Of a stretch of DNA of 64,000 nt, positions 1 to 64,000 are shown in pieces. The position numbers were made by a program, and so were the translations under genes. The stretch comes from a virus, in the IMG/VR virus record IMGVR_UViG_3300037467_001462, positions 1 through 64,000 of that record, one strand, 5' to 3'. Position 1 is the stretch's first letter. Every line of letters begins with the position of its first letter. The notes under the pieces were generated by a model. That model was given only the letters and a program-made list of their open reading frames with translations, did not search any database and was not told where the DNA came from.

Positions 1-2
1 TG

Positions 3-1451
3 GTGAAGATCTCCCGCGATCTCGATGCGGAGTCGCAGAAGCGTGTTGAGGTGGCATTGCGTTCCGCGTGGGCTACCGGTCGTGCTGCCGCACACGCGGA
101 TTCGCCTACGAACATGCCGCCCGACGCCGCGGCGCTCGAACGCCTCATCGAGGACGTCAATCGCGCCATCTTCGATGTGAACCGCAACATCCCAACTGTC
201 GGCGAGAACATCTACCACCAGGTGATCAACGAGGCAGTCCGCGAAGAGTCCGACCTCAACCGCCGCAAGGCGATGGAACGCGCCCTGAGCAAGTTCGCTC
301 GCCGCGGTATCACTGGGTTCGTTGACAAACGCGGGCGACGGTATGACCTCGTCTCCTACGTGGAAACGGCTGTCCGCACAGCGATCACACACGCCGAAGT
401 CGAGGCATACACGCAACAGCTCGCAGCATCCGGGCACGACCTGATCATCGTCTCCGACGTCTCCGGAGCGTGCCCGTTATGCGTGCCATACGAAGGCAAG
501 GTCCTTTCGATCTCCGGCGCCACCATCGGAGCGATCTCCCGCGACACACGCACCGGACGCGCCATCAAGGTCGACGTACTGTGCTCGTTGGCAGCCGCCC
601 GCGAAGGCGGCCTGTTTCACCGCGGATGCCGGCACACGATTTCAGTGTGGACTCCGGATGATCCGTTGCCGCCGGCGGCTATTCGAACCACCGAGAAGGC
701 GCGCGCTGAGCGTCGCCAACAACTGATCGACATCCGCAAGGCCCGCATGGACCGCCGTGTCGCTGCCGCAGTGGGCGAGAACGCGCGGCCCCGCGTCGTG
801 GCATCAACACCAGGCGGCGGTAAAGCGGATAAGCCCGCGACGGTGACACGCCTGAACCCTCCTCCGATACCACCCACACCGGGCGGACATGGCGGGGGAG
901 GCGATGATGGTGGGGACGATTTCGACCGGATCCCGATCGCGAACATCCACAACGACCTGTCGAAACTCACCCAAGACGAACGGGACACGCTGGAGAGCTA
1001 TCTACTGCAACCCGATTTCGTCAACAAGACCCTACGCGGCCAGAAAGCGCCAACACCATTCACGACAGGCGCTATCAAGCAGATCCGGTCAGCGCTATCC
1101 AAGTATTCACTGCGGGAAACGGTGCGAGTCAGCCGCGAAATCGACGGCGACATCTATGGCATCACCAGCGAAGCTGGCGCTGCCAGCCTGGTCGGGAAAG
1201 TCCTCACCGAGCAAGGATTCATGTCGACGAGCATGGCCGCCGATCCGCCACGCAATCTGTCACGCAAGAACCCCGCGATTCTGGACCTTGTCGTCCCGGC
1301 TGGCACGCATGCTCTCGCTGTCGGCGAACTGGCAGAGTTCCCGCGAGAACGCGAGTTGCTGGTGATTGACGCTCGGCGCGTCCGCATCGTCGGGGTATCA
1401 TTCGACGAGAACAAACGTCAGTGGAGGCTTCGTGGATACGTCGTCGATTGA
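3..1451 (+). CDS. Minor capsid (MuF-type) protein with C-terminal VIP2/exoenzyme-like ADP-ribosyltransferase domain; 5' end probably outside the window
   Basis: N-terminal GITGFVDKRGRRY, CPLCVPYEGK and GLFHRGCRH motifs; Pro/Gly linker; C-terminal R...FMSTS...ERE ART motifs. Confidence 0.85.
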   Translation: MKISRDLDAESQKRVEVALRSAWATGRAAAHADSPTNMPPDAAALERLIEDVNRAIFDVNRNIPTVGENIYHQVINEAVREESDLNRRKAMERALSKFARRGITGFVDKRGRRYDLVSYVETAVRTAITHAEVEAYTQQLAASGHDLIIVSDVSGACPLCVPYEGKVLSISGATIGAISRDTRTGRAIKVDVLCSLAAAREGGLFHRGCRHTISVWTPDDPLPPAAIRTTEKARAERRQQLIDIRKARMDRRVAAAVGENARPRVVASTPGGGKADKPATVTRLNPPPIPPTPGGHGGGGDDGGDDFDRIPIANIHNDLSKLTQDERDTLESYLLQPDFVNKTLRGQKAPTPFTTGAIKQIRSALSKYSLRETVRVSREIDGDIYGITSEAGAASLVGKVLTEQGFMSTSMAADPPRNLSRKNPAILDLVVPAGTHALAVGELAEFPRERELLVIDARRVRIVGVSFDENKRQWRLRGYVVD

Positions 1452-1665
1452 GCAGTTCAACGCGCTGAGCCGCGCCGAGAAGCTCACCTACTGGCGTCTG
1501 CTCGCCGACCAGGATGAGGGGATGCCGAGTAGGCCGTCCCGGCGGGAGGCGCAAGCCTACCTGGATGAGGGGAAGACACCCCCTGTGCCTGGTCCTGGCC
1601 CGTATCGCACGATGTATACGTCGATGGGTTCCCCGATCGCCGAGTGGATCCCTGAATCTGTCTAG
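1432..1665 (+). CDS. Small protein, candidate immunity protein for the MuF-ART toxin
   Basis: GGAGG at 1423-1427 before GTG 1432; overlaps toxin stop; 77 aa. Confidence 0.5.
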   Translation: MDTSSIEQFNALSRAEKLTYWRLLADQDEGMPSRPSRREAQAYLDEGKTPPVPGPGPYRTMYTSMGSPIAEWIPESV

Positions 1666-1690
1666 TTCGTTTCGCGGGAAGTGTCCCGTT

Positions 1691-1761
1691 TCCTCCGTGG
1701 TGTAATGGCAACACGGCTGAGTTTGGTTCAGCTGTTCCAGGTCCGAGTCCTGGCGGAGGAG
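1691..1761 (+). tRNA. tRNA-Gln (anticodon TTG), no encoded CCA
   Basis: Acceptor TCCTCCG/CGGAGGA, D arm GTGT/ACAC, anticodon stem GCTGA/TCAGC with loop GT-TTG-GT, T arm CCAGG-TCCGAGT-CCTGG, discriminator G. Confidence 0.88.
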
Positions 1762-1894
1762 CTTCAATAATCGTCCCACTGTAGTGGGCTCTTTCAACCC
1801 CCGTTTCGGTTAATCCGGCGGGGGTTTCGTCATTTCAACACCCGTATGCCCTGGCGGCTGCGGGTGTTTCACCGTGCCCAGGAGGCGCAATCAT

Positions 1895-2641
1895 ATGGCC
1901 GACGAAGCCACCCCCCAGGAAACAACTGAAAACACCTCTGTCGAGGCGACGGCTGCGGCCGAAACGATCGACACCACTGCGGATGTCGGTGCCGATGTAC
2001 AGGGCACCGAACCCGCCTCGAAGGCTGCGGATTCCTCGAAGGACTCTGAGCGGCCTGCCGCCAAGTCGTATGACGAAGCGTATGTGAAGAAGCTCCGCGA
2101 CGAAGCCGCCGCTGCCCGCGTAAAGGGCAAAGAGGCAGCTGAGAAGGCTAGCCGTGAGGCTGCTGAGGCTGCGGAGAAAGCCCTGACCGAGAAGTGGGCC
2201 AAGGCCCTCGGACTCGTGAAGGACGACGAACCCGCCGACCCTGCCGAGCTTTTGAAGCAGGCGGAGGAGCGGGAAAAGCAGATCGCCGCTGAACGCGATT
2301 CTGCTGCTGAGCGTCTGCGCGCCTATGAGCGTAAGGACGCCATCACCAAGGCCGTGTCTTCGGCTGAGGGTGACCTCGAATCCATTCTCGATTCGCGCTC
2401 GATCAATTCCGCGATCGAGAAACTCGACACAAGCGCTGACGACTTCGCGACCCAGGTGGCCGCGATCGTCAAAGACGCTGTCGAAAAAAACCCGAAGCTC
2501 AAAAAGGTCGTCCAGGCGTCGGCCCCGCGAAGCGGCGGAGACCTCACAGGCGGCAATGCGGCACCTAAGCCGCGCGGCCCCCTTTCTGTCGACGACATCC
2601 GGCGCGCGAAACGCGAACAACGCGACCGCGACCGAATCTAA
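1895..2641 (+). CDS. Capsid scaffolding protein
   Basis: Acidic, Ala/Glu/Lys-rich helical protein with YVKKLRDEAA motif just before the capsid gene; AGGAGG RBS. Confidence 0.8.
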   Translation: MADEATPQETTENTSVEATAAAETIDTTADVGADVQGTEPASKAADSSKDSERPAAKSYDEAYVKKLRDEAAAARVKGKEAAEKASREAAEAAEKALTEKWAKALGLVKDDEPADPAELLKQAEEREKQIAAERDSAAERLRAYERKDAITKAVSSAEGDLESILDSRSINSAIEKLDTSADDFATQVAAIVKDAVEKNPKLKKVVQASAPRSGGDLTGGNAAPKPRGPLSVDDIRRAKREQRDRDRI

Positions 2642-2655
2642 TCTAGGAGCCAAAA

Positions 2656-3576
2656 TTGGCTAACACCTTCCTGACGCCTGACGTCATTGCCCGCCAGGTC
2701 CTGGCGAACCTCTACGAAAACCTGTGCATGGTGCCGCTGGTGTACACCGGCTACGCCAGCGAGTTCCAGGCGAAGGTCGGCGACACCGTCAACGTCCGCA
2801 AGCCCGCTGTGCTGACCGCGTCGCTGTTCGACCGCACCAACGGCATCCAGGTGCAGAACGCGACTGAGACCAGCGTGCCCGTCAAGCTGGACAAGATCGC
2901 CGATGTGTCGCTGGAGATCACCGACGAATCCGCTCTGCTGGAGCTGGAGTCGATGGACGCCCAGATCGCCACCCCGGCGGCTGAGGCTCTGGCCCAGTAC
3001 ATCGACCGCGCGATCATCGCCCACATCAAGGGCGCGACCACCGCTATCGCTGGTGTCACTCCGACCGGCCAGGAGTGGAACAAGCCCGAGGTCCTGATCG
3101 AGGCTGGCCGCCAGCTCGACATCAAGAACGTGCCCGGCATGAACCGCCACGCTGTCGTGGGCCCGACCACTCGTGCGAACTGGCTGAACAGCGACCTGAT
3201 CAAGAACGTGCACCAGTCGGGCAGCACCGACGCCCTGCGGCGTGGCTCGATCGGCGACAACCTGTTCGGGTTCGACACCTACATGACCCAGAACATCGTG
3301 CAGCCCGCCGGCTCCCCGACCACGGGCCAGCCCACCACTGAGGTTGGCCTCGCGTTCCACGACACCGCGTTCGCGTTCACTTCGGTGCCGCTGCCTCGCC
3401 CGCTGTCGCCCGGCACCCTGTACGCGATCGAGTCCTACAAGGGCATCAGCCTGCGTACCACGATCGACCGCGATCACGTCCACAAGCAGGACGTGATCAG
3501 CTTCGACGTGCTGTACGGCACCGCCACCCTGGACGCGAACCGCGCGGTTCTGCTGCGCGGCGCTCTCGCTTCCTAA
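2656..3576 (+). CDS. Major capsid protein (P22 coat-like/HK97 fold)
   Basis: 306 aa; MANTFLTP...GDTVNV N-terminus, FDVLYG C-terminus; strong codon bias. Confidence 0.88.
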   Translation: MANTFLTPDVIARQVLANLYENLCMVPLVYTGYASEFQAKVGDTVNVRKPAVLTASLFDRTNGIQVQNATETSVPVKLDKIADVSLEITDESALLELESMDAQIATPAAEALAQYIDRAIIAHIKGATTAIAGVTPTGQEWNKPEVLIEAGRQLDIKNVPGMNRHAVVGPTTRANWLNSDLIKNVHQSGSTDALRRGSIGDNLFGFDTYMTQNIVQPAGSPTTGQPTTEVGLAFHDTAFAFTSVPLPRPLSPGTLYAIESYKGISLRTTIDRDHVHKQDVISFDVLYGTATLDANRAVLLRGALAS

Positions 3577-3591
3577 TCCGCAATCCGTGAT

Positions 3592-3617
3592 CCCGGCAGC
3601 TATTGATGGCTGCCGGG
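3592..3617 (+). terminator. Hairpin after major capsid gene
   Basis: CCCGGCAGC/GCTGCCGGG inverted repeat. Confidence 0.5.
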
Positions 3618-3653
3618 TGATCGGTTGCGTCTCAATCTTTTTGGAGCAATCTA

Positions 3654-3929
3654 GTGCCCTACTTCTACAAGTATCTCGGCACCGATCAGGACTTGATCGT
3701 TGAATCTGGGGATCCGCGCCCGGATCTGCTGGAGTGGGCCTATTGGGCCGAAATCGACGCTCCCGCAACCAAACCTGAACCCGAGCCGGAACCTGAACCC
3801 GAGCCGGAACCTGAACCGGAGCCTGTTGAAGCTGCCCCGGAACCCGGGCCTGTCGACGAGGCGAAGCCCGCCCCGGCGAAGAAAGCCCCCACCAAGCGCG
3901 CCACCCCCGCCAAGAAGGCCGCGGAGTAA
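3654..3929 (+). CDS. Small virion-associated protein with (PE)n repeat and Lys/Ala tail
   Basis: GGAG RBS; tandem CCTGAACCCGAGCCGGAA repeats at about 3775-3822. Confidence 0.65.
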   Translation: MPYFYKYLGTDQDLIVESGDPRPDLLEWAYWAEIDAPATKPEPEPEPEPEPEPEPEPVEAAPEPGPVDEAKPAPAKKAPTKRATPAKKAAE

Positions 3930-3934
3930 CGGCC

Positions 3935-4351
3935 GTGCTCGTCTACGCCACTGTCGACGACCTCGCCGACTGGCTCACCGAACTCCCCGACGACGACCAA
4001 GCGAAAATCCTCATCCGCTACGCATCCCAACTGGTGCGCCGCGCCACCGCCAACGACATCTACGACACCTACCCGTCAGGGCTACCGGTCGACCTGGATA
4101 TCGCTGAAGCGCTGCGCGACGCCACCTGCGCACACGTGTCGATGTGGTTCCTCGCCGGCGTCAACCCTGCCGCAGGCGTTGTCGGCCGCGAAGTGCTCAT
4201 CAAGTCGCAGACCGCGGATGGTGGTTCCGTCACCTACGGGGACGGGGTCAGCGCTGAGGAGATCGAACGATCCCTCACTCGGTTGTCACCTGCCGCGCTG
4301 GCGATCCTCCGCAACGCTGGCTTGGCTTCAACGAGGCCGTGCACATGGTGA
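3935..4351 (+). CDS. Head-to-tail adaptor
   Basis: YATVDDL N-terminus, size, synteny. Confidence 0.75.
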   Translation: MLVYATVDDLADWLTELPDDDQAKILIRYASQLVRRATANDIYDTYPSGLPVDLDIAEALRDATCAHVSMWFLAGVNPAAGVVGREVLIKSQTADGGSVTYGDGVSAEEIERSLTRLSPAALAILRNAGLASTRPCTW

Positions 4352-4713
4352 ACTACCAGTCGCCGCGCTACACGCGCGGGATCATGCTCACCGTTGTCCG
4401 CCACACCGGCACCCGCAACTGGGAAGGCGACTACAGCGGCTCCGTGACCCGGCACAAGATCGGGCCATGTGACATCAAGTGGCTGTCGAACACCGAGGAC
4501 AACACCGACGGTGAGCAGTTCCAGAAGCTCGGGCAGGTGACTGCGCCCGAAGGTTCGGACGTGGTTGCCGCCGACGGCATCGAGCTACCGGATGGCCGCC
4601 TGTATGTGATCGATGGCGACGTGGACACGCCCCGCAACTCGTGGACGCATTGGACACCGGGGACACGGTTCCGTATCGCGAAGGACGCTGCCAGTGGAAT
4701 TCGACGGCAGTAA
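4345..4713 (+). CDS. Head-to-tail stopper
   Basis: About 122 aa beta-rich protein; synteny. Confidence 0.65.
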   Translation: MVNYQSPRYTRGIMLTVVRHTGTRNWEGDYSGSVTRHKIGPCDIKWLSNTEDNTDGEQFQKLGQVTAPEGSDVVAADGIELPDGRLYVIDGDVDTPRNSWTHWTPGTRFRIAKDAASGIRRQ

Positions 4714-4999
4714 CAACAATCTCGACGAATTCATGCGCACCAGCCGAGACCTGGAGCGGTTCGTGATGATGGTGGCCCAACAGGGCTGCGAGTACTGGAC
4801 CACACACTCAGTGGTGGACACCGGCTACAACGCCTCCCACGTCCAACCCGAAGTCCAGCGCGGTGAGGACGGAACCATCGAAGGTGTCGTCCACGCCACC
4901 GGCTACTACGCGAAATGGCGCGAAATCGGTTCCAGCCGTGCAGGACCGCGAGCACCGGAATGGGTGCTGCGTAGCTTCAAAGAGCAGATCGAGGGGTGA
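4694..4999 (+). CDS. HK97 gp10-like neck/tail component
   Basis: VVDTGY...YAKWREIGS motif; synteny. Confidence 0.65.
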   Translation: MEFDGSNNNLDEFMRTSRDLERFVMMVAQQGCEYWTTHSVVDTGYNASHVQPEVQRGEDGTIEGVVHATGYYAKWREIGSSRAGPRAPEWVLRSFKEQIEG

Positions 5000-5002
5000 G
5001 CG

Positions 5003-5380
5003 ATGGCTGTCATCCCTTACCCGAAGTTCGACGAAGTGATGCGCGCTCTGCTCGGCGATATCGCACCGGTTGTCACATTCGTTGACGACAACACGCCAAG
5101 GCCGTACATCAGGGTCACCCGTGTAGGTGGCGCCGAAGATGGGGTCGCGGACAATCCACTCATCTACACCGAGTACGTCGCCGAAACACGTGCCGCGTCC
5201 AAAGCCCTCGAAACCGCAGGGCAAGACCGGGTCCTGTTCGCCGGCAACACGGCTCCCGGCGGGTTTTTGATCGACACGGCCGAGGAACGCTCTGGCGGGG
5301 TTTTTCTGCCTCCGCATGATCGGGATGTGCGCGCTGTGAGCGCCACCTACCGGCTCTCCTATCGGCGCCCACGCGCCTAA
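5003..5380 (+). CDS. Tail terminator
   Basis: PYIRVTRVGG motif; immediately upstream of major tail gene. Confidence 0.75.
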   Translation: MAVIPYPKFDEVMRALLGDIAPVVTFVDDNTPRPYIRVTRVGGAEDGVADNPLIYTEYVAETRAASKALETAGQDRVLFAGNTAPGGFLIDTAEERSGGVFLPPHDRDVRAVSATYRLSYRRPRA

Positions 5381-5453
5381 TTCTCTTCTCCCTGCACGCC
5401 ACCCGGTCTCTACACGGCCGGGTTTCTGGGCGTGCCATCCAAAGGAAAACCTT

Positions 5454-6368
5454 ATGGCTGCTGTTACATACGAGCAGGTCGCGAACTGGAACCCGGCGCT
5501 GATCCGCCGCCCCAACAAGGGTTTCGTTCTGGTCGGCGACATCGACGTCGCGATCCCGACCGCCTTCACCAGCGGTGTCACCGCGGACTTCCAGGGACTC
5601 AGCGATTTCGCGTCGCTGGGCCTGATCGCCAAGGACGCCCCGCCTAGCTTCAAGCCCGACGTCAAAAGCAATGACGTCGAGTCCTGGGGTGCCCTGGAGG
5701 CAACCCGCACCGACATCCTCACCAAGGACCTGTCCGTGTCGTTCACGGCGCAGGAAACCAAGAAGGACACCCTCGCCCTCTACTCGGGCATCAGCCTGGA
5801 CTCGGTCACCGCTGACGCCACCACCGGCGAACTCCAGTGGAACGACCCCACCAGCCCCGAGACCCGCTACAACCGAATGATTTTCGGCATGGTCGACGGC
5901 TCCGGCGACGACCTGATCTACATCCTGAAGATCCTGCCGCGCGCCACCGTCACCGAGGTCGGCGAGCAGTCCTGGTCTCAGGAGCAGGCTCTGGCCTACA
6001 ACATGACCGTCAAGGCCAAGATCGACCACGACCTCGGCTACTCGCTGAAGAACGTGATTTGCGGCCCCGGCGTCAAGAACCTGCTGGCCGACATGGGCTT
6101 TGAGTCTGTCGCCGCGGTTCCGTCGATCACCAGCTACGTCGGTGCGGCCACCATGGCGACTGCGGGCGGTACCAACATCGTCGCGAAGGGCCAGCACTTC
6201 ACCGGCACCACGGGCGTCACTGTCGGTGGCACCGCTGCGACCAGCTTCCTGGTCGTCTCCGACACCGAACTGTCGGTGGTCACCCCCGCGAAGACCGCTG
6301 GTTCTCAGAACCTGGTGGTCACCAACGCGACCGGCGCCAGCTCGCCGTTCGCCCTGACCTACGCGTAG
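5454..6368 (+). CDS. Major tail protein with C-terminal Ig-like (IPT/TIG) domain
   Basis: DVESWG...TRTDI motif; C-terminal G.HFTG..GVTVGG...VVSDTEL..VTP Ig pattern. Confidence 0.88.
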   Translation: MAAVTYEQVANWNPALIRRPNKGFVLVGDIDVAIPTAFTSGVTADFQGLSDFASLGLIAKDAPPSFKPDVKSNDVESWGALEATRTDILTKDLSVSFTAQETKKDTLALYSGISLDSVTADATTGELQWNDPTSPETRYNRMIFGMVDGSGDDLIYILKILPRATVTEVGEQSWSQEQALAYNMTVKAKIDHDLGYSLKNVICGPGVKNLLADMGFESVAAVPSITSYVGAATMATAGGTNIVAKGQHFTGTTGVTVGGTAATSFLVVSDTELSVVTPAKTAGSQNLVVTNATGASSPFALTYA

Positions 6369-6383
6369 GTCCCCTGATCGCCG

Positions 6384-6414
6384 CCCCGCACGTGATTCCT
6401 GGCCGCGTGCGGGG
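6384..6414 (+). terminator. Hairpin after major tail gene
   Basis: CCCCGCACG/CGTGCGGGG. Confidence 0.45.
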
Positions 6415-6465
6415 ACGGCACCTAACCCCCATTCTTCGCCAGGCCAGTCCGCCAGGAGAACACCC

Positions 6466-6663
6466 ATGGCATTCGAACCAGTTCGCATGGTCGCCCCGAG
6501 TGGCCGCGAAATCCTCGTCGGCTCCCCGGTCGAGCGTGAAGACCTCATCCACCGCGGCTACCGCGTCGTAGCCGACGAGAAACCCGCTACCAAGCCTGCC
6601 TCGGTCAAGTCGCCGGAGCCGAAGCCGGCCGCGAAGCGCGCCGAAGCGGACGACAAGAAGTAA
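6466..6663 (+). CDS. Small hypothetical tail-region protein
   Basis: CCAGGAG RBS; 65 aa. Confidence 0.65.
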   Translation: MAFEPVRMVAPSGREILVGSPVEREDLIHRGYRVVADEKPATKPASVKSPEPKPAAKRAEADDKK

Positions 6664-6689
6664 CCCCACCCCTCTGCCAGGAGACCCCC

Positions 6690-7079
6690 ATGGCTACTGC
6701 CAACACCCGCACCAAGACCGCCCCGGCTGCTGCGAAGAAGTCCCGTTACGCCGCATTGCGTGATCAGGCGCGCGCACGGCACAAGGCAATCACGCCCTAC
6801 ATGTTCGACGGCACCGAGCCGCCGACCCCTATCACGGCGCCCGAAACCATCGAACGGGCAACCGCTCTCGCGGAACTGCTCGACAACGATGGCCACTTCG
6901 AATACCAGTCCATCAAACGACTGTTCGCGACCGTATGTGGCGACGCTTTCGACGCGGTCTGGCCCGTCATCAAGGACGAGCCGGCCGAACTGCTGCTGAT
7001 GCTGATCAACGACATCAACACTCACTTCGACAACCCGGTCCCGGGTGACGAAGGAGCTGATCTGCCGGGGGGCGAGTAG
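6690..7079 (+). CDS. Tail assembly chaperone (gpG)
   Basis: Between major tail and tape measure; ends in slippery G GGG GGC. Confidence 0.85.
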   Translation: MATANTRTKTAPAAAKKSRYAALRDQARARHKAITPYMFDGTEPPTPITAPETIERATALAELLDNDGHFEYQSIKRLFATVCGDAFDAVWPVIKDEPAELLLMLINDINTHFDNPVPGDEGADLPGGE

Positions 7080-7528
7080 CCCTCGTAGTCCTCATCGAGG
7101 AATACGGGGAAGACATCGAATACGACCTCCAGAACGAACTGGGGGTCGACCTCCTCGACTTCTACCGCGGCACACGACCGTGGCAGCAGTTATATCGGTT
7201 TCTGCGGCGCTTGCCCGCGCACGGCTGGTATCAGACCGCGCTGGCGATGGACGAAGAACTCGGGTGGGAGCGGGCGCAGAAACCGCTGCCCGACAGTGTT
7301 TCTGAGGCGCCGACGCCGCTCGGCTATTCGCTGCCTGTTCTGCTGATGCTTCGGCAGATCGACTTGCAGAAAGAACTGCTGCGGATTCTGCCCGCCGTGT
7401 TCGGCGGAAAACTCGGCCCGCCATTGCCGCCCGAGCCGCGCCCGCAAACCGCTGAACAACGGTTCCGGGACATCAAAGACAAGATCGAAACCTACGACGC
7501 TATCGCCGCGCTCGGGGTCAAAACCTAA
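6690..7528 (+). CDS. Tail assembly chaperone -1 frameshift product (gpGT)
   Basis: The -1 frame is open from the slip site (RVALVVLIEEYGEDIEYDL...) to TAA at 7528. Confidence 0.8.
7067..7073 (+). other. Programmed -1 frameshift slippery heptamer G GGG GGC
   Basis: X XXY YYZ pattern in frame, just before the gpG stop. Confidence 0.75.
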
Positions 7529-7549
7529 CTCCATAGAGGCGGTGGTCGC

Positions 7550-10500
7550 ATGCCTGCTGACTATCAAGCGGGAACCGCGGCGCTCGTGCTCCGGCCCGCC
7601 CTGGACAGGGCGTTTCGGCAGCAGGTGAAAGCCCTACTCGCTCCGATCGACGAGTCGCTGAAGGTGTCGGTCAAACCGCAATTGGTGTCCGGGTTCCGGA
7701 CCCAGTTGCGGGCGTTGGTGAAGTCGGCCGGCGAGAACGTCGATGCAACCGTAGGTGTGAAGGTTGACGCGAAATCGGTTCGTGCGCAACTGAAAGCGCA
7801 GACGAAGGATCTGCCCGACCTGAAGCTGAATGCCCAACTCAACTTCGCGAAGGCGGATGCACAGTTGGCGGCCTGGCGTCGCAGGGTGGAGCGCGACTCG
7901 ATCACCCTGAACGTCAACGCCGACACCGGTGCAGCCGCAGCACAACTGATGGCGTTGCGGTCCCTCGCGTCGGCAGTCAGCAATCAGATCAGCGGAACCG
8001 CATCCAGCACGCGCGGCATCCTCATCAGCGGAGCCAACCGTCAACTGCGTGGCGGCATCATTGCCCGACCGATCCGCGCCTACCGCATCCAGGTCGAAGT
8101 CGACAAAGCCAGCCTCGCGAAAGCGCAATCCGACCTCGCCAACATTCAGTCGAAGCTGGAGTCTGCCAAACGCGCCCAAGGCGACGCCGCAGACAAGGCG
8201 ACTCTCGCTGAAGCCCGCTACAACGAAGTCAGCCAGCGCGTCAACGCCTCCGACTCCGCACGCATCGCCTCCACCCAGAATCTCGCCCGCGCGCGCCGCA
8301 CCCTCGCCGACTCGATCGGCCGCGTCAGCGCGCTCACCGAAGCCGAAAGCCGCGCTCACAACAGGGTCACGGAAGCACAACGCACGGCCGGAAACTCCAC
8401 CTCCGCGCTAGGTGCCGCCTTCCGCGCATTCGGGGCCGCGTCCTTGCAGGCTATCGGTTCGCTGTCCAGCAAAATGCTCAGCTTCGGCAGCATCACTGGC
8501 CTCGTCCAAATCGCCCTGGTCGGCTTGGCAGCAGTGTCCTTGGTCCCGCTGATCGGACAACTGGCGCAGGCCGCTGGCATCATCGGCCTCCTCCCTGGCG
8601 CACTCGCAGGCGCCCTCTCGGTCTTCGCTGCGTTGAAGCTCGGCACGATGGGCATCGCCGACGCGTTCAAAGCTGCCGGCAAAGCCTCCGACGATGCGGG
8701 CAAGTCCGCGAAAGAGCACGCCGACAAGGTCGCCTCCGCGCAGAAGGAAGCCCGCTCCGCCGCCCGTGGCGTTGAGGAAGCGCAGAAGGGTGTCCGCGAC
8801 GCAGAGCGTGGTGTTCGGGATGCGCAGAAGGAGTCCCTGAACGCGCAGAAGGACTTGAACCGCGCCCGTAAGGACGCGCTGCGGGACCTTCAGGACATCA
8901 ACCGCGAGCTGCGGCGCGCCTCTCTGGATGAAGAGGGCGCAGCCATCAGCGTTGCTGAGGCGCGGATGGACCTCATCAAAACGATGCAGGACCCGAACGC
9001 GACTCCCATCGACCGCGCCCGCGCCTTGCATCAGGTGAAGGTCGCTGAAGCTGACCAGGAAGACACCAAGGTCAATGCTCAACGGACGCGTGAAGATGCT
9101 GCGGAAGCGAACCAGAAGGGCGTCGAAGGTAGCGACAAGGTCGTCAATGCGAAGGACCGTGTCGCGAAGGCAGCTGAGGCTGAAGCGGACGCGAATGAGC
9201 GTGTCGTCGAAGCGAATCAACGCCTGTCAGATGCGAACGAGAACCTGGTTGACGCCCAGCGGAAGCTGACGGAGGCGATCAACGACACCGGCAATTCCGC
9301 TGACGAGTTCAAGAAGAAGATGGACAAGCTGTCGCCAGCTGCCCAGGACTTCGTCAACAAACTGCTCGGCCTGAAACCTCAGCTCAAAGACTTCAAAAAC
9401 GCAGTCCAAGACGCCCTGTTCGACAAGCTCGGCGACTCAGCTACCACATTCATCAACCGCTGGCTTCCGGACATGAAGGCCGGACTGTCAGGCATCGCCA
9501 GCGAAATCAACAACGGCGTCCGCCGCGCACTCGCAGACCTGGACACCGATGCGACGCGGTCGAAGGTGACCCATATCTTCGATCGGGTCAAAGAGTCGAT
9601 TCCGCCGGTTATCGATGGAATCACCAACCTGATCCAGGGATTGCTGTCCCTCGCAGGAGTGGGCACAGACTTCCTGCCCGGCATTTCCAGTGGATTCCTC
9701 GGACTCACAGAACGCTTCCGGCAGTGGGCTGAATCGCCCGACGGTCAGGCGCGATTCCACAACTTCCTGCAAAACTCGCTCGACACCTTCCAGCAGATCA
9801 TGGACATCGCCAAAGAACTTGGCGGCGTGATCAAGGCCCTGTTCAAGGGGTCTGACGACACGGGGAAGTCGTGGCTCGATTCGCTCCAGAGCACCTTCAA
9901 GGACTGGAAAGAGTTCCTTGGTTCGCCTGAGGGCCAGCAGAAGATCAAGGGCTTCTTCAACGACGTCAAGACCGTCGTTGATGGGATCGTCTCAGCACTC
10001 AAACTTGGCGCCAAGATCCTCGGCTGGTTCGCGCCCGCACCAGAGTCAGACGACAATAGCGGCGACAGTACAGACGACACCAGCACCAGCAGCAGCACAG
10101 GGGAACAGAGCAAACCTGGCACAGGGGACAACATGCCCCCCGCACCGCCCGGCTTGGGTGGCAGCCAGAACAACTCGCCCGGAACCCACACGAACGCACC
10201 CGCCAGCAAACTGACACCGAAGCCGAAGGGCAAAGTTCCAGAACGGCTCAAGCCCGGTGACGCCGAAAAGGCTGGCTGGTTCCGCCAAATCTGGGACGCC
10301 GCAGATAACGACAAGGGCTGGCTGGGCAAGTTCGAACGCGGCTTCAACTCCTTCTTCGGCTACAACAACGAAACCGACTCCTACGACGACAACGGCGCCG
10401 GCCGGAAACGTCGGGAGGAGAAGAAGAAGCAGGAAGAGGCCAACAAACCGAAGCTGAATCCGAATCCTGCTCCCGGACCGTCCCGGCTTGGAGGGGTACC

Positions 10501-13234
10501 GGACCTGTGGCCCGGCTACTCCATGCAGCAGCCCGCTGCACCTGCAGGGCCGTCGAGAGTCGGCGATGTTCAGTCGCTGTGGCCTAGCAGTCCCGCGCAG
10601 CCTGCACCGACACCACCTTCGCCGCCCCAGCCTGCACCGACCGTTCCCGCGGCCGTAACTCCCCCTCCGGCACCCGCCCCAGCGGCGCCGCCGAAGATTG
10701 CGAGCCCGCAGCAGATGTGGCCCACCGCCACACCACCTGCACCCGCGCCCGCTCCTGCCCCGGCTGCGCAACCGGCACCGCCCGCGCAGCCGGACGAGTT
10801 CACGAAGACGCAACAGGCGTTCGACGCGTTCTCGAAATCGCTGGACGACAAGGCCGCGAAGGTCAACGGGATCCTGGACACGATCAAAACGAAGATCGGC
10901 GATCTCGGAACCGCGTCCGACACGACCTTCACTGTGAAGCTTGTTCCGTCACTTGACAATTTCGCCAACAAGCTGCCCGTGGTCCGCGACGGAGTGAACG
11001 TATTCGCAGGCGATGTCCAGAAGGCGTGGAAGCAAACCGAAGACTCGCTGACCGACTCGCAGAAGCGATTGAGCGGCGACGGATTCCTCGAACCGCTGAA
11101 ACGCGCTCTGGGATCACTGCCGGACTTCTTCGGCAAACTGGTCACCGACATCGGCTCGAAGTGGGGCCAACTGCCCACCGTGGCAGTCGGCCCAATCAAT
11201 TCCCTGATCGACTACTGGAACCAGGTCGGCACCCTCTGGAACAAGGTCGCCGACATCGTCAAACTGCCCGACACCGGCAAGTGGACACCGATGGATCACA
11301 TCGGCGCCGCAGCACCAGGGCGTTGGATGGGCGGCCCGGTCTACGGTCCGGGCGGCGGCACTGACGACAAGGCCGGCCTGTACCGGTTGTCGAACGGCGA
11401 GCACGTCTGGACGAAGGCGGAGGTCGACGCGGCTGGCGGCCACCAGAACATGTACAAGCTCCGCAAGTCGGTGCTCGCATCCGGTGGACAGCAGGCACAG
11501 GGCGCGAACTATGCGATCGGTGGCGGCGTCCAATTCGGCTCCGACGCGGACCGTTGGATGGCTGACGTCATCCAAAAAGCGTTCTCCAACGCGACCGTCA
11601 CGTCGGCGTTGCGGCCTGGCGACTCCGGTTTCCACGGCTCCGGTCAAGCGATCGACGTTGACGGCCCGAAGCAGGACATCGCGAACTGGATCTACGACCA
11701 GTACCCGCAGTCCACGCAGCTGATCTATGGGCCCGGACCGCTGCTGTACAACGCACGCGGATACGCGGCGAACCCTGGTAATCAGGCCGAGTTGCGTGGC
11801 ATCTACGCGGGCGACCTCGCAGCGCACTTCGATCACGTGCATTGGGCGAACATCGCACCCTTGCAGGCGCTTTCACCTGAGGCACGTAAGGATCTGTTCT
11901 CCCGGATCAGTTCACGCATCAGCTCCGGCGGTAGCGCTCTGGTGCAATCCCAGTTCGCGCAACCGTTGCGGGCGTTGGCGGACTCGATCCCGAACGTCCC
12001 TGGTATCGGCAAGATCGGCGAGATCCCGAAGGCGATGGCCAAACGCATCGCCGACGAGCTGATCTCGTTCGTGTCCGGCGCTGTCGGCGCATCGGGTGCG
12101 GTCAACTACAACCCGACCGCGGGTGTCGAGCAGTGGCGTGCGCTCGCTATCGAGGCCATGCGCCGCACCGGATTCGACCCGGACAATCCTGCCCAGTTGA
12201 ATGCGATGCTGGCGCAGATCGGGTCGGAGTCGGGCGGCAACCCGAACGCCATCAACCTGTGGGACTCCAACGCTGTTGCAGGACATCCGTCGCAGGGCTT
12301 GTTGCAGACGATCCCGTCGACGTTTGAGGCGTACCGCGACAAGAGTCTGTCGGACAACATCAACGACCCGCTCGCCAACATGGTCGCCGCCCTCAACTAC
12401 TACCGGGCCACCTACGGCAACGATTTGACCGCACAGTGGGGTCAAGGCCACGGCTACGACCAGGGCGGCATCTTCAAACACAACACCTTCGGGTGGAACA
12501 CCTCGGGCCTTCCTGAGGCCGTGCTGACGAACCCGCAGTGGAACATGTTCCGCGACTTCATCAACCGCATGCCGGGGATGAGCGACAAGTTGCAGGCGAT
12601 CCCGCAAGCAACCCCCGCCGGGACACCACCAGGGACGCCGCCCGAACCGGCACCACCGATCGGGCATGTCGGCGGCTTGGATCGCCTGTTCGGCGAGTAC
12701 GGACAGCAACTGGGCCACAACATCAACCCACTGATCCCGTCACCGACACCGGACACCAGTCCCGAGGCGTTGAAGTGGGCGACCGACAACCCCGGCATCG
12801 ACACCGGCGTCACCCTCGCCAATAAGACGGTGGACCGCTTCAAGGGCGCGTTCGACTCGGGTCTGAATGACCTGATCGGCGCCAACCTGGGCCCGCTCGG
12901 CATCCCGGACCCGCGGACTATCCCGGTCGTCAAGGGGCTCACCGATTACGGCAACCAGCTCGACGCCTGGCAGAAGGCGAAGATCGCCAACGCCCAAGCC
13001 ACGCAAGCGCTGGGCTCAACGCCCGGCAGCGGCCCTGCCGGCGCATCACCGGTCGGCACCGCGAACGTCGTGATCAATGGCGGCACGCAGGACGCGAACG
13101 GCGGATCAGGGGCGGGTGTCGTTTACGACTACTCGACCCACATCCAGATCACGCCGACCGATCCGAACAATGCAATCGCGCAGGCGCAACGTCTCGCGGA
13201 TTTGCGGGCACTCACCCACACTTCAAGAGGCTAA
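7550..13234 (+). CDS. Tape measure protein with C-terminal zinc-peptidase-like and lytic transglycosylase (SLT) domains
   Basis: 1894 aa; coiled coils and TM segments; H..G.A.D...H.DHVH motif (about 11600-11850); ESGGNPNA...GLLQ motif (about 12220-12320). Confidence 0.93.
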   Translation: MPADYQAGTAALVLRPALDRAFRQQVKALLAPIDESLKVSVKPQLVSGFRTQLRALVKSAGENVDATVGVKVDAKSVRAQLKAQTKDLPDLKLNAQLNFAKADAQLAAWRRRVERDSITLNVNADTGAAAAQLMALRSLASAVSNQISGTASSTRGILISGANRQLRGGIIARPIRAYRIQVEVDKASLAKAQSDLANIQSKLESAKRAQGDAADKATLAEARYNEVSQRVNASDSARIASTQNLARARRTLADSIGRVSALTEAESRAHNRVTEAQRTAGNSTSALGAAFRAFGAASLQAIGSLSSKMLSFGSITGLVQIALVGLAAVSLVPLIGQLAQAAGIIGLLPGALAGALSVFAALKLGTMGIADAFKAAGKASDDAGKSAKEHADKVASAQKEARSAARGVEEAQKGVRDAERGVRDAQKESLNAQKDLNRARKDALRDLQDINRELRRASLDEEGAAISVAEARMDLIKTMQDPNATPIDRARALHQVKVAEADQEDTKVNAQRTREDAAEANQKGVEGSDKVVNAKDRVAKAAEAEADANERVVEANQRLSDANENLVDAQRKLTEAINDTGNSADEFKKKMDKLSPAAQDFVNKLLGLKPQLKDFKNAVQDALFDKLGDSATTFINRWLPDMKAGLSGIASEINNGVRRALADLDTDATRSKVTHIFDRVKESIPPVIDGITNLIQGLLSLAGVGTDFLPGISSGFLGLTERFRQWAESPDGQARFHNFLQNSLDTFQQIMDIAKELGGVIKALFKGSDDTGKSWLDSLQSTFKDWKEFLGSPEGQQKIKGFFNDVKTVVDGIVSALKLGAKILGWFAPAPESDDNSGDSTDDTSTSSSTGEQSKPGTGDNMPPAPPGLGGSQNNSPGTHTNAPASKLTPKPKGKVPERLKPGDAEKAGWFRQIWDAADNDKGWLGKFERGFNSFFGYNNETDSYDDNGAGRKRREEKKKQEEANKPKLNPNPAPGPSRLGGVPDLWPGYSMQQPAAPAGPSRVGDVQSLWPSSPAQPAPTPPSPPQPAPTVPAAVTPPPAPAPAAPPKIASPQQMWPTATPPAPAPAPAPAAQPAPPAQPDEFTKTQQAFDAFSKSLDDKAAKVNGILDTIKTKIGDLGTASDTTFTVKLVPSLDNFANKLPVVRDGVNVFAGDVQKAWKQTEDSLTDSQKRLSGDGFLEPLKRALGSLPDFFGKLVTDIGSKWGQLPTVAVGPINSLIDYWNQVGTLWNKVADIVKLPDTGKWTPMDHIGAAAPGRWMGGPVYGPGGGTDDKAGLYRLSNGEHVWTKAEVDAAGGHQNMYKLRKSVLASGGQQAQGANYAIGGGVQFGSDADRWMADVIQKAFSNATVTSALRPGDSGFHGSGQAIDVDGPKQDIANWIYDQYPQSTQLIYGPGPLLYNARGYAANPGNQAELRGIYAGDLAAHFDHVHWANIAPLQALSPEARKDLFSRISSRISSGGSALVQSQFAQPLRALADSIPNVPGIGKIGEIPKAMAKRIADELISFVSGAVGASGAVNYNPTAGVEQWRALAIEAMRRTGFDPDNPAQLNAMLAQIGSESGGNPNAINLWDSNAVAGHPSQGLLQTIPSTFEAYRDKSLSDNINDPLANMVAALNYYRATYGNDLTAQWGQGHGYDQGGIFKHNTFGWNTSGLPEAVLTNPQWNMFRDFINRMPGMSDKLQAIPQATPAGTPPGTPPEPAPPIGHVGGLDRLFGEYGQQLGHNINPLIPSPTPDTSPEALKWATDNPGIDTGVTLANKTVDRFKGAFDSGLNDLIGANLGPLGIPDPRTIPVVKGLTDYGNQLDAWQKAKIANAQATQALGSTPGSGPAGASPVGTANVVINGGTQDANGGSGAGVVYDYSTHIQITPTDPNNAIAQAQRLADLRALTHTSRG

Positions 13235-14164
13235 ATGCAGCGTCAGTCAGCGAAGGTGGAAATCTTCGGGGTTGACGACTCGTATTTCATCATCAATGGT
13301 CCCGGCGCGACAGAGAACTTGTTCCTCGAAAAGGGAATCAAGGGCATCTATGACGCGCCGGTTACCACCAGATACAAATCGAGCGTCTACCAGCGTGGCT
13401 CCACCTATCAAGGTAAGAAAGTCAAGCAACGCGACATCGCGTTCGCAGTCAACATCAAAGGACAGACGCCGGAGGACTGGGAAGACCTCGACTCCAAGTG
13501 GCGTGCAGCGTGGGATTACGAAGCCGATCCGTGGGATCCGGACGCCCACCTAACGAAAATGTCGATCACCACCAGCCGCAGCGGCACACGTTCGCTGTGG
13601 CTGGCGATGAACGACAGCCCAGAATTCGAACCGGAGAAGGATCCGCACCTGACCCGATCGGCGACAGTGCCGATGATGGTGACCGCGGCGCAACCGTTCT
13701 GGTTCGAAGACAAATGGGAAGACACCCCGTTCGACTACTTTGAAACAGGATCCTCGGGGACCTCCAACGGATTCGTCACAATCGCAAACCCCACCGATCA
13801 ACCCATGTATCTGAAGTGGGTAGTAACGCAGGGCAAGTGGACGCTGCCGGACTATTCGTGGACCGGAAAGAAGTACCACCGCGTTCCGGGTGGAGATTGG
13901 GCTAACCGCCTCATCACCCTGCCCACCCTGAACGCCACCAACGGCGGCGCACGTATCGACATCGATCCCATGAAGCTCATGATTAGGGACTTTTCAAACA
14001 CCAACCTGATCGGGTTGATGAACGGGATCTATTTCATGAATAGGGTCCCGCCGTACACGCCGCCTACCGATATTCCGGTGAAGGTGGAGGGTGCGCCGAC
14101 TGGGGGAGCGCGTGTTGAAGTCTATTGCCCGCACCGGTGGGGCCGCCCATGGGGATTGTTCTAG
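13235..14164 (+). CDS. Minor tail protein (distal tail/Dit-like)
   Basis: First gene after tape measure; NPTDQPMYLKW motif. Confidence 0.8.
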   Translation: MQRQSAKVEIFGVDDSYFIINGPGATENLFLEKGIKGIYDAPVTTRYKSSVYQRGSTYQGKKVKQRDIAFAVNIKGQTPEDWEDLDSKWRAAWDYEADPWDPDAHLTKMSITTSRSGTRSLWLAMNDSPEFEPEKDPHLTRSATVPMMVTAAQPFWFEDKWEDTPFDYFETGSSGTSNGFVTIANPTDQPMYLKWVVTQGKWTLPDYSWTGKKYHRVPGGDWANRLITLPTLNATNGGARIDIDPMKLMIRDFSNTNLIGLMNGIYFMNRVPPYTPPTDIPVKVEGAPTGGARVEVYCPHRWGRPWGLF

Positions 14165-15871
14165 ATGACAGACATTTCTACGCTTTCATTGCAGGAGCAG
14201 TGTGAATTAATCTGGTCAACCACCGTCCAGCGTGAAAAAGACGAGGCCCGCGCCCGTCTGGAACCGCCGCTGGTTCGCGTCTTTAACGGGGATGGCCATC
14301 TTCAGGGCGTTTTAAAAACTGAGTACTCAGCCCAGTTTACGTGGTTAGATAACGACGCTGGAACAGGGCAGGTTGAAATACCGCTCTGGGACCCACTTGC
14401 GAAGTGGATTTACCAGGTTTCAAAACGCATCGACAACGGCGAGAAACGCAACGTCGTATTCACTGTCGACAAAGACGGCGCTCGCTGGTCCGGGACCATC
14501 GTCGACCACTCGGTTGAGAAGCGCGAGGACGGCACCCGCGTCCTCGTCGTAAGGCTCATCCACGACTTCGACCAGCTGAAGTACTACCTGGCCTGGTGTA
14601 ACCCGTTCCTGCCGGACTTTGTGCAGTTCCCGCGGGTTTTCTTCCTCGCCGGCCCCAGCATCTGGGGCTTGAAGACCGCTCTGTTCCTGAACGTCATGCG
14701 GGAACAGGAGAACTGGTACTGGGCCCTTCCGGACGACCCGCAAAACCAGACAGGCGCTCCCGGTATGGGGGACTGGTCGGTGGTCATCAAGCCGACAACG
14801 TTCTTGGACGATATGAATGCGGGAACGCTCTGGTCGATCCCGAACAGCCGTTTTAAATACTGGGTCGACATGTCGAAAGACATTCTCGAAGACGCCCAGC
14901 TTTCGGTGCAGGTTCGGCGTTTCATCGAAACCGATGACGAGCAGCCGATCGAGGGTCAAACGCTCCGCAACATGGCGCTCGTTGTCGACATCGTCGACAA
15001 ATCCGGATATTACACGGACACCTCCAATGGTGGTGACCCGTTCCTCGGTTTGAAACGCACTTTCGCGCAGCTCGCCGACGACTACATCGACGAAGTTGTC
15101 GAAGACGTCATCGACCCATCTATCCCGGACTCGTACAAGATTCCCGGCCTCAAACTGACTGACAAGATTTGCCCATACGTCGTCTACCTTGAGGGTGAAG
15201 AAACCGGCATCGAATCGTCCAAGTTCCTGTACACCTACGGCACCGCAGTGTCGATCGTGACGGGTGGGCATTCGTTCCCGTTCGTCAACGAAATCATCTC
15301 CGCGACCATCCAAACAATCGGCGACGCCATCGCAGCCGCGATCGTCATCCCGCCGGTTGGCGGCGCGGTCGATGCAATGCTTCAGCCCCTTTACTGGGAC
15401 ACAATCGCCGCCTGGATGCATTTCGCTTCACCGGGGCGTGTCGCTAATTCTGGCTGGATCCGGAAATTCGAATACCGGGCTGGTGCGAGCGACCGCGCCT
15501 TCACTCTGGAAGCGCTACTCAGTCTACGCAAGGGCTTCCACGAAACCAGGTCTTGGTTCTCGCATGAAGTAACTCTCCGCGATGGCGCCCCGTGGTATAT
15601 CGGCGACAACGGTAAAGGTCACTTCTTCCTCGGCGACCGGATCGGCGCGCAAGTCCTCGGCGACTTCGCCAGCCAGTACGGATTCAACGACTACACCATT
15701 TACGTCGACCGCGTCCGCGAAATCACTTTGGCCTGGAATGAAGACTCATTTGCGGAATGGGCTTGCACCATCGGCGAAAAAGAAAAGAACAAGGACAGAG
15801 GGCAACGCGCACTTGGCCTCATCAGCGACCTCACGAGCGCGCTGCATGAGGTAGGCGTGATGGGCCGATAA
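14165..15871 (+). CDS. Minor tail protein (baseplate hub/Gp37-like)
   Basis: PLVRVFNGD, WCNPFLP...QFP and HFFLGDRIG motifs typical of actinophage minor tails. Confidence 0.85.
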   Translation: MTDISTLSLQEQCELIWSTTVQREKDEARARLEPPLVRVFNGDGHLQGVLKTEYSAQFTWLDNDAGTGQVEIPLWDPLAKWIYQVSKRIDNGEKRNVVFTVDKDGARWSGTIVDHSVEKREDGTRVLVVRLIHDFDQLKYYLAWCNPFLPDFVQFPRVFFLAGPSIWGLKTALFLNVMREQENWYWALPDDPQNQTGAPGMGDWSVVIKPTTFLDDMNAGTLWSIPNSRFKYWVDMSKDILEDAQLSVQVRRFIETDDEQPIEGQTLRNMALVVDIVDKSGYYTDTSNGGDPFLGLKRTFAQLADDYIDEVVEDVIDPSIPDSYKIPGLKLTDKICPYVVYLEGEETGIESSKFLYTYGTAVSIVTGGHSFPFVNEIISATIQTIGDAIAAAIVIPPVGGAVDAMLQPLYWDTIAAWMHFASPGRVANSGWIRKFEYRAGASDRAFTLEALLSLRKGFHETRSWFSHEVTLRDGAPWYIGDNGKGHFFLGDRIGAQVLGDFASQYGFNDYTIYVDRVREITLAWNEDSFAEWACTIGEKEKNKDRGQRALGLISDLTSALHEVGVMGR

Positions 15872-15884
15872 GCCAGGAGAGAAA

Positions 15885-16583
15885 TTGACCACGGTCACGA
15901 TTGAAACCCCGGACGGCCCGATCGAAGTCGACACTTCGCCGTGGCTGAAAGACGGCGAATTCCCCACCAAAGAACGCTGCAATCCCAATTGCAGCTCGGA
16001 AGCATTCGTCTGGCAGTACGTCGGATTACCGGGAATGAAGGGCGCTCCGCTCGCTTTCCCGACCGAGTACCTGAAGATGGTGTCTCAACGCCAGTGGGAT
16101 TGCGGTGCCCGCCCAGCGGACTCGGTGATCCCGCCCGAGGTGACGATCAAATACCAGCGGCCCCGACAGACGGACCCGCACTGGCTGACCTCGCCCGGTG
16201 TGTGGGTTGACAAAGACGAGCCCGATCGGGACCAGTTCGACATCAAGGAATTCGTGACTGGGCTGCCGCGCGACGCTCGCCGGCAACTCGCCGAAGCTCT
16301 CGGTTTCGATCCCGAGGGCGCTGTCCCAGCGGATCAGCAAATCATCGAACGCTTCGAGGGCGCGAAACAGCCACGCCCACAAGGGAACGTAGTCCGCGGC
16401 GGGGCAACGGTATCGAATGAGCCGCGCCCCTTCTGCCCGCTCGATCATGGCGTGACAGAGGTTCTCGCCTACCTGCGTGACGCACCCCCGGAGGAACGAG
16501 ATCGGGTCGTGGCGATCGAACGCAACCTCAACGACAACCCCCGCCAGGGCATTCTTCGACGCTACAAGGAGGCGGGCCTATGA
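15885..16583 (+). CDS. Minor tail-associated protein (DUF2744-like) with extra C-terminal helical domain
   Basis: EAFVW...GLP...GAPL and PGVWV motifs; synteny. Confidence 0.65.
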   Translation: MTTVTIETPDGPIEVDTSPWLKDGEFPTKERCNPNCSSEAFVWQYVGLPGMKGAPLAFPTEYLKMVSQRQWDCGARPADSVIPPEVTIKYQRPRQTDPHWLTSPGVWVDKDEPDRDQFDIKEFVTGLPRDARRQLAEALGFDPEGAVPADQQIIERFEGAKQPRPQGNVVRGGATVSNEPRPFCPLDHGVTEVLAYLRDAPPEERDRVVAIERNLNDNPRQGILRRYKEAGL

Positions 16584-17695
16584 CGGATTCGCTTTTCGCT
16601 GACGTGAGCGAGTTTCAGGTACCGATCAACGATTCGTACCCGTACCAGATCGCGTCCATCCGCTCCAACGACGGCACCTACCGAGACCGCAACTTCGCCC
16701 AGAACTACGCCTGGTGCAAGGCCGCCGCAGACTCGGGCCGCATCTCCTGCTTCATCGTCTACTTCTATTGGCGGTCGAACTGGGACAGCACCGTTCAGAC
16801 GCACATCGACATGATCAATGCGAACGGTGGCCCGCACCCAAAGATGATCACGATGATCGACGTCGAGTCGGGCGGCAACCCTGGCGGCGACCAGTCGGAC
16901 GGTATCAACCGCTCGTATTGGAAAGCCGCCGAATGGCTGGGCAATCCGAAGCGGGTCATCGGCTACGCCAATAGCGGCGACTTCTACTCGATGTGGCCGA
17001 CCCGCCCTGACGGTTTGCGTGTGATCGGCGCCGGCTACGGCAGCCTCCCCAACCTTCCTGGACTTCTGGCGCATCAGTACACCGATGGCCAGGGTTTCGG
17101 TGGTGGCCTGCCCGAGGGGTGTCCTCCGTTCGGCAACTGCGATATGAACGCCGCGAACGGCTTGAGCCCGCAAGACTTCGCCGCAGCTTGCGGTATCGGT
17201 GAGTACACGTTGGTGCCGAACGCCATCAACGACAAGGAAGCCGTATCCGGCTGGCTCGGGAAGCGGCTGACCGCGGACGAGCAGGTGTGCCCGGACGGCG
17301 TCGGACGCTACGTCCAGTACTCGGCCGGCTACATCTATTGGCACCCGGAGACGGGCGCTCATCCTATCCCGGCTTCGCTGTTCGCCCGCTGGGCTGAATT
17401 GGGTTGGGAGGCTGGCCCTGTCGGCTACCCGGTCCTCGATCACGTGGTGGTTGAGGGCGGCGAGTGCCAGGCATTCCAGGGCGGCGCTCTCTATCACAAG
17501 GACGGCGGCCCTGTCGTTTTCGTGCATGGCGCGATCGGCAACCGCTGGTCGAAAGACGGGTTCGAGAAAGGCCCGCTCGGCTGGCCCGTCTCCGATGAGC
17601 AGCCTTTCGATCGGGGCGCGGTCCAGCGCTTCGACAACGGATCCCTGTATTGGGGCCCGGATTCCACCACTCAGATCCTCGGCACTGCCGCCTGA
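16580..17695 (+). CDS. Endolysin (lysin A): GH25-like muramidase plus LGFP repeats
   Basis: ADVSEFQ and MIDVES motifs; C-terminal G(P/L)VGYP / PLGWPVSDE...QRFDNG repeats. Confidence 0.88.
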   Translation: MTDSLFADVSEFQVPINDSYPYQIASIRSNDGTYRDRNFAQNYAWCKAAADSGRISCFIVYFYWRSNWDSTVQTHIDMINANGGPHPKMITMIDVESGGNPGGDQSDGINRSYWKAAEWLGNPKRVIGYANSGDFYSMWPTRPDGLRVIGAGYGSLPNLPGLLAHQYTDGQGFGGGLPEGCPPFGNCDMNAANGLSPQDFAAACGIGEYTLVPNAINDKEAVSGWLGKRLTADEQVCPDGVGRYVQYSAGYIYWHPETGAHPIPASLFARWAELGWEAGPVGYPVLDHVVVEGGECQAFQGGALYHKDGGPVVFVHGAIGNRWSKDGFEKGPLGWPVSDEQPFDRGAVQRFDNGSLYWGPDSTTQILGTAA

Positions 17696-17719
17696 TCTCA
17701 ACCTCTAGGCAGGTTCCTC

Positions 17720-18058
17720 ATGTTTGATCGTCTCCGCGACCTCACCGCCGATGCGCGTGGCCGCCTCTACGCCCTCCTCGTACCGCTCCAGGTCGCCCTG
17801 GTGTCGTTCGGGCTGCTCGACGACTCCCACGCCGCCCTCTGGGGCTCCGTGGTCGCCGCGGTCCTCGGCTTCACTGTCGCCGGCGCCAACTCGACCGCCA
17901 CCTGGCGCACGTGGCTGTACGGCATCCTTGGCGTCGCTCAGCCGGTTCTGGTTGGATACGGCGTCGCTACTGGTTCGCAGGTTGCTTCTGTGATCGCTGT
18001 CGTGTCGGCTGCTCTCGGCTTGTCTGTGGCTGCGGTCAAGACTCCGTCGTTCGGGTAG
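17720..18058 (+). CDS. Holin
   Basis: Four hydrophobic segments in a duplicated R..LY pattern; follows lysin. Confidence 0.75.
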   Translation: MFDRLRDLTADARGRLYALLVPLQVALVSFGLLDDSHAALWGSVVAAVLGFTVAGANSTATWRTWLYGILGVAQPVLVGYGVATGSQVASVIAVVSAALGLSVAAVKTPSFG

Positions 18059-18061
18059 GTC

Positions 18062-18427
18062 TTGCTTACCGCTCTCATCGGGGCGGCTGCTGGTGTGCTC
18101 GGTGTGGTCCTGGGCTTTATTGCGCCCAGGTCCCGCAGCCTCGACTCTCAACGCGAGGATTTCAAAACCACATCCGATCTGCTGATGCGACAGGTCACTG
18201 ACCTGTTGAAGCGCGTCGAAAAGCTGGAATCACAGCACGACGAGGACGAAAAGCGCATCGACGTACTGGAAGACCAGCACCGTGAGGATACGAAACAGCA
18301 CCTCAACGACGTGCGCCGCATCAATGCACTGATTTCGTACGTGCAAGAACTGCTGTCGTTCATCCGCACGCATGTGCCTTCTCCGGAGCCTCCTCCGATT
18401 CCTCCTGAAATTTCAAAAGACATTTGA
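18062..18427 (+). CDS. Lysis-cassette membrane protein (N-terminal TM plus coiled coil)
   Basis: TM, coiled coil and PPPIP tail. Confidence 0.7.
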   Translation: MLTALIGAAAGVLGVVLGFIAPRSRSLDSQREDFKTTSDLLMRQVTDLLKRVEKLESQHDEDEKRIDVLEDQHREDTKQHLNDVRRINALISYVQELLSFIRTHVPSPEPPPIPPEISKDI

Positions 18428-18448
18428 CCCAAGTATTGGGGGTGAGCC

Positions 18449-19105
18449 GTGACTGCCCCCAATCAGGGTGATCCGAATGGCGCGCTGAATCCTGGCGATT
18501 TCCACGCTTTCCAATCGATGACGGAGGACGACGCGAAAGCGTCGATGACGTCCGGCGCGAAAGTGTCTATCGACGGCGCATTCCAAAGCCACAGAGACAA
18601 CGTCACCAACCGCATCGACGGCAACTACACGCTTATCCAAACGGTTCAAGGTTCGGCGGATACAGCGGTCACTACTGCGCAGGCCGCGGCCAACACTGCT
18701 GCTGCCGCTTCGGAAAAGGCCGATATCGCTTACGGCCTGTCGTCCTATTGGGAATCCGAATGCGTGGTAGCCAGCGCGGCGGTTGTCCTCGGCGTCAACG
18801 AGCTGCTGATCGGATTGTGTCAAAACGTTCCCGATGACCGCACCCGGAAAATCACGGACCTTCACTTCGCGCTGCTCACCCAGCCCTCCGGAATAACGAT
18901 CGAAACCAAGAAGTGGAACTCCGCAGGAACGACAAGCAGTGTCATCCACACGGCGGTGCTAGGCGCGAACGTGACCCGCATCAACTACAACGCGCTCGAT
19001 CTCGTGATGGAGGACAAAGAGCGCATTTTCTGGAACGTCACTTCCATCACCGGAACCACCGCGCCCACTGTCCTTCAAGTGCTGGCCTTCGGTGTCATTC
19101 TCTAG
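18449..19105 (+). CDS. Minor tail protein
   Basis: MTAPNQ..P N-terminus common in actinophage tail-tip proteins. Confidence 0.6.
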   Translation: MTAPNQGDPNGALNPGDFHAFQSMTEDDAKASMTSGAKVSIDGAFQSHRDNVTNRIDGNYTLIQTVQGSADTAVTTAQAAANTAAAASEKADIAYGLSSYWESECVVASAAVVLGVNELLIGLCQNVPDDRTRKITDLHFALLTQPSGITIETKKWNSAGTTSSVIHTAVLGANVTRINYNALDLVMEDKERIFWNVTSITGTTAPTVLQVLAFGVIL

Positions 19106-19120
19106 CCAGGAGAAACCTCT

Positions 19121-19468
19121 GTGAAGTCTTTCGAATTGATCGCCGAGTCCGGCAACTACCACCAAATCACCACAATCCAACCCTACCGGGAGAGGTTGTG
19201 GGCTGCCGCGTTCGAGGTGGACTCGCTCGACGGCATGTTTGACATGCTTTCGGCGGCGAACGCGATCCCGATCCTCGACGCCGCTATAGACCGGTTCAGC
19301 ACCCATTCCGAGGAACTGCGTCCACTTCTCGATCCGGGCGACCATTTGATGCTGCGCGGCAATCGTGCCGCCCTGTCCGGTGTGCGGAAGTGGCTTGCCA
19401 TCAACGGCGGAACGATCTCGGGCGCAAAAGAGGGCGTCGATCACGATGAGCTTCCTGCTTCGACGTAA
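19121..19468 (+). CDS. Hypothetical protein
   Basis: CCAGGAG RBS; 115 aa. Confidence 0.6.
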   Translation: MKSFELIAESGNYHQITTIQPYRERLWAAAFEVDSLDGMFDMLSAANAIPILDAAIDRFSTHSEELRPLLDPGDHLMLRGNRAALSGVRKWLAINGGTISGAKEGVDHDELPAST

Positions 19469-20693
19469 CCTTCCACTCGCTTATGCGGGCTGGTACGACA
19501 GCTTTGAACGCCCGGTCGAGAACCCTGTCCAGTGGCCGTGGGTGCATCTGGGGGATGGCACTCCCGCTGACATCAATACGCTGGGCGAGCTGCATGTACC
19601 GCAAAACGCTGCGACCACGAACGGTGGCGGCGAGAGCTACGAATTCATGCCGTTCACGCCTAACAGTGGCCTGGAACTCGAAATGTTTTGGCCCGTTGGC
19701 GGCGCGGTAGCGCAATCCTTCGATTTCTACTTCACCAACACGTGGGCGGACATCGGTGCCGCGTTCATAAACGCGGTAGGAATACGGTTGTTCTACCGCA
19801 TCGACGCCGCCGGTGGCCCTAACGTTTATGTCGGTCAATACCCGGCGATGTGGCAGTTGGGCAGTATCCGCGCAACTTTCACCCCGCCAGCCGGTGCGTT
19901 TGGCGGCACGGTCACTTTGCGTGTCTGGTTTGACGACGACCAGTGGGTTCGGGTTTGGGTAAACGGCACCTATTTGGGGTCCGCGACGCTGGATCCTGGT
20001 TACAGGTTGGGGCCTGGGCGGCGCTGTTTGCGCATTGTGAATGGCACCTTCGCTGACGGCTATATCCGCTGGATCAACCATTATGACCGGCCGTCAAGCG
20101 TTCCACCTGACACGGTCTGGCAGTCCCAGTTCTTCGACGATTTCAACCGCGCTGACGGCGCTGTCGGTAATGGGTGGACTCAGCTCGGCAGCGCCGCCGC
20201 GATCAGCTCCAATTCGTGGGCGAAGAACGGCACCAACGACGAATCCTGCGGTCTGATCCGCGACACTGGAAATACGTCCGGCCGGATGCGTATCGAAGCG
20301 ACTGTCGGCGGCGCTTCCGGAATCAACAACACATCCGATTCCGGTCTCGTCCTGTGCAGTAATGCGGCGGGGACGCAAGGGTTGAGCGCAAATATTTTCG
20401 GCAACCAAATCTTTCTGTCCCAGTTCTCCAGTTCACTGTCCGGGAACCCGTCGTTCACTGATCAATCATCGATCTCTTCCGGGATGACGGTAAACACCGG
20501 CGACAAGGTTGCATTCTCTGTCTACAACGGGATGGCTTGGATCGAAATCAATGGCGCTCGACGCCTGTATTCGGGTGCCGCCAACAACACTGTTCCGGCC
20601 ACGAATTCGTGGGCGGGGCTGCGTGTTGAACGCGCCTCAAGCAACTACTCCAACTCGTGGAACGACGTCCGTATCTATTCGGGCCTCGGCTAA
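19446..20693 (+). CDS. Minor tail/receptor-binding protein with two beta-sandwich (ConA-like) domains
   Basis: Repeated DSFER/DDFNRAD...W domain starts; Trp/Gly/Asn rich. Confidence 0.65.
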   Translation: MSFLLRRNLPLAYAGWYDSFERPVENPVQWPWVHLGDGTPADINTLGELHVPQNAATTNGGGESYEFMPFTPNSGLELEMFWPVGGAVAQSFDFYFTNTWADIGAAFINAVGIRLFYRIDAAGGPNVYVGQYPAMWQLGSIRATFTPPAGAFGGTVTLRVWFDDDQWVRVWVNGTYLGSATLDPGYRLGPGRRCLRIVNGTFADGYIRWINHYDRPSSVPPDTVWQSQFFDDFNRADGAVGNGWTQLGSAAAISSNSWAKNGTNDESCGLIRDTGNTSGRMRIEATVGGASGINNTSDSGLVLCSNAAGTQGLSANIFGNQIFLSQFSSSLSGNPSFTDQSSISSGMTVNTGDKVAFSVYNGMAWIEINGARRLYSGAANNTVPATNSWAGLRVERASSNYSNSWNDVRIYSGLG

Positions 20694-20720
20694 CCATATT
20701 CCCCCTTTTTCGGAGCGCCC

Positions 20721-21035
20721 ATGACCATTGGATATGAGCCGCAAATCGAACGGCTCGTCCTCGTGAAGGGCCAAGACTTCCTCCACGACATCAATCCACC
20801 GGCCGGCGAAACATTCCCCGTCGGAACAAGCGCCGACCTGATTCTCTCGGCGGCCGGAGGATCCGGCGACGTCATCGCCACCTGGCCCGCCACCGTCACC
20901 CCTTCCGCGATCAGCTGGTCCGTCTCCTCGACGGTCGCTGACACCATCACCGCCCCCGCCACATTCCGGATCCTCGTCCACTACTCGGACGGATCCGATT
21001 TCTGCTGGTTCCAGGGCGCGGTGGCTCGACCCTAG
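20721..21035 (+). CDS. Small tail protein (LtfC/BppU-like Ig fold)
   Basis: IGYEP...LVL..GQDF...WFQGAVAR pattern. Confidence 0.6.
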   Translation: MTIGYEPQIERLVLVKGQDFLHDINPPAGETFPVGTSADLILSAAGGSGDVIATWPATVTPSAISWSVSSTVADTITAPATFRILVHYSDGSDFCWFQGAVARP

Positions 21036-21044
21036 GAGACCACC

Positions 21045-21392
21045 TTGGCTCTCTCCACAAATACAGCGAAACAGGCTGCCGCAGACGGCGTTAAGGGCCT
21101 CGCCACCGCGCCGTGGGTGTCTTTGCACACCGCGAACCCCGGATCCACCGGCGCCAGCGAAGCCAGCGGCGCACCCTACGGGCGCGTGCAGGCGACATGG
21201 GCGTCCGGCACCACCGGCACCCTGACTGCCGCGCAGGTCGCTGTCCCCGCACCGGCCGGCACCTACACCTACGGCGGCCTGTGGACCGCGCAGACCGGCG
21301 GAACGTTCATCGCTGGTGATGTGCTGAATCCTGCTGTCACGCTGTCCGCTAACGGCACCATCAACGTCACCCCGTCGTACACGCAGAGCTGA
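21045..21392 (+). CDS. Minor tail (fibre-associated) protein
   Basis: SLHTANPG.TGASE.SG..Y.R...W...GLWTA..GGTF conserved phage tail motif. Confidence 0.75.
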   Translation: MALSTNTAKQAAADGVKGLATAPWVSLHTANPGSTGASEASGAPYGRVQATWASGTTGTLTAAQVAVPAPAGTYTYGGLWTAQTGGTFIAGDVLNPAVTLSANGTINVTPSYTQS

Positions 21393-21394
21393 TC

Positions 21395-22285
21395 ATGGAT
21401 CCGCGCCGCACGTCGTGGCGGGCGCATCGGCTTCCCGCCGCAACAACAACATCAGCCTCCGCACCGGGACGTTCCTCGACGAGGATGCGGCATTCAGCGG
21501 TCTACACACCACCGCCCGCATCCTGGCTGACCCTGACCGGCGAGGGAACGCTCAACTTCGCCACCACGGTCAACACCACACTCCCGCTCACTGGTGTTGG
21601 TGTCGCAGGCTTCGACGACACCGTCAATGCCGGGCTGGCGCTCACCGGCAGCGGCGCTGTCGCGATGGGATACAGCACGAATCTTGACCTGTCGACTGTC
21701 GGCACCGCCGGTTTCGTAGCACGCCCCAGCGTCTCCCTCACTGAAACCGGTACCGGGTCCGTCGCATTCAGTGGCACACCGAACGTCACATTGCCCGAAA
21801 CCGGCACAGGCACGCTGTCTTTCGCGACCAAGGTCAACACGACACTCGCGATCACCGGCAGCGGCACACTGAATTTGCCTGCCGCGCCCGCGTTCTCGCC
21901 GTCCGGCATGTTCAAAAACGGCACGTTCACGATCCCGAACTCGTACACGGTGATCACAGCGTGGACTGCGGACACCACGGGCTATCCGGGATCGACTGTG
22001 TCGGGCAACGGGCTCGTCGTGCAGAACAGCAAGTCCGGCGCGACGATCACCGCCAACATCCCATGGACCTCGTCGTTCTCCGTCACGGTCACGCTGCGCC
22101 TGTTCCAGGGCGCCACACAGATCGCGCAAGGAACAGGCGTCACCGGCACTAGCGGAACCTCTACCGCTACAGCTACCGGAGTGACAGTCACAGGCGGCGA
22201 CGTGATCACCGTGCAGGTATTGGGCTCCAGCAACAACTTCGCCACCGTCACCTCCGGCGCCGGCACATACGTACGCGTCACCTAA
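21395..22285 (+). CDS. Minor tail/fibre protein with LTGxG beta repeats
   Basis: About 7 imperfect 20-aa LT(G/E)xGxG repeats; Thr/Gly-rich C domain. Confidence 0.7.
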   Translation: MDPRRTSWRAHRLPAATTTSASAPGRSSTRMRHSAVYTPPPASWLTLTGEGTLNFATTVNTTLPLTGVGVAGFDDTVNAGLALTGSGAVAMGYSTNLDLSTVGTAGFVARPSVSLTETGTGSVAFSGTPNVTLPETGTGTLSFATKVNTTLAITGSGTLNLPAAPAFSPSGMFKNGTFTIPNSYTVITAWTADTTGYPGSTVSGNGLVVQNSKSGATITANIPWTSSFSVTVTLRLFQGATQIAQGTGVTGTSGTSTATATGVTVTGGDVITVQVLGSSNNFATVTSGAGTYVRVT

Positions 22286-22319
22286 ACCTCTCTGCTCCAA
22301 CTGAATTCGGAGGGCCATC

Positions 22320-22667
22320 GTGTCCGAACCTCTTTTCGACCCTCCACTCACCGCGCTCCTGCCCCTCTCGTGGCACAGCGACCGGGTCATCGACTTCCAA
22401 AACGTCGACCCCGACGACAACACCACCCCACTCGAATACGAGGCGGGCGTCACGGGCTACCTAGATGTGAAAACCACAGACCCGCAACGCTTCCCGGCTG
22501 TCATCACTGGTTCCCACGCTGTCGTGCGGATCGAATCGGAAGACGCCGACAACTTGCGCGCCGGAACCCTGTGGGCGTTCATCCTCTCGTATCCCGGCAC
22601 GCCGACGACTGAGGTCGTAGTCGCTAACGGCACCATCGCCCGATACGACGGCAAGGCCGCCGTATGA
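22320..22667 (+). CDS. Small tail protein (LtfC-like), possible paralog of 20721..21035
   Basis: V.IESEDAD...GTIARYD pattern. Confidence 0.55.
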   Translation: MSEPLFDPPLTALLPLSWHSDRVIDFQNVDPDDNTTPLEYEAGVTGYLDVKTTDPQRFPAVITGSHAVVRIESEDADNLRAGTLWAFILSYPGTPTTEVVVANGTIARYDGKAAV

Positions 22668-22915
22668 CCGTCACCATCCGTGTCACCGCGCAGACCGCCC
22701 GCGTCCACGCGCAACCGGTCCAACCCGTCACCGTGACACCCGCCGACGGCGCCCGCGTCGCAGTCATCGCCAAACCAGGCCCGCCTGGTCCTGCGGGCGA
22801 GATCGACCCCGACGACATGACCCAAATCACCGACGACGCCACCACGGCCGTCCTCGAAGACCTCGAACCCCCTGTGACTTTGACCCTGCTGTTCGAAAAC
22901 GGACTGGCGGGCTAG
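22664..22915 (+). CDS. Small tail protein with short collagen-like PGPPGP motif
   Basis: ATGA overlap; ends LTLLFENGL. Confidence 0.65.
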   Translation: MTVTIRVTAQTARVHAQPVQPVTVTPADGARVAVIAKPGPPGPAGEIDPDDMTQITDDATTAVLEDLEPPVTLTLLFENGLAG

Positions 22916-22922
22916 GAGAAGT

Positions 22923-23642
22923 ATGTCTCTCGTAACTCAGGTATCCGACCTCGCTACCAGGGCCGGAACCGAATTCAAGACATTGAGGGGCGAGGTCGCA
23001 TCGACTACCGGCAGCCTCGCGTCTTTGACGACCACCGACAAGTCGAACCTGGTCGCCGCGATCAACGAAGTCCTCGCCGCGGTCGGCTCGGGCGGCACGA
23101 TTGATGCCGACTCGATCTCCGACGCCACTGCCGTCGGCAAAGCACTGATCCGCGCTGTCGATGCTGCCGCCGCCCGCACGGCGATCGGCGCCGGCACAAG
23201 CAACCTCGCTCTCGGCACTACCTCGTCTACGGCGAAGGCCGGCGACTATCAGCCGACCGCCGCGAACATTTCGGATGCCACCACGGTCGGTAAGGCGCTG
23301 CTGACAGCTGCGGCGGCCGTGAACGCGCGATCGACGCTGAGCGTGTATTCCAGCTCGGAGACCGACTCCGCGATTTCGACCGCTGTGGCCGCTCTGGTGA
23401 ATTCGGCGCCCGGCACGCTGGACACGTTGAAGGAACTCGCGGACGCCCTGGGCGACGACCCCAGCTTCGCCACCACGATCAACACTGCTCTGGGCAACCG
23501 GGTGCGTGTCGATGTGAACACGCAGGGGCTGACCACCACGCAGCAGGGCAATGCGCGGACCAATATCGCTGCTGCGGGAAGCGCTGAGGTGGGGGATACG
23601 ACAACAGATTTCGTGTCGGTGTTCAACGCTGCGCTGGTGTAG
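22923..23642 (+). CDS. Tail/head fibre protein
   Basis: LTTTDKSNLVAAINE and AP.TLDTLKELA.AL motifs; duplicated ISDAT.VGKAL repeat. Confidence 0.8.
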   Translation: MSLVTQVSDLATRAGTEFKTLRGEVASTTGSLASLTTTDKSNLVAAINEVLAAVGSGGTIDADSISDATAVGKALIRAVDAAAARTAIGAGTSNLALGTTSSTAKAGDYQPTAANISDATTVGKALLTAAAAVNARSTLSVYSSSETDSAISTAVAALVNSAPGTLDTLKELADALGDDPSFATTINTALGNRVRVDVNTQGLTTTQQGNARTNIAAAGSAEVGDTTTDFVSVFNAALV

Positions 23643-23645
23643 CCG

Positions 23646-24890
23646 ATGAGTCTCGCTTCCCAAGTTTCGCTGCTCGCAACGCGCATCGGGCAGGAGATGA
23701 AAACCAAAGCCACTGTTGATCAGGTTTATGGTTCGTCGGTCACGCGGACGTTGCCGTACACCAATGGCGGTTTGGGTGGCACGGTCACGAGTTCGTTGGC
23801 TGCGACGACTGCTGGCTCGTGCCGCTTTTCGGTGGAGTTACCGGTTGATGTGTCGCAGTGGCGGATCAAGATCCGCAACCGAGACAGCGCCGAAACAGCG
23901 AAGACGGCGGCCACTTTGAAGAAGCTGGTTGTCGGGCTGCACAGTCTGCCGTCCACGGATGCGACGGGCGCTGACAGTGGCAGCTTCACGAACTCGACAG
24001 CCACCACGATCGTGTCTACGGACCAGACGATCCCTGGCGACGGCACCTATTACACGTCGCCGTGGGTGACGACCGCGGGCTCCCTGTTCACCGCGAACAC
24101 TGAATGGTTGGTCGCGTTCGGGTACACCTTCGCCTCGTCCACGGCTGTGCAGACTGGCGCTGGGAAAGCCTGGTACTGGAGCAATTCCACCTCCGCGACC
24201 GATCCCACCATCGCTGGGTCTGGTGGCACGGTGAGCTTTCTGCCGTTCGATGTGATCATCGAGTACCAGTCGACCTCGCGCCGCAAGGTTTGCTTGGTGA
24301 TCGGTGATTCGATCTTCGAGCCGATCGCTGGTTCGAAGGGCACGACGAGCGCGAGTATCGCGCCGACACCGTTGCATCGCGGAAACGTGTATCAGTGGGC
24401 AGCGCAACACAACAGGTTGATCGTCAACATGAGCCTCGCCGGCTGGAAGCTGTCGGACTATGCGACCACTCTGTCCAACGCCAGCGTCGCTCACATCTGG
24501 GACCGGTTGAACCTCACGTCGTACACGCTTGATGAGGTGCTGATTTGCGGTGGCAGCAACGACATCTTCGGCGCATCCGCTACCTTGTCTGGTCTGCAAA
24601 CGTCGGTCAACACCCTCGTGTCACGGCTGCGAACCACCTACAGCTTCACTGGCCCTGTCTACATGGGAACGGTCATCTCGCGCACGTCCACTGGTGACAG
24701 TGTGCGCCTGGCTTACAACGACTGGCTCGGTTCCGGGCCGTCGTTCTGTTCCGCGGTGGTCGACTTCGCGGGCGCAACGCGAGGTACGTCTAGCACCGCG
24801 CTGTGGCCGGACTACACCTGCGACACGATCCACCCAACCTGGCTAGGCCATCGGAGGATGGCGATCGAACTGGGCACCGTGCTGCCCTGA
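23646..24890 (+). CDS. Fibre-associated SGNH/GDSL hydrolase
   Basis: GDS, G, GSND and DTIHP blocks; N-terminus resembles the preceding fibre protein. Confidence 0.85.
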   Translation: MSLASQVSLLATRIGQEMKTKATVDQVYGSSVTRTLPYTNGGLGGTVTSSLAATTAGSCRFSVELPVDVSQWRIKIRNRDSAETAKTAATLKKLVVGLHSLPSTDATGADSGSFTNSTATTIVSTDQTIPGDGTYYTSPWVTTAGSLFTANTEWLVAFGYTFASSTAVQTGAGKAWYWSNSTSATDPTIAGSGGTVSFLPFDVIIEYQSTSRRKVCLVIGDSIFEPIAGSKGTTSASIAPTPLHRGNVYQWAAQHNRLIVNMSLAGWKLSDYATTLSNASVAHIWDRLNLTSYTLDEVLICGGSNDIFGASATLSGLQTSVNTLVSRLRTTYSFTGPVYMGTVISRTSTGDSVRLAYNDWLGSGPSFCSAVVDFAGATRGTSSTALWPDYTCDTIHPTWLGHRRMAIELGTVLP

Positions 24891-24907
24891 GAATGCTCAA
24901 ACGATAC

Positions 24908-24949
24908 GGCCCCCGGCTGAACCCTTGTGTTCAGTCGGGGGCCATTTTT
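24908..24949 (+). terminator. Terminator of late operon
   Basis: GGCCCCCGGCTGAAC/GTTCAGTCGGGGGCC stem followed by ATTTTT. Confidence 0.8.
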
Positions 24950-24966
24950 CGCATGCATGCCCACCT

Positions 24967-25147
24967 CGTTCGGACGGCGTCGGGACGGCGTTCGGACGAC
25001 GTTCACCAGGAGCCGTTGTACGGCGTACAAATCAGTTTCCTTACGTGTACGATAAATCGGTTTACACTGTACATAACCCCAGGTCGCGGCCCTTGCTGAC
25101 TACCCCCGCGCGCACGCGTTTCCTTATAGACGCGCGCGCACGCGTTT
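24967..25147. repeat. Non-coding cluster of direct repeats
   Basis: 11-bp unit CGTTCGGACGG x3 (imperfect, 24967-24999); AAATC(A/G)GTTT x2; CGCGCGCACGCGTTT at 25107 and 25133. Confidence 0.7.
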
Positions 25148-25563
25148 AGTTACCCAACGATCACGCCTCTCGCGTTCCAGCGCGGAACGGAACCTCACCG
25201 CCTCAGTGCATCGCCAAGGGCGCACTCCACACGCCTTGGCAATCGAACCTCTCGTTGCGCTGCGATCAACCTGTTGTGCACACACACCGGTCCCCGTGCC
25301 GCGCCCATGTTTCTCGATTGGCGGATGTTTGCGGCGGCAAAAGACTCGGGCACGCTGTGCACTGGACGTTCACGGGGTTCTTTGGGTGGTGACCAACTGA
25401 CCGCGCGCGCGAGCCGGCGGACCCGCCGCTTCGGGGCTCTGATCGCGGCTGTGGCGGGTTGGGGGTACCTCGGGTATGCGGGGGAGGGGGTGCGGCTGTT
25501 GTGGCGGCTTCTGGGCTGCTGTTCGGGGCGCTCCCGCGAGCTGTGTGCGGTTGGCACTACCCT

Positions 25564-25593
25564 GTTGTGACAGCACTACATTGCTGCTATGGT
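25564..25593 (+). promoter_or_regulatory. SigA-type promoter overlapped by 16-bp phage operator
   Basis: GTTGTG-ACAG-CACTAC at 25564-25579; TTGTGA-N17-TATGGT. Confidence 0.6.
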
Positions 25594-25641
25594 TGAGCGT
25601 GTGGCCCACAGGCCGGACTGGAACTCTGCGACGATAGGGCT

Positions 25642-25875
25642 ATGAACGTGACACCGGAGGAGGCGCAGCGATTGCTGGAGGCGGTGAGGGAAACCTCCGA
25701 ACGCTCACGGGCCGTGCAGGAGGAAGCGAACCGGATGATTCGGGCAGCGGCGGCGATGCGCGGGGAGGCGGTGAAGGCTGCGTTAGCTGCGAAGATCCCG
25801 CGAGACGAGATAGCGAAAGCGGCTGAGGTCCACCGGAATTTGCTGTATCGGATAGCCGGGAGGTCGGACAGCTAA
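25642..25875 (+). CDS. Small DNA-binding protein with C-terminal HTH
   Basis: IPRDEIAKAAEVHRNLLYRI HTH pattern. Confidence 0.7.
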   Translation: MNVTPEEAQRLLEAVRETSERSRAVQEEANRMIRAAAAMRGEAVKAALAAKIPRDEIAKAAEVHRNLLYRIAGRSDS

Positions 25876-25881
25876 ACCTTC

Positions 25882-25951
25882 TGCAACCAGGGGTAGTTGC
25901 ATTGCGGCCGCCTGGTGTGTATCTTCAAATCTGCAACCACGCCCGGTTGCA
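25882..25951 (+). promoter_or_regulatory. Antirepressor promoter bracketed by two TGCAAC-N8-GTTGCA operators
   Basis: Palindromes at 25882-25901 and 25932-25951; TTGCAT-N17-TATCTT. Confidence 0.7.
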
Positions 25952-26025
25952 GATTTTCTTAGTTCGGCGCTCCCCCGGCGTCTTAGCGGGACTGGGGCAG
26001 CGCCACAACCGAAAGAGGTTCGGCC

Positions 26026-26772
26026 TTGTCACAGGCTAACACTGCCGCTGCGCAGTCATCCATTCTGCCCACCCGAATCTTCCGTGCCCCCAACGGTCAG
26101 GACCTGGCGCTCATCGCCCAGGGCGACACCTTCGTTGTCGACGCTGATGCGCTTGCACAGCAACTTGCGTTCGCCGAGGCGAAGGACTTGGTGCGAACTC
26201 TCGCCGATGACGAAAAGGTCCTGGTCAAACCCAATCGGCAAGATTGCCGATTGGACCTGACCAGCGCAAACGTCTGGATTCCTCCCAAAGGCAAGTACTA
26301 CGTCACCGAACCCGGCTTCTATCGAGTGCTCGGACAGCGCAACGTAAATGCCATCCGAGATGACGTTGCACAGCTTGCCGTCTACCGCTTCCAGCGGTGG
26401 GTGTTCCATGAGGTACTGCCCCAGATGATGCGGGCGGGGATGACCTTGGGTTTGCGTCCCGGACTGGCCTGGAACTGGGATGAAGTATCGGCGCAAGTCC
26501 GGCAACGGTACGGACTCGACTTGCGGCCCACGGAGATTACCAACGCCATGCGTGCGGCTGGCTGGCTCAAGTCGGGCGAGTGCACGCCGAAGTCGAAGTA
26601 CCGTCACCACTTTTGGCACAGCGGCACCGCATTCCTCCTGTATCCGTATGCGTTGCCCGTTCTCGTGTCGGACATGGTAGGCACGCTGCGGGGGCTGGGC
26701 GATCCGCGTGTTCAGCAGGAGCAGCTGGAGTTCTTCCCGCCCCTTCGGATGCTTGAGGGGGACGCGGCCTGA
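26026..26772 (+). CDS. BRO-N domain antirepressor-like protein
   Basis: VTEPGFYRVL...FQRWVFHEVLP Bro-N motif. Confidence 0.8.
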   Translation: MSQANTAAAQSSILPTRIFRAPNGQDLALIAQGDTFVVDADALAQQLAFAEAKDLVRTLADDEKVLVKPNRQDCRLDLTSANVWIPPKGKYYVTEPGFYRVLGQRNVNAIRDDVAQLAVYRFQRWVFHEVLPQMMRAGMTLGLRPGLAWNWDEVSAQVRQRYGLDLRPTEITNAMRAAGWLKSGECTPKSKYRHHFWHSGTAFLLYPYALPVLVSDMVGTLRGLGDPRVQQEQLEFFPPLRMLEGDAA

Positions 26773-26809
26773 CGCCGCCGCCAACCTCCGGTCACAGCTA
26801 GAACACCTA

Positions 26810-26851
26810 GGCCCCGCGCGATTGGGCCGTGAACCGTCGCGCGGGGCTTTC
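26810..26851 (+). terminator. Hairpin terminator after antirepressor
   Basis: GGCCCCGCGCGA/TCGCGCGGGGCT followed by T residues. Confidence 0.55.
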
Positions 26852-26870
26852 TCATGCCCAGGAGCCAGCC

Positions 26871-27266
26871 ATGGACAACCACGCAACAACCACCCGCCAA
26901 CTGTTCATCGGCGAACGCATCGCCCCCTTCGCCAACCACCGCTTCAAAGGCGAACTCGTCGGCCCCGACCTCGAACCCTTCCTCAAAACCCTCGGCATCG
27001 TCATCCGCAAACCCCGCGGCCACACCAAATTCCGCCGCGACCAGGACGGCATGGTGTGGCACGAGATCGGCCGCATCCGCATCCACCCGCTCACCAACAA
27101 CCGTATCGAGGTATGCCCCCGCGAGGGTTTGACCTCATATGAGATGGGCGCCATGCGTGGCGCAGCGTTCGAGGCATTCACCACGGAAACCATCACTTGG
27201 GGCTTCCGCACATTTGGGAAACAACACATCCCCGTCTACGAGAGCAGCATCTACCTGCCCAACTAG
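26871..27266 (+). CDS. Hypothetical protein
   Basis: CCAGGAG RBS; 131 aa. Confidence 0.65.
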   Translation: MDNHATTTRQLFIGERIAPFANHRFKGELVGPDLEPFLKTLGIVIRKPRGHTKFRRDQDGMVWHEIGRIRIHPLTNNRIEVCPREGLTSYEMGAMRGAAFEAFTTETITWGFRTFGKQHIPVYESSIYLPN

Positions 27267-27273
27267 ACAACAA

Positions 27274-27302
27274 CGGCCCCCAGCTACCTCAGCTGGGGGC
27301 CG
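27274..27302. terminator. Hairpin between convergent genes
   Basis: CGGCCCCCAGCT/AGCTGGGGGCCG perfect 12-bp stem. Confidence 0.65.
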
Positions 27303-27312
27303 CTTCTCCTGT

Positions 27313-27510
27313 CTACTGCGTGTGTTCAGTCCATTGCTGGCCGTCGAACCAGCGCATCGCGCCCTCCTTGTCCGGGTACCAGCCCGCTTGCGGCGTGTTC
27401 GGTTTGCTCGAAGCGCGGATCGCAGCCACCACGCCGGCGACGATCGCGCCGATGACGAGGAGCGCCACGACCAGCAGCACCAGAATGTGAAAGGGGGACA
27501 GGCCGCCCAT
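27313..27510 (-). CDS. Membrane protein with DUF2510 domain
   Basis: N-terminal TM; AGWYPD...RWFDGQQWTEH. Confidence 0.8.
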   Translation of the reverse strand: MGGLSPFHILVLLVVALLVIGAIVAGVVAAIRASSKPNTPQAGWYPDKEGAMRWFDGQQWTEHTQ

Positions 27511-27517
27511 CGCTACC

Positions 27518-28156
27518 TCACTTCGCTTTCACTTTGACGCCGCCGGACAGCGACGAGTCATGGAATTCGAACTTGTCCGGGGTCGTGCCTGGCGGCACGT
27601 CGAAAGCCACCAGCTCGTCTGACTCGAATCCCGGATTCAGCTTGTGCCCGAAGACTTCGCCTTGCCCCTTGTACTCGTTGCCCTCGTCGTCGACCATAGT
27701 CTGGTCGCTGGCGTCGAACGTGCTTTCCTTCTTGCCGATGTTCGACACATGCACGTGAACAACGACGAACTCGCCTTCCGCTGTGTCTCCGAAGATGCCA
27801 GGGCCTCCAACGTGTTTCGCGCCCTGTTCGACGTTGGTTACCTCGAACTCGAACTGTCCGTCACGCACTGCGCTACCAGCCGCGGGAACGCCGACGCGCA
27901 TCCCGTCAGCGATAAGCCACGCGAAGAAGCATCCAGCGACCACGATCAGGGGCCAACCCCAGCGCGGGATCTTCTTTCGGCCGAACATTGGGCGCGGCGG
28001 CGGGGGGCCGGGGGCGTATCCGTACGGACCTGGCGGCGGATAGTTCGGCGGCGGCCCGTACGCCGCTGGCGGCGCCTGCCACTGCCCAGTAGGTGGCGGG
28101 TATGGCTGTCCGCCGGCTGGGGGGAGTGGTTCGGGTTGCGTGTAGGGCGAGGTCAT
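27518..28156 (-). CDS. DUF4352 (Mpr-like) membrane-anchored protein
   Basis: Pro-rich N-terminus, TM, VRDGQFEFEV...NIG...LNPG...FDVP...HDS. Confidence 0.8.
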   Translation of the reverse strand: MTSPYTQPEPLPPAGGQPYPPPTGQWQAPPAAYGPPPNYPPPGPYGYAPGPPPPRPMFGRKKIPRWGWPLIVVAGCFFAWLIADGMRVGVPAAGSAVRDGQFEFEVTNVEQGAKHVGGPGIFGDTAEGEFVVVHVHVSNIGKKESTFDASDQTMVDDEGNEYKGQGEVFGHKLNPGFESDELVAFDVPPGTTPDKFEFHDSSLSGGVKVKAK

Positions 28157-28296
28157 TGGTGGTCCCGTTGTTGGGGATGGTGTCGGTTTGCGAATCGTTG
28201 TGTGCGCGTGGATCGTTAACTGCGAACGCTCGTGTTCGTGAATGTCGAGTATGGCAGAGTTCGCGCGGCTTGTTTCTGTACCGGCGGGTTTGCTTG

Positions 28297-28317
28297 TAGG
28301 CTCGCACGTATGTTCGA
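28297..28317 (+). promoter_or_regulatory. Leaderless promoter with LexA (SOS) box
   Basis: TAGGCT -10, 7 nt before ATG 28310; TCGCAC-GTAT-GTTCGA is one mismatch from TCGAAC-N4-GTTCGA. Confidence 0.65.
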
Positions 28318-28630
28318 GGAGTGGCCGGACCCGTTCAACCTGCGCCGCGTTCTGGACCCACCTGTGCCAGTTCTCGTCGACCTCGACACCATCTTCCCGA
28401 CCGGCGCCGACATCGGCCGCCCATTTGGGCGTAATCAGATCGCGATGGGCATCAAAGCTGGCGGACTGGTGGTCACCGGGCAAACCCCTGGACGCTTGCA
28501 TGCGTGGGCACGCGCTACAGACGGGACATGGTTGGGGCTGGTTGATTTCGTGCTCACAACAGGGAACCAGCAGGGACGTGAACCGGCGCGGCAATGGGTG
28601 CCGGCTCGCGCGTTGAGGGCTACGCGGTGA
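28310..28630 (+). CDS. Hypothetical protein, probably SOS-inducible
   Basis: MFEEW start within SOS box; 106 aa. Confidence 0.65.
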   Translation: MFEEWPDPFNLRRVLDPPVPVLVDLDTIFPTGADIGRPFGRNQIAMGIKAGGLVVTGQTPGRLHAWARATDGTWLGLVDFVLTTGNQQGREPARQWVPARALRATR

Positions 28631-28949
28631 CCGTGCCGAAAACGTGGGCCCTCATCCGCTTGGTGCCGCGGCGGGCGGTGTCGAGGATGTGGGCGGCTTC
28701 GCGTCCGGTCAATCCGAGGCGCGTCGCTAGATCGAGCGGCACCTCGTCTTCGTCGCTGATCAGTTCCACCAGCAGCCGGTTACGGCTCTGCTCTGCGGCG
28801 TGAATTTCGGCGGATGCCTGTTTGAACGTTTCCGAGCGGGATGGGGCGCGGCCACCACCAACCCTTTCGGACAGCTCCCCGGTCCCTAGTAGGCGAGCCT
28901 TGGCGCGCGCTATCCGCGACATCACCTCGCGTTCGCGGTCTGCGCTCAT
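28620..28949 (-). CDS. Hypothetical protein coupled to HTH-TPR regulator
   Basis: ATGA overlap with upstream gene. Confidence 0.6.
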   Translation of the reverse strand: MSADREREVMSRIARAKARLLGTGELSERVGGGRAPSRSETFKQASAEIHAAEQSRNRLLVELISDEDEVPLDLATRLGLTGREAAHILDTARRGTKRMRAHVFGTVTA

Positions 28950-30208
28950 ACCGTCACGATATCGCGCGCCGCCAGCTCGGCGTCCAGGTCCCGCACCGCG
29001 CGCGTGCTCGCCCACGGTGCAAGCTGGTGCCGGCCCTCAATGATTGCGCCTGCCAATCGGGGTGAACGGTTCTGTTCTGCCAGCTCTGCTGCCTCGCTGA
29101 CGGCAGTAGCGGCTTCCTCGATCGAGTCGAGTTGGATCAAGGCGCGTTCCAGTTCGAGGAGGGTTACTGCCCGGTCGCGGACGTATTCGGGTTGCATCAT
29201 GGCCAGCGCGTCGCGTGATGCCTGGGCGGCCTGTTCGGCGCGCCCGAGGATGGTGAGGCAGTTGCCGCGGTAGGACTCTTGGATGGCGCCGCCCATGAAG
29301 TAGGCGCGTGACTGCGATGGGTGTACTGGTTTGAGGCCCACCAGCGCGGCGTCGGCTTCGTCCAGCGATTGAAGGCACACCGTTTGTTGTCCGGCGATGG
29401 CGGCGGCCTCTGCGTTCCGGACAGCGACGTAGGCGCGTAGGTGCCTGTCCGATGATTGGGCGGCCCATGAGCGGGCGGCTACCGCGTAATCTACTGCGAC
29501 GCGGGGTCGTTTCTGCCAGGTGGCGAGTTGGGACAGATGGCACAGCATGTATGCGCCGAGGTCGGAATCCTCTGCCTCGTGCGCGAATTCGCGTGCCTGC
29601 CCGTAGAGGCGCCCGGCGGTCACGTAGTCGCGGACGTCCCACGCCAGAGAGCCGGCTAGCCCGGTCCATTCTGCGTATAGCGACAGCAGCATCGGCCGTA
29701 TCGCTGGGGGCGCGTCTTTCAGCAGTGCTTCAGTGACCTGCTGTTGCGCGATCACCATTCCTTGCGCGGCCGGCGAACCGAGGAGGTCGTCTAACCGCAT
29801 CGCCTGGTGCAGGGTTGCCCGCATCAGGTTCACTGCCGCTATGTCTGGTCGTCCGGCACCGGACAGTAGCCAATTTGCGCGTTCGGTCGCATCGCCCAGG
29901 CTCAGGGTGGCTAAGGCGCCTGCGCTGGCCGCCGCGCCAGCTTTCAATAGCTCGCGCCGCTTCACGTCGTCGTCATCCTCCGGTTTCCGCAGGACAGTGA
30001 ACCGGGCTGCCGCATCTGCGGGTGCTTTTGCGAGCATCCCCGCGTACAGCGATTGCGCGTGGGATCCGACCGGCCGTTGCCCTTTTTCCCAACCGCGGAC
30101 CGAGCGCTCCGACGCTCCGAGCGTGGCGGCGAACTTGGCCTGATTCATCTGGTACGCGTGCCGTAGCGCTACGCACTCGATGGCGGTCCATGTGGCGACG
30201 ATATCCAT
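28946..30208 (-). CDS. XRE-HTH plus TPR-like helical-repeat transcriptional regulator
   Basis: NQAKFAATLGASERSVRGWEKG HTH; DDVKRRELL linker; Ala-rich helical repeats. Confidence 0.8.
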   Translation of the reverse strand: MDIVATWTAIECVALRHAYQMNQAKFAATLGASERSVRGWEKGQRPVGSHAQSLYAGMLAKAPADAAARFTVLRKPEDDDDVKRRELLKAGAAASAGALATLSLGDATERANWLLSGAGRPDIAAVNLMRATLHQAMRLDDLLGSPAAQGMVIAQQQVTEALLKDAPPAIRPMLLSLYAEWTGLAGSLAWDVRDYVTAGRLYGQAREFAHEAEDSDLGAYMLCHLSQLATWQKRPRVAVDYAVAARSWAAQSSDRHLRAYVAVRNAEAAAIAGQQTVCLQSLDEADAALVGLKPVHPSQSRAYFMGGAIQESYRGNCLTILGRAEQAAQASRDALAMMQPEYVRDRAVTLLELERALIQLDSIEEAATAVSEAAELAEQNRSPRLAGAIIEGRHQLAPWASTRAVRDLDAELAARDIVTV

Positions 30209-30374
30209 GTGCGCCCCCTGCGACGGAAGTGGTCTGGGTCAGATTAGCCGGTTTTTGTCCGGTCTTTGTCCGGAAATGCCCGCCGGACAACGGAAACGAT
30301 CAGGTTATGCCCCGCCGCCGGGCGCCGTGCAGACCCCGGCGGCGGGAGCGATCACACCAACTGAGGAGCTGACT

Positions 30375-30515
30375 GTGACCGCGCTAGTGATTGTGTGCGT
30401 GATTCTCGCAATTGTCATCTACGGCGCGATTGTGGCGTGGCCGCAACGGATTCCGAGCGACCGCACCGTCGCCGCGATCCGGCGTCGCATCGATGATGAG
30501 GACAAACGCCGATGA
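30375..30515 (+). CDS. Small single-TM protein (46 aa)
   Basis: GAGGAG RBS; hydrophobic N-terminus. Confidence 0.6.
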   Translation: MTALVIVCVILAIVIYGAIVAWPQRIPSDRTVAAIRRRIDDEDKRR

Positions 30516-30832
30516 AAATCTCGACGCCGATGAGTCGTTGGCAGCGTGTCGATTCCATCACCAAGCATGACGGGTGGACGGTCCGCTGGTACCTGAACGT
30601 CTCCGACCATGTGCGCATCACCGGCGCCACTACGCCTGGCGGGCGTGAAGCCGCCTTGCCCGACGGTGAACTCCCGCTGCCCACAGCCCGCAACTACATC
30701 CCCGGCGTCGTGTGCGACGTCGTCGAGGCGGAGAAGTACAAGGACTGCCCACGTATGCAGGCGTTTCTTCGTAACCATCGGCAGGCGCGGGAGAGTTGGT
30801 TGGCGTATTGGGAGGCGCGGGGGATGAGCTGA
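30512..30832 (+). CDS. Hypothetical protein
   Basis: ATGA-coupled; 106 aa. Confidence 0.55.
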   Translation: MKISTPMSRWQRVDSITKHDGWTVRWYLNVSDHVRITGATTPGGREAALPDGELPLPTARNYIPGVVCDVVEAEKYKDCPRMQAFLRNHRQARESWLAYWEARGMS

Positions 30833-31025
30833 GGCTTCCATGTCGCCTCGCCGGACTGTGTTCGGCGAGGTTCGGGGAGGCTCGCCTCCCCGCACAAATG
30901 AATAGCCCCGGCGGGGCCGCCGCTCCACAAACGGTCGTCCCGCCGGGGTCTATTCGCAGACTGCCGGTCAAATCGTGACCGGTATCCACGGCGGCAGTCG
31001 CCGCCCCACCCCTAGGAGATCCGAA

Positions 31026-31253
31026 ATGCATTTCGCCCCCAATGCTGGCGAGTTGCGTACCACCGTCGCTTTCCGGAAGGCGACCGCATCAAATCCGAGC
31101 GGCAACTGTGTGGAGGTCGCCGAACTCGCTGACGGCACCGTCGCGATCCGCCACTCCAGCAACCCGAGCGGGGCGGCGTTGATCTACACCCCCGGCGAGT
31201 GGGATGCGTTCGAGGCTGGCGTGAAGGCGGGGGAGTTCAGCCGCCAAGGGTGA
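31026..31253 (+). CDS. DUF397 domain protein
   Basis: FRKATAS...GNCVEVA...VAIRHS..P...L.YT..EW.AF..GVK.GEF. Confidence 0.9.
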   Translation: MHFAPNAGELRTTVAFRKATASNPSGNCVEVAELADGTVAIRHSSNPSGAALIYTPGEWDAFEAGVKAGEFSRQG

Positions 31254-31270
31254 CCGGCGCGAGCGGTTCA

Positions 31271-31310
31271 GGGGCCTCCGGAGCCTATTCCGGAGGCCCC
31301 ACTTTTTTTT
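31271..31310 (+). terminator. Rho-independent terminator
   Basis: GGGGCCTCCGGA/TCCGGAGGCCCC followed by T8. Confidence 0.9.
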
Positions 31311-31354
31311 GCGTGTCTCCCTCTTGGTCACCCAAGGGTGGTGTGAGCTGCTAG

Positions 31355-31385
31355 TGGTCAACGTGCGGTGTTGTGACTACACTAG
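31355..31385 (+). promoter_or_regulatory. xis-int promoter with phage operator
   Basis: TGGTCA-N17-TACACT; GTTGTG-ACTA-CACTAG at 31370-31385. Confidence 0.55.
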
Positions 31386-31413
31386 TCGATAGCTACAACA
31401 CTCAGGAGATGCT

Positions 31414-31626
31414 GTGACCAGATCGGAGCAGCCCGCGTCGGTGGAGCCGCTGTGGGATATCAATGACCTCGCTACTTTCTTGAAGCTCCCGGTAGGGACG
31501 ATTCGGACGTGGCGGAAACGCGGTTACGGGCCGCGTCCGGTGCGCGGTGCCGCGCTCGGCAACCATTTGCGGTGGCGACCGGAGACCGTCATGGCGTGGC
31601 TCGACACCGATGACGAGGCCGCCTAA
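31414..31626 (+). CDS. xis: Excisionase / recombination directionality factor (AlpA/MerR-like HTH)
   Basis: LW.I.DLA.FL..PVGTIRTWR..G.GP...LRWR...V.AWL; directly upstream of int. Confidence 0.85.
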   Translation: MTRSEQPASVEPLWDINDLATFLKLPVGTIRTWRKRGYGPRPVRGAALGNHLRWRPETVMAWLDTDDEAA

Positions 31627-31628
31627 CC

Positions 31629-32939
31629 ATGTCGCACGTACAAGACCGATGGTTCAAAGAGGAACCCGACCCGGACAAGCCCGGTAAGACCAGGAAGGTC
31701 CGCACCAAAGCCTATGGGAAAGGGATGCGGTACAAGGTCCGCTGGACTCCGGAAGGCGAGTCGGAGAAGTCGAAGCTGTTCCCCGACAAGAAGAAGGGCG
31801 AAGCCGACGCCTACAAGACATTCATCGACAATGCGATGTTGGAGCGCGCCTACGTCGACCCGAACCTCGGCAAAACCCCGTTCAAGCAGGTCGCCTACGA
31901 CTGGTTGAAGGGCACCTCAGCAGACCCGTCGTCACGTGACACGAAGAAGCGGCAGATGGACAAACACATCATCCCGCACTTCGAGAAGTCGTCGATCGCG
32001 CGTGCGGGGACGGTGCCGGCAGTGCGGGACTGGCTGGAGTGGGTGCAGCGGCGTGGTTTGGATCCTGTGTATGTGGCGCAGTTGTTCGAGCAGCTGTCGA
32101 GCATCCTGGGGATGGCGCATCGGGAGAAGTACATCTCGGAGAATCCGTGTAAGTCGGCGTCGATCACGAAGCCGCGGGCGCCGAAGAAGCGGATCGTGCC
32201 GTGGGCGAAGTCGAAGGTGGATGCAATCCATGACGCCCTGCCTGACCGGAACAAGATAATCATCCCGTTGGGGGCTGGGGTGGGTATGCGTCAGGGCGAG
32301 ATTCTTGCGGTGGATGTGGCCGAGGATGTGGATCGCGCGGATCAGACGATCCATGTGCAACGGCAGATCCGCAGGCTGGAGAACGGGGTGTTGGTTTTTT
32401 CGCTGCCGAAGCACGACCACACTCGGGTGGCTCCACTCTCGAATTGGGTGTTGAAGTCGATTGATGCCTATCAGGAGTTGTTTCCTCCTGTCCCGGTCAC
32501 GCTTCCCTGGAAGTTTGCTGGCGGGCCTTTGGTGACGTTCAACGTGCTGATGACGCGCGAGGACGGCAAGGTTTGGTATGGGGAGTTGTTCAACGCGACG
32601 GTGTGGAAGGGTGCGTTTCGGGAGTCGGGTGTTCCGCACCGGCGGCGGATCGACGGTATGCATCAGCTCCGCCATTTCTATGCGTCGACTCAGTTGGCTA
32701 ATTTGGTGTCGGTTCGGGAGCTTGCGGAGTACCTTGGGCACGCGGATGCTGCTCTGACGTTGAACACGTACGGGCATCTGATGCCTGATAGCCACTCCCG
32801 GTCTCGGGCGGCTGTGGATACGGTCTGGGGTGTGGTGTCTGATCCTGGGACGGCCTACGGACGGCCTGAGGGGTCGGAGGGGGTTGAGGGTGGTGACCTG
32901 GGCGAAGGTCATCGGATAGTGGATTTGGATGAAATGTAG
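31629..32939 (+). CDS. int: Tyrosine integrase
   Basis: GMRQGE, K (LPKH), HQLRH, LGH and TYGH catalytic motifs. Confidence 0.95.
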   Translation: MSHVQDRWFKEEPDPDKPGKTRKVRTKAYGKGMRYKVRWTPEGESEKSKLFPDKKKGEADAYKTFIDNAMLERAYVDPNLGKTPFKQVAYDWLKGTSADPSSRDTKKRQMDKHIIPHFEKSSIARAGTVPAVRDWLEWVQRRGLDPVYVAQLFEQLSSILGMAHREKYISENPCKSASITKPRAPKKRIVPWAKSKVDAIHDALPDRNKIIIPLGAGVGMRQGEILAVDVAEDVDRADQTIHVQRQIRRLENGVLVFSLPKHDHTRVAPLSNWVLKSIDAYQELFPPVPVTLPWKFAGGPLVTFNVLMTREDGKVWYGELFNATVWKGAFRESGVPHRRRIDGMHQLRHFYASTQLANLVSVRELAEYLGHADAALTLNTYGHLMPDSHSRSRAAVDTVWGVVSDPGTAYGRPEGSEGVEGGDLGEGHRIVDLDEM

Positions 32940-33165
32940 GTGGTTACCTGGGGGTTTGGGGTGGCGCGAATAGGTGTGGGGGCTTGCGACCGTTAGGGTG
33001 GTCGTCATGGCTGAGTTCATTTACCAGATGAACCACGGCCTAAAGCCCCTGGTGGCACAGCGCCACTCGAAACCCCTTCCTACATGCGGATTCTCGGTCA
33101 CCATAGGGCAGCGTTAGACACCTACAGTCAGCGCGTGACGGCCTGTAGACGGCCTGACACGGCCC
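32849..33165 (+). other. attP: core about 33007-33032 matching the 5' end of host ettA, with GACGGCCT arm-type repeats
   Basis: ATGGCTGAGTTCATTTACCAGATGAA encodes MAEFIYQM; GACGGCCT at 32849, 32860, 33137 and 33148 (11-bp period), variant at 33158. Confidence 0.75.
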
Positions 33166-33417
33166 GAGCGTGAGCAACCTGCACCTCACCAACCGTCGCA
33201 GCGGCCCGCAATCCGCAACCCGCACACACAAATCGACGACCACCAATACCGGGGAGCGAACACAATGCCGCCCAAGCAAACCGACACCGAGACACCAGCC
33301 CGCCCGCCACAAGCCACGAGAACGACCCCGAATAGCCTCCCAGGCACCAACACCGCCAACCGCGCCGAAAAGCCGCCACAAGGCCAGCGAGACCAATTCA
33401 GGAAACCGCGCCCGACC

Positions 33418-34170
33418 CTATTCGCTGTCGAATAGCCGAGCCGTCACCCATTCCGCGGCCTTCTTCACCACCGGCACCAAACCCACCGCCGCCAGCGCCA
33501 GCCCCACAGGGATCCTGAAAACCTCAGTCACAGCCACGGAATGGTTCGCCAATATCTGCGGACGCTCCACGATCGCCCACACCATCCAACCCGTCCACGC
33601 GATCCCCGCGACCCCGATCACACCGATACTCCACAACACTGTCCGCGCCTCCCACCGCCAAATCCGAGCCTGCGCGATACCGCCAGCAGCGAACAGAAGG
33701 CAGGTTCCCACCGTGAACAGCAGAACAATCGACATGTACACAAGCGACGCCGGATCATGCATCGAGAAATCATCGTCCGCGGCAACCGAACCCAGACGAC
33801 CCACCCGCGACGCTACGACCATCCCTACCAGGCAGGCGCCGGAGAACCACGACCATGCCCGCGAAAACCACGTCCAGCGTGCGGGAATCAGGCGCCGCCG
33901 GCTCGGATCCACGAACAGCATCCGAATCCACATCAAACCGATCAGCCAGGCAGTGACCACCGTCAGGCAAGTGTGGGCGACGTCGGACACGTTGTCCCCG
34001 AGGATCCCCCGTAACGCTGGGTCGACGTGTCGTTCCCCAATGCTGTTCATCGACAGAGCAAACGAAACAGCCAAGACGGCGAGGGCGATGGTGTAGTGAC
34101 GGGTCTTCCTGTCCCAGATCGACAGCCGAGCGGAAGCTACAAGTAGGAGGATGACAACGACGGCGCCCAC
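33418..34170 (-). CDS. Multi-pass membrane protein (about 7 TM)
   Basis: Hydrophobic 250-aa ORF. Confidence 0.7.
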   Translation of the reverse strand: MGAVVVILLLVASARLSIWDRKTRHYTIALAVLAVSFALSMNSIGERHVDPALRGILGDNVSDVAHTCLTVVTAWLIGLMWIRMLFVDPSRRRLIPARWTWFSRAWSWFSGACLVGMVVASRVGRLGSVAADDDFSMHDPASLVYMSIVLLFTVGTCLLFAAGGIAQARIWRWEARTVLWSIGVIGVAGIAWTGWMVWAIVERPQILANHSVAVTEVFRIPVGLALAAVGLVPVVKKAAEWVTARLFDSE

Positions 34171-34258
34171 ATCCCCACGTTATGCCCCGAATCCGACACG
34201 AAACACAAAGTTCGCCGAAACGATCCCTATCGGTCTGATGTTTCCTAGGGTAACGAGA

Positions 34259-34561
34259 TCAGGTAAATCCCAGCGAATCTCGGATCTCGTCCTCCGGGGT
34301 GCGGTCCCAGCCAGTCCAACGCTCCTCAGCGTTCTTCTGCAACTGCCAGCCCGGCGTGCCGATAGCGCGACCGAGCCGAGCGAGCGTTTCCGGCGTCAGG
34401 CGTGTCTCACCGCTTTCCAGCCGCTTATAGCTGGACCTGGTCATACCCAGTGCGATCCACACATCTTCCTGCCTCAACCCGGCCGCGACTCGGCACTCGG
34501 CGATCACCCTGCCGAGCACCTGATCGAGGTCGTCGGTCCGTATGGCCCGCCGCCGCTCCAC
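34259..34561 (-). CDS. XRE-family HTH regulator
   Basis: R..AGLRQEDV..ALGMTRSSYKRLESG. Confidence 0.8.
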   Translation of the reverse strand: MERRRAIRTDDLDQVLGRVIAECRVAAGLRQEDVWIALGMTRSSYKRLESGETRLTPETLARLGRAIGTPGWQLQKNAEERWTGWDRTPEDEIRDSLGFT

Positions 34562-34837
34562 CGCACCACCCTAACCGGTCTGCGTCGGAACTCGCCGCCA
34601 ATACCCGCCCTGCCAACGTCGCAAACATCACGATTGTGATTCATGGCAAATTTGTGGCGACAAGCTATTGTAAGGTCCAGAATCTGGGCTGTAGAGTACG
34701 TGACAGCCTCAGTTTAGAGGAAGAGTTTACGGCTTAATCACGAGCAGCCAACGTCCCACTGTCGGGGAGGGTGAGGCGAGACGTGAACGCCCCACACACC
34801 ATCCACGTCAATGAGCCTTTGCTCGGAGGGCCACCCA

Positions 34838-35284
34838 ATGAAGCGCGACCTCTACCGCCAATACCAATGCGCACGCATCGACGACACCGAACTCGCCGAC
34901 CTCGCCAAACTCGGCATCAGCACGCGCCCACCGAGCGGCACCCTCTGCTACTGGCCGGACGAAAACCGCCAGCTCTGGAAAGAGATCGGCCACGTCATCG
35001 TGTGGGACGAAGCCGAACGCCGCATCGAAATCCTCCCCTACGAGGGTGTCGACGACGAAGACCGCGCCGCACTCGCCGGCGCCGGATGGGAAGCCTGGTT
35101 CAACGGCCCCGAGATCGACGACCAGTGGGAGTACCGGGCCGCGACCGCGGGCGGCACCTACTGGGCTACCACCATCAACACCAAGGTTGGTGCGGATGAT
35201 CCGTTCGCGATGATCATCCGTGCTGCGGAGAACTTCCGTGAGCGTCAGGATCGGTTGCTGGATCAAGGATTCGACGCAGCCTGA
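34838..35284 (+). CDS. Hypothetical protein (stand-alone transcription unit)
   Basis: GGAGG RBS; own terminator. Confidence 0.65.
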   Translation: MKRDLYRQYQCARIDDTELADLAKLGISTRPPSGTLCYWPDENRQLWKEIGHVIVWDEAERRIEILPYEGVDDEDRAALAGAGWEAWFNGPEIDDQWEYRAATAGGTYWATTINTKVGADDPFAMIIRAAENFRERQDRLLDQGFDAA

Positions 35285-35295
35285 CGACGTGCTTA

Positions 35296-35339
35296 AGGCG
35301 TCGACCGAGCCCCTGCGGCTTTGGTCGACGCCTCTTTTT
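35296..35339. terminator. Terminator between convergent genes
   Basis: AGGCGTCGACC/GGTCGACGCCT followed by CTTTTT. Confidence 0.8.
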
Positions 35340-35360
35340 GTGTTCTAGGGCATCGAGGCT

Positions 35361-35789
35361 TTATGGCTTGACTGATTGTCGTTTGCCTTGCGCGCGCACG
35401 GTTGTCGTGCCTGGCGTCTGCTCAGGCGCGGCGGATGGTTGGTTCGATGCTTCCGATAGCCGGCGGCCGATTTCGGCGACGAGGACTTCGTTGGGGAGGT
35501 CCTTGGCTTCGGGAGTGGGTGCCGTGGTGGTGATGCCGAGTTCTTCCATGGTGGCGAATTCGGCGCGGTCGAAGGCTTCGGCGATGGGGCGCCCGAAGTG
35601 GAGGGCGACCTTGCGGGCGACGTGGGGGTCGGGTCCGCCGACTCCGCGTTCCCAGTAGCCGGGGGTTGACCTGGCTACACCGACTGCTTCGGCGAGCTGC
35701 GACTTGTTCGTCTCCGTGGCTTTCATGAGGGAGTCCACGTAGTACCACCAGCGGGTGGGGGTGTTCTGGTCTTCGGGTTCGGTCGTCAT
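35361..35789 (-). CDS. Probable immunity repressor (XRE HTH)
   Basis: NKSQLAEAVGVARSTPGYWERG; divergent from early operon promoter with operators. Confidence 0.75.
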   Translation of the reverse strand: MTTEPEDQNTPTRWWYYVDSLMKATETNKSQLAEAVGVARSTPGYWERGVGGPDPHVARKVALHFGRPIAEAFDRAEFATMEELGITTTAPTPEAKDLPNEVLVAEIGRRLSEASNQPSAAPEQTPGTTTVRAQGKRQSVKP

Positions 35790-35981
35790 GGGGACAGTCC
35801 TGTGTCTCTGGATCGGCCGCGCCTACCGGGTGGTAGGGCTTCTAGAGATTGAGGATATATACAGGCTTCACTATTGGGAATAGTTGCCACAACACTCTAG
35901 GCGCCTTCCCGGTTGCGGGAGTCTCATTCTCGCTGCTCAATGACCTTCGCCTCTTGCGAAACGTGTTCCCTGTAACAGGGC

Positions 35982-36026
35982 TTGCGCGGATGTAGTGTCA
36001 GTACTACACTGTGTTGATGTCACAAC
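35982..36026 (+). promoter_or_regulatory. Early rightward promoter with two operators
   Basis: TTGCGC-N17-TACACT; GTAGTG-TCAG-TACTAC (35992) and GTGTTG-ATGT-CACAAC (36011). Confidence 0.7.
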
Positions 36027-36115
36027 ACGTGGAGTGAACCAACAAAACGGCCCGCCCCCAGTGGCATGAGGACGGGCCAAGGGACACCCCACGCAAGCGA
36101 AAGGAAAAACGCAGC

Positions 36116-36337
36116 ATGTCCAACACGGATCATACGACACCCTGCCAACAGCCACCCCGCCTCAACAAACGGGTCCACATCGACACGGGCGCCCTCCTCC
36201 GAGCCATCGACTGGAACCAGGACGTCATCGACGACCAAGAGGCGCACCTCGCCTACAAGGACGCCGTCATCGCCCGCAAAGACGCCGAGATCGCCGCCCT
36301 CAAAGCCGAACTCGCAGCCCTCAAGGCGGAGAAGTGA
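36116..36337 (+). CDS. Hypothetical coiled-coil protein
   Basis: GAAAGGA RBS. Confidence 0.7.
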   Translation: MSNTDHTTPCQQPPRLNKRVHIDTGALLRAIDWNQDVIDDQEAHLAYKDAVIARKDAEIAALKAELAALKAEK

Positions 36338-36441
36338 ACACCCGCCGCGCCATCCGGCACTTCTTCGACGGCCTCGCCTGGGCCATCGCCCTGGGCGCCA
36401 CCTTCGGATTCATCCTCTACCTGCAAGCAGGCGGCCACTGA
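36334..36441 (+). CDS. Small membrane protein (35 aa)
   Basis: GTGA/TGATG coupling on both sides; one TM. Confidence 0.55.
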   Translation: MNTRRAIRHFFDGLAWAIALGATFGFILYLQAGGH

Positions 36442-37289
36442 TGAACGCTCCCCACCCGGAACTCTCCGAACCCCGCCTCACCGTCTACCCAGACATACTC
36501 CAGGGCTCAGACGAATGGCTCGCCCAGCGCCGCGGAATCGTCACCGCCTCAGTCGTCGGCAACCTCATCACCGTCCGAAAGCTGTCCGCGATCGACTACC
36601 CATGCACCGCATGCGGCTCGACAGCGAACGAACCCTGCCGCAGCAAGGTGAGGGCCGACACCGCGATCAAGACCCTCCACACGGAACGCGCCGAACTGGC
36701 ACGCCGCAACCCCGCGAACACCGTGTTCGAAACCGCCAACAACGACACATCCCGCAGCCTCACAGCACTCCTCGTCGCCGAACGCATCACCGGATGGACC
36801 GATCCGACCTACATCAGCGACGACATGCTCAGGGGCTTCGCCGACGAGCCGATAGCGCGCCACATCTACAGCGAGCACTACGGCCCCGTTCACGAAGCAG
36901 GATTCATGGTCCGCGAGTACCAGGGCATCCGAATCGGTTACTCCCCGGACGGACTGGTCGCAGACGACGGGTTGATCGAGATCAAATCTCGGCGACCGAA
37001 GATTCACCTCACGCATGTCCTGTCCGGACAGGTACCAGCCGAAAACATGGCGCAATGCCAAACCGGGCTCCTGGTATCCGGCCGCAAATGGCTCGACTAC
37101 GTCAGCTACAGCGGCGGCATGCACCTGTGGATCAAGCGGGTGTACCCCGATCAGCGGTGGTTCGACGCGATCACCGCCGCGGTCGAAGCCTTCGAGGCGA
37201 ACGCCCGCGAAATGCAACTCCACTACTTCGAGTCTGTCGCCGACTTCCCGATGACAGACCGCATCATCGAGCAGGAAATGGTGATCTAA
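36441..37289 (+). CDS. YqaJ/lambda-exonuclease-family recombination nuclease with zinc-finger insertion
   Basis: QGSDEWL..RRG.VTAS, YSPDGL, IEIKS, QCQ.GL. Confidence 0.9.
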   Translation: MNAPHPELSEPRLTVYPDILQGSDEWLAQRRGIVTASVVGNLITVRKLSAIDYPCTACGSTANEPCRSKVRADTAIKTLHTERAELARRNPANTVFETANNDTSRSLTALLVAERITGWTDPTYISDDMLRGFADEPIARHIYSEHYGPVHEAGFMVREYQGIRIGYSPDGLVADDGLIEIKSRRPKIHLTHVLSGQVPAENMAQCQTGLLVSGRKWLDYVSYSGGMHLWIKRVYPDQRWFDAITAAVEAFEANAREMQLHYFESVADFPMTDRIIEQEMVI

Positions 37290-37291
37290 AA

Positions 37292-37954
37292 ATGGATCTC
37301 ACCGAGACAATCGCACCGAAGTCCGACCAGCTCAACGCCGAAGACCTGTTGAGCGGCCCACGCACCGTGCAGATCGAGAAAGTCAGCAAGGGATCTGCCG
37401 AGCAGCCCGTGAACATCCACCTCGTAGAGTTCCCCGGCCGCCCGTTCCGCCCCTCAAAAACCGTGCGCCGCATCCTCGTCGCGGCATGGGGACCGGACGC
37501 CGCGACCTACGTTGGCCGGCGAATGCTCATCTTCAACGACCCCACCGTGAAATGGGGCGGCCAAGAAGTCGGCGGCATCCGCATCAAGGCACTGTCCCAC
37601 ATCGACAAGCGACTCACCCTCGCCCTCACCGTGACTCGCGGGCAGCGCAAACCGTACATCGTCGAGCCCCTGCCCGCCGGCCCACCCGCGATCACCGATG
37701 CGCAGGTCGACGAGATCGCGGCACGCATCGAAAAGGCCGCCGACCGCGCAGCACTCGACTCGATCGTTGCCGAACTCAAGACGTTCGATCTCGGCCAGCA
37801 CCGGGGCCGCTTGATGCAGCTGTGGAAGGGACGGGTCAACGCCCTCAGCAACGAGGAGTCGGCGCCGCCCGAGGACGACGTCCAGGACGCCCCCAGCTCG
37901 TACTACGAGGATGAGCCGTCGGCCGACGAAGGCATGTTCCCTGATCCTTCCTGA
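37292..37954 (+). CDS. Putative recombination partner (SSAP/SSB-like) of YqaJ
   Basis: KSDQLNAEDL...AWG...VGGIRI motif; acidic tail; position. Confidence 0.6.
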   Translation: MDLTETIAPKSDQLNAEDLLSGPRTVQIEKVSKGSAEQPVNIHLVEFPGRPFRPSKTVRRILVAAWGPDAATYVGRRMLIFNDPTVKWGGQEVGGIRIKALSHIDKRLTLALTVTRGQRKPYIVEPLPAGPPAITDAQVDEIAARIEKAADRAALDSIVAELKTFDLGQHRGRLMQLWKGRVNALSNEESAPPEDDVQDAPSSYYEDEPSADEGMFPDPS

Positions 37955-38024
37955 CCATCTGATTGCCTGGCCCGCACCAAATGTGGTGCGGGCTAGGGCG
38001 ACCACTCCCAGAACCGGAGCAATC

Positions 38025-38717
38025 ATGTCCAGCTGGACCGACATGCCCCTCACGGCGGTTGACACGGAGACGACTGGCGTCGATGTGTTTGCGGCCAAAG
38101 TTGTGACCGCGTGCGTGGTGGACATCAACGGATCCTCAGTCGACGCGCGCAATTGGTTGGCGGATCCCGGAATCGAGATCCCCGCCGGCGCAACGGAAGT
38201 GCATGGCGTCACCACCGAGCACGCCCGCGCACATGGCCGCCCACACGCAGAGGTCGTCGCCGAAGTGGTCGAGGCGATGTATACGGCGTGGGACGCAGAC
38301 CGTGCCGTCGTCATCTACAACGCTGCGTTCGATGCCTCCCTCCTCGCAGCGAACTACCCCGGCTTCGAAGTGCGCGGACTCATCATCGACCCGATGGTGA
38401 TCGACCGAGAATTCGACACCTTCCGGCCCGGCAAACGCACATTGAGCGCCGTCTGCGAGCACTACGGAGTGCGCCTCGATGGCGCCCACAGCGCAGACGG
38501 CGACGCACTCGCAGCCGCACGACTCGCGTGGAAACTGCCACGACGATACCCAGTCCTCGAACTGACCGACGCTGCCGGACTCATGCAGGCCCAAGCCGAA
38601 TGGCACAAGAACCGGCAACTCGACTTCATCGACTACCTCAGCCGCAACCGCAGGCCATTTCACGACGTCTCGATCGAATGGCCCATCCGCTACCCGAAAG
38701 CCCAAGCAGCAGCATGA
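38025..38717 (+). CDS. DnaQ-like 3'-5' exonuclease (DEDDh)
   Basis: DTETTG, YNAAFD, H.A.GD. Confidence 0.9.
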   Translation: MSSWTDMPLTAVDTETTGVDVFAAKVVTACVVDINGSSVDARNWLADPGIEIPAGATEVHGVTTEHARAHGRPHAEVVAEVVEAMYTAWDADRAVVIYNAAFDASLLAANYPGFEVRGLIIDPMVIDREFDTFRPGKRTLSAVCEHYGVRLDGAHSADGDALAAARLAWKLPRRYPVLELTDAAGLMQAQAEWHKNRQLDFIDYLSRNRRPFHDVSIEWPIRYPKAQAAA

Positions 38718-39118
38718 AACTCGCCGACTACATCGACGCCACCCCCGCAGCCGCCAAACTGCGCGACATCCAGGCTGCCGGCGTCGCGCTCACCCGCCTC
38801 GCAACCATCATCCCCATCCCACTCAACACCCTCCACCTGCTCGTGCGGCGTCGACAAAAACTCATCCGCCCCGAACATGCAGCGATCATCGACCGCCTCG
38901 ACATCAACGAGCTGCGCGACATGTTCACCGTCCGGGTCGACGACGAGATCCTGACCGGCATCACCCTCGGGCTACCTGTGACCATCCCGTACGGGCAGAA
39001 AGCGCACTACGCGCGCGAACTCCACGCCCGCGGCTGGGCATTCACCCGCATCTGCCGCACCCTCCGCATGTCCGGCGCCACCGTCCACAAAGCACTCGAC
39101 GCGGAGGTGGCAGCCTGA
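38714..39118 (+). CDS. Putative HTH DNA-binding protein
   Basis: C-terminal GWAFTRICRTLRMSGATVHKAL. Confidence 0.6.
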   Translation: MKLADYIDATPAAAKLRDIQAAGVALTRLATIIPIPLNTLHLLVRRRQKLIRPEHAAIIDRLDINELRDMFTVRVDDEILTGITLGLPVTIPYGQKAHYARELHARGWAFTRICRTLRMSGATVHKALDAEVAA

Positions 39119-39942
39119 TGGTGCAAACCAGAAGCACAGCACCGAAATACGGCCGCTACAGACGTGACAAAGTGCGGGAACTGCGTGTAGCCAAAGGCAT
39201 CCCGCCGACCGTGCCCGTCGAGAAGACCAGCACCCACGTCCAGTGGCTGTCATCAATCGGTTTCAACGACTACGCCATCGCAGCCGCGGCAGGGATCGCC
39301 CAAACAACTGTGTGGGAGATCCGCAACAGAATCTACGAGACCACCCAGATGGATATTGCCGCCCGGATCATGTCGGTCGGTCACACTCCAGTGCCCGCGC
39401 AGGCCCGCTCCCGTGTGCCCGCGTTCGGTGTGCATCGACGGATCCGCGCCCTGTGCGCAATCGGCTGGGGATACACCGAGGTCGGTCGCCGACTGTCCGT
39501 CTCGCATCAGCGGGTCGCCCAGATCGGTGCTTCCGGTCAGATCGACTACGAGACATGGCGTGCCATCGCAGACATCTACGACGAGCTGTCTGGAGAACCA
39601 GGCCCCAGCGCGATCGTACGGAGCCGCGCAGTCAAGAAGGGATGGGCGCCGCCGCTCGCATGGGAAGGCGTCGACATCGACCACCCCGACGCTCGCCCCA
39701 ACCTCGGCGACGACACAACCGCGTCCGACATCGACGAAGTACTCCTCCTCCGAATCCTGCGTGGCGACTACGACGGTGACATCCCGACACCCGAACGCAA
39801 AGCCGTCATCGACCACGCCATCGAACACGGGTGGACGAAATACCGCGTCGCGCAGGTACTCAACCTGAAACCCGCCACAGCCGATCAGGCGCTCATCCGC
39901 CGGCGCCGAGAACTCCGTAAGACCAGGGAGGTCGCCGCATGA
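39118..39942 (+). CDS. Multi-HTH DNA-binding protein
   Basis: IAAAAGIAQTTV and RRIRAL.AIGW motifs. Confidence 0.7.
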   Translation: MVQTRSTAPKYGRYRRDKVRELRVAKGIPPTVPVEKTSTHVQWLSSIGFNDYAIAAAAGIAQTTVWEIRNRIYETTQMDIAARIMSVGHTPVPAQARSRVPAFGVHRRIRALCAIGWGYTEVGRRLSVSHQRVAQIGASGQIDYETWRAIADIYDELSGEPGPSAIVRSRAVKKGWAPPLAWEGVDIDHPDARPNLGDDTTASDIDEVLLLRILRGDYDGDIPTPERKAVIDHAIEHGWTKYRVAQVLNLKPATADQALIRRRRELRKTREVAA

Positions 39943-40676
39943 GCAGAACAGCGCGCGCTTCGAAGCTCTACCGAATCCGGCAAGAACGCGGCGAACCCGC
40001 CACCATGCCCATCCACCTTGTTCGCCAACGCATCGACCAACTGCACAACCTTGGGCTCACCACCCAAATGATCGCCCACGCAGCAAGTCTCGACCTCACC
40101 ACTATCCGCAACATCGAAGACCGCAACACCGATCACGTGCGCATCGAGATCGCCGCCAAAATCTGGAAAGTCGACCACCGCCCGAACCCCAACCAGAAGC
40201 TTGTCCCCGCCATTGGCGCCCGCCGCAGAGTCCGCGCACTCAACGCACTCGGCTGGCCCACAAGCGAACTCGCCGCACGACACGGCCTCAGCAAAGACTC
40301 CTTCAACCAATCACTGCGCTGCAAACACATCACCTACGCCAGCTGGGCCCGCGTCCGCGACCTCTACGACGAACTGTCCGGCACCCCAGGCCCCAGCGAC
40401 ACAAGCCGCAAACGCGCCCACGCCGACGGCCACGCACCACCACTCGCCTGGGAAGGACGTGACATAGACCACCCAGCAGCGCAACCGGACTGGAAAGCCG
40501 CCGGCATCAAACTCGCTGACCGGCCCGTGTGTGTGAACAACCACGAGTACACCCCGGAAAGCACTTACCTCGACACCCGCGGGCACAGGCAATGCCGCAG
40601 GTGTCGCCGCGCAGCCGAAGCGCGCAAAGCTGCCAAGCGCCGCACCGCCGAAGAATCACCCGAAAAGGTTGCATAA
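39939..40676 (+). CDS. Multi-HTH DNA-binding protein, paralog of preceding gene, with C-terminal zinc finger
   Basis: Shared motifs; C..NHEY...RQCRRC. Confidence 0.7.
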   Translation: MSRTARASKLYRIRQERGEPATMPIHLVRQRIDQLHNLGLTTQMIAHAASLDLTTIRNIEDRNTDHVRIEIAAKIWKVDHRPNPNQKLVPAIGARRRVRALNALGWPTSELAARHGLSKDSFNQSLRCKHITYASWARVRDLYDELSGTPGPSDTSRKRAHADGHAPPLAWEGRDIDHPAAQPDWKAAGIKLADRPVCVNNHEYTPESTYLDTRGHRQCRRCRRAAEARKAAKRRTAEESPEKVA

Positions 40677-40907
40677 ATGTGTAATCCATTGCGCCGCACC
40701 GCATTCCAGCTAGACAAACACGGTAAGATCGATACGAATAGGGAACCCGCGAAACCGCGACCAACCCCCTAAACGCAGTACGGGGCGTCCACCTGACAAG
40801 AAGACGCCCCGACCGCAAAAGTGCGCGTACCACCGCGCACAACACCGAGGAAAGCAAGCCCGCACCTCGGTTCACATTCATTATGCCACCCGGAGGTGGT
40901 TCACGTC

Positions 40908-41120
40908 ATGCCGCGCTCTAAAACAGCCGACTACCGGCCCTACGCGCTCGCCGTCCTTACGGCACTCCGCGACCTCGGCGGCCTAGAAGTACTCCATGCG
41001 GACACTCTCGTCGCGCAGCTGCGCATCAGCGGTGGCCTCACCGACACGGAGATCGCCGAAACGCTCGGCGTGCCAGTCGAAGACATCACCCACCCCGCCC
41101 GGCCGGCAACGGCCGCCTGA
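40908..41120 (+). CDS. Small HTH protein
   Basis: GLTDTEIAETLGVP; GGAGG RBS. Confidence 0.65.
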   Translation: MPRSKTADYRPYALAVLTALRDLGGLEVLHADTLVAQLRISGGLTDTEIAETLGVPVEDITHPARPATAA

Positions 41121-41142
41121 GCCGAGAGGAGACGCAGGACCC

Positions 41143-42051
41143 ATGCCGAAGGACAACCGGCCCTTCATCACCGTCGCGGTCGACATGGACCGCAACCCGA
41201 AGTACGCGTCCCTCAACGACGCTCAAAAGTTCCTCATCATCCGGGCGTGGCTGCACTGCGCTGAGTTCCTCACCGACGGGGTCGTGTCGATGCCTGTCTG
41301 GCGCAAACTTGGAACAGATCGGAACAGAAAAGCGATTCTTGCGACCGGCGCGTGTTCTGTAGATGCGGAACAAAACGCGGTGGTGTTCCACGACTACCTG
41401 GAGCATCAGCAAAGCCGCAGCGAAGTCCTTGAACGGAAAGAAAAGGCCAGGTCAGCCGGGCAGAAGGGCGGCCAGGCGAAGGCCGCTAACGCGAGGAAAG
41501 CTACCGGAAACACGGGTAGGTCCGGCCTAGCAACTGCTAGAGATTTTCCTAGCGGATCTGTACCAGAAACAGATATAGATAAAGAAAGAACTACTTACGT
41601 TGGCAGTGCATCTAACGTAAGTAGCGCGCGAGCGTCCGAAATGCCCGACGCCGACGCCATCGCAGCCGCAGTCGAAACCCCCGGCCCCGTCGTGCCCATC
41701 GACGGCCGCCGACTCGTCCGCGCCCACATCTCGCTCGAACACCCGCCAGCCGTGCACACCGAGCTGTCCATCCAAGCCGCAGCCATGCTCAAAGCAGGCA
41801 CCCCGCCCGAGACGATCGAAGCCGCACTCAAGTTGTGGCTCACCAAACCCCAGCTCGGACCGAAAACTCTGCCCTCCCTCGTCAGCGAAGTCATCCGCGG
41901 ACGCAGCCAACAGCCGGCCACGGCTAGCCAGCCCAACGCGGGCGGCACGAACCTCCCGAAGAACGCGACCGGCGCCGAAATCGAACAAGCAGCCGACGCC
42001 GCCCTAGAGCGCGTCCTGCGATCCCTGCGCGACAACCAAGCCACCGCCTAA
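41143..42051 (+). CDS. Replication initiator-like protein
   Basis: FHDYLEHQQSR...AGQKGG motif; upstream of loader and helicase; internal A-rich tract. Confidence 0.7.
   Translation: MPKDNRPFITVAVDMDRNPKYASLNDAQKFLIIRAWLHCAEFLTDGVVSMPVWRKLGTDRNRKAILATGACSVDAEQNAVVFHDYLEHQQSRSEVLERKEKARSAGQKGGQAKAANARKATGNTGRSGLATARDFPSGSVPETDIDKERTTYVGSASNVSSARASEMPDADAIAAAVETPGPVVPIDGRRLVRAHISLEHPPAVHTELSIQAAAMLKAGTPPETIEAALKLWLTKPQLGPKTLPSLVSEVIRGRSQQPATASQPNAGGTNLPKNATGAEIEQAADAALERVLRSLRDNQATA
41480..41625. other. Candidate replication origin inside initiator gene
   Basis: Several CTAG-containing short repeats followed by A-rich AGAAACAGATATAGATAAAGAAAGAA. Confidence 0.4.
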
Positions 42052-42068
42052 CCAGGAGCAGCCCACAC

Positions 42069-42542
42069 ATGCTCGACCTCGCCACCGCCACCAGCATCGC
42101 CGGACGCGTCCTCAAAGAAGCCCGCTACCTCGACAACCGGATCCTCATCGACGACGACTCCATCGCCGCCTGGGGCCGCTGCTTCAACGGCCAAAAAGTG
42201 TTCCCCACCGAAGCGCTCGACGCCGTCCACACCCACTACCGGCAACCCAACGCGTTCCCCATCAAACCCGGCGACATCATCGCCCACTGCGAGACCCAAC
42301 CCGTCTGGTCCTCAGTCGAACACGTACAGCACTTCCTCGACGACTGCCCCCGCTACCCCTACTCGACCGCAATCGAGGACTACGCGGGCGTCAGGCCCCC
42401 CGAAAGCGACATCCCCGACACGGTGCCGCACGACCAACGCCGCCAATACCGGGCAGACGAACTCGCCGAATGGATCAACACCTACCGCGACGAACTCGTC
42501 ACCGCCATCCTCAACCGCAAGCACAAGTCGGTGTACGCATGA
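42069..42542 (+). CDS. Putative helicase loader/inhibitor
   Basis: D.R...AW...AV..HY...P.DI pattern; precedes DnaB. Confidence 0.55.
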   Translation: MLDLATATSIAGRVLKEARYLDNRILIDDDSIAAWGRCFNGQKVFPTEALDAVHTHYRQPNAFPIKPGDIIAHCETQPVWSSVEHVQHFLDDCPRYPYSTAIEDYAGVRPPESDIPDTVPHDQRRQYRADELAEWINTYRDELVTAILNRKHKSVYA

Positions 42543-43879
42543 ACCACGACCACGAAGACGACGCCCCCGAAATCCGGTACGACGAAACCGCCGAAACCGC
42601 ACTCCTCGGCATCGTCATGGGCGCCCCCGACCGCACCCGCGAAACCTTCCTGTCCATCTGGCCCGAAGCCTGGTACGGCACCAAAACCCGCACCCTCGCC
42701 ACCATCCTCACCGCCATGCTCAAAACCGGCGACCACATCGACCCCAACACCGTCGTCGTCGCAGCTCAAAACCAAGGCCACGCAACCAAACTCGACAACG
42801 GCGCATTCATCCTCACCTGCTGGCAGAAAGCAGGCGCCCCCGAATCCGCGCCCATCCTCGCAGAACGCATCCGCAACCTCGCCACCTGCCGTGACCTCCA
42901 CAACGCGGCAGACCGCGTCATGCAACGCGTCCAAAGCTCCTGGACCACAGGCGCTGACCCCGCCGACACCACCGAACACCTCACCTGGCTCAAACGTGAA
43001 CTCGAAGCCATCGAAAACCGCAACACCGACCCCGAACATGACCAAGTCGTCCAAAAATTCGACCAAGCAGTCGAAGACTTCTGGGAATGGCAAAACGCGC
43101 CCGCCGAAAGCCTCGACGCCATCCCAACCCCCTGGCCCGAACTCGACGACCTCCTCGCCGGTGGACTCCACCGCGGACGCTCCTACCTGTTCGCCGGCCG
43201 ACCTGGCGGTGGAAAGAGCTTGGCGCTGTCCAACTTCGCGGGCTACGCATCCGAACGCGGCCACAAAGGACTCCTGTTCTCCGTCGAAATGGGCACCCGC
43301 GAAGTCACCGCACGCATCCTCGCCGCCGCAGCACACGCCGAATACGGGCAAATCACCCGACGCCAAATGGACGACCGCAACCACGCCAAAGTCCTCGACA
43401 AATCCCAGCAAGTCGCCGGCATGCCCCTCTGGATCTGCGACCAAGCCTCACTCACCGTCGACCGCATCCGCAACGAAGCACTCAAACTCAAACGCACCAT
43501 CGGCCTCGACTACGTAGCCGTCGACTACGTCCAACTCCTCCGCGCCACCGACAGTAAACAACCACGCGAACGGCAAATCGCCGACATCTCCCGCAGCCTG
43601 AAAATGCTGTCCAAAGACCTCGACATCGCAGTCCTGTCCGCCTGCCAGCTCAACCGCGGCGCCACCAAAGAAAAACGACCACCCACCATCGCCGAACTCC
43701 GCGAAAGCGGCAGTCTCGAACAGGACAGTGACGTCGTCGTCCTCCTCCACCACCCCGAACGCGAAGACGGATCCCCATCCGGCGAAGTCGAAATGATCGT
43801 CGGCAAAAACCGCACCGGAAAACTCTCGACCATCACCCTCGAATTCCGCGGCTACCAAGCCCGACTCGGAAACCGATAG
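42539..43879 (+). CDS. dnaB: DnaB-like replicative helicase
   Basis: GRPGGGKS, SVEM, VDYVQL, QLNR, LRESGSLEQDSD, KNR.G. Confidence 0.95.
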   Translation: MNHDHEDDAPEIRYDETAETALLGIVMGAPDRTRETFLSIWPEAWYGTKTRTLATILTAMLKTGDHIDPNTVVVAAQNQGHATKLDNGAFILTCWQKAGAPESAPILAERIRNLATCRDLHNAADRVMQRVQSSWTTGADPADTTEHLTWLKRELEAIENRNTDPEHDQVVQKFDQAVEDFWEWQNAPAESLDAIPTPWPELDDLLAGGLHRGRSYLFAGRPGGGKSLALSNFAGYASERGHKGLLFSVEMGTREVTARILAAAAHAEYGQITRRQMDDRNHAKVLDKSQQVAGMPLWICDQASLTVDRIRNEALKLKRTIGLDYVAVDYVQLLRATDSKQPRERQIADISRSLKMLSKDLDIAVLSACQLNRGATKEKRPPTIAELRESGSLEQDSDVVVLLHHPEREDGSPSGEVEMIVGKNRTGKLSTITLEFRGYQARLGNR

Positions 43880-43894
43880 AAAGCGAACGCCACC

Positions 43895-44281
43895 ATGAAC
43901 GACAGCATGAAAACGATCGGCGAACTCCTCGCGCACGACCACAACGTGAACCACTGGGGACCTTGGCGAATCGACCCCACCGACTACAGCGTCTTCCACG
44001 ACGCGCCGCCGATTCCGTACAGCATCCCCCTCGCAGAATGCGCCAACCCCGAGCGTGAACTGTTCTGGATCTACCTGATCGCCGGCAAGCGCTGGTCCCC
44101 GAACCTCCTGCCCGGACTCATCGCCTGCTTCCAAGACGTCCTCCACCCCGACGACGCCGCGAGTTGGGAGCGCCCCACCCAATTCGCCGTCGACTTCGAC
44201 ATGGTCCGAAAGCGGATCGACGCATGGGTTATCGCAGAACATCCCGGCATCGGCGAATACCCGTACGACGCAGCCGAATAG
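43895..44281 (+). CDS. Hypothetical protein
   Basis: ORF with phage codon usage. Confidence 0.65.
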   Translation: MNDSMKTIGELLAHDHNVNHWGPWRIDPTDYSVFHDAPPIPYSIPLAECANPERELFWIYLIAGKRWSPNLLPGLIACFQDVLHPDDAASWERPTQFAVDFDMVRKRIDAWVIAEHPGIGEYPYDAAE

Positions 44282-44350
44282 AAGCCTGCCAGCTGAACGG
44301 GGCGGTCGACGCCGGGCCGCCCCACTGGACCAACCGAAAGCGACCATGAC

Positions 44351-44518
44351 ATGAAACTCATCCCCGCCGACAGCATCACCCCGAACGAACTCGCCGCTCT
44401 CCTCGACCTCGCCAAAACCTTCGAACCCGGCGAACTCCGCACCTTCCTCGAAGCCCTCGTCGCAGGCATCGCCAACAGCCACAACCAGGTCCTCGCGATC
44501 GGATACCCACATGAATAA
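44351..44518 (+). CDS. Small hypothetical protein (MKLIPADS..., 55 aa)
   Basis: Read from sequence; strong C-ending codon bias. Confidence 0.55.
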   Translation: MKLIPADSITPNELAALLDLAKTFEPGELRTFLEALVAGIANSHNQVLAIGYPHE

Positions 44519-44833
44519 CATAAACGGACAGAGTGTCCGGATAGTCGGGACGCAGTTTCGGGCAACGGGTTTTGTTTCCGGTGGGGGAGCGGCTGGGCTG
44601 GAGCGGGCCGGATTGGCGGCTGTGCGCAACGGAGACGGCCGTTCGGGCGCGATCCGACCATGGGTAGCCGAACGGGTGTTCGAGCCCGCAAATCAGGGTC
44701 GGGTTTGCGTCGACCGATTGAATGTGTTCATGCGCTCCTTCCGATCCGCTGACGTCGTCCTCGTTGCGTCGTCGATTCACCTACAGCGATATGCGCATCA
44801 GTTGATAGTGCCTGCGTGTCGGGAGGTTTCAGC

Positions 44834-45118
44834 GTGAGTGAGTGGCGTGTGTTCCGTGAGAAGGGCTTCCGGTACTGGCTCGCCTGGTGCCTCGTCCGTG
44901 TCGCACATCGAGTGAAGGACACGACGTTCTATCAGGTGATCCGCCTGGAAGATGGTCGCGCGCTGATGGTGGACGCGAATGCGTGGGGTGACGGGTTGAG
45001 TCAGGGCCGCGGCATCTTCTGCTTGGAGCCTGACGACCCTGATGCCCTTCCTGCTTTCCGTGAATTCGATGACATCGAAGCGGCTGTCAACTGGTTCTGG
45101 GGAGAGGACGCGGCGTGA
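44834..45118 (+). CDS. Hypothetical protein
   Basis: GGGAGG RBS; coupled to next gene. Confidence 0.6.
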   Translation: MSEWRVFREKGFRYWLAWCLVRVAHRVKDTTFYQVIRLEDGRALMVDANAWGDGLSQGRGIFCLEPDDPDALPAFREFDDIEAAVNWFWGEDAA

Positions 45119-45480
45119 ACACCGAGAAGGTGACCCGTTTCGAGGTGATCGACGAGAACGGCCGCCCGTACGTCCGTTATGGCGTGGCGGTCCGGCTGTT
45201 GGTGCAGGACGACGGGCAGACCTTGAAAGTGTTCGTGCGGAAGCAGGCTGACCCGATCCCTAAGTTCTCCGTGCTGGAGTGGTTCAACATCGCCGGCCGC
45301 GGGCTTATCGCGGCCGTGACTTGGGACAGCTCAATCCATCCGCGCGAACTGGTCGGCAATCAGGTTCGTATTGGCGAGAACGTGTATCACGTCACCGGGG
45401 TTGAAACGTCAGGGCAGCTTCCGCAGCAGGGCCGCGCACAGATTGGACTGCTAGTGCGCGAACAGGAGCAAGCAGCGTGA
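45115..45480 (+). CDS. Two-part protein with C-terminal EF-Tu domain II-like beta barrel
   Basis: FNIAGRG...VGNQVRI...VTGVE...GRAQIGLLVR resembles EF-Tu domain II. Confidence 0.55.
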   Translation: MNTEKVTRFEVIDENGRPYVRYGVAVRLLVQDDGQTLKVFVRKQADPIPKFSVLEWFNIAGRGLIAAVTWDSSIHPRELVGNQVRIGENVYHVTGVETSGQLPQQGRAQIGLLVREQEQAA

Positions 45481-45932
45481 GCGAATGCCCGAAGTGCATC
45501 GAGGCGCTGGACCGTCGCGACCCATTGAACGCTGCGCTACGAGCCCGGTTGCGTGTTCTATGGGCCGCGATGCCGCATCCTATGTGGCCGATCCCCGACG
45601 ACATGCCGCGCCAAACTTGCATCGACTGTCCCGCTTGCGGCGGTCACTACCTCGTCGACGAGGGCGCCGAATGGTGCTTCATGTGCACATGGGAACTCAG
45701 GCAGGTCGAGCAGCATTCCGGGCCGCCAGTCGAGACCGGGTTCAAGGTCGGCGACATGGTTCGCTGGTGCTTCTCCGAGGGACGGATCCGCTACATCGAC
45801 CCCAGCGGGTTTGTCGAAATCCTTTCCGGCGGTTGGACAATCCGCATCCCACACGACGAACTCGACGAGGTGTATCCAGTGCAGGAATGGCAGCCAGGGC
45901 CGTTCTTCGACGAACCAGGAGACAACGAATGA
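45477..45932 (+). CDS. Cys-rich hypothetical protein
   Basis: CPKC, CPAC and CFMC motifs. Confidence 0.6.
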   Translation: MSECPKCIEALDRRDPLNAALRARLRVLWAAMPHPMWPIPDDMPRQTCIDCPACGGHYLVDEGAEWCFMCTWELRQVEQHSGPPVETGFKVGDMVRWCFSEGRIRYIDPSGFVEILSGGWTIRIPHDELDEVYPVQEWQPGPFFDEPGDNE

Positions 45933-46294
45933 ACAGCGAGCCGCTGGACGGCTGCTGGTGCGGTCGACCGCCCCACGATGACCTGCTCGACGGGTGTGTG
46001 GGAGACAGGTTCCTGCACGCCATGTTCGGGCCGCCCACGGTCGAGTCGATGATCCTCGCCGCTATCACCATGTACGGGGATCTGCTCGCGATGGCGGTCG
46101 TGGGCGACGCAACACGATTGGTGCCGTTCGGGGAGACACCAGAGTCCATCCTGAATGCCGTTCGACCGGACACCGAACCCGATATCGAAACCGACAAGGC
46201 GATGCTGCGGCTCGCCGGCATGGACGTCACGGACGCCGATATCGAGTCACTGCGCGACCGGTATTGGCCTAACCGATCGGAGTGGGCCGCATGA
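45929..46294 (+). CDS. Hypothetical protein
   Basis: ATGA-coupled with RBS. Confidence 0.6.
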   Translation: MNSEPLDGCWCGRPPHDDLLDGCVGDRFLHAMFGPPTVESMILAAITMYGDLLAMAVVGDATRLVPFGETPESILNAVRPDTEPDIETDKAMLRLAGMDVTDADIESLRDRYWPNRSEWAA

Positions 46295-46557
46295 GCATCC
46301 GCCGCATGGTGTCCGAACTCCCGACCCTGCGACTCCCACCCGGCATCACCCGCTACCGGATCAACCTGAAACGCGACGACGGGACATGGGAGCACGGCGA
46401 ATGGATTACCGGCCCGCCACCTCAACCCGCTACCGGTTTGCGCGGCAATCTACTCGAATACGACATGCGGACACTCACACCGCCGAAGCTGACGATCCTC
46501 GGCGACACGACCCGCACATGGAACACCGACATCTACAACCCTGAGGAGAACCAGTGA
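46291..46557 (+). CDS. Hypothetical protein
   Basis: ATGA-coupled with RBS. Confidence 0.6.
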   Translation: MSIRRMVSELPTLRLPPGITRYRINLKRDDGTWEHGEWITGPPPQPATGLRGNLLEYDMRTLTPPKLTILGDTTRTWNTDIYNPEENQ

Positions 46558-46812
46558 CCGAGACCCTGACGAGTCTGCCGATCCACGCTATCCCGCTCGT
46601 ATTCCACACCGTGCCACTCGAACTGCTCGCGATCTGGACTTACGGGCAGTGAGCGAGCAACAGTACCCGTACGGTATCGGTTCCCCAATCGCGTTCGTCG
46701 ACCCAGCGACCGGGAAACTCGTGCACGTCGGCTACTTGAAAGAGTGGCGGGCCATCAACAACGAATACACGTTGACGACCGTCGCCAGCCGCGAAGAACT
46801 AGGAATTGCTGA

Positions 46813-47091
46813 ATGACCGCGAAATCCGACACCGACTACAACAAGCGCCTTGGCAACTACACCCTCTACCGGCTCTGGGCGGCCGACGAACTGCTGTACG
46901 TCGGTTTGACGATCACGCCGCGGACACGATTCGCGCAGTACAACCGGATGGTCGGGTGGTGGACTGAGGTCACCCACATAACTGTCGAGCATTTGGAATC
47001 GGTCAGCCGCATTGAGGCGCACGCTCGCGAGGCTGCCACGATCCAGGCGGAAAACCCTCGATACAATCGCGCCCACAATAAGGTCGCTTAA
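46813..47091 (+). CDS. Small GIY-YIG nuclease-like protein
   Basis: TLYRL...LLYVG.T...R...E...I..ENPRYN. Confidence 0.75.
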   Translation: MTAKSDTDYNKRLGNYTLYRLWAADELLYVGLTITPRTRFAQYNRMVGWWTEVTHITVEHLESVSRIEAHAREAATIQAENPRYNRAHNKVA

Positions 47092-47167
47092 CTTTCGGTC
47101 GTGTGTGCACGGGCCGACGTGAACCTGAACGTTTATTCGGGTTTGCGTCGGCTGAAATAATCAGTAT

Positions 47168-47470
47168 GTGCGAGAACCAGTAGTCGTCCCCCGCAAGCTC
47201 CAACAGTTGACTGTCAGCGACCTGACCGTGAACGAAACCGGATTCGTGTGCGCGGAAGCACTGCTCGCTAACCGATTCACGGGCGAACTGTACATCGAAG
47301 AGTCAGCAATAGTCGGCGACGCTGATGATCTCAGCAGCGGGTCCGTCGCTGTGACGAAATACCCTCAAGGTTACGTCGTTGCATTCCCGAAAAGCTTCCG
47401 AGTCCCACTTGGCGTCACCGGCACCTCCAATTGGCTGCCCGTCATCGACTTCAGGATCCCCGATGAGTGA
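47168..47470 (+). CDS. Hypothetical protein with atypical, lower-GC composition
   Basis: 100-aa ORF. Confidence 0.5.
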   Translation: MREPVVVPRKLQQLTVSDLTVNETGFVCAEALLANRFTGELYIEESAIVGDADDLSSGSVAVTKYPQGYVVAFPKSFRVPLGVTGTSNWLPVIDFRIPDE

Positions 47471-47753
47471 CGAACCCGAATACAACCTCGTGATGCCCTT
47501 CGTCACCTGCGCATCCAAAGGCGGACCACACGACGACACCGCGTACGTCGCCGGCTGGGAAATGGGTGCCCTCGACATCATTTTGGGTCTCGCGGTCGGT
47601 ATCGCATCCGAAATCAACCGCACCCTTCGCGTCGAAAACCAGGCACAAGCTGACCTGCTCGCCATGAAACACGGATACCACGCCGTATTCGAGGCCATCA
47701 ACGACGAATGGGTCCACGCACGGTTCATGGAACAAGGCGCCCCAATTGACTGA
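47463..47753 (+). CDS. Hypothetical protein
   Basis: MPFVTCASKGGPHDDTAYVAGWEMG motif. Confidence 0.65.
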   Translation: MSDEPEYNLVMPFVTCASKGGPHDDTAYVAGWEMGALDIILGLAVGIASEINRTLRVENQAQADLLAMKHGYHAVFEAINDEWVHARFMEQGAPID

Positions 47754-47961
47754 CCAAGAGACCACCTATCGTGCCCGCGTGCGTCGAGGGTATCGGGAAA
47801 CCTGCCGAGAATGCGGGCACGGACACCGGTATTGGGGCGTCTACATCATCGGTCGCAACGACACCTACACGTGGCTGGCGGCGCAGGGGCACTCTCACAT
47901 GTGGGCCTCGACAATGAAACTCGCCTACGAACTACTCGACGAGGTACGCGACCTTGACTGA
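47746..47961 (+). CDS. Hypothetical protein
   Basis: Overlapping operon gene; CRECGH. Confidence 0.5.
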   Translation: MTDQETTYRARVRRGYRETCRECGHGHRYWGVYIIGRNDTYTWLAAQGHSHMWASTMKLAYELLDEVRDLD

Positions 47962-48685
47962 CCGCGACATCGTCGACGAAATCGACGCGCTCGTAGACGC
48001 GCAACTCCAGCAAACCCGCTCCGGCTACGACCACAACATCAACCAGGACGACTGCCCGCACCCCTGGTGCGCCGAGAAGTGGCATGGGCTCGCCATCACC
48101 AAACGTATGCAGCAAATGCGTTCCCGGTGGAGTCGGGCGGTCCACTACTACGAAGACGAGCAGCGCGTCCCCGAGGAAGTCGCCGCGGAACTCGACGCCT
48201 ACCGGTATGACGAAGACGACTCTGAAATCATCTGCCCCGGATCGACATTTGTGGGCGAGTTCGAGCCGCCAGAACCACGCAACCAGTGGGGCGAAAGCTA
48301 TCCAGAGTGGACCGTCAGAGTGGGCGAGGGGTACGTCCGCCGTTCTGCAACCTGGGACGACGGCGGTTCGCACCTGCCCGTCGAAGTGCAGTTCCCTCGG
48401 CCACTCATCGTCAACCCGACGATCACCCTCTTCCGCGCGGAGGAGTCGGGCTGGCAGGAACTCGGCACGATCGAATCCAGCTCGTTCAGCTTCACAGCGG
48501 ATGAGTTCGAGCGTGCTGGTGGGATAAGCATCCCTGCGTGGGATTCGAGCGATCCGGCGAGCAGAGGACTGACTATCGCCCTCCGCATCGATGACGAGGC
48601 CGCACGGATCTTCGCGGGCGAATCCGACCGCCTCGGCTATGACGACGGCCGAACACTCACCGCACCAGGGGAACAAGCCGCATGA
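47954..48685 (+). CDS. Hypothetical protein
   Basis: GAGG RBS; CPHP.C...WHG motif. Confidence 0.65.
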   Translation: MTDRDIVDEIDALVDAQLQQTRSGYDHNINQDDCPHPWCAEKWHGLAITKRMQQMRSRWSRAVHYYEDEQRVPEEVAAELDAYRYDEDDSEIICPGSTFVGEFEPPEPRNQWGESYPEWTVRVGEGYVRRSATWDDGGSHLPVEVQFPRPLIVNPTITLFRAEESGWQELGTIESSSFSFTADEFERAGGISIPAWDSSDPASRGLTIALRIDDEAARIFAGESDRLGYDDGRTLTAPGEQAA

Positions 48686-48960
48686 CTGACCGTGTGCGCG
48701 ATGAGATCGACGAACTCGTGGACTGGCAACTCCGCCACCTCCACGAATACTCCCGTGACGGTTTCTGCCAATACTGCTCACACCAACGCTTGTTGAACGT
48801 GCGCGGATTCTGCCGGGACTGCATGAACGCACTCGACGCCGAATGGGACACCAGCGAAGAACTCAGCATCCCGGACGACGGCACCTGGTTCGAGGCACCC
48901 AGCCTGAACGGGCCATGGATGAAGGCGAAAGACCTCAACGACACCGGAGAAGCAGCATGA
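48682..48960 (+). CDS. Hypothetical zinc-binding protein
   Basis: CQYC...CRDC. Confidence 0.6.
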   Translation: MTDRVRDEIDELVDWQLRHLHEYSRDGFCQYCSHQRLLNVRGFCRDCMNALDAEWDTSEELSIPDDGTWFEAPSLNGPWMKAKDLNDTGEAA

Positions 48961-49322
48961 CCGATCCACGGCAGGTGCGTCCACGATGGTGGCGACTCGA
49001 CCCGCGCTCCAAGGTCGAGGTCATGATGGGGCGAGCCGAAGACCCCAACGAATGGAACCCAGACGCGCCTGTCCGGGTCGAACTCCGCAACTGCTTCAGC
49101 ATCCGCGAATTCCGACGAAACCGTATCGGCTGGACACCCGAGTTTCTGTACGGGCCGTGGCACACACACGACCTTGTTCGCTACCGGTGCGCAGACGGAT
49201 CGGAACTCTGTGCCATGACACGGGTCATCTACGACGACCCACTATTCGAAATTCACGCCTACGAGCCGCCTCCGCTCGGCGTCTGGCACGAGATCGAACC
49301 ACCCGAGGAGATAGCCGCATGA
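48957..49322 (+). CDS. Hypothetical protein
   Basis: ATGA-coupled. Confidence 0.6.
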   Translation: MTDPRQVRPRWWRLDPRSKVEVMMGRAEDPNEWNPDAPVRVELRNCFSIREFRRNRIGWTPEFLYGPWHTHDLVRYRCADGSELCAMTRVIYDDPLFEIHAYEPPPLGVWHEIEPPEEIAA

Positions 49323-49531
49323 CTGGTTTCTGGACCGACGACTACTGGGGACCGCACACACCCGGACCCGACTGCCCATGTGAGCCAAAGCTTGTCGAGT
49401 ACGACGTCCCTGGCCTCCCTCCCGATCATGGTCTGTACACGCAAACCGTCGTACTCGGGCTGCGACACCGCGGAGTCACCGAAGAAACCGCCCGCTACGA
49501 GAACCCGAACGTACCGGAGAACCAAGCATGA
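49319..49531 (+). CDS. Hypothetical protein
   Basis: ATGA-coupled; DCPCEP. Confidence 0.55.
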   Translation: MTGFWTDDYWGPHTPGPDCPCEPKLVEYDVPGLPPDHGLYTQTVVLGLRHRGVTEETARYENPNVPENQA

Positions 49532-49977
49532 ACCTGTTCCTGAAACTCGCCGACAGAAACGGTGACCCGTTCTACGTCCGCGCAGACAGCATCGACGGAG
49601 TAGGACCAGGGCTCGGCCTACACGCTGGCATGACTGCCCTACTCATCCACGGCATCAACATCTACTGTGCCGAACCCGTCGCCGCCGTAATCGACGCCAT
49701 CACCGACAGCCTCACCGGCGACATCATCGAAGTTGAGCAGCCCCGCCCGAACGAGCCGATGAACGAACTCCTCCACGACACCCTCACCGCCTGGGGTGAA
49801 ACGATCTCCGCGCAAATCCGGGACTGCACGCCCGAAGCGAAACTCGTTCTAGCCGTGCACGACAACGCGCCACGCTCCAGTGAGGACGGCCACCCTTATC
49901 TGCTGCCCGTCGCTGACGTCGTCCTGCTGCGGAACCTGCTGAACGCAGCCACCGAACGCGGAGAACTCCCCGAATGA
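49528..49977 (+). CDS. Hypothetical protein
   Basis: ATGA-coupled. Confidence 0.6.
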   Translation: MNLFLKLADRNGDPFYVRADSIDGVGPGLGLHAGMTALLIHGINIYCAEPVAAVIDAITDSLTGDIIEVEQPRPNEPMNELLHDTLTAWGETISAQIRDCTPEAKLVLAVHDNAPRSSEDGHPYLLPVADVVLLRNLLNAATERGELPE

Positions 49978-50333
49978 CCGACCCGCAGCCGTACGACAAC
50001 GGCGGAAACATCCCTAAAGGGGGGCGCGTCGTCTCCACCTTCGACGAGTGGACCGAATGGGTCGCAAGCCTGGAACAGTGGCGAGACCGACGCCCCCCGA
50101 TCGCGTACGCGACAGGTGAACTAGCGGACGCGATCCGGAAGCGCTTCGGAGTCGACGACAACGCGCCCGTCCGCATCGGTGAACAGTTCAACATGACCCG
50201 CATGGGACTCGTCGCGTGGATCGACTGCAACCACACTGACCTCCCGAACCATCGAGACGCCACCTTCGATGTGCCACGCCGCAACGGCTACGACTGGGGC
50301 GCGATCCGCACATGGCTGGAGGGCGGCGAATGA
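49974..50333 (+). CDS. Hypothetical protein
   Basis: ATGA-coupled. Confidence 0.6.
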   Translation: MTDPQPYDNGGNIPKGGRVVSTFDEWTEWVASLEQWRDRRPPIAYATGELADAIRKRFGVDDNAPVRIGEQFNMTRMGLVAWIDCNHTDLPNHRDATFDVPRRNGYDWGAIRTWLEGGE

Positions 50334-50509
50334 CCACACCACTGCCGATGCTCACCGCAGAACAGGTCCGGGAATACCTCGCCGGCAGAACCGGATACGC
50401 GCCGATCCTTGCTGACCTGCTCCGCCGCCTCTGGCTCGCCGAATCGACCTGCATCGACCTCTCAGACCGCGTCGAACACCTGGAACGAATCGCGGGAATC
50501 GAGCCATGA
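50330..50509 (+). CDS. Hypothetical protein
   Basis: ATGA-coupled. Confidence 0.55.
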   Translation: MTTPLPMLTAEQVREYLAGRTGYAPILADLLRRLWLAESTCIDLSDRVEHLERIAGIEP

Positions 50510-50736
50510 CCGCCTGGTCTGTGCATTTCTGCCCGCTCGACCCCGATTGCTGCATAGCTGGTACACCGTGGCGTCTCACCCTCAACACGCCCTGGGGTGA
50601 TCTGCTCGTCGCGTTCCGGTGGGGCGACCGCTTCCAACTCTGGCTGCCCTGGAAAACCCGAGGACTCTTGGGCGGGCGGTCGAACTACTCGCGCTGGTTC
50701 ACGCCAATCGCATGGCACCCGAGGAGAAACGCATGA
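50506..50736 (+). CDS. Trp-rich hypothetical protein
   Basis: ATGA-coupled. Confidence 0.5.
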   Translation: MTAWSVHFCPLDPDCCIAGTPWRLTLNTPWGDLLVAFRWGDRFQLWLPWKTRGLLGGRSNYSRWFTPIAWHPRRNA

Positions 50737-51077
50737 ACACCGATTGCCCGTTCTGTGGCCGCATCCAGTGCGGCGAATACGAGCACCTGTACTGGGACCT
50801 GCACGGCGATGTCGTCCGCTTCGAACCGCTGAACCCTGTCACGCCGGGACACATGCTGTTCGTGCCCGTGCAGCACGCCGAACACCCCGACTGGTCCGCT
50901 GTGAGTCGCGCGATGGGTTGGGCCGCGCAATACGGGTGCGCCGACGACTTCAACCTCATCACCTCATCGGGTGCGGCTGCCACGCAGACAGTCCCGCACA
51001 TTCACATCCACTATGTGCCTCGACGCGAAGGCGACGGACTGCACCTGCCGTGGACCGGACAGAAGAAGGCCGCGTGA
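50733..51077 (+). CDS. HIT-family nucleotide hydrolase
   Basis: CPFC, PVTPGHMLFVP, QTVPHIHIHYVPR. Confidence 0.92.
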   Translation: MNTDCPFCGRIQCGEYEHLYWDLHGDVVRFEPLNPVTPGHMLFVPVQHAEHPDWSAVSRAMGWAAQYGCADDFNLITSSGAAATQTVPHIHIHYVPRREGDGLHLPWTGQKKAA

Positions 51078-51258
51078 TGTTCCACCTCCACACCGACGCT
51101 TGCCCGATCCCGCTGCCACTGCACCACGGACGCATGTGGCCGATGTACATCAGCCCGTTCGCGCCCCGACTGCTCGACCCGAATGTTCAGGAAACCCCTG
51201 ATGTTCGGTGGGCAACGGAACACGGCAATAACCCGAACACGGAGAACACGAACCCCGC

Positions 51259-51792
51259 ATGTTGAGCGTCATCATCGCCCTAGTCGTCGCAGGCATCATC
51301 GTCCTCATAGCCGCCATCGCAGCCATCTTCGAAGGCCAAGACTTCGGGTTCTTCTCCGGGCTCGGAGTGTTCGCCGGCGGCACCATCTTCGCAGGAATGA
51401 TCGGTTTCTGCTGCGGCATGCTGACCGTCGGCATCGGCAACCTCGCCCTCGACCACAACGACCACTACAGGACCGTCAACCTCATCGCGTTGCGAGACGG
51501 CACCGGACAAACGGGCGAATACTTCCTCGGCACAGGCACAACCGACACCACCGGCAAATACGTCTTCTACTTCGCCGACAGTGACGGCGCGCGACACCTT
51601 GTGAACATCGACTCCGCTGACGTCCGCCTGTACGAGGACAGTCCGAAACCGTACGCGATCCAGTACATGGGCTGCGACCTCTCCGCCAAGTGGGTAGGTG
51701 CCTGCATCACTGGAGAGCCCAGGTTCGTCGAAATTCATGTCCCCACCGGCTCCATCCGCAACCAAGTCGACCTCAACCTCAACGCGAAGTGA
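51259..51792 (+). CDS. Membrane protein (2 TM plus soluble domain)
   Basis: Hydrophobic N-terminus. Confidence 0.7.
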   Translation: MLSVIIALVVAGIIVLIAAIAAIFEGQDFGFFSGLGVFAGGTIFAGMIGFCCGMLTVGIGNLALDHNDHYRTVNLIALRDGTGQTGEYFLGTGTTDTTGKYVFYFADSDGARHLVNIDSADVRLYEDSPKPYAIQYMGCDLSAKWVGACITGEPRFVEIHVPTGSIRNQVDLNLNAK

Positions 51793-51800
51793 GCGCCACC

Positions 51801-52067
51801 ATGAATCCTCCTGTCTCATTCCAGCCGTTCGACGGCGGCTGCCAATTCGTCGACAAGTTCGGCCGCGTCTACACCGCAACCGGATTCACGATCGAGGCGG
51901 GCGACCGCATCGGCGTCGAATCGTCCTACGACGGCCTGTGGTTCACCCTCGACCGCGACGATCAGCGAAACCGCTACCCACTCCGCGACGAGGGCGGCTG
52001 GCACTGCACCGATCTCACCGCGATCCGCGTGTGGAACAACCCGCGCCTGCCCGAGGAGGCCGTGTGA
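51801..52067 (+). CDS. Hypothetical protein
   Basis: Operon gene. Confidence 0.55.
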   Translation: MNPPVSFQPFDGGCQFVDKFGRVYTATGFTIEAGDRIGVESSYDGLWFTLDRDDQRNRYPLRDEGGWHCTDLTAIRVWNNPRLPEEAV

Positions 52068-52852
52068 GCAAGCATCATCGCCTAGTAGCTGAACTGGTCC
52101 GGCAACTCGACGACATCGTCAACCTCCGCCGCAACAGCCCCAACGAACTCTTCATCGACGCCACAGATGGCGGCGCCACGGTTCTTGACCTCGACGCCAT
52201 CGCGAAAGCCGTGGAAATGCCTAGTAAGAAGAAGCTGCGGAAGCGGTACCGGAAACTCGAAGACCGGTACGAAAACCTGTACAGCAAATTCCAGGACGCA
52301 GGCGCGCGGGCGTGGGAAGCGGACCAGGCACGCGACAAAGCCGAACGATGCGCGTCCATGCTCGAAAACGTGTTGACCCGCTGCACCTCAGCCTGGGAAC
52401 GGCAAGAGGCACTGTTCGAAAAGGAACTCGAACAAGCCGAAACCGATGTGCGGACACTCCTCAACGACATCGGGGAACCCGCCTTCTACGACGGCACACA
52501 CGAAGCAGGCCGCGTGCGAGCCATGCGCGACCGATACGGATACCCGCGCGACGCAACACCCGACGACCCGCCGAGACCGGCCGAAGACTCCGCTACGCCG
52601 CTCGAATTCAGATCCATATTCGCCGACACCGTAAACCGGCCGATCGACCGGGACATCATCGAACGCGACGGGCGGCGACCCGAAGGCAAATTCGGCAACC
52701 CGATGTGGGTCGCAGACGAGGAAGTCGAAGCCGAACGCGAAGCCGTCGAAGCATACTCGCGTGCTCACAACCACGACATGCACCCGTTCTGCCGCGAAAC
52801 CATCGCCCCAGACGGGACACGACGCGGCGAATGCATGAAAGACGCAGCATGA
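52064..52852 (+). CDS. Hypothetical coiled-coil protein
   Basis: GAGGAGG RBS, GTGA-coupled. Confidence 0.6.
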   Translation: MSKHHRLVAELVRQLDDIVNLRRNSPNELFIDATDGGATVLDLDAIAKAVEMPSKKKLRKRYRKLEDRYENLYSKFQDAGARAWEADQARDKAERCASMLENVLTRCTSAWERQEALFEKELEQAETDVRTLLNDIGEPAFYDGTHEAGRVRAMRDRYGYPRDATPDDPPRPAEDSATPLEFRSIFADTVNRPIDRDIIERDGRRPEGKFGNPMWVADEEVEAEREAVEAYSRAHNHDMHPFCRETIAPDGTRRGECMKDAA

Positions 52853-53190
52853 GCGCCCTATCCGACTTCCAAGAATCGGTACATCGGTCCGTCGTAGCCG
52901 AAGCGAAAGCCCAAGTAGCCAGGCTGAAAGAGGCCATCCCGAAGGCAGACGAAGCGTTCCAGCGCCTCCCGCTCGCCAGCACCACCCGCGAATGCCCGAA
53001 ATGCTTGTTCGGGATGCTCACCTACCGGTACCGGGCGTGCACCCACCTCGGCGACGACTGGTGGACAGTCCGCGAGGACCCGTACCTCGCGTCCCGCATG
53101 TTGATCGTCCGCAACTGTCCGCAATGCGGCGCCGACTGCTTCGAACGACCAGCAGACAGCATCAATGACTACGAGAGCAATGCAGCGTGA
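52849..53190 (+). CDS. Zinc-ribbon hypothetical protein
   Basis: CPKC...CPQCG. Confidence 0.6.
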   Translation: MSALSDFQESVHRSVVAEAKAQVARLKEAIPKADEAFQRLPLASTTRECPKCLFGMLTYRYRACTHLGDDWWTVREDPYLASRMLIVRNCPQCGADCFERPADSINDYESNAA

Positions 53191-53402
53191 GTAGCGGCCA
53201 GCTGCCGCGGGATCCGTTCTTCTTCCCGCACATGAAACACCGCGCCCGGAAACGACGACCCACCATCGACGAGGGCGCGTTCATGCGCATGCTCGACATG
53301 TTCCCGGACGTGCAGGAAGCATTGGGGGAGTTCGTGAAGCAGATCGCCGCCATGGAACCAACCTGGCGGGCCTTCGCTGAGGAAGTGAAGAAGGCCGCGT
53401 GA
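53187..53402 (+). CDS. Hypothetical protein
   Basis: GTGA-coupled. Confidence 0.55.
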   Translation: MSSGQLPRDPFFFPHMKHRARKRRPTIDEGAFMRMLDMFPDVQEALGEFVKQIAAMEPTWRAFAEEVKKAA

Positions 53403-53821
53403 GACGTCTCCTGATCACGGGCAGCCGCGATTGGGTCGACCGCGGAAAAATGCGTGCCGCACTCCGGGACGCTTGGCGGGAACTCGGACACGACACCATC
53501 CTCGTGCACGGTGCAGCACCAGGCGCCGACACGATGGCCGCCGAAATCTGGACCAGGGGAGGGCTATCGGTCGAAGCGCACCCCGCCGACTGGGACCGCC
53601 CCTGCGACACCAGCTGCTACCACCGGCCACGCGAAAAGAACGGCCGCTCCTACTGTCCACTCGCCGGCCATTACCGCAACCAACACATGGTTGACCTCGG
53701 CGCCGACCTACTGTTGGCGTTCCCGATGCCTGGTTCGCGCGGCACCTGGGACTGCCTGCGCCGCGCGAAGGTAGCCGAGATACCCAGACGGATCGTCTAC
53801 TCCCCGGGCTCCGAGAAGTAG
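53399..53821 (+). CDS. SLOG-superfamily (DUF2493/YspA-like) protein
   Basis: LITGSRDW, VHGAAPGAD, AG..RN..M, AFP...SRGT. Confidence 0.88.
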   Translation: MRRLLITGSRDWVDRGKMRAALRDAWRELGHDTILVHGAAPGADTMAAEIWTRGGLSVEAHPADWDRPCDTSCYHRPREKNGRSYCPLAGHYRNQHMVDLGADLLLAFPMPGSRGTWDCLRRAKVAEIPRRIVYSPGSEK

Positions 53822-54186
53822 ACGTCGAACCCGATAATCCGTGTCTTTCCTACATGCAGGGCGTAACGCCATTCACGCTCGAAATGCGTGGGCACCTCAA
53901 CTGCCGAAATGGTGTTGCCGACACGAGCGTTCGGGAAGGCGAGAGTGTGGCCGACACCGATCGTATTGCCGTTCGTGTCCACGATCGACACCTCCAGGTC
54001 CACTCGTTCGCCCAGGTCATCGTTCCCCGGCGTGATAAACAGCAGCACAGGTACAGTCACGGGATTGTCGGGCGCCTCCGAGGCCACGTAGTAGAGCGGT
54101 GAGCCGCCAACGACGTCGACCTTGTTCCCGCCTTGACCGGCCGAAAACTTCTCAGCGAACAGCACGCCTGTGATGATCATGCGCAT
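53797..54186 (-). CDS. Hypothetical beta-sandwich protein in opposite orientation (moron-like)
   Basis: About 129 aa; convergent overlap with SLOG gene. Confidence 0.55.
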   Translation of the reverse strand: MRMIITGVLFAEKFSAGQGGNKVDVVGGSPLYYVASEAPDNPVTVPVLLFITPGNDDLGERVDLEVSIVDTNGNTIGVGHTLAFPNARVGNTISAVEVPTHFEREWRYALHVGKTRIIGFDVYFSEPGE

Positions 54187-54882
54187 GAACTCCCAACTTG
54201 GAGGGTGAAGCATCAACGGTTGACGCCGTCACCGTACGTGGAAGTACCGACACGTCGGACCAGCAATCACACGCCATGCAGACGTGGCGCGTCCCTGCCC
54301 TCAGCGAACCACCACGGATCCTGCTTCGCCACCGCATCCACCCGCGCGAAACACGCCGGGCACATGGTGTGACCCGCCTTCGCGTCCACCTCAACCTGCT
54401 TGCAGATGTCACATAACCGGGGCTTCGCATCACTCACCACCGGATCCTAACCAGTCCGACCGACACCGCCAGTTCGACCAGGCAAACGAGAAAGCCGCCG
54501 CAGGCGGATTGTCTGCGGCGGCTTCGCTGGTAAACCTTGTGCTGGGTTTCTACCGGTTGATCCGAACCGTGCATGAGGATGGCTGGCTGTAGTTGGCGCT
54601 ACGACCAGCCCTACGCCCCCGCCTGTGAGAGCAGATCAGGAGCCTCAAACACGTTCCAGACGAGGATAAACGATCCCTGACATGGGCTGCAACATCACAG
54701 TCGCGACTGCTACCCTCAACCAGGTCAAGCTGAAGCAACCCGCGAAGCTGATGCCCAAAGCTGAGCCCCGGACCCGCGCAGACGGTCCGGGGCTCGGTCG
54801 TTTATTCGTGTGCCGATGTCACACCCCCCTCCTAACGTTGACAGCAAGCCCGGCAACCGGGGAACAACAACGAGGAAAGAGC

Positions 54883-55086
54883 ATGACAACCTATACACCA
54901 GTGAAAGCATCAGACCTGCCCAAGTACAAGGGGCGAACACTCCGCGAATTCGGCCTCATGGACGTCTGCGGGTACGTCGAAGGCGTCGGAATCGTCGCCA
55001 CCGCCGGCACGGGATTCGCCCGCCGCGACTACATCTGGCATCCCGACCAGATCATCGAAGTCGAAGACCTCCAAGACGCCCAGTAG
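54883..55086 (+). CDS. Hypothetical protein
   Basis: GAGGAAAG RBS; flanked by twin hairpins. Confidence 0.65.
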   Translation: MTTYTPVKASDLPKYKGRTLREFGLMDVCGYVEGVGIVATAGTGFARRDYIWHPDQIIEVEDLQDAQ

Positions 55087-55104
55087 CGACCCGGTGTAAA
55101 CACG

Positions 55105-55143
55105 AAGAGAGCCCCGGACACGTCCATTGTCCGGGGCTCTCTT
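55105..55143. terminator. Bidirectional terminator
   Basis: AAGAGAGCCCCGGACA/TGTCCGGGGCTCTCTT. Confidence 0.8.
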
Positions 55144-55153
55144 GTCTCGCAGG

Positions 55154-55300
55154 CTATGCGGCGTTGTGCCGGGCAGCGGGGTTGCTGTCTGCGGGCGGTA
55201 ATTCTCCGGCCACACTGAGGTACTGGCGTGCGCGCTCGACCGCTTCCGCCTTATACCAGGACGGATGCTGCATCACATACCGCGCCTCGAAAAGAGTCAC
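55154..55300 (-). CDS. Small hypothetical protein
   Basis: GTGA-coupled to upstream gene. Confidence 0.45.
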   Translation of the reverse strand: MTLFEARYVMQHPSWYKAEAVERARQYLSVAGELPPADSNPAARHNAA

Positions 55301-55671
55301 TGCCCGCTCCTGTCCTTCACGTGCTGTGCGGCCGCGATCAAAGCGGCAGCGAACGCGAGAGCGTGTTCCGGCGAGTCGATCGGGTTCTTCACCGACGTCC
55401 ATGTAATCCGGCCGTCCTGTTGCTGCACATACACCTCAGCGAACTTGCCGATCTCAGGAACCAGCCAACTCGACTGCTCCAAAGCGCCGACCTCCATCTC
55501 CGGCAGCTTCACCACCGCGAAACCAGCATTGAGGACGCGTTCGGCGGCTTCACACGCTGCGGCGCGACGATCCGGAAATCCCGCGACGGCCTGCCATGCG
55601 CCGTTGTCGCCATCCTCCAACGGCTCCCACACCTCGGGGTCGATGATCGCGGCCAACTGCTGACTATCCAT
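55297..55671 (-). CDS. Hypothetical protein
   Basis: A.AFAAALIAAA C-terminal motif common in actinophage early genes. Confidence 0.65.
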   Translation of the reverse strand: MDSQQLAAIIDPEVWEPLEDGDNGAWQAVAGFPDRRAAACEAAERVLNAGFAVVKLPEMEVGALEQSSWLVPEIGKFAEVYVQQQDGRITWTSVKNPIDSPEHALAFAAALIAAAQHVKDRSGQ

Positions 55672-55802
55672 CTCTCTTGTCCTGTTCCTGTTGATGTTTC
55701 GGTTTCCTGCGGTAATCCTTGCCCGACCGGACCGGTGACGCTGCCGACGACGAACGCAACCCCTGCCGGCGACGCCACGCAGACAAGTCCGGACGCTCAG
55801 GC

Positions 55803-56120
55803 TCAGTCATTCTCGGGCCGGTAGACGATCGGCCACGTGTGTTCCACTCCGGACCGCCAGCTAGCAGAACCCTCAGGAACGCACGTCCGGTATGGGGAAT
55901 ACAGGCTGTTCACACGCACAGCGATGATCCGGCCATCCGGAGAACGGCGCACAGTCCCGACCGGATCACCTGTCAGAACATCGTTGATGCCATCGATCAC
56001 CTCGCGGATGGTGCTCTCCGGGAGCCCGGTGCGGTCGACAGTCGCGCGGATCTGCTTCTCATCGAGCGTGATAGGCACCGAGGCGGTTTGAGGTGCGTCA
56101 AGGAAATCTTGGTCGGTCAT
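55803..56120 (-). CDS. Hypothetical protein
   Basis: DPVGTVRR motif. Confidence 0.65.
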   Translation of the reverse strand: MTDQDFLDAPQTASVPITLDEKQIRATVDRTGLPESTIREVIDGINDVLTGDPVGTVRRSPDGRIIAVRVNSLYSPYRTCVPEGSASWRSGVEHTWPIVYRPEND

Positions 56121-56252
56121 CTTTTATCCATCGCTAGAAAGTATTGGGGAAGGGGCGGGTTGGTTGCGGGGGAGCGTCGTTGATCCCGCCACGTCGTTGT
56201 GGAGCAACCAACCCAGTCAGGGGGATGGGCGATGACTGCATTCAGCTCTGGA

Positions 56253-56465
56253 TCAGTCGTTCTCCTGCTCAGTCCAACCCATCGCGATCCGGCCGCCTTC
56301 TTCGCGGGCGTCGGACAGTTCGGAAGCGATCATCGACCGCAGGATCCGCAAGGACAGCGCGGTTTCGCGTTCGTTGTTGCCATTGGGTTCGGTGGCCTCG
56401 GCTCGGGTTGCGTTAGCGAATGCGGCCAAGGCTGATTCGATGCTGTCGGGGATCGTGGCGATCAT
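56253..56465 (-). CDS. Hypothetical protein
   Basis: CAGGAG RBS; downstream of operator at 56511. Confidence 0.6.
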   Translation of the reverse strand: MIATIPDSIESALAAFANATRAEATEPNGNNERETALSLRILRSMIASELSDAREEGGRIAMGWTEQEND

Positions 56466-56510
56466 CGGGGGCTCCTGTCTCGTCCTGTTGTGTAATAGCA
56501 TAGACGAAAT

Positions 56511-56526
56511 GTAGTGACAACACAAC
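56511..56526. promoter_or_regulatory. Phage operator
   Basis: GTAGTG-ACAA-CACAAC in AT-rich intergenic gap. Confidence 0.7.
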
Positions 56527-56553
56527 AGTGTAGCGACAAGAAAACACCCAACC

Positions 56554-56760
56554 TCAAACCGCGGCAGAACCCAGGTACTCCAACTCCCACGTCGGATGAA
56601 ACGGCACCGAACGCTTATCGCCATCCAAACGGATACGCAGATACGGGCCCCTGGTCCCGGTGATCGTTCCCAGCTGCGGCACCTTCTCACCCGTATACCG
56701 AACCCGCCCACCACGCTTCGCCGGCACCCCGTAACTGTCACGCACCCACTGCATACTCAC
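56554..56760 (-). CDS. Small SH3/KOW-like phage protein
   Basis: YGVPAKRGGRV...GTI...LRIRLDG...HPTW. Confidence 0.7.
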   Translation of the reverse strand: MSMQWVRDSYGVPAKRGGRVRYTGEKVPQLGTITGTRGPYLRIRLDGDKRSVPFHPTWELEYLGSAAV

Positions 56761-57074
56761 CGGTCGGCCTCGATGACCTCACGGACACTGACTCCGTTGC
56801 TCCGGAGTGTGGGCGCCACCTTCCGTGCAATCTCCATTGCGGTGTCGAAGTCGTGCCGGAACTCAGCCAGCCACTCCGCGGTGCGCTCAGACGAGGTCGA
56901 CTCCCAATCCGCCTCGCCCGCAGCGTTGTAGCAGCGCTTGAAACGACGGACAGCCCACTTGTCGTGGCCCGCGTACTCCACGAGCACCGTGTATTCGAAA
57001 GCGTGATCGTGGTCGATCGGCAGACACGACACCGAATGCGTTGTGGCGTACTCGAAAGTCATCAGGCGCGTCAT
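56757..57074 (-). CDS. Hypothetical protein
   Basis: Coupled leftward operon gene. Confidence 0.65.
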   Translation of the reverse strand: MTRLMTFEYATTHSVSCLPIDHDHAFEYTVLVEYAGHDKWAVRRFKRCYNAAGEADWESTSSERTAEWLAEFRHDFDTAMEIARKVAPTLRSNGVSVREVIEADR

Positions 57075-57604
57075 CGCGGGATCTCCTCGGGCTCCCACAG
57101 CACGGTCGCTGGCAGTGAGATCCGCTCAGGCAGCAACCGAGCATGATGACCGGGCGACCACCAAGCACCGTCAAACCGCTCGATCACACCGCGGGACAAG
57201 CCGTCAGGGGCCTCCCAGCGGACGACCGTGTACTCCGGGAGCGATTCAAGCTCTGCGATGGTCTCGATGCGGCGGGGCGGTGGACGCCAGCCCTCCATGT
57301 GGTCGAGAACATCAGCTGCTTCGGCGAGGCAATCCGCTGGCCAATGATGTTCGGACTTACGGGCGGAAGCCGATGCGCCGTGCCACCGATCCTGTAGTGA
57401 CTCCCCGTCGGGGATGGCGTTCTCGGAGAGCCGCATTGCCTGCCGGTAGGTGGTGATCTTGTCCAGGAGTTCGGCGTCGCGGAGGATGCGTTCGGCAACG
57501 ACGAGGGTGTCCAGGCCGTCCGGCACCGGAGGCGTGCTCCAGACGTGCCGCATGAGAGCGTGCCGCAATCCGGCGAGCTGGTCGCGGGGTTCGTTACTGG
57601 GCAT
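57071..57604 (-). CDS. Hypothetical protein
   Basis: IET..ELESLP...LPATVLWEP motif. Confidence 0.65.
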   Translation of the reverse strand: MPSNEPRDQLAGLRHALMRHVWSTPPVPDGLDTLVVAERILRDAELLDKITTYRQAMRLSENAIPDGESLQDRWHGASASARKSEHHWPADCLAEAADVLDHMEGWRPPPRRIETIAELESLPEYTVVRWEAPDGLSRGVIERFDGAWWSPGHHARLLPERISLPATVLWEPEEIPR

Positions 57605-58058
57605 CGGAATCGGTCTCCTCGGGTTTCGGTGTGGTCTTGTCGCCGGATTCGTACGGCACTGTCCAACCCAGACGCTGAGCGAGCTGTCGACGTGCTTCGG
57701 CGCCGCCCTGCCACCGGTAGTAGTCGTGGTCGGCGTTGGCGTTGCGGCATGCGTTCACGTACTCGACACGCTGATTGATGAATTCGGCGATCGTTGCCTC
57801 CAGTCGGGCGGCCTTCTCGGCGGCATCCAGCAGGGCCGGAAGATGGTTCCGCATCCAGGCAATCGCCTCGGCAGTCTCAGTGTTGATGAAGTCAGCAACA
57901 ACACCGCCGGCGCCCGCTTCGGACGGCCACTTGTCAACAGACATCACGCAATACCCGCCGATCAAGTCGTTCAGGTACGGGAACCATGGCGCCGAGACCA
58001 GCGCGGCCTCCAGGCGGTGGCCTTCGGCGATATCAGCGGCAGACAACGGATCAGGCAT
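57594..58058 (-). CDS. Hypothetical protein with Ead/Ea22-like segment
   Basis: AEAIA..RN.LPALLD followed by coiled coil. Confidence 0.55.
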   Translation of the reverse strand: MPDPLSAADIAEGHRLEAALVSAPWFPYLNDLIGGYCVMSVDKWPSEAGAGGVVADFINTETAEAIAWMRNHLPALLDAAEKAARLEATIAEFINQRVEYVNACRNANADHDYYRWQGGAEARRQLAQRLGWTVPYESGDKTTPKPEETDSDAQ

Positions 58059-58824
58059 CGCGCACCTCCCGCAGCTCGGCGATGATCACGTGCATGTCCT
58101 CGTCTTTCGCGAACCGCTCACGCTGCATCTCGGCGGACAGCTTGTCCGTGGCGAGGTTGCGGGCCGGCAGGATGCCGAACGGGCCGTCGGCGTTCTTCTC
58201 GCGAGCCATCGCGATATAGCCCAGCGGGGGTGTCGGTGAGGTGGCCGCGAACCGTGTCCCGTCCCCGTCGGCGACGATCGGCAACAACTCCCAACCACCC
58301 TCAGCCGCGAACTCCTCACGCTCCACACGCCACTCCTCGCCAGCAGGGAACACCTTGGCAGGCTCCTCCCACTCCGGCCCCTCGGCGCTCACGGCGAAGT
58401 AGCGCTTCACGGTGATGTAGGCGTCTGGTTCGGTGGGCGGTTGGTTAGCCTCGCGTGCGAACGTGATAGCGGCACCGAGAAGATTTCCGGCCGCCGAATT
58501 AGCCTTCGCCAGGGCCGATTCCAGTTCGGCGATGCGGGCGCGGGCCTCGGACAATTGGATCTCCGACGATCCCCAACGCTTGGCGTTGTTGCTGGCCTGC
58601 CGCAGCATGAATTCCGCTTCACCCTGCCAGCGGCGGCGAGAGCGCAGCAGGTGACGGATCAGCGACAGGGCGCGGAGATGCCGGGCGCGCTTATCTAGGA
58701 GTTCGCGGGCCATATGCTCAGCCGCCCATTCGGCCGGATCGAAGAAGTCTAGAGCGCCACCCTCCTCGACGATCCTGCGGAGTTCGTCGTCGGTGAGCGG
58801 TTCGGGTGTCTGCTCAGTGTTCAT
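58051..58824 (-). CDS. Hypothetical coiled-coil protein
   Basis: ARARIAELE; coupled. Confidence 0.6.
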   Translation of the reverse strand: MNTEQTPEPLTDDELRRIVEEGGALDFFDPAEWAAEHMARELLDKRARHLRALSLIRHLLRSRRRWQGEAEFMLRQASNNAKRWGSSEIQLSEARARIAELESALAKANSAAGNLLGAAITFAREANQPPTEPDAYITVKRYFAVSAEGPEWEEPAKVFPAGEEWRVEREEFAAEGGWELLPIVADGDGTRFAATSPTPPLGYIAMAREKNADGPFGILPARNLATDKLSAEMQRERFAKDEDMHVIIAELREVRDA

Positions 58825-59069
58825 GCTGCTACCTCGGCGGGTTTCCAGTAGTCGGAGAGGGCGGCGCGTTCGACGATGGTGAACGCCCACGTGTGACCGG
58901 TAGGGCTGCGGTACATGAGGTGATCACCACTGTCGGCGATCAGGCGGTAATCATCGCCAGCCATGACGATCCGGACGCCTTCCAACAGTTCGACCGCTTC
59001 CGCATAGTCGTCGCACACGTACACCTCCGGTTCGAGGACGCTGCTGGTTTTCAGGACCGTGTAACTCAT
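58821..59069 (-). CDS. Hypothetical protein
   Basis: ATGA-coupled. Confidence 0.6.
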   Translation of the reverse strand: MSYTVLKTSSVLEPEVYVCDDYAEAVELLEGVRIVMAGDDYRLIADSGDHLMYRSPTGHTWAFTIVERAALSDYWKPAEVAA

Positions 59070-59380
59070 GCGGCGTTGTCCTTCTTCAGGTGGTAGTGGG
59101 CGGCCTGCCAGGTGAGGCCGGCCGCGCGGGCTGCTTCGGCTTTGTTCCCGGTTTCGGCGTATACGCGGCGCAACACGTCGATGCGTTGTTGGCGTTGGGT
59201 GGCGGCGATGGAGGTGTTGACACCTTGGGTGACTCGTTTGTGGGAGCGGCCCCAAATGATCTTCCAAACGGTTTGTTCTGAAACCCCGTAGCGTGCCGCG
59301 AGTTTCGGCACCGAGGTGTGTGGGGGCTGGGTGTGGGCTTTGAGGATGGCGCGGACTTGACGGTCGGTGAGACGCGGCAT
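59066..59380 (-). CDS. Double-HTH DNA-binding protein
   Basis: LAARYGVSEQTVWKII and NKAEAARAAGLT. Confidence 0.75.
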   Translation of the reverse strand: MPRLTDRQVRAILKAHTQPPHTSVPKLAARYGVSEQTVWKIIWGRSHKRVTQGVNTSIAATQRQQRIDVLRRVYAETGNKAEAARAAGLTWQAAHYHLKKDNAA

Positions 59381-59435
59381 GTTGCTCGCTTCCTACAGGG
59401 GTGGGGGTTTTGGTGTGTTGTATCGAATCATATGT

Positions 59436-59538
59436 GTTGTGCGATCACTACACAATCAGCAACCTGCTAGAAAATTTTGGGACGAATCTGCTGAACCCCT
59501 TGTGTAAGCCAGGTGACACAACGTAGTGTTGTCACTAC
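59436..59538. promoter_or_regulatory. Divergent early promoter region with two operators
   Basis: GTTGTG-CGAT-CACTAC (59436) and GTAGTG-TTGT-CACTAC (59523). Confidence 0.75.
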
Positions 59539-59576
59539 ACAACCGGGTGGCACCGGGACAAGCGAAAGGCAACCCC

Positions 59577-59696
59577 ATGAACCCCAACATCGAATGGATC
59601 CCCGTGGTCCACGGCGTGTGCGGCGGCCAAGGATGCCGGCACTGCGTCAACGGCGAAATCACTGTTCGCATCAACCACGAGGAGCACACGCGATGA
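59577..59696 (+). CDS. Small Cys-rich protein (39 aa)
   Basis: GAAAGG RBS; CGGQGCRHC. Confidence 0.5.
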   Translation: MNPNIEWIPVVHGVCGGQGCRHCVNGEITVRINHEEHTR

Positions 59697-60040
59697 GGAC
59701 CAGCTACGACACCGCCGAAATCATCACCCTCCTCGGGCTCCCCGACTACGACGACCGCCTCGTCGGCCGAATCGTCAAAACCGACCAGCGGTTCATTGAC
59801 ACCTGCTGCGACCGCTGCACACAGGCCGCCGCCGTCAACGTCGACTACACGACCAGCGACGAAGAAGGCTACGTCGCCACCGACGCCGCCTACTGCACCC
59901 AGCACGCGGGCGAAGAAATCCGGATGCTCATCGACTTCGAACAGCCCGCCTCCCCGGACCACGACATCGAGGTGACCGTCAACTATTGGGCGATCCGGTA
60001 CGGGGAGTTCAAGCGGGTGACCGAGAAGGCTGCCGCGTGA
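59693..60040 (+). CDS. Hypothetical zinc-binding protein
   Basis: CDRC...YCTQH. Confidence 0.6.
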   Translation: MRTSYDTAEIITLLGLPDYDDRLVGRIVKTDQRFIDTCCDRCTQAAAVNVDYTTSDEEGYVATDAAYCTQHAGEEIRMLIDFEQPASPDHDIEVTVNYWAIRYGEFKRVTEKAAA

Positions 60041-60276
60041 TCACCCGCCACGACGACGGGCGGCGCGCCACCTACTACGGTGACGCGCCCCTGGTCGACC
60101 ACGCCGGATACACGGTCGAGGTCGGGCACGAAGACGACTCCGAGTTGATGACGTTGCGAGTCGGTTTGGACGCCAACGCCATTCACGCCATCCGGGCAGA
60201 CCTTCCCCCCGCCGCTGTCGCCGAACTCCGCGACCGCTGCGACGCATTCCTCAACGAACACCAGGAGCAGAAGTGA
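60037..60276 (+). CDS. Hypothetical protein
   Basis: GTGA-coupled. Confidence 0.6.
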   Translation: MITRHDDGRRATYYGDAPLVDHAGYTVEVGHEDDSELMTLRVGLDANAIHAIRADLPPAAVAELRDRCDAFLNEHQEQK

Positions 60277-60752
60277 GATACGCCGAGGCGATGACTCGCC
60301 TGATCAACGAGCAGTACGCGGACTACGTGGAGCTGCGCCAACGGTACAACCTGGATCAGACCCCAGTGTCGGAGTACACGGCCGACAGCACCAACATCAC
60401 CATCTCCCGCATTGTCGGCGACATGGTCGACAAAGCCACCGAAGGCGCAATCGATTTCGGCACCTTCGACAACTGCCGCGAGTACGGGCTGACTTTCACG
60501 CTCGGTCTGTGGACGTTTTGCGTGTACGAGCACCGCAACTCCGACGAGATCTGCATCGAAGGCTGCCTCACTGCCGAAATGAAGAGCTACGGGCCGTACG
60601 GGGGAATCTCCAAGTACGACACCCTGACCTGCGACGGCCCCGAGGAGTACAAGGCGGTCGCCGACAAGCTGACTTCGATGCTCCGTCTCGTTTCCGACGG
60701 CGGCGAGCACAGTCGGGCAGATCTTCGGGCCGTATCGGAGGTGCCGGCATGA
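60273..60752 (+). CDS. Hypothetical protein
   Basis: GTGA-coupled with RBS. Confidence 0.65.
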   Translation: MRYAEAMTRLINEQYADYVELRQRYNLDQTPVSEYTADSTNITISRIVGDMVDKATEGAIDFGTFDNCREYGLTFTLGLWTFCVYEHRNSDEICIEGCLTAEMKSYGPYGGISKYDTLTCDGPEEYKAVADKLTSMLRLVSDGGEHSRADLRAVSEVPA

Positions 60753-61039
60753 CCGCGCACATGTATGGGACTGGCCCGTTCGACCACTACGGCAAAAGCG
60801 TTCCGATCCGACACGACGAGCAGCCCAACAACTTCCGATGGACCGAACCCATGACCCGCTACTTCGTGTACAGGGATCCGTCAGGGGAGTGGAGCGTGTC
60901 CCAACTGATCGACGCAGACAACTGGAAACACCTCGTCACCCGACCCACCTGGGAGCAGGCGAAGAATCATGCGTTCGCGCTCGCCCGCATCGACCACGAC
61001 TACCGGCCGTTGCCTGCGCGAATGGTGGTCGTCCGATGA
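60749..61039 (+). CDS. Hypothetical protein
   Basis: ATGA-coupled. Confidence 0.6.
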   Translation: MTAHMYGTGPFDHYGKSVPIRHDEQPNNFRWTEPMTRYFVYRDPSGEWSVSQLIDADNWKHLVTRPTWEQAKNHAFALARIDHDYRPLPARMVVVR

Positions 61040-61317
61040 AGGCGCCGAAGTGTGGTGATCTGCGGGTCTGGTACATCGTCGAGCCGCCGCGGAAAGCGAT
61101 CCGGATCAACGTCCGCAACATGGCTGAAGCGCTCGCAGTCCTCGCCACAGTGGAAGCTGTCACCGCTTACGAGACCGTTCACCAGATTCGGCGGGAAGCC
61201 GAGTTCAAGGCTGGTGTGCACCGCTACGAACTCACCCCCAATGGCGGTATATGGGAAGACGTCGAGGAATGGGAACTCGGAGTCACCCAAGACGTCCTCG
61301 ACGCCGAAGCCGCATAG
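61036..61317 (+). CDS. P22 gp17-like protein (candidate anti-exclusion factor)
   Basis: LRVW.I...P.K....V....E pattern, matched to P22 gp17 from memory. Confidence 0.5.
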   Translation: MKAPKCGDLRVWYIVEPPRKAIRINVRNMAEALAVLATVEAVTAYETVHQIRREAEFKAGVHRYELTPNGGIWEDVEEWELGVTQDVLDAEAA

Positions 61318-61458
61318 ACCTTCCGCCCAATTCGACCGGCAACCACCCGACCCGTAGTGCCGGATCGACGGTGTGGGAAGGAGGCGCGGCGGCCCGAAAC
61401 GCCCACAGAGACTTTCGGGCCGCCAGCGCCTACCAAATCTCAAACCCAAGGAACATCA

Positions 61459-61698
61459 ATGAACCCCGGAGCTACCGAGGCCGACATCATCCTGGCTGTG
61501 ATCAACGGCCTGAACGACCAGAAGAACGTGACAGTAGACCGACTGCTGAGTCAAGGCGACGAGTACGGGCGCCTGCTTCTCGAACTGCGCGAGCGAATCA
61601 CTGCCTACGCCGCCGAATGCGACAGCCGCAACGTAGCTTCCGACCTTCTCCACATTCTCAACACCCTCGGCCGGATTGCCCCGGCTGAATCCTACTGA
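61459..61698 (+). CDS. Hypothetical protein
   Basis: AAGGA RBS. Confidence 0.55.
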   Translation: MNPGATEADIILAVINGLNDQKNVTVDRLLSQGDEYGRLLLELRERITAYAAECDSRNVASDLLHILNTLGRIAPAESY

Positions 61699-61715
61699 CA
61701 GACAGGCAGACACCC

Positions 61716-62102
61716 ATGGAATACAACATCCCGCTCATGCGCCGCGTATACGAGCACATCACCCGCCACGACTTCGACCAATCCCACTGGACCAGCTGCG
61801 TCGCCGGATGGACCGTCCGCCTGTCCCGAAGCGACTGGACACTCCTCACCACCACCAACCCGCTCACCAACGGCTTCCAAGCACTCAACCTGTGCACTGG
61901 GGCCATCGCCTTCACCGAGGACATCGCCGGCCACCTGTTGGGGATGGAGCCCGTGCAGATCGCTGGAATCGCGTCCGCCACCAATCCGATGGCCATCAAC
62001 TGGTTGGAAGACATTCTCGTCGAACACGACATGCGCGAATTCGAGCGCATCGCAGCAGGATTCGACACCGAGGACTACCCGATCGGCGAGGTACAAGGAT
62101 GA
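61716..62102 (+). CDS. Hypothetical protein
   Basis: N..L.R.V..HI...Q..W..CVAGW motif. Confidence 0.65.
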   Translation: MEYNIPLMRRVYEHITRHDFDQSHWTSCVAGWTVRLSRSDWTLLTTTNPLTNGFQALNLCTGAIAFTEDIAGHLLGMEPVQIAGIASATNPMAINWLEDILVEHDMREFERIAAGFDTEDYPIGEVQG

Positions 62103-62350
62103 ACGCCGACGACATCCGGACACTCGTGGTCGACCGCCTCAACTTCCTCGTCGACCGCCCGCTCGCCGAAGACCTCGCCAACCTGCTCGCCAACCCTGAC
62201 TTCGTGGGCGGCAACCTGCTGCTCGAACGAGTCGAGTATAAGCAGGACCCGGACGATTGGCCGAGGCGTTACCGCGTGGTTCGCCGCTACGCGACCGAGT
62301 GGCAGAGCGACGCGGACGCCGATTGGTCACTGACGGAGGTATCGGAATGA
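62099..62350 (+). CDS. Hypothetical protein
   Basis: ATGA-coupled. Confidence 0.6.
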   Translation: MNADDIRTLVVDRLNFLVDRPLAEDLANLLANPDFVGGNLLLERVEYKQDPDDWPRRYRVVRRYATEWQSDADADWSLTEVSE

Positions 62351-62634
62351 GCGCCGACTTCGTCTACGGGTACGCGACCGCGGGCTATGAGCGTGTGGAG
62401 GACTTCGCCGAACGCCTCGACTACGCGAAACCGGGGGAGAAGGACAAAGCCCTCCACGACTATCTGGGCGCCCTGCACGCTATCGCCGCCGCTCGTACCC
62501 GTGTCGAGGAAGACCAGGCCCGCAGGCGTGCCGAGAAGCAGGCTGCGATGGAAGCTGTTGTGGCTGCGGTTGAAGCGGCGGATTTGCGGATCGGGAAACC
62601 GTTGCCGCCTCGGACCTTCACGACGGCAGCCTGA
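62347..62634 (+). CDS. Hypothetical protein
   Basis: GGAGG RBS, ATGA-coupled. Confidence 0.6.
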   Translation: MSADFVYGYATAGYERVEDFAERLDYAKPGEKDKALHDYLGALHAIAAARTRVEEDQARRRAEKQAAMEAVVAAVEAADLRIGKPLPPRTFTTAA

Positions 62635-62649
62635 ACGATCTAACCCTGT

Positions 62650-62692
62650 AGCGGCCGGGAATCCAAACAGTTTTTGGACATTCCCGGCCGCT
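62650..62692 (+). terminator. Hairpin terminator
   Basis: AGCGGCCGGGAAT/ATTCCCGGCCGCT. Confidence 0.65.
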
Positions 62693-62700
62693 GCTCTGTA

Positions 62701-62723
62701 CGTAGTGTAAGAACTACACTACG
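62701..62723 (+). promoter_or_regulatory. Phage operator/promoter of whiB operon
   Basis: GTAGTG-TAAG-AACTAC within CGTAGTGTA-N5-TACACTACG palindrome. Confidence 0.6.
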
Positions 62724-62755
62724 ATGATCAGCACCCACTACAGAAGGTGACGGAC

Positions 62756-62869
62756 ATGCTTCACATTCGCCCCTGGATCGCATGGCAAGCACTCGCCTGG
62801 ATCATCGCCATCCCACTCCTCCTCATCGGTGTTATCGCCGCCACTGTCATCGCGGTGGTCAAAGCGTGA
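62756..62869 (+). CDS. Small membrane protein (37 aa)
   Basis: GAAGG RBS; one TM. Confidence 0.55.
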   Translation: MLHIRPWIAWQALAWIIAIPLLLIGVIAATVIAVVKA

Positions 62870-63180
62870 AACGACAGGATCCCTGGGCTGAAGCAGTCTG
62901 CCGGCGACCGGAATACGACGAATGGATGCATGAGCATCGTGCGTCGATGTGGGACTGGTATGTCGCTGAAGAACTCCAGGTGCAGAAAGAGGCGCGGTTG
63001 CGGAAAGCGCGGCGGTTGTGCATGGAGTGCCCGTTGAAGGCGAAATGCCTCGACCTGCACACCGAACTCGTTCAAGCGAATCGCATGTTCTCCGACCGCG
63101 ACAACCGTGTCCCTGGTGTGTGGGGTGGCCGGATCTTCGCTGACAGCGACAACAACAACGACACGGCAATCGCCGCCTGA
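62866..63180 (+). CDS. whiB: WhiB-family transcription factor
   Basis: Four Cys (C...CMECPLKAKC) and GVWGG turn. Confidence 0.88.
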   Translation: MKRQDPWAEAVCRRPEYDEWMHEHRASMWDWYVAEELQVQKEARLRKARRLCMECPLKAKCLDLHTELVQANRMFSDRDNRVPGVWGGRIFADSDNNNDTAIAA

Positions 63181-63188
63181 GGAGCAGC

Positions 63189-63353
63189 ATGAGCATCGAC
63201 AACCGGTACGAAACAAGTTGGGCGCGAGCGATTCTCGCGGGTTTGCAGTCTCAGCCGCACATTTACGGCGGCACCGTCCCCGAAGCTGTCGTAGCCAAAC
63301 GGCGGGCACGTAACAAGCAGGCCCGCGCCTCCCGGAAAGCCAACCGCAAATGA
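63189..63353 (+). CDS. Small basic protein
   Basis: GAGGAG RBS; HIYGGTV...RRARNK.AR.SRKANR. Confidence 0.65.
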   Translation: MSIDNRYETSWARAILAGLQSQPHIYGGTVPEAVVAKRRARNKQARASRKANRK

Positions 63354-63751
63354 GCGGGCACGTATGGCGGCTGGTTGTCGACTCGTGGCCGACCGAGAAC
63401 GGGAAGTCGTTCGCCTCCCAAGGATTCGACTACTGGGCCGACATCCTCGACCGCCTGGAAGAGAAGAAACCTCTTCCCGAGTGGTTGCCCGATGACCTGG
63501 AGTCGTGGCTTGGCGATGGTAGCGCCTATCCAGTGATCGACAAGGGCTACGCCATCATCGACAGCGATCCGCCGGACTATGCCAACGGATATCCGGGGTT
63601 CTCCGCGCATTTGATGAGCGTCCCGTCCGCACCTACACGCCGTTATTTCTCGCAGTCCTCACTGACTGGTCGGTTGGAGGATCTGCGGGCTTGGGGCTGT
63701 GTAGCGCACCTCGAATGCGCCCCGATCGGCGACTGGGAGACCATCGAATGA
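63350..63751 (+). CDS. Hypothetical protein
   Basis: ATGA-coupled. Confidence 0.6.
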   Translation: MSGHVWRLVVDSWPTENGKSFASQGFDYWADILDRLEEKKPLPEWLPDDLESWLGDGSAYPVIDKGYAIIDSDPPDYANGYPGFSAHLMSVPSAPTRRYFSQSSLTGRLEDLRAWGCVAHLECAPIGDWETIE

Positions 63752-64000
63752 CCGCCCCGAATCCTCCCGCGCCCGTGTACCTCAACCGGGCTGAGCAGTT
63801 GATCCGCCAGCTTCCCGCCGGCACCCGATTCGTGAACGCCGACATCCATTCGAAGATGCGTGCCGCGGGCTGGCCGGAACTGTCTGAGCCGCGCCAGTTC
63901 GGGCCGATGCTGTTGCGGCTCAAAGCCGCTGGACTCATCGAAAAAGTTGGTGTCCAAGCAACTTCGGCTCGCTCACATGGCGGCGTCGCATCCGTCTGGC
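63748..64000 (+). CDS. Hypothetical protein, truncated by window end
   Basis: ATGA-coupled; open to edge. Confidence 0.5.
   Translation, partial: MTAPNPPAPVYLNRAEQLIRQLPAGTRFVNADIHSKMRAAGWPELSEPRQFGPMLLRLKAAGLIEKVGVQATSARSHGGVASVW

Follow-up and report, generated by a model that had tools for sequence, protein, structure and literature searches.

Positions 32849 to 33165 of the window, by which we mean the whole 64,000-nucleotide stretch analyzed here, very probably constitute the attP of a temperate Nocardia phage that has the start of the host gene ettA as its attB and keeps that gene expressed with a -10 box of its own. Both the attB assignment and the replacement -10 box are well supported, and the phage almost certainly inserts at the very start of ettA and keeps the gene running. 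The observations behind this reading are sequence identities with the host gene, the geometry of the site, integrated relatives in which both attL and attR are present, and a core that co-varies with the host. The phage, a temperate phage of Nocardia, is complete: its virus record, of which the window is the first 64 kb, comprises 90,754 bp and has direct terminal repeats (DTR). A megablast search of positions 31000 to 35000 against 50,697 phage records gave no match, and integrase relatives in known phages were at most 27% identical, so no described phage has this site.

The common core of the attP is the 26-mer at positions 33007 to 33032 (+ strand), which equals the first 26 nt of Nocardia ettA, that is, codons 1 to 8 and two thirds of the next. 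Across 596 Gb of bacterial and archaeal genomes it had 39 exact matches in 38 genomes, all of them Nocardia, against a chance expectation of ~0.0003 matches by our own arithmetic. In all but one of the 39, these 26 nt begin a gene that goes on to encode the EttA N terminus, and the remaining match is an attL junction in Nocardia gamkensis, described below. One matched gene scored 925.4 bits (cut-off, 599) against the EttA equivalog NF008775 over residues 1 to 557. The flanks of the phage core have no resemblance to host DNA, apart from the promoter box. The original prediction, that the attP targets the 5' end of ettA, is thereby supported, both by the exact match at Nocardia ettA starts and by the related elements integrated there. 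Its reading of the local layout was also correct: the int stop ends at 32939, positions 32940 to 33006 lie between, and the ATG of the MAEFIYQM frame follows at 33007, 67 bp past the stop. A tRNA-type attP was considered and rejected, as the only tRNA gene is 31 kb away; the site is a protein-gene attB rather than a tRNA site, as had been proposed.

Within the core, two inverted repeats of 5 bp each (33016 to 33020 and 33028 to 33032) enclose 7 bp (33021 to 33027), which we regard as the putative overlap, with cleavage and crossover positions deduced from this symmetry. The core had also been reported to be flanked by paired arm repeats, and such pairs are present. The arm 8-mer GACGGCCT occurs 9 times in the 64 kb, compared with 4.0 expected, and four of the copies, all on the + strand, form two pairs with 11-bp phasing, at 32849/32860 and 33137/33148, or approximately -158 and +130 from the core start. 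The first pair makes up the P-arm (32849 to 32867, + strand) and lies within the 3' coding end of int. The P'-arm (33137 to 33165, + strand) holds the second pair and a degenerate fifth copy at 33158, and both arms are conserved in relatives. A further copy, with one mismatch, abuts the core on the P' side (33034 to 33041) and is not kept in relatives.

Between int and the promoter box lies a phage-specific spacer (32940 to 32991, + strand), which has no similarity to any host upstream region and would take the place of the host -35 region after integration. The fold of the int-core spacer was not significant (z = -0.05), and no terminator-like site was found between int and the core, in agreement with the earlier statement that none is obvious downstream of xis-int. 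A phage operator in the spacer was also considered and rejected, because shared 10- to 11-mers were at chance level, with the exception of one promoter look-alike.

The integrase gene (31629 to 32939, + strand) encodes a tyrosine integrase of 436 aa and is the only recombinase gene of the phage; searches of the whole 90.7-kb record gave neither a second integrase nor a serine recombinase. The product matches PF00589 with 35.1 bits (cut-off, 27.1) and PHROG 1 at 2.5e-36, and 17 relatives share its R, H-x-x-R, H, and Y columns without change. All of the nearest relatives come from Actinobacteria, and those closest in sequence (81% identical) bear the species names N. elegans and N. africana. Immediately upstream is an xis-like gene (31414 to 31626, + strand), whose 70-aa product has an excisionase-type HTH (Pfam HTH_17, 30.1 bits; cut-off, 27) and falls in PHROG 66, "excisionase and transcriptional regulator." Farther upstream, at 31271 to 31300, a strong terminator-like hairpin of 13 pairs with a T run after it separates xis-int from the DUF397 gene at 30975 to 31253.

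A locus search with a single protein returned distant integrases only, and an alignment-based search was needed. Nocardia integrase relatives below ~50% identity adjoin neither ettA nor a tRNA gene. Integrases from viral contigs that are 35% identical (L123 to L125) have tandem arm-type-like 8-mers in the int 3' coding end, followed by other downstream sequence. Having the P-arm within the 3' end of int seems characteristic of the integrase clade, and integrases at 35% identity seem to have targets other than the ettA start.

Two relatives integrated at ettA have resolved junctions on both sides. In N. gamkensis NBRC 108242, the core is present twice and the genome has a single ettA gene. At attL, the native upstream region is followed by the core and then by foreign DNA, and at attR, a homologue of the xis-like gene (49% identical) and an int (55 to 56% identical) are followed by the core and the only ettA. 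Arm-site pairs identical to those of the phage are found at attR, at the alignment position of the phage pair, and at attL, at +129 from the core start versus +130 in the phage. The 24 nt that precede ettA at attR equal the native ettA upstream sequence of other Nocardia species and not that of N. gamkensis, whose own ettA upstream region is now at attL. Since the box region at attR matches other species, the promoter in front of ettA has visibly been exchanged, and the foreign-type 24 nt are a footprint of an element that has moved between species. This element encodes RepSA.

The second case is a Nocardia genome (G449) in which an int (52 to 53% identical) lies 74 nt upstream of ettA and a second copy of the genome's own ettA-start variant is found 11,983 bp away, with an attL pair that is the same as the phage arm sites. 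The 12-kb element in between (within G449:C1:5664800-5680400) is bounded by a 44-bp direct repeat that includes the -10 box and reaches 18 nt upstream of the core. It codes for the integrase, RepSA, an FtsK-like transfer protein, a GntR regulator, and DUF2637. Both the N. gamkensis and the G449 elements are small pSAM2-type (RepSA) conjugative elements and not phages. The G449 element is the same size as an MMC-inducible island, "12.DUF756|ettA," of a 2026 preprint.

A third relative is a 94,472-bp IMG/VR prophage contig (G534) that resembles this phage, with a tail protein 69% and an int 50% identical. It stops just past a -10 box, a 6-nt gap, and the initial 5 nt of the ettA start, and a contig break of this kind is expected where assembly meets a duplicated core. 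We saw no integrated copy of this exact phage; the resolved attL and attR sites come from relatives with 52 to 56% identical integrases. The use of one attB in common by phages and conjugative elements of the same integrase clade seems to be new.

A sibling phage (G003; 91,377 bp, DTR, int 65% identical) has the same layout, with int, ~70 nt, a -10 hexamer, 7 nt, and 26 nt of an ettA start. Its core differs at two positions, so that codon 7 encodes Thr instead of Gln, and of 401 genomes sampled from the same GTDB family, 24 have exactly this variant at the start of ettA. In viral contigs, exact and degenerate patterns of the Q-type core gave nothing, and the T-type pattern gave this sibling only. 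The core of the G449 element is a third variant, equal to the ettA of its own host. Both G003 differences lie inside positions 33021 to 33027, and those of the G449 variant fall in or beside them; this is the variation that would be expected if these 7 bp are the overlap in which attP and attB must match. The arm-type sites of G003 are at the same positions with another sequence, and the pair co-varies, as expected for co-evolution with a diverged integrase.

The predicted replacement promoter, delimited by comparison with the hosts, occupies positions 32992 to 33006 (+ strand) and consists of a G-N-TAGGGT extended -10 element followed by a 7-nt discriminator. The TAGGGT hexamer (32994 to 32999) lies exactly 7 nt upstream of the ATG, just where it had been reported. 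All 38 Nocardia ettA loci have a conserved block that ends in TAGGCT 6 to 8 nt before the ATG, with no Shine-Dalgarno sequence. The four Nocardia upstream classes all have a conserved -35-like block 19 nt upstream of the host -10; the phage lacks this block. Hosts of the Thr-type variant have the same box at 6 to 7 nt.

We infer from comparative data that Nocardia ettA mRNA is leaderless. In an unbiased sample of 40 genomes of the family, ettA orthologues fell into two clean classes, one with an ATG start, TANNNT 6 to 7 nt upstream, and no Shine-Dalgarno sequence (11 sampled family loci), and the other with a GTG or TTG start, a Shine-Dalgarno sequence, and a leader. The only experimental transcription start site that we found, that of the M. 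tuberculosis orthologue Rv2477c, lies 37 nt upstream of the gene (supplement of PMC4633059) and fits the leadered class. We considered this site as evidence against a leaderless ettA and set it aside, as Mycobacterium-type orthologues form that separate, leadered class.

This phage, G003, G534, and both integrated elements (5/5) have a TANNNT hexamer 6 to 7 nt before the ATG, and the discriminators and everything further upstream differ among the five. That the hexamer is kept while its surroundings diverge argues for selection on the box. When the phage box and its flank are compared with the host box, 11 of 18 positions are alike. The claim that integration swaps the host ettA promoter for a phage one is therefore right in part: the phage does bring a -10 at the host's distance, but this is a near copy and not an unrelated promoter. 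What is really exchanged would be everything upstream of the box, including the host -35-like block. The phage -10 box would act as a promoter for ettA. Elsewhere in the window, an HTH regulator gene (34259 to 34561, - strand; 100 aa, GTG start at 34561) lies downstream of a sequence nearly identical to the attP promoter look-alike (15 of 16 nt, one indel). This sequence (within 34259 to 34580, - strand) has the same hexamer, 6 nt before the GTG. It is possible that the phage uses one of its own leaderless promoter types before the ettA copy.

On the other side of the core, the ettA start runs into the P' arm as an ORF of 36 aa (33007 to 33117, + strand) that begins MAEFIYQM. The original prediction was that the host promoter would fire into this peptide. 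The ORF exists, but the peptide is not conserved, the equivalent ORF being 9 aa long in G003 and 12 aa long in both integrated elements (N. gamkensis and G449); it is probably a by-product. A block just past the core (33040 to 33075) is kept in G003 and partly in both integrated elements. Its G003 counterpart (L047, 175 to 240, - strand) forms a strong hairpin (z = -3.0) with a T-loop-like motif. This block may serve to terminate transcription from the host promoter at attL or to bind a protein, or it may be a relic.

Further to the right is a convergent gene of unassigned function (33418 to 34170, - strand), whose 250-aa product is possibly a membrane protein. It has the codon-position GC pattern of a real gene, a weak Pfam hit, and no PHROG hit, and a + strand ORF that overlaps it was rejected as a gene because the same pattern favors the - strand. 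GC skew passes from approximately +0.2 to +0.34 to approximately -0.25 to -0.35 at ~33000. The flip in strand composition noted earlier at the attP is thus real, and it reflects the convergence of int (+ strand) with the genes at 33418 to 34170 and 34259 to 34561 (- strand).

Taken together, these features suggest the following mechanism. Int would bind the arm-type 8-mers on both arms and the two 5-bp inverted repeats of the core, with the Xis-like protein taking part in excision. Strand exchange would occur within the 7 bp between the core repeats, which would pair with the identical ettA codons 5 to 7. Because the host -10 box lies only 6 to 8 nt before the ATG of an apparently leaderless gene, integration would cut ettA off from its whole promoter, and the phage -10 at 7 nt, together with the 26-nt copy, would compensate for this. 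One junction would then read int, phage box, core, and the rest of ettA, with the coding sequence unchanged and the gene still expressed. The other would read host promoter, core, and P' arm, giving a short, nonconserved ORF antisense to the convergent phage gene. In M. tuberculosis, ettA is essential, and its partial loss of function activates whiB7 (PMC9159947). Given this essentiality, the built-in box is the likely price of using the site.

Other explanations have to be weighed against this one. It could be argued that the ettA fragment is no recombination site at all, but host DNA picked up by imprecise excision, or a decoy gene that mimics the EttA N terminus. The fragment does form an intact ORF with its own promoter-like box. 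However, it ends after 26 nt, neither flank is host DNA, the arm-type repeats are symmetric around it, the peptide past residue 9 varies in length and sequence among relatives, and real attL/attR pairs exist in those relatives, so that we consider this explanation hardly credible. A less radical alternative accepts the attP and attB and takes the -10 look-alike to be decaying homology, with ettA in the lysogen expressed by read-through from xis-int or by some other phage promoter. The lack of a terminator-like site between int and the core suits such a scheme, as does the G449 repeat, whose extension 18 nt upstream is identical to the host, just as plain homology would be. But five diverged elements keep TANNNT 6 to 7 nt from the ATG despite diverged surroundings, and a read-through mRNA would lack a clear ribosome-binding site before that ATG. 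We therefore regard leftover homology as improbable, and a box retained for its function as the better account.

A different question is whether integration serves to regulate ettA adaptively. Here, the loss of the -35-like block and the placement of ettA behind xis-int would change the EttA level and, with it, translation and stress physiology. In favor of this, partial loss of ettA activates whiB7 in M. tuberculosis (PMC9159947). The phage does lack the conserved host block 19 nt upstream of the -10, and int has no terminator after it. However, a close copy of the host -10 points to preservation and not to change, and mycobacterial-type promoters, as is generally known, often function without a recognizable -35. 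Adaptive regulation therefore seems unlikely to us, if less so than leftover homology. We are similarly doubtful about the wider idea that an integrase clade of large temperate phages and small conjugative elements has specialized on positions +1 to +26 of a leaderless, probably essential ettA, with the upstream exchange altering EttA levels and so tuning host translation and stress responses. The reading that we prefer is the more conservative one, in which the phage box preserves ettA expression.

If the assignment is correct, Nocardia gains a new, well-defined attB that is highly conserved and lies outside tRNA genes. Because few genetic tools are available for Nocardia, this attB, the integrase, and the arm sites could serve as an integration-vector system, and the core variants found in nature give an indication of how host specificity is set by the 7-bp overlap. 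The site also illustrates how a mobile element can settle at the 5' end of a gene that is probably essential; where the gene is leaderless, ~15 nt of predicted promoter would be enough to rebuild expression. In M. tuberculosis, responses to stress and drugs change when EttA function is reduced (PMC9159947), and any change of ettA expression in carriers, if true, would matter physiologically.

In the literature, we found no actinobacterial attachment site assigned to ettA, only the bare name of the island "12.DUF756|ettA" in the 2026 preprint. The architecture of the attP itself is of the ordinary arm type (lambda/L5 type). Like the classical actinobacterial sites of L5 and the pSAM2-type AICEs (general knowledge and PMC2440964), it combines an integrase and an Xis with a core shared with attB and repeats on two arms, and pSAM2-type elements use the same integrase clade and the same attB. 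Unlike the classical L5 and pSAM2-type elements, which integrate in the 3' ends of tRNA genes, this phage has its predicted attB in the 5' end of a protein gene.

Such a location has precedents. In Proteobacteria, the dusA-associated integrases direct prophages and genomic islands to the 5' end of dusA (Farrugia et al. 2015, PMC4482086). As here, a tyrosine integrase targets a single site in the 5' portion of a conserved protein-coding gene and the element supplies a replacement 5' sequence, with putative -10 and -35 boxes after integration in the dusA case. The replaced N terminus differs there, whereas the EttA protein would be rebuilt unchanged. A further difference is that the target gene here is apparently leaderless, and its replacement promoter comprises no more than a -10 box placed 7 nt upstream of the ATG. 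We take the likeness to be a functional analogy only. In Streptococcus pyogenes, the phage-like SpyCI islands (Scott et al. 2012, PMC3430984) likewise integrate at the 5' end of a housekeeping gene, mutL, and a promoter borne by the element can drive the downstream host gene. SpyCI, however, normally silences mutL while integrated and restores it by excising, and the rescuing promoter is cryptic and lies in a decayed int gene, whereas the promoter box described here is a built-in, conserved part of the attP. The principle is thus already known from the dusA-associated integrases and from SpyCI at mutL, and what appears new is ettA as the target and the leaderless form that the arrangement takes.
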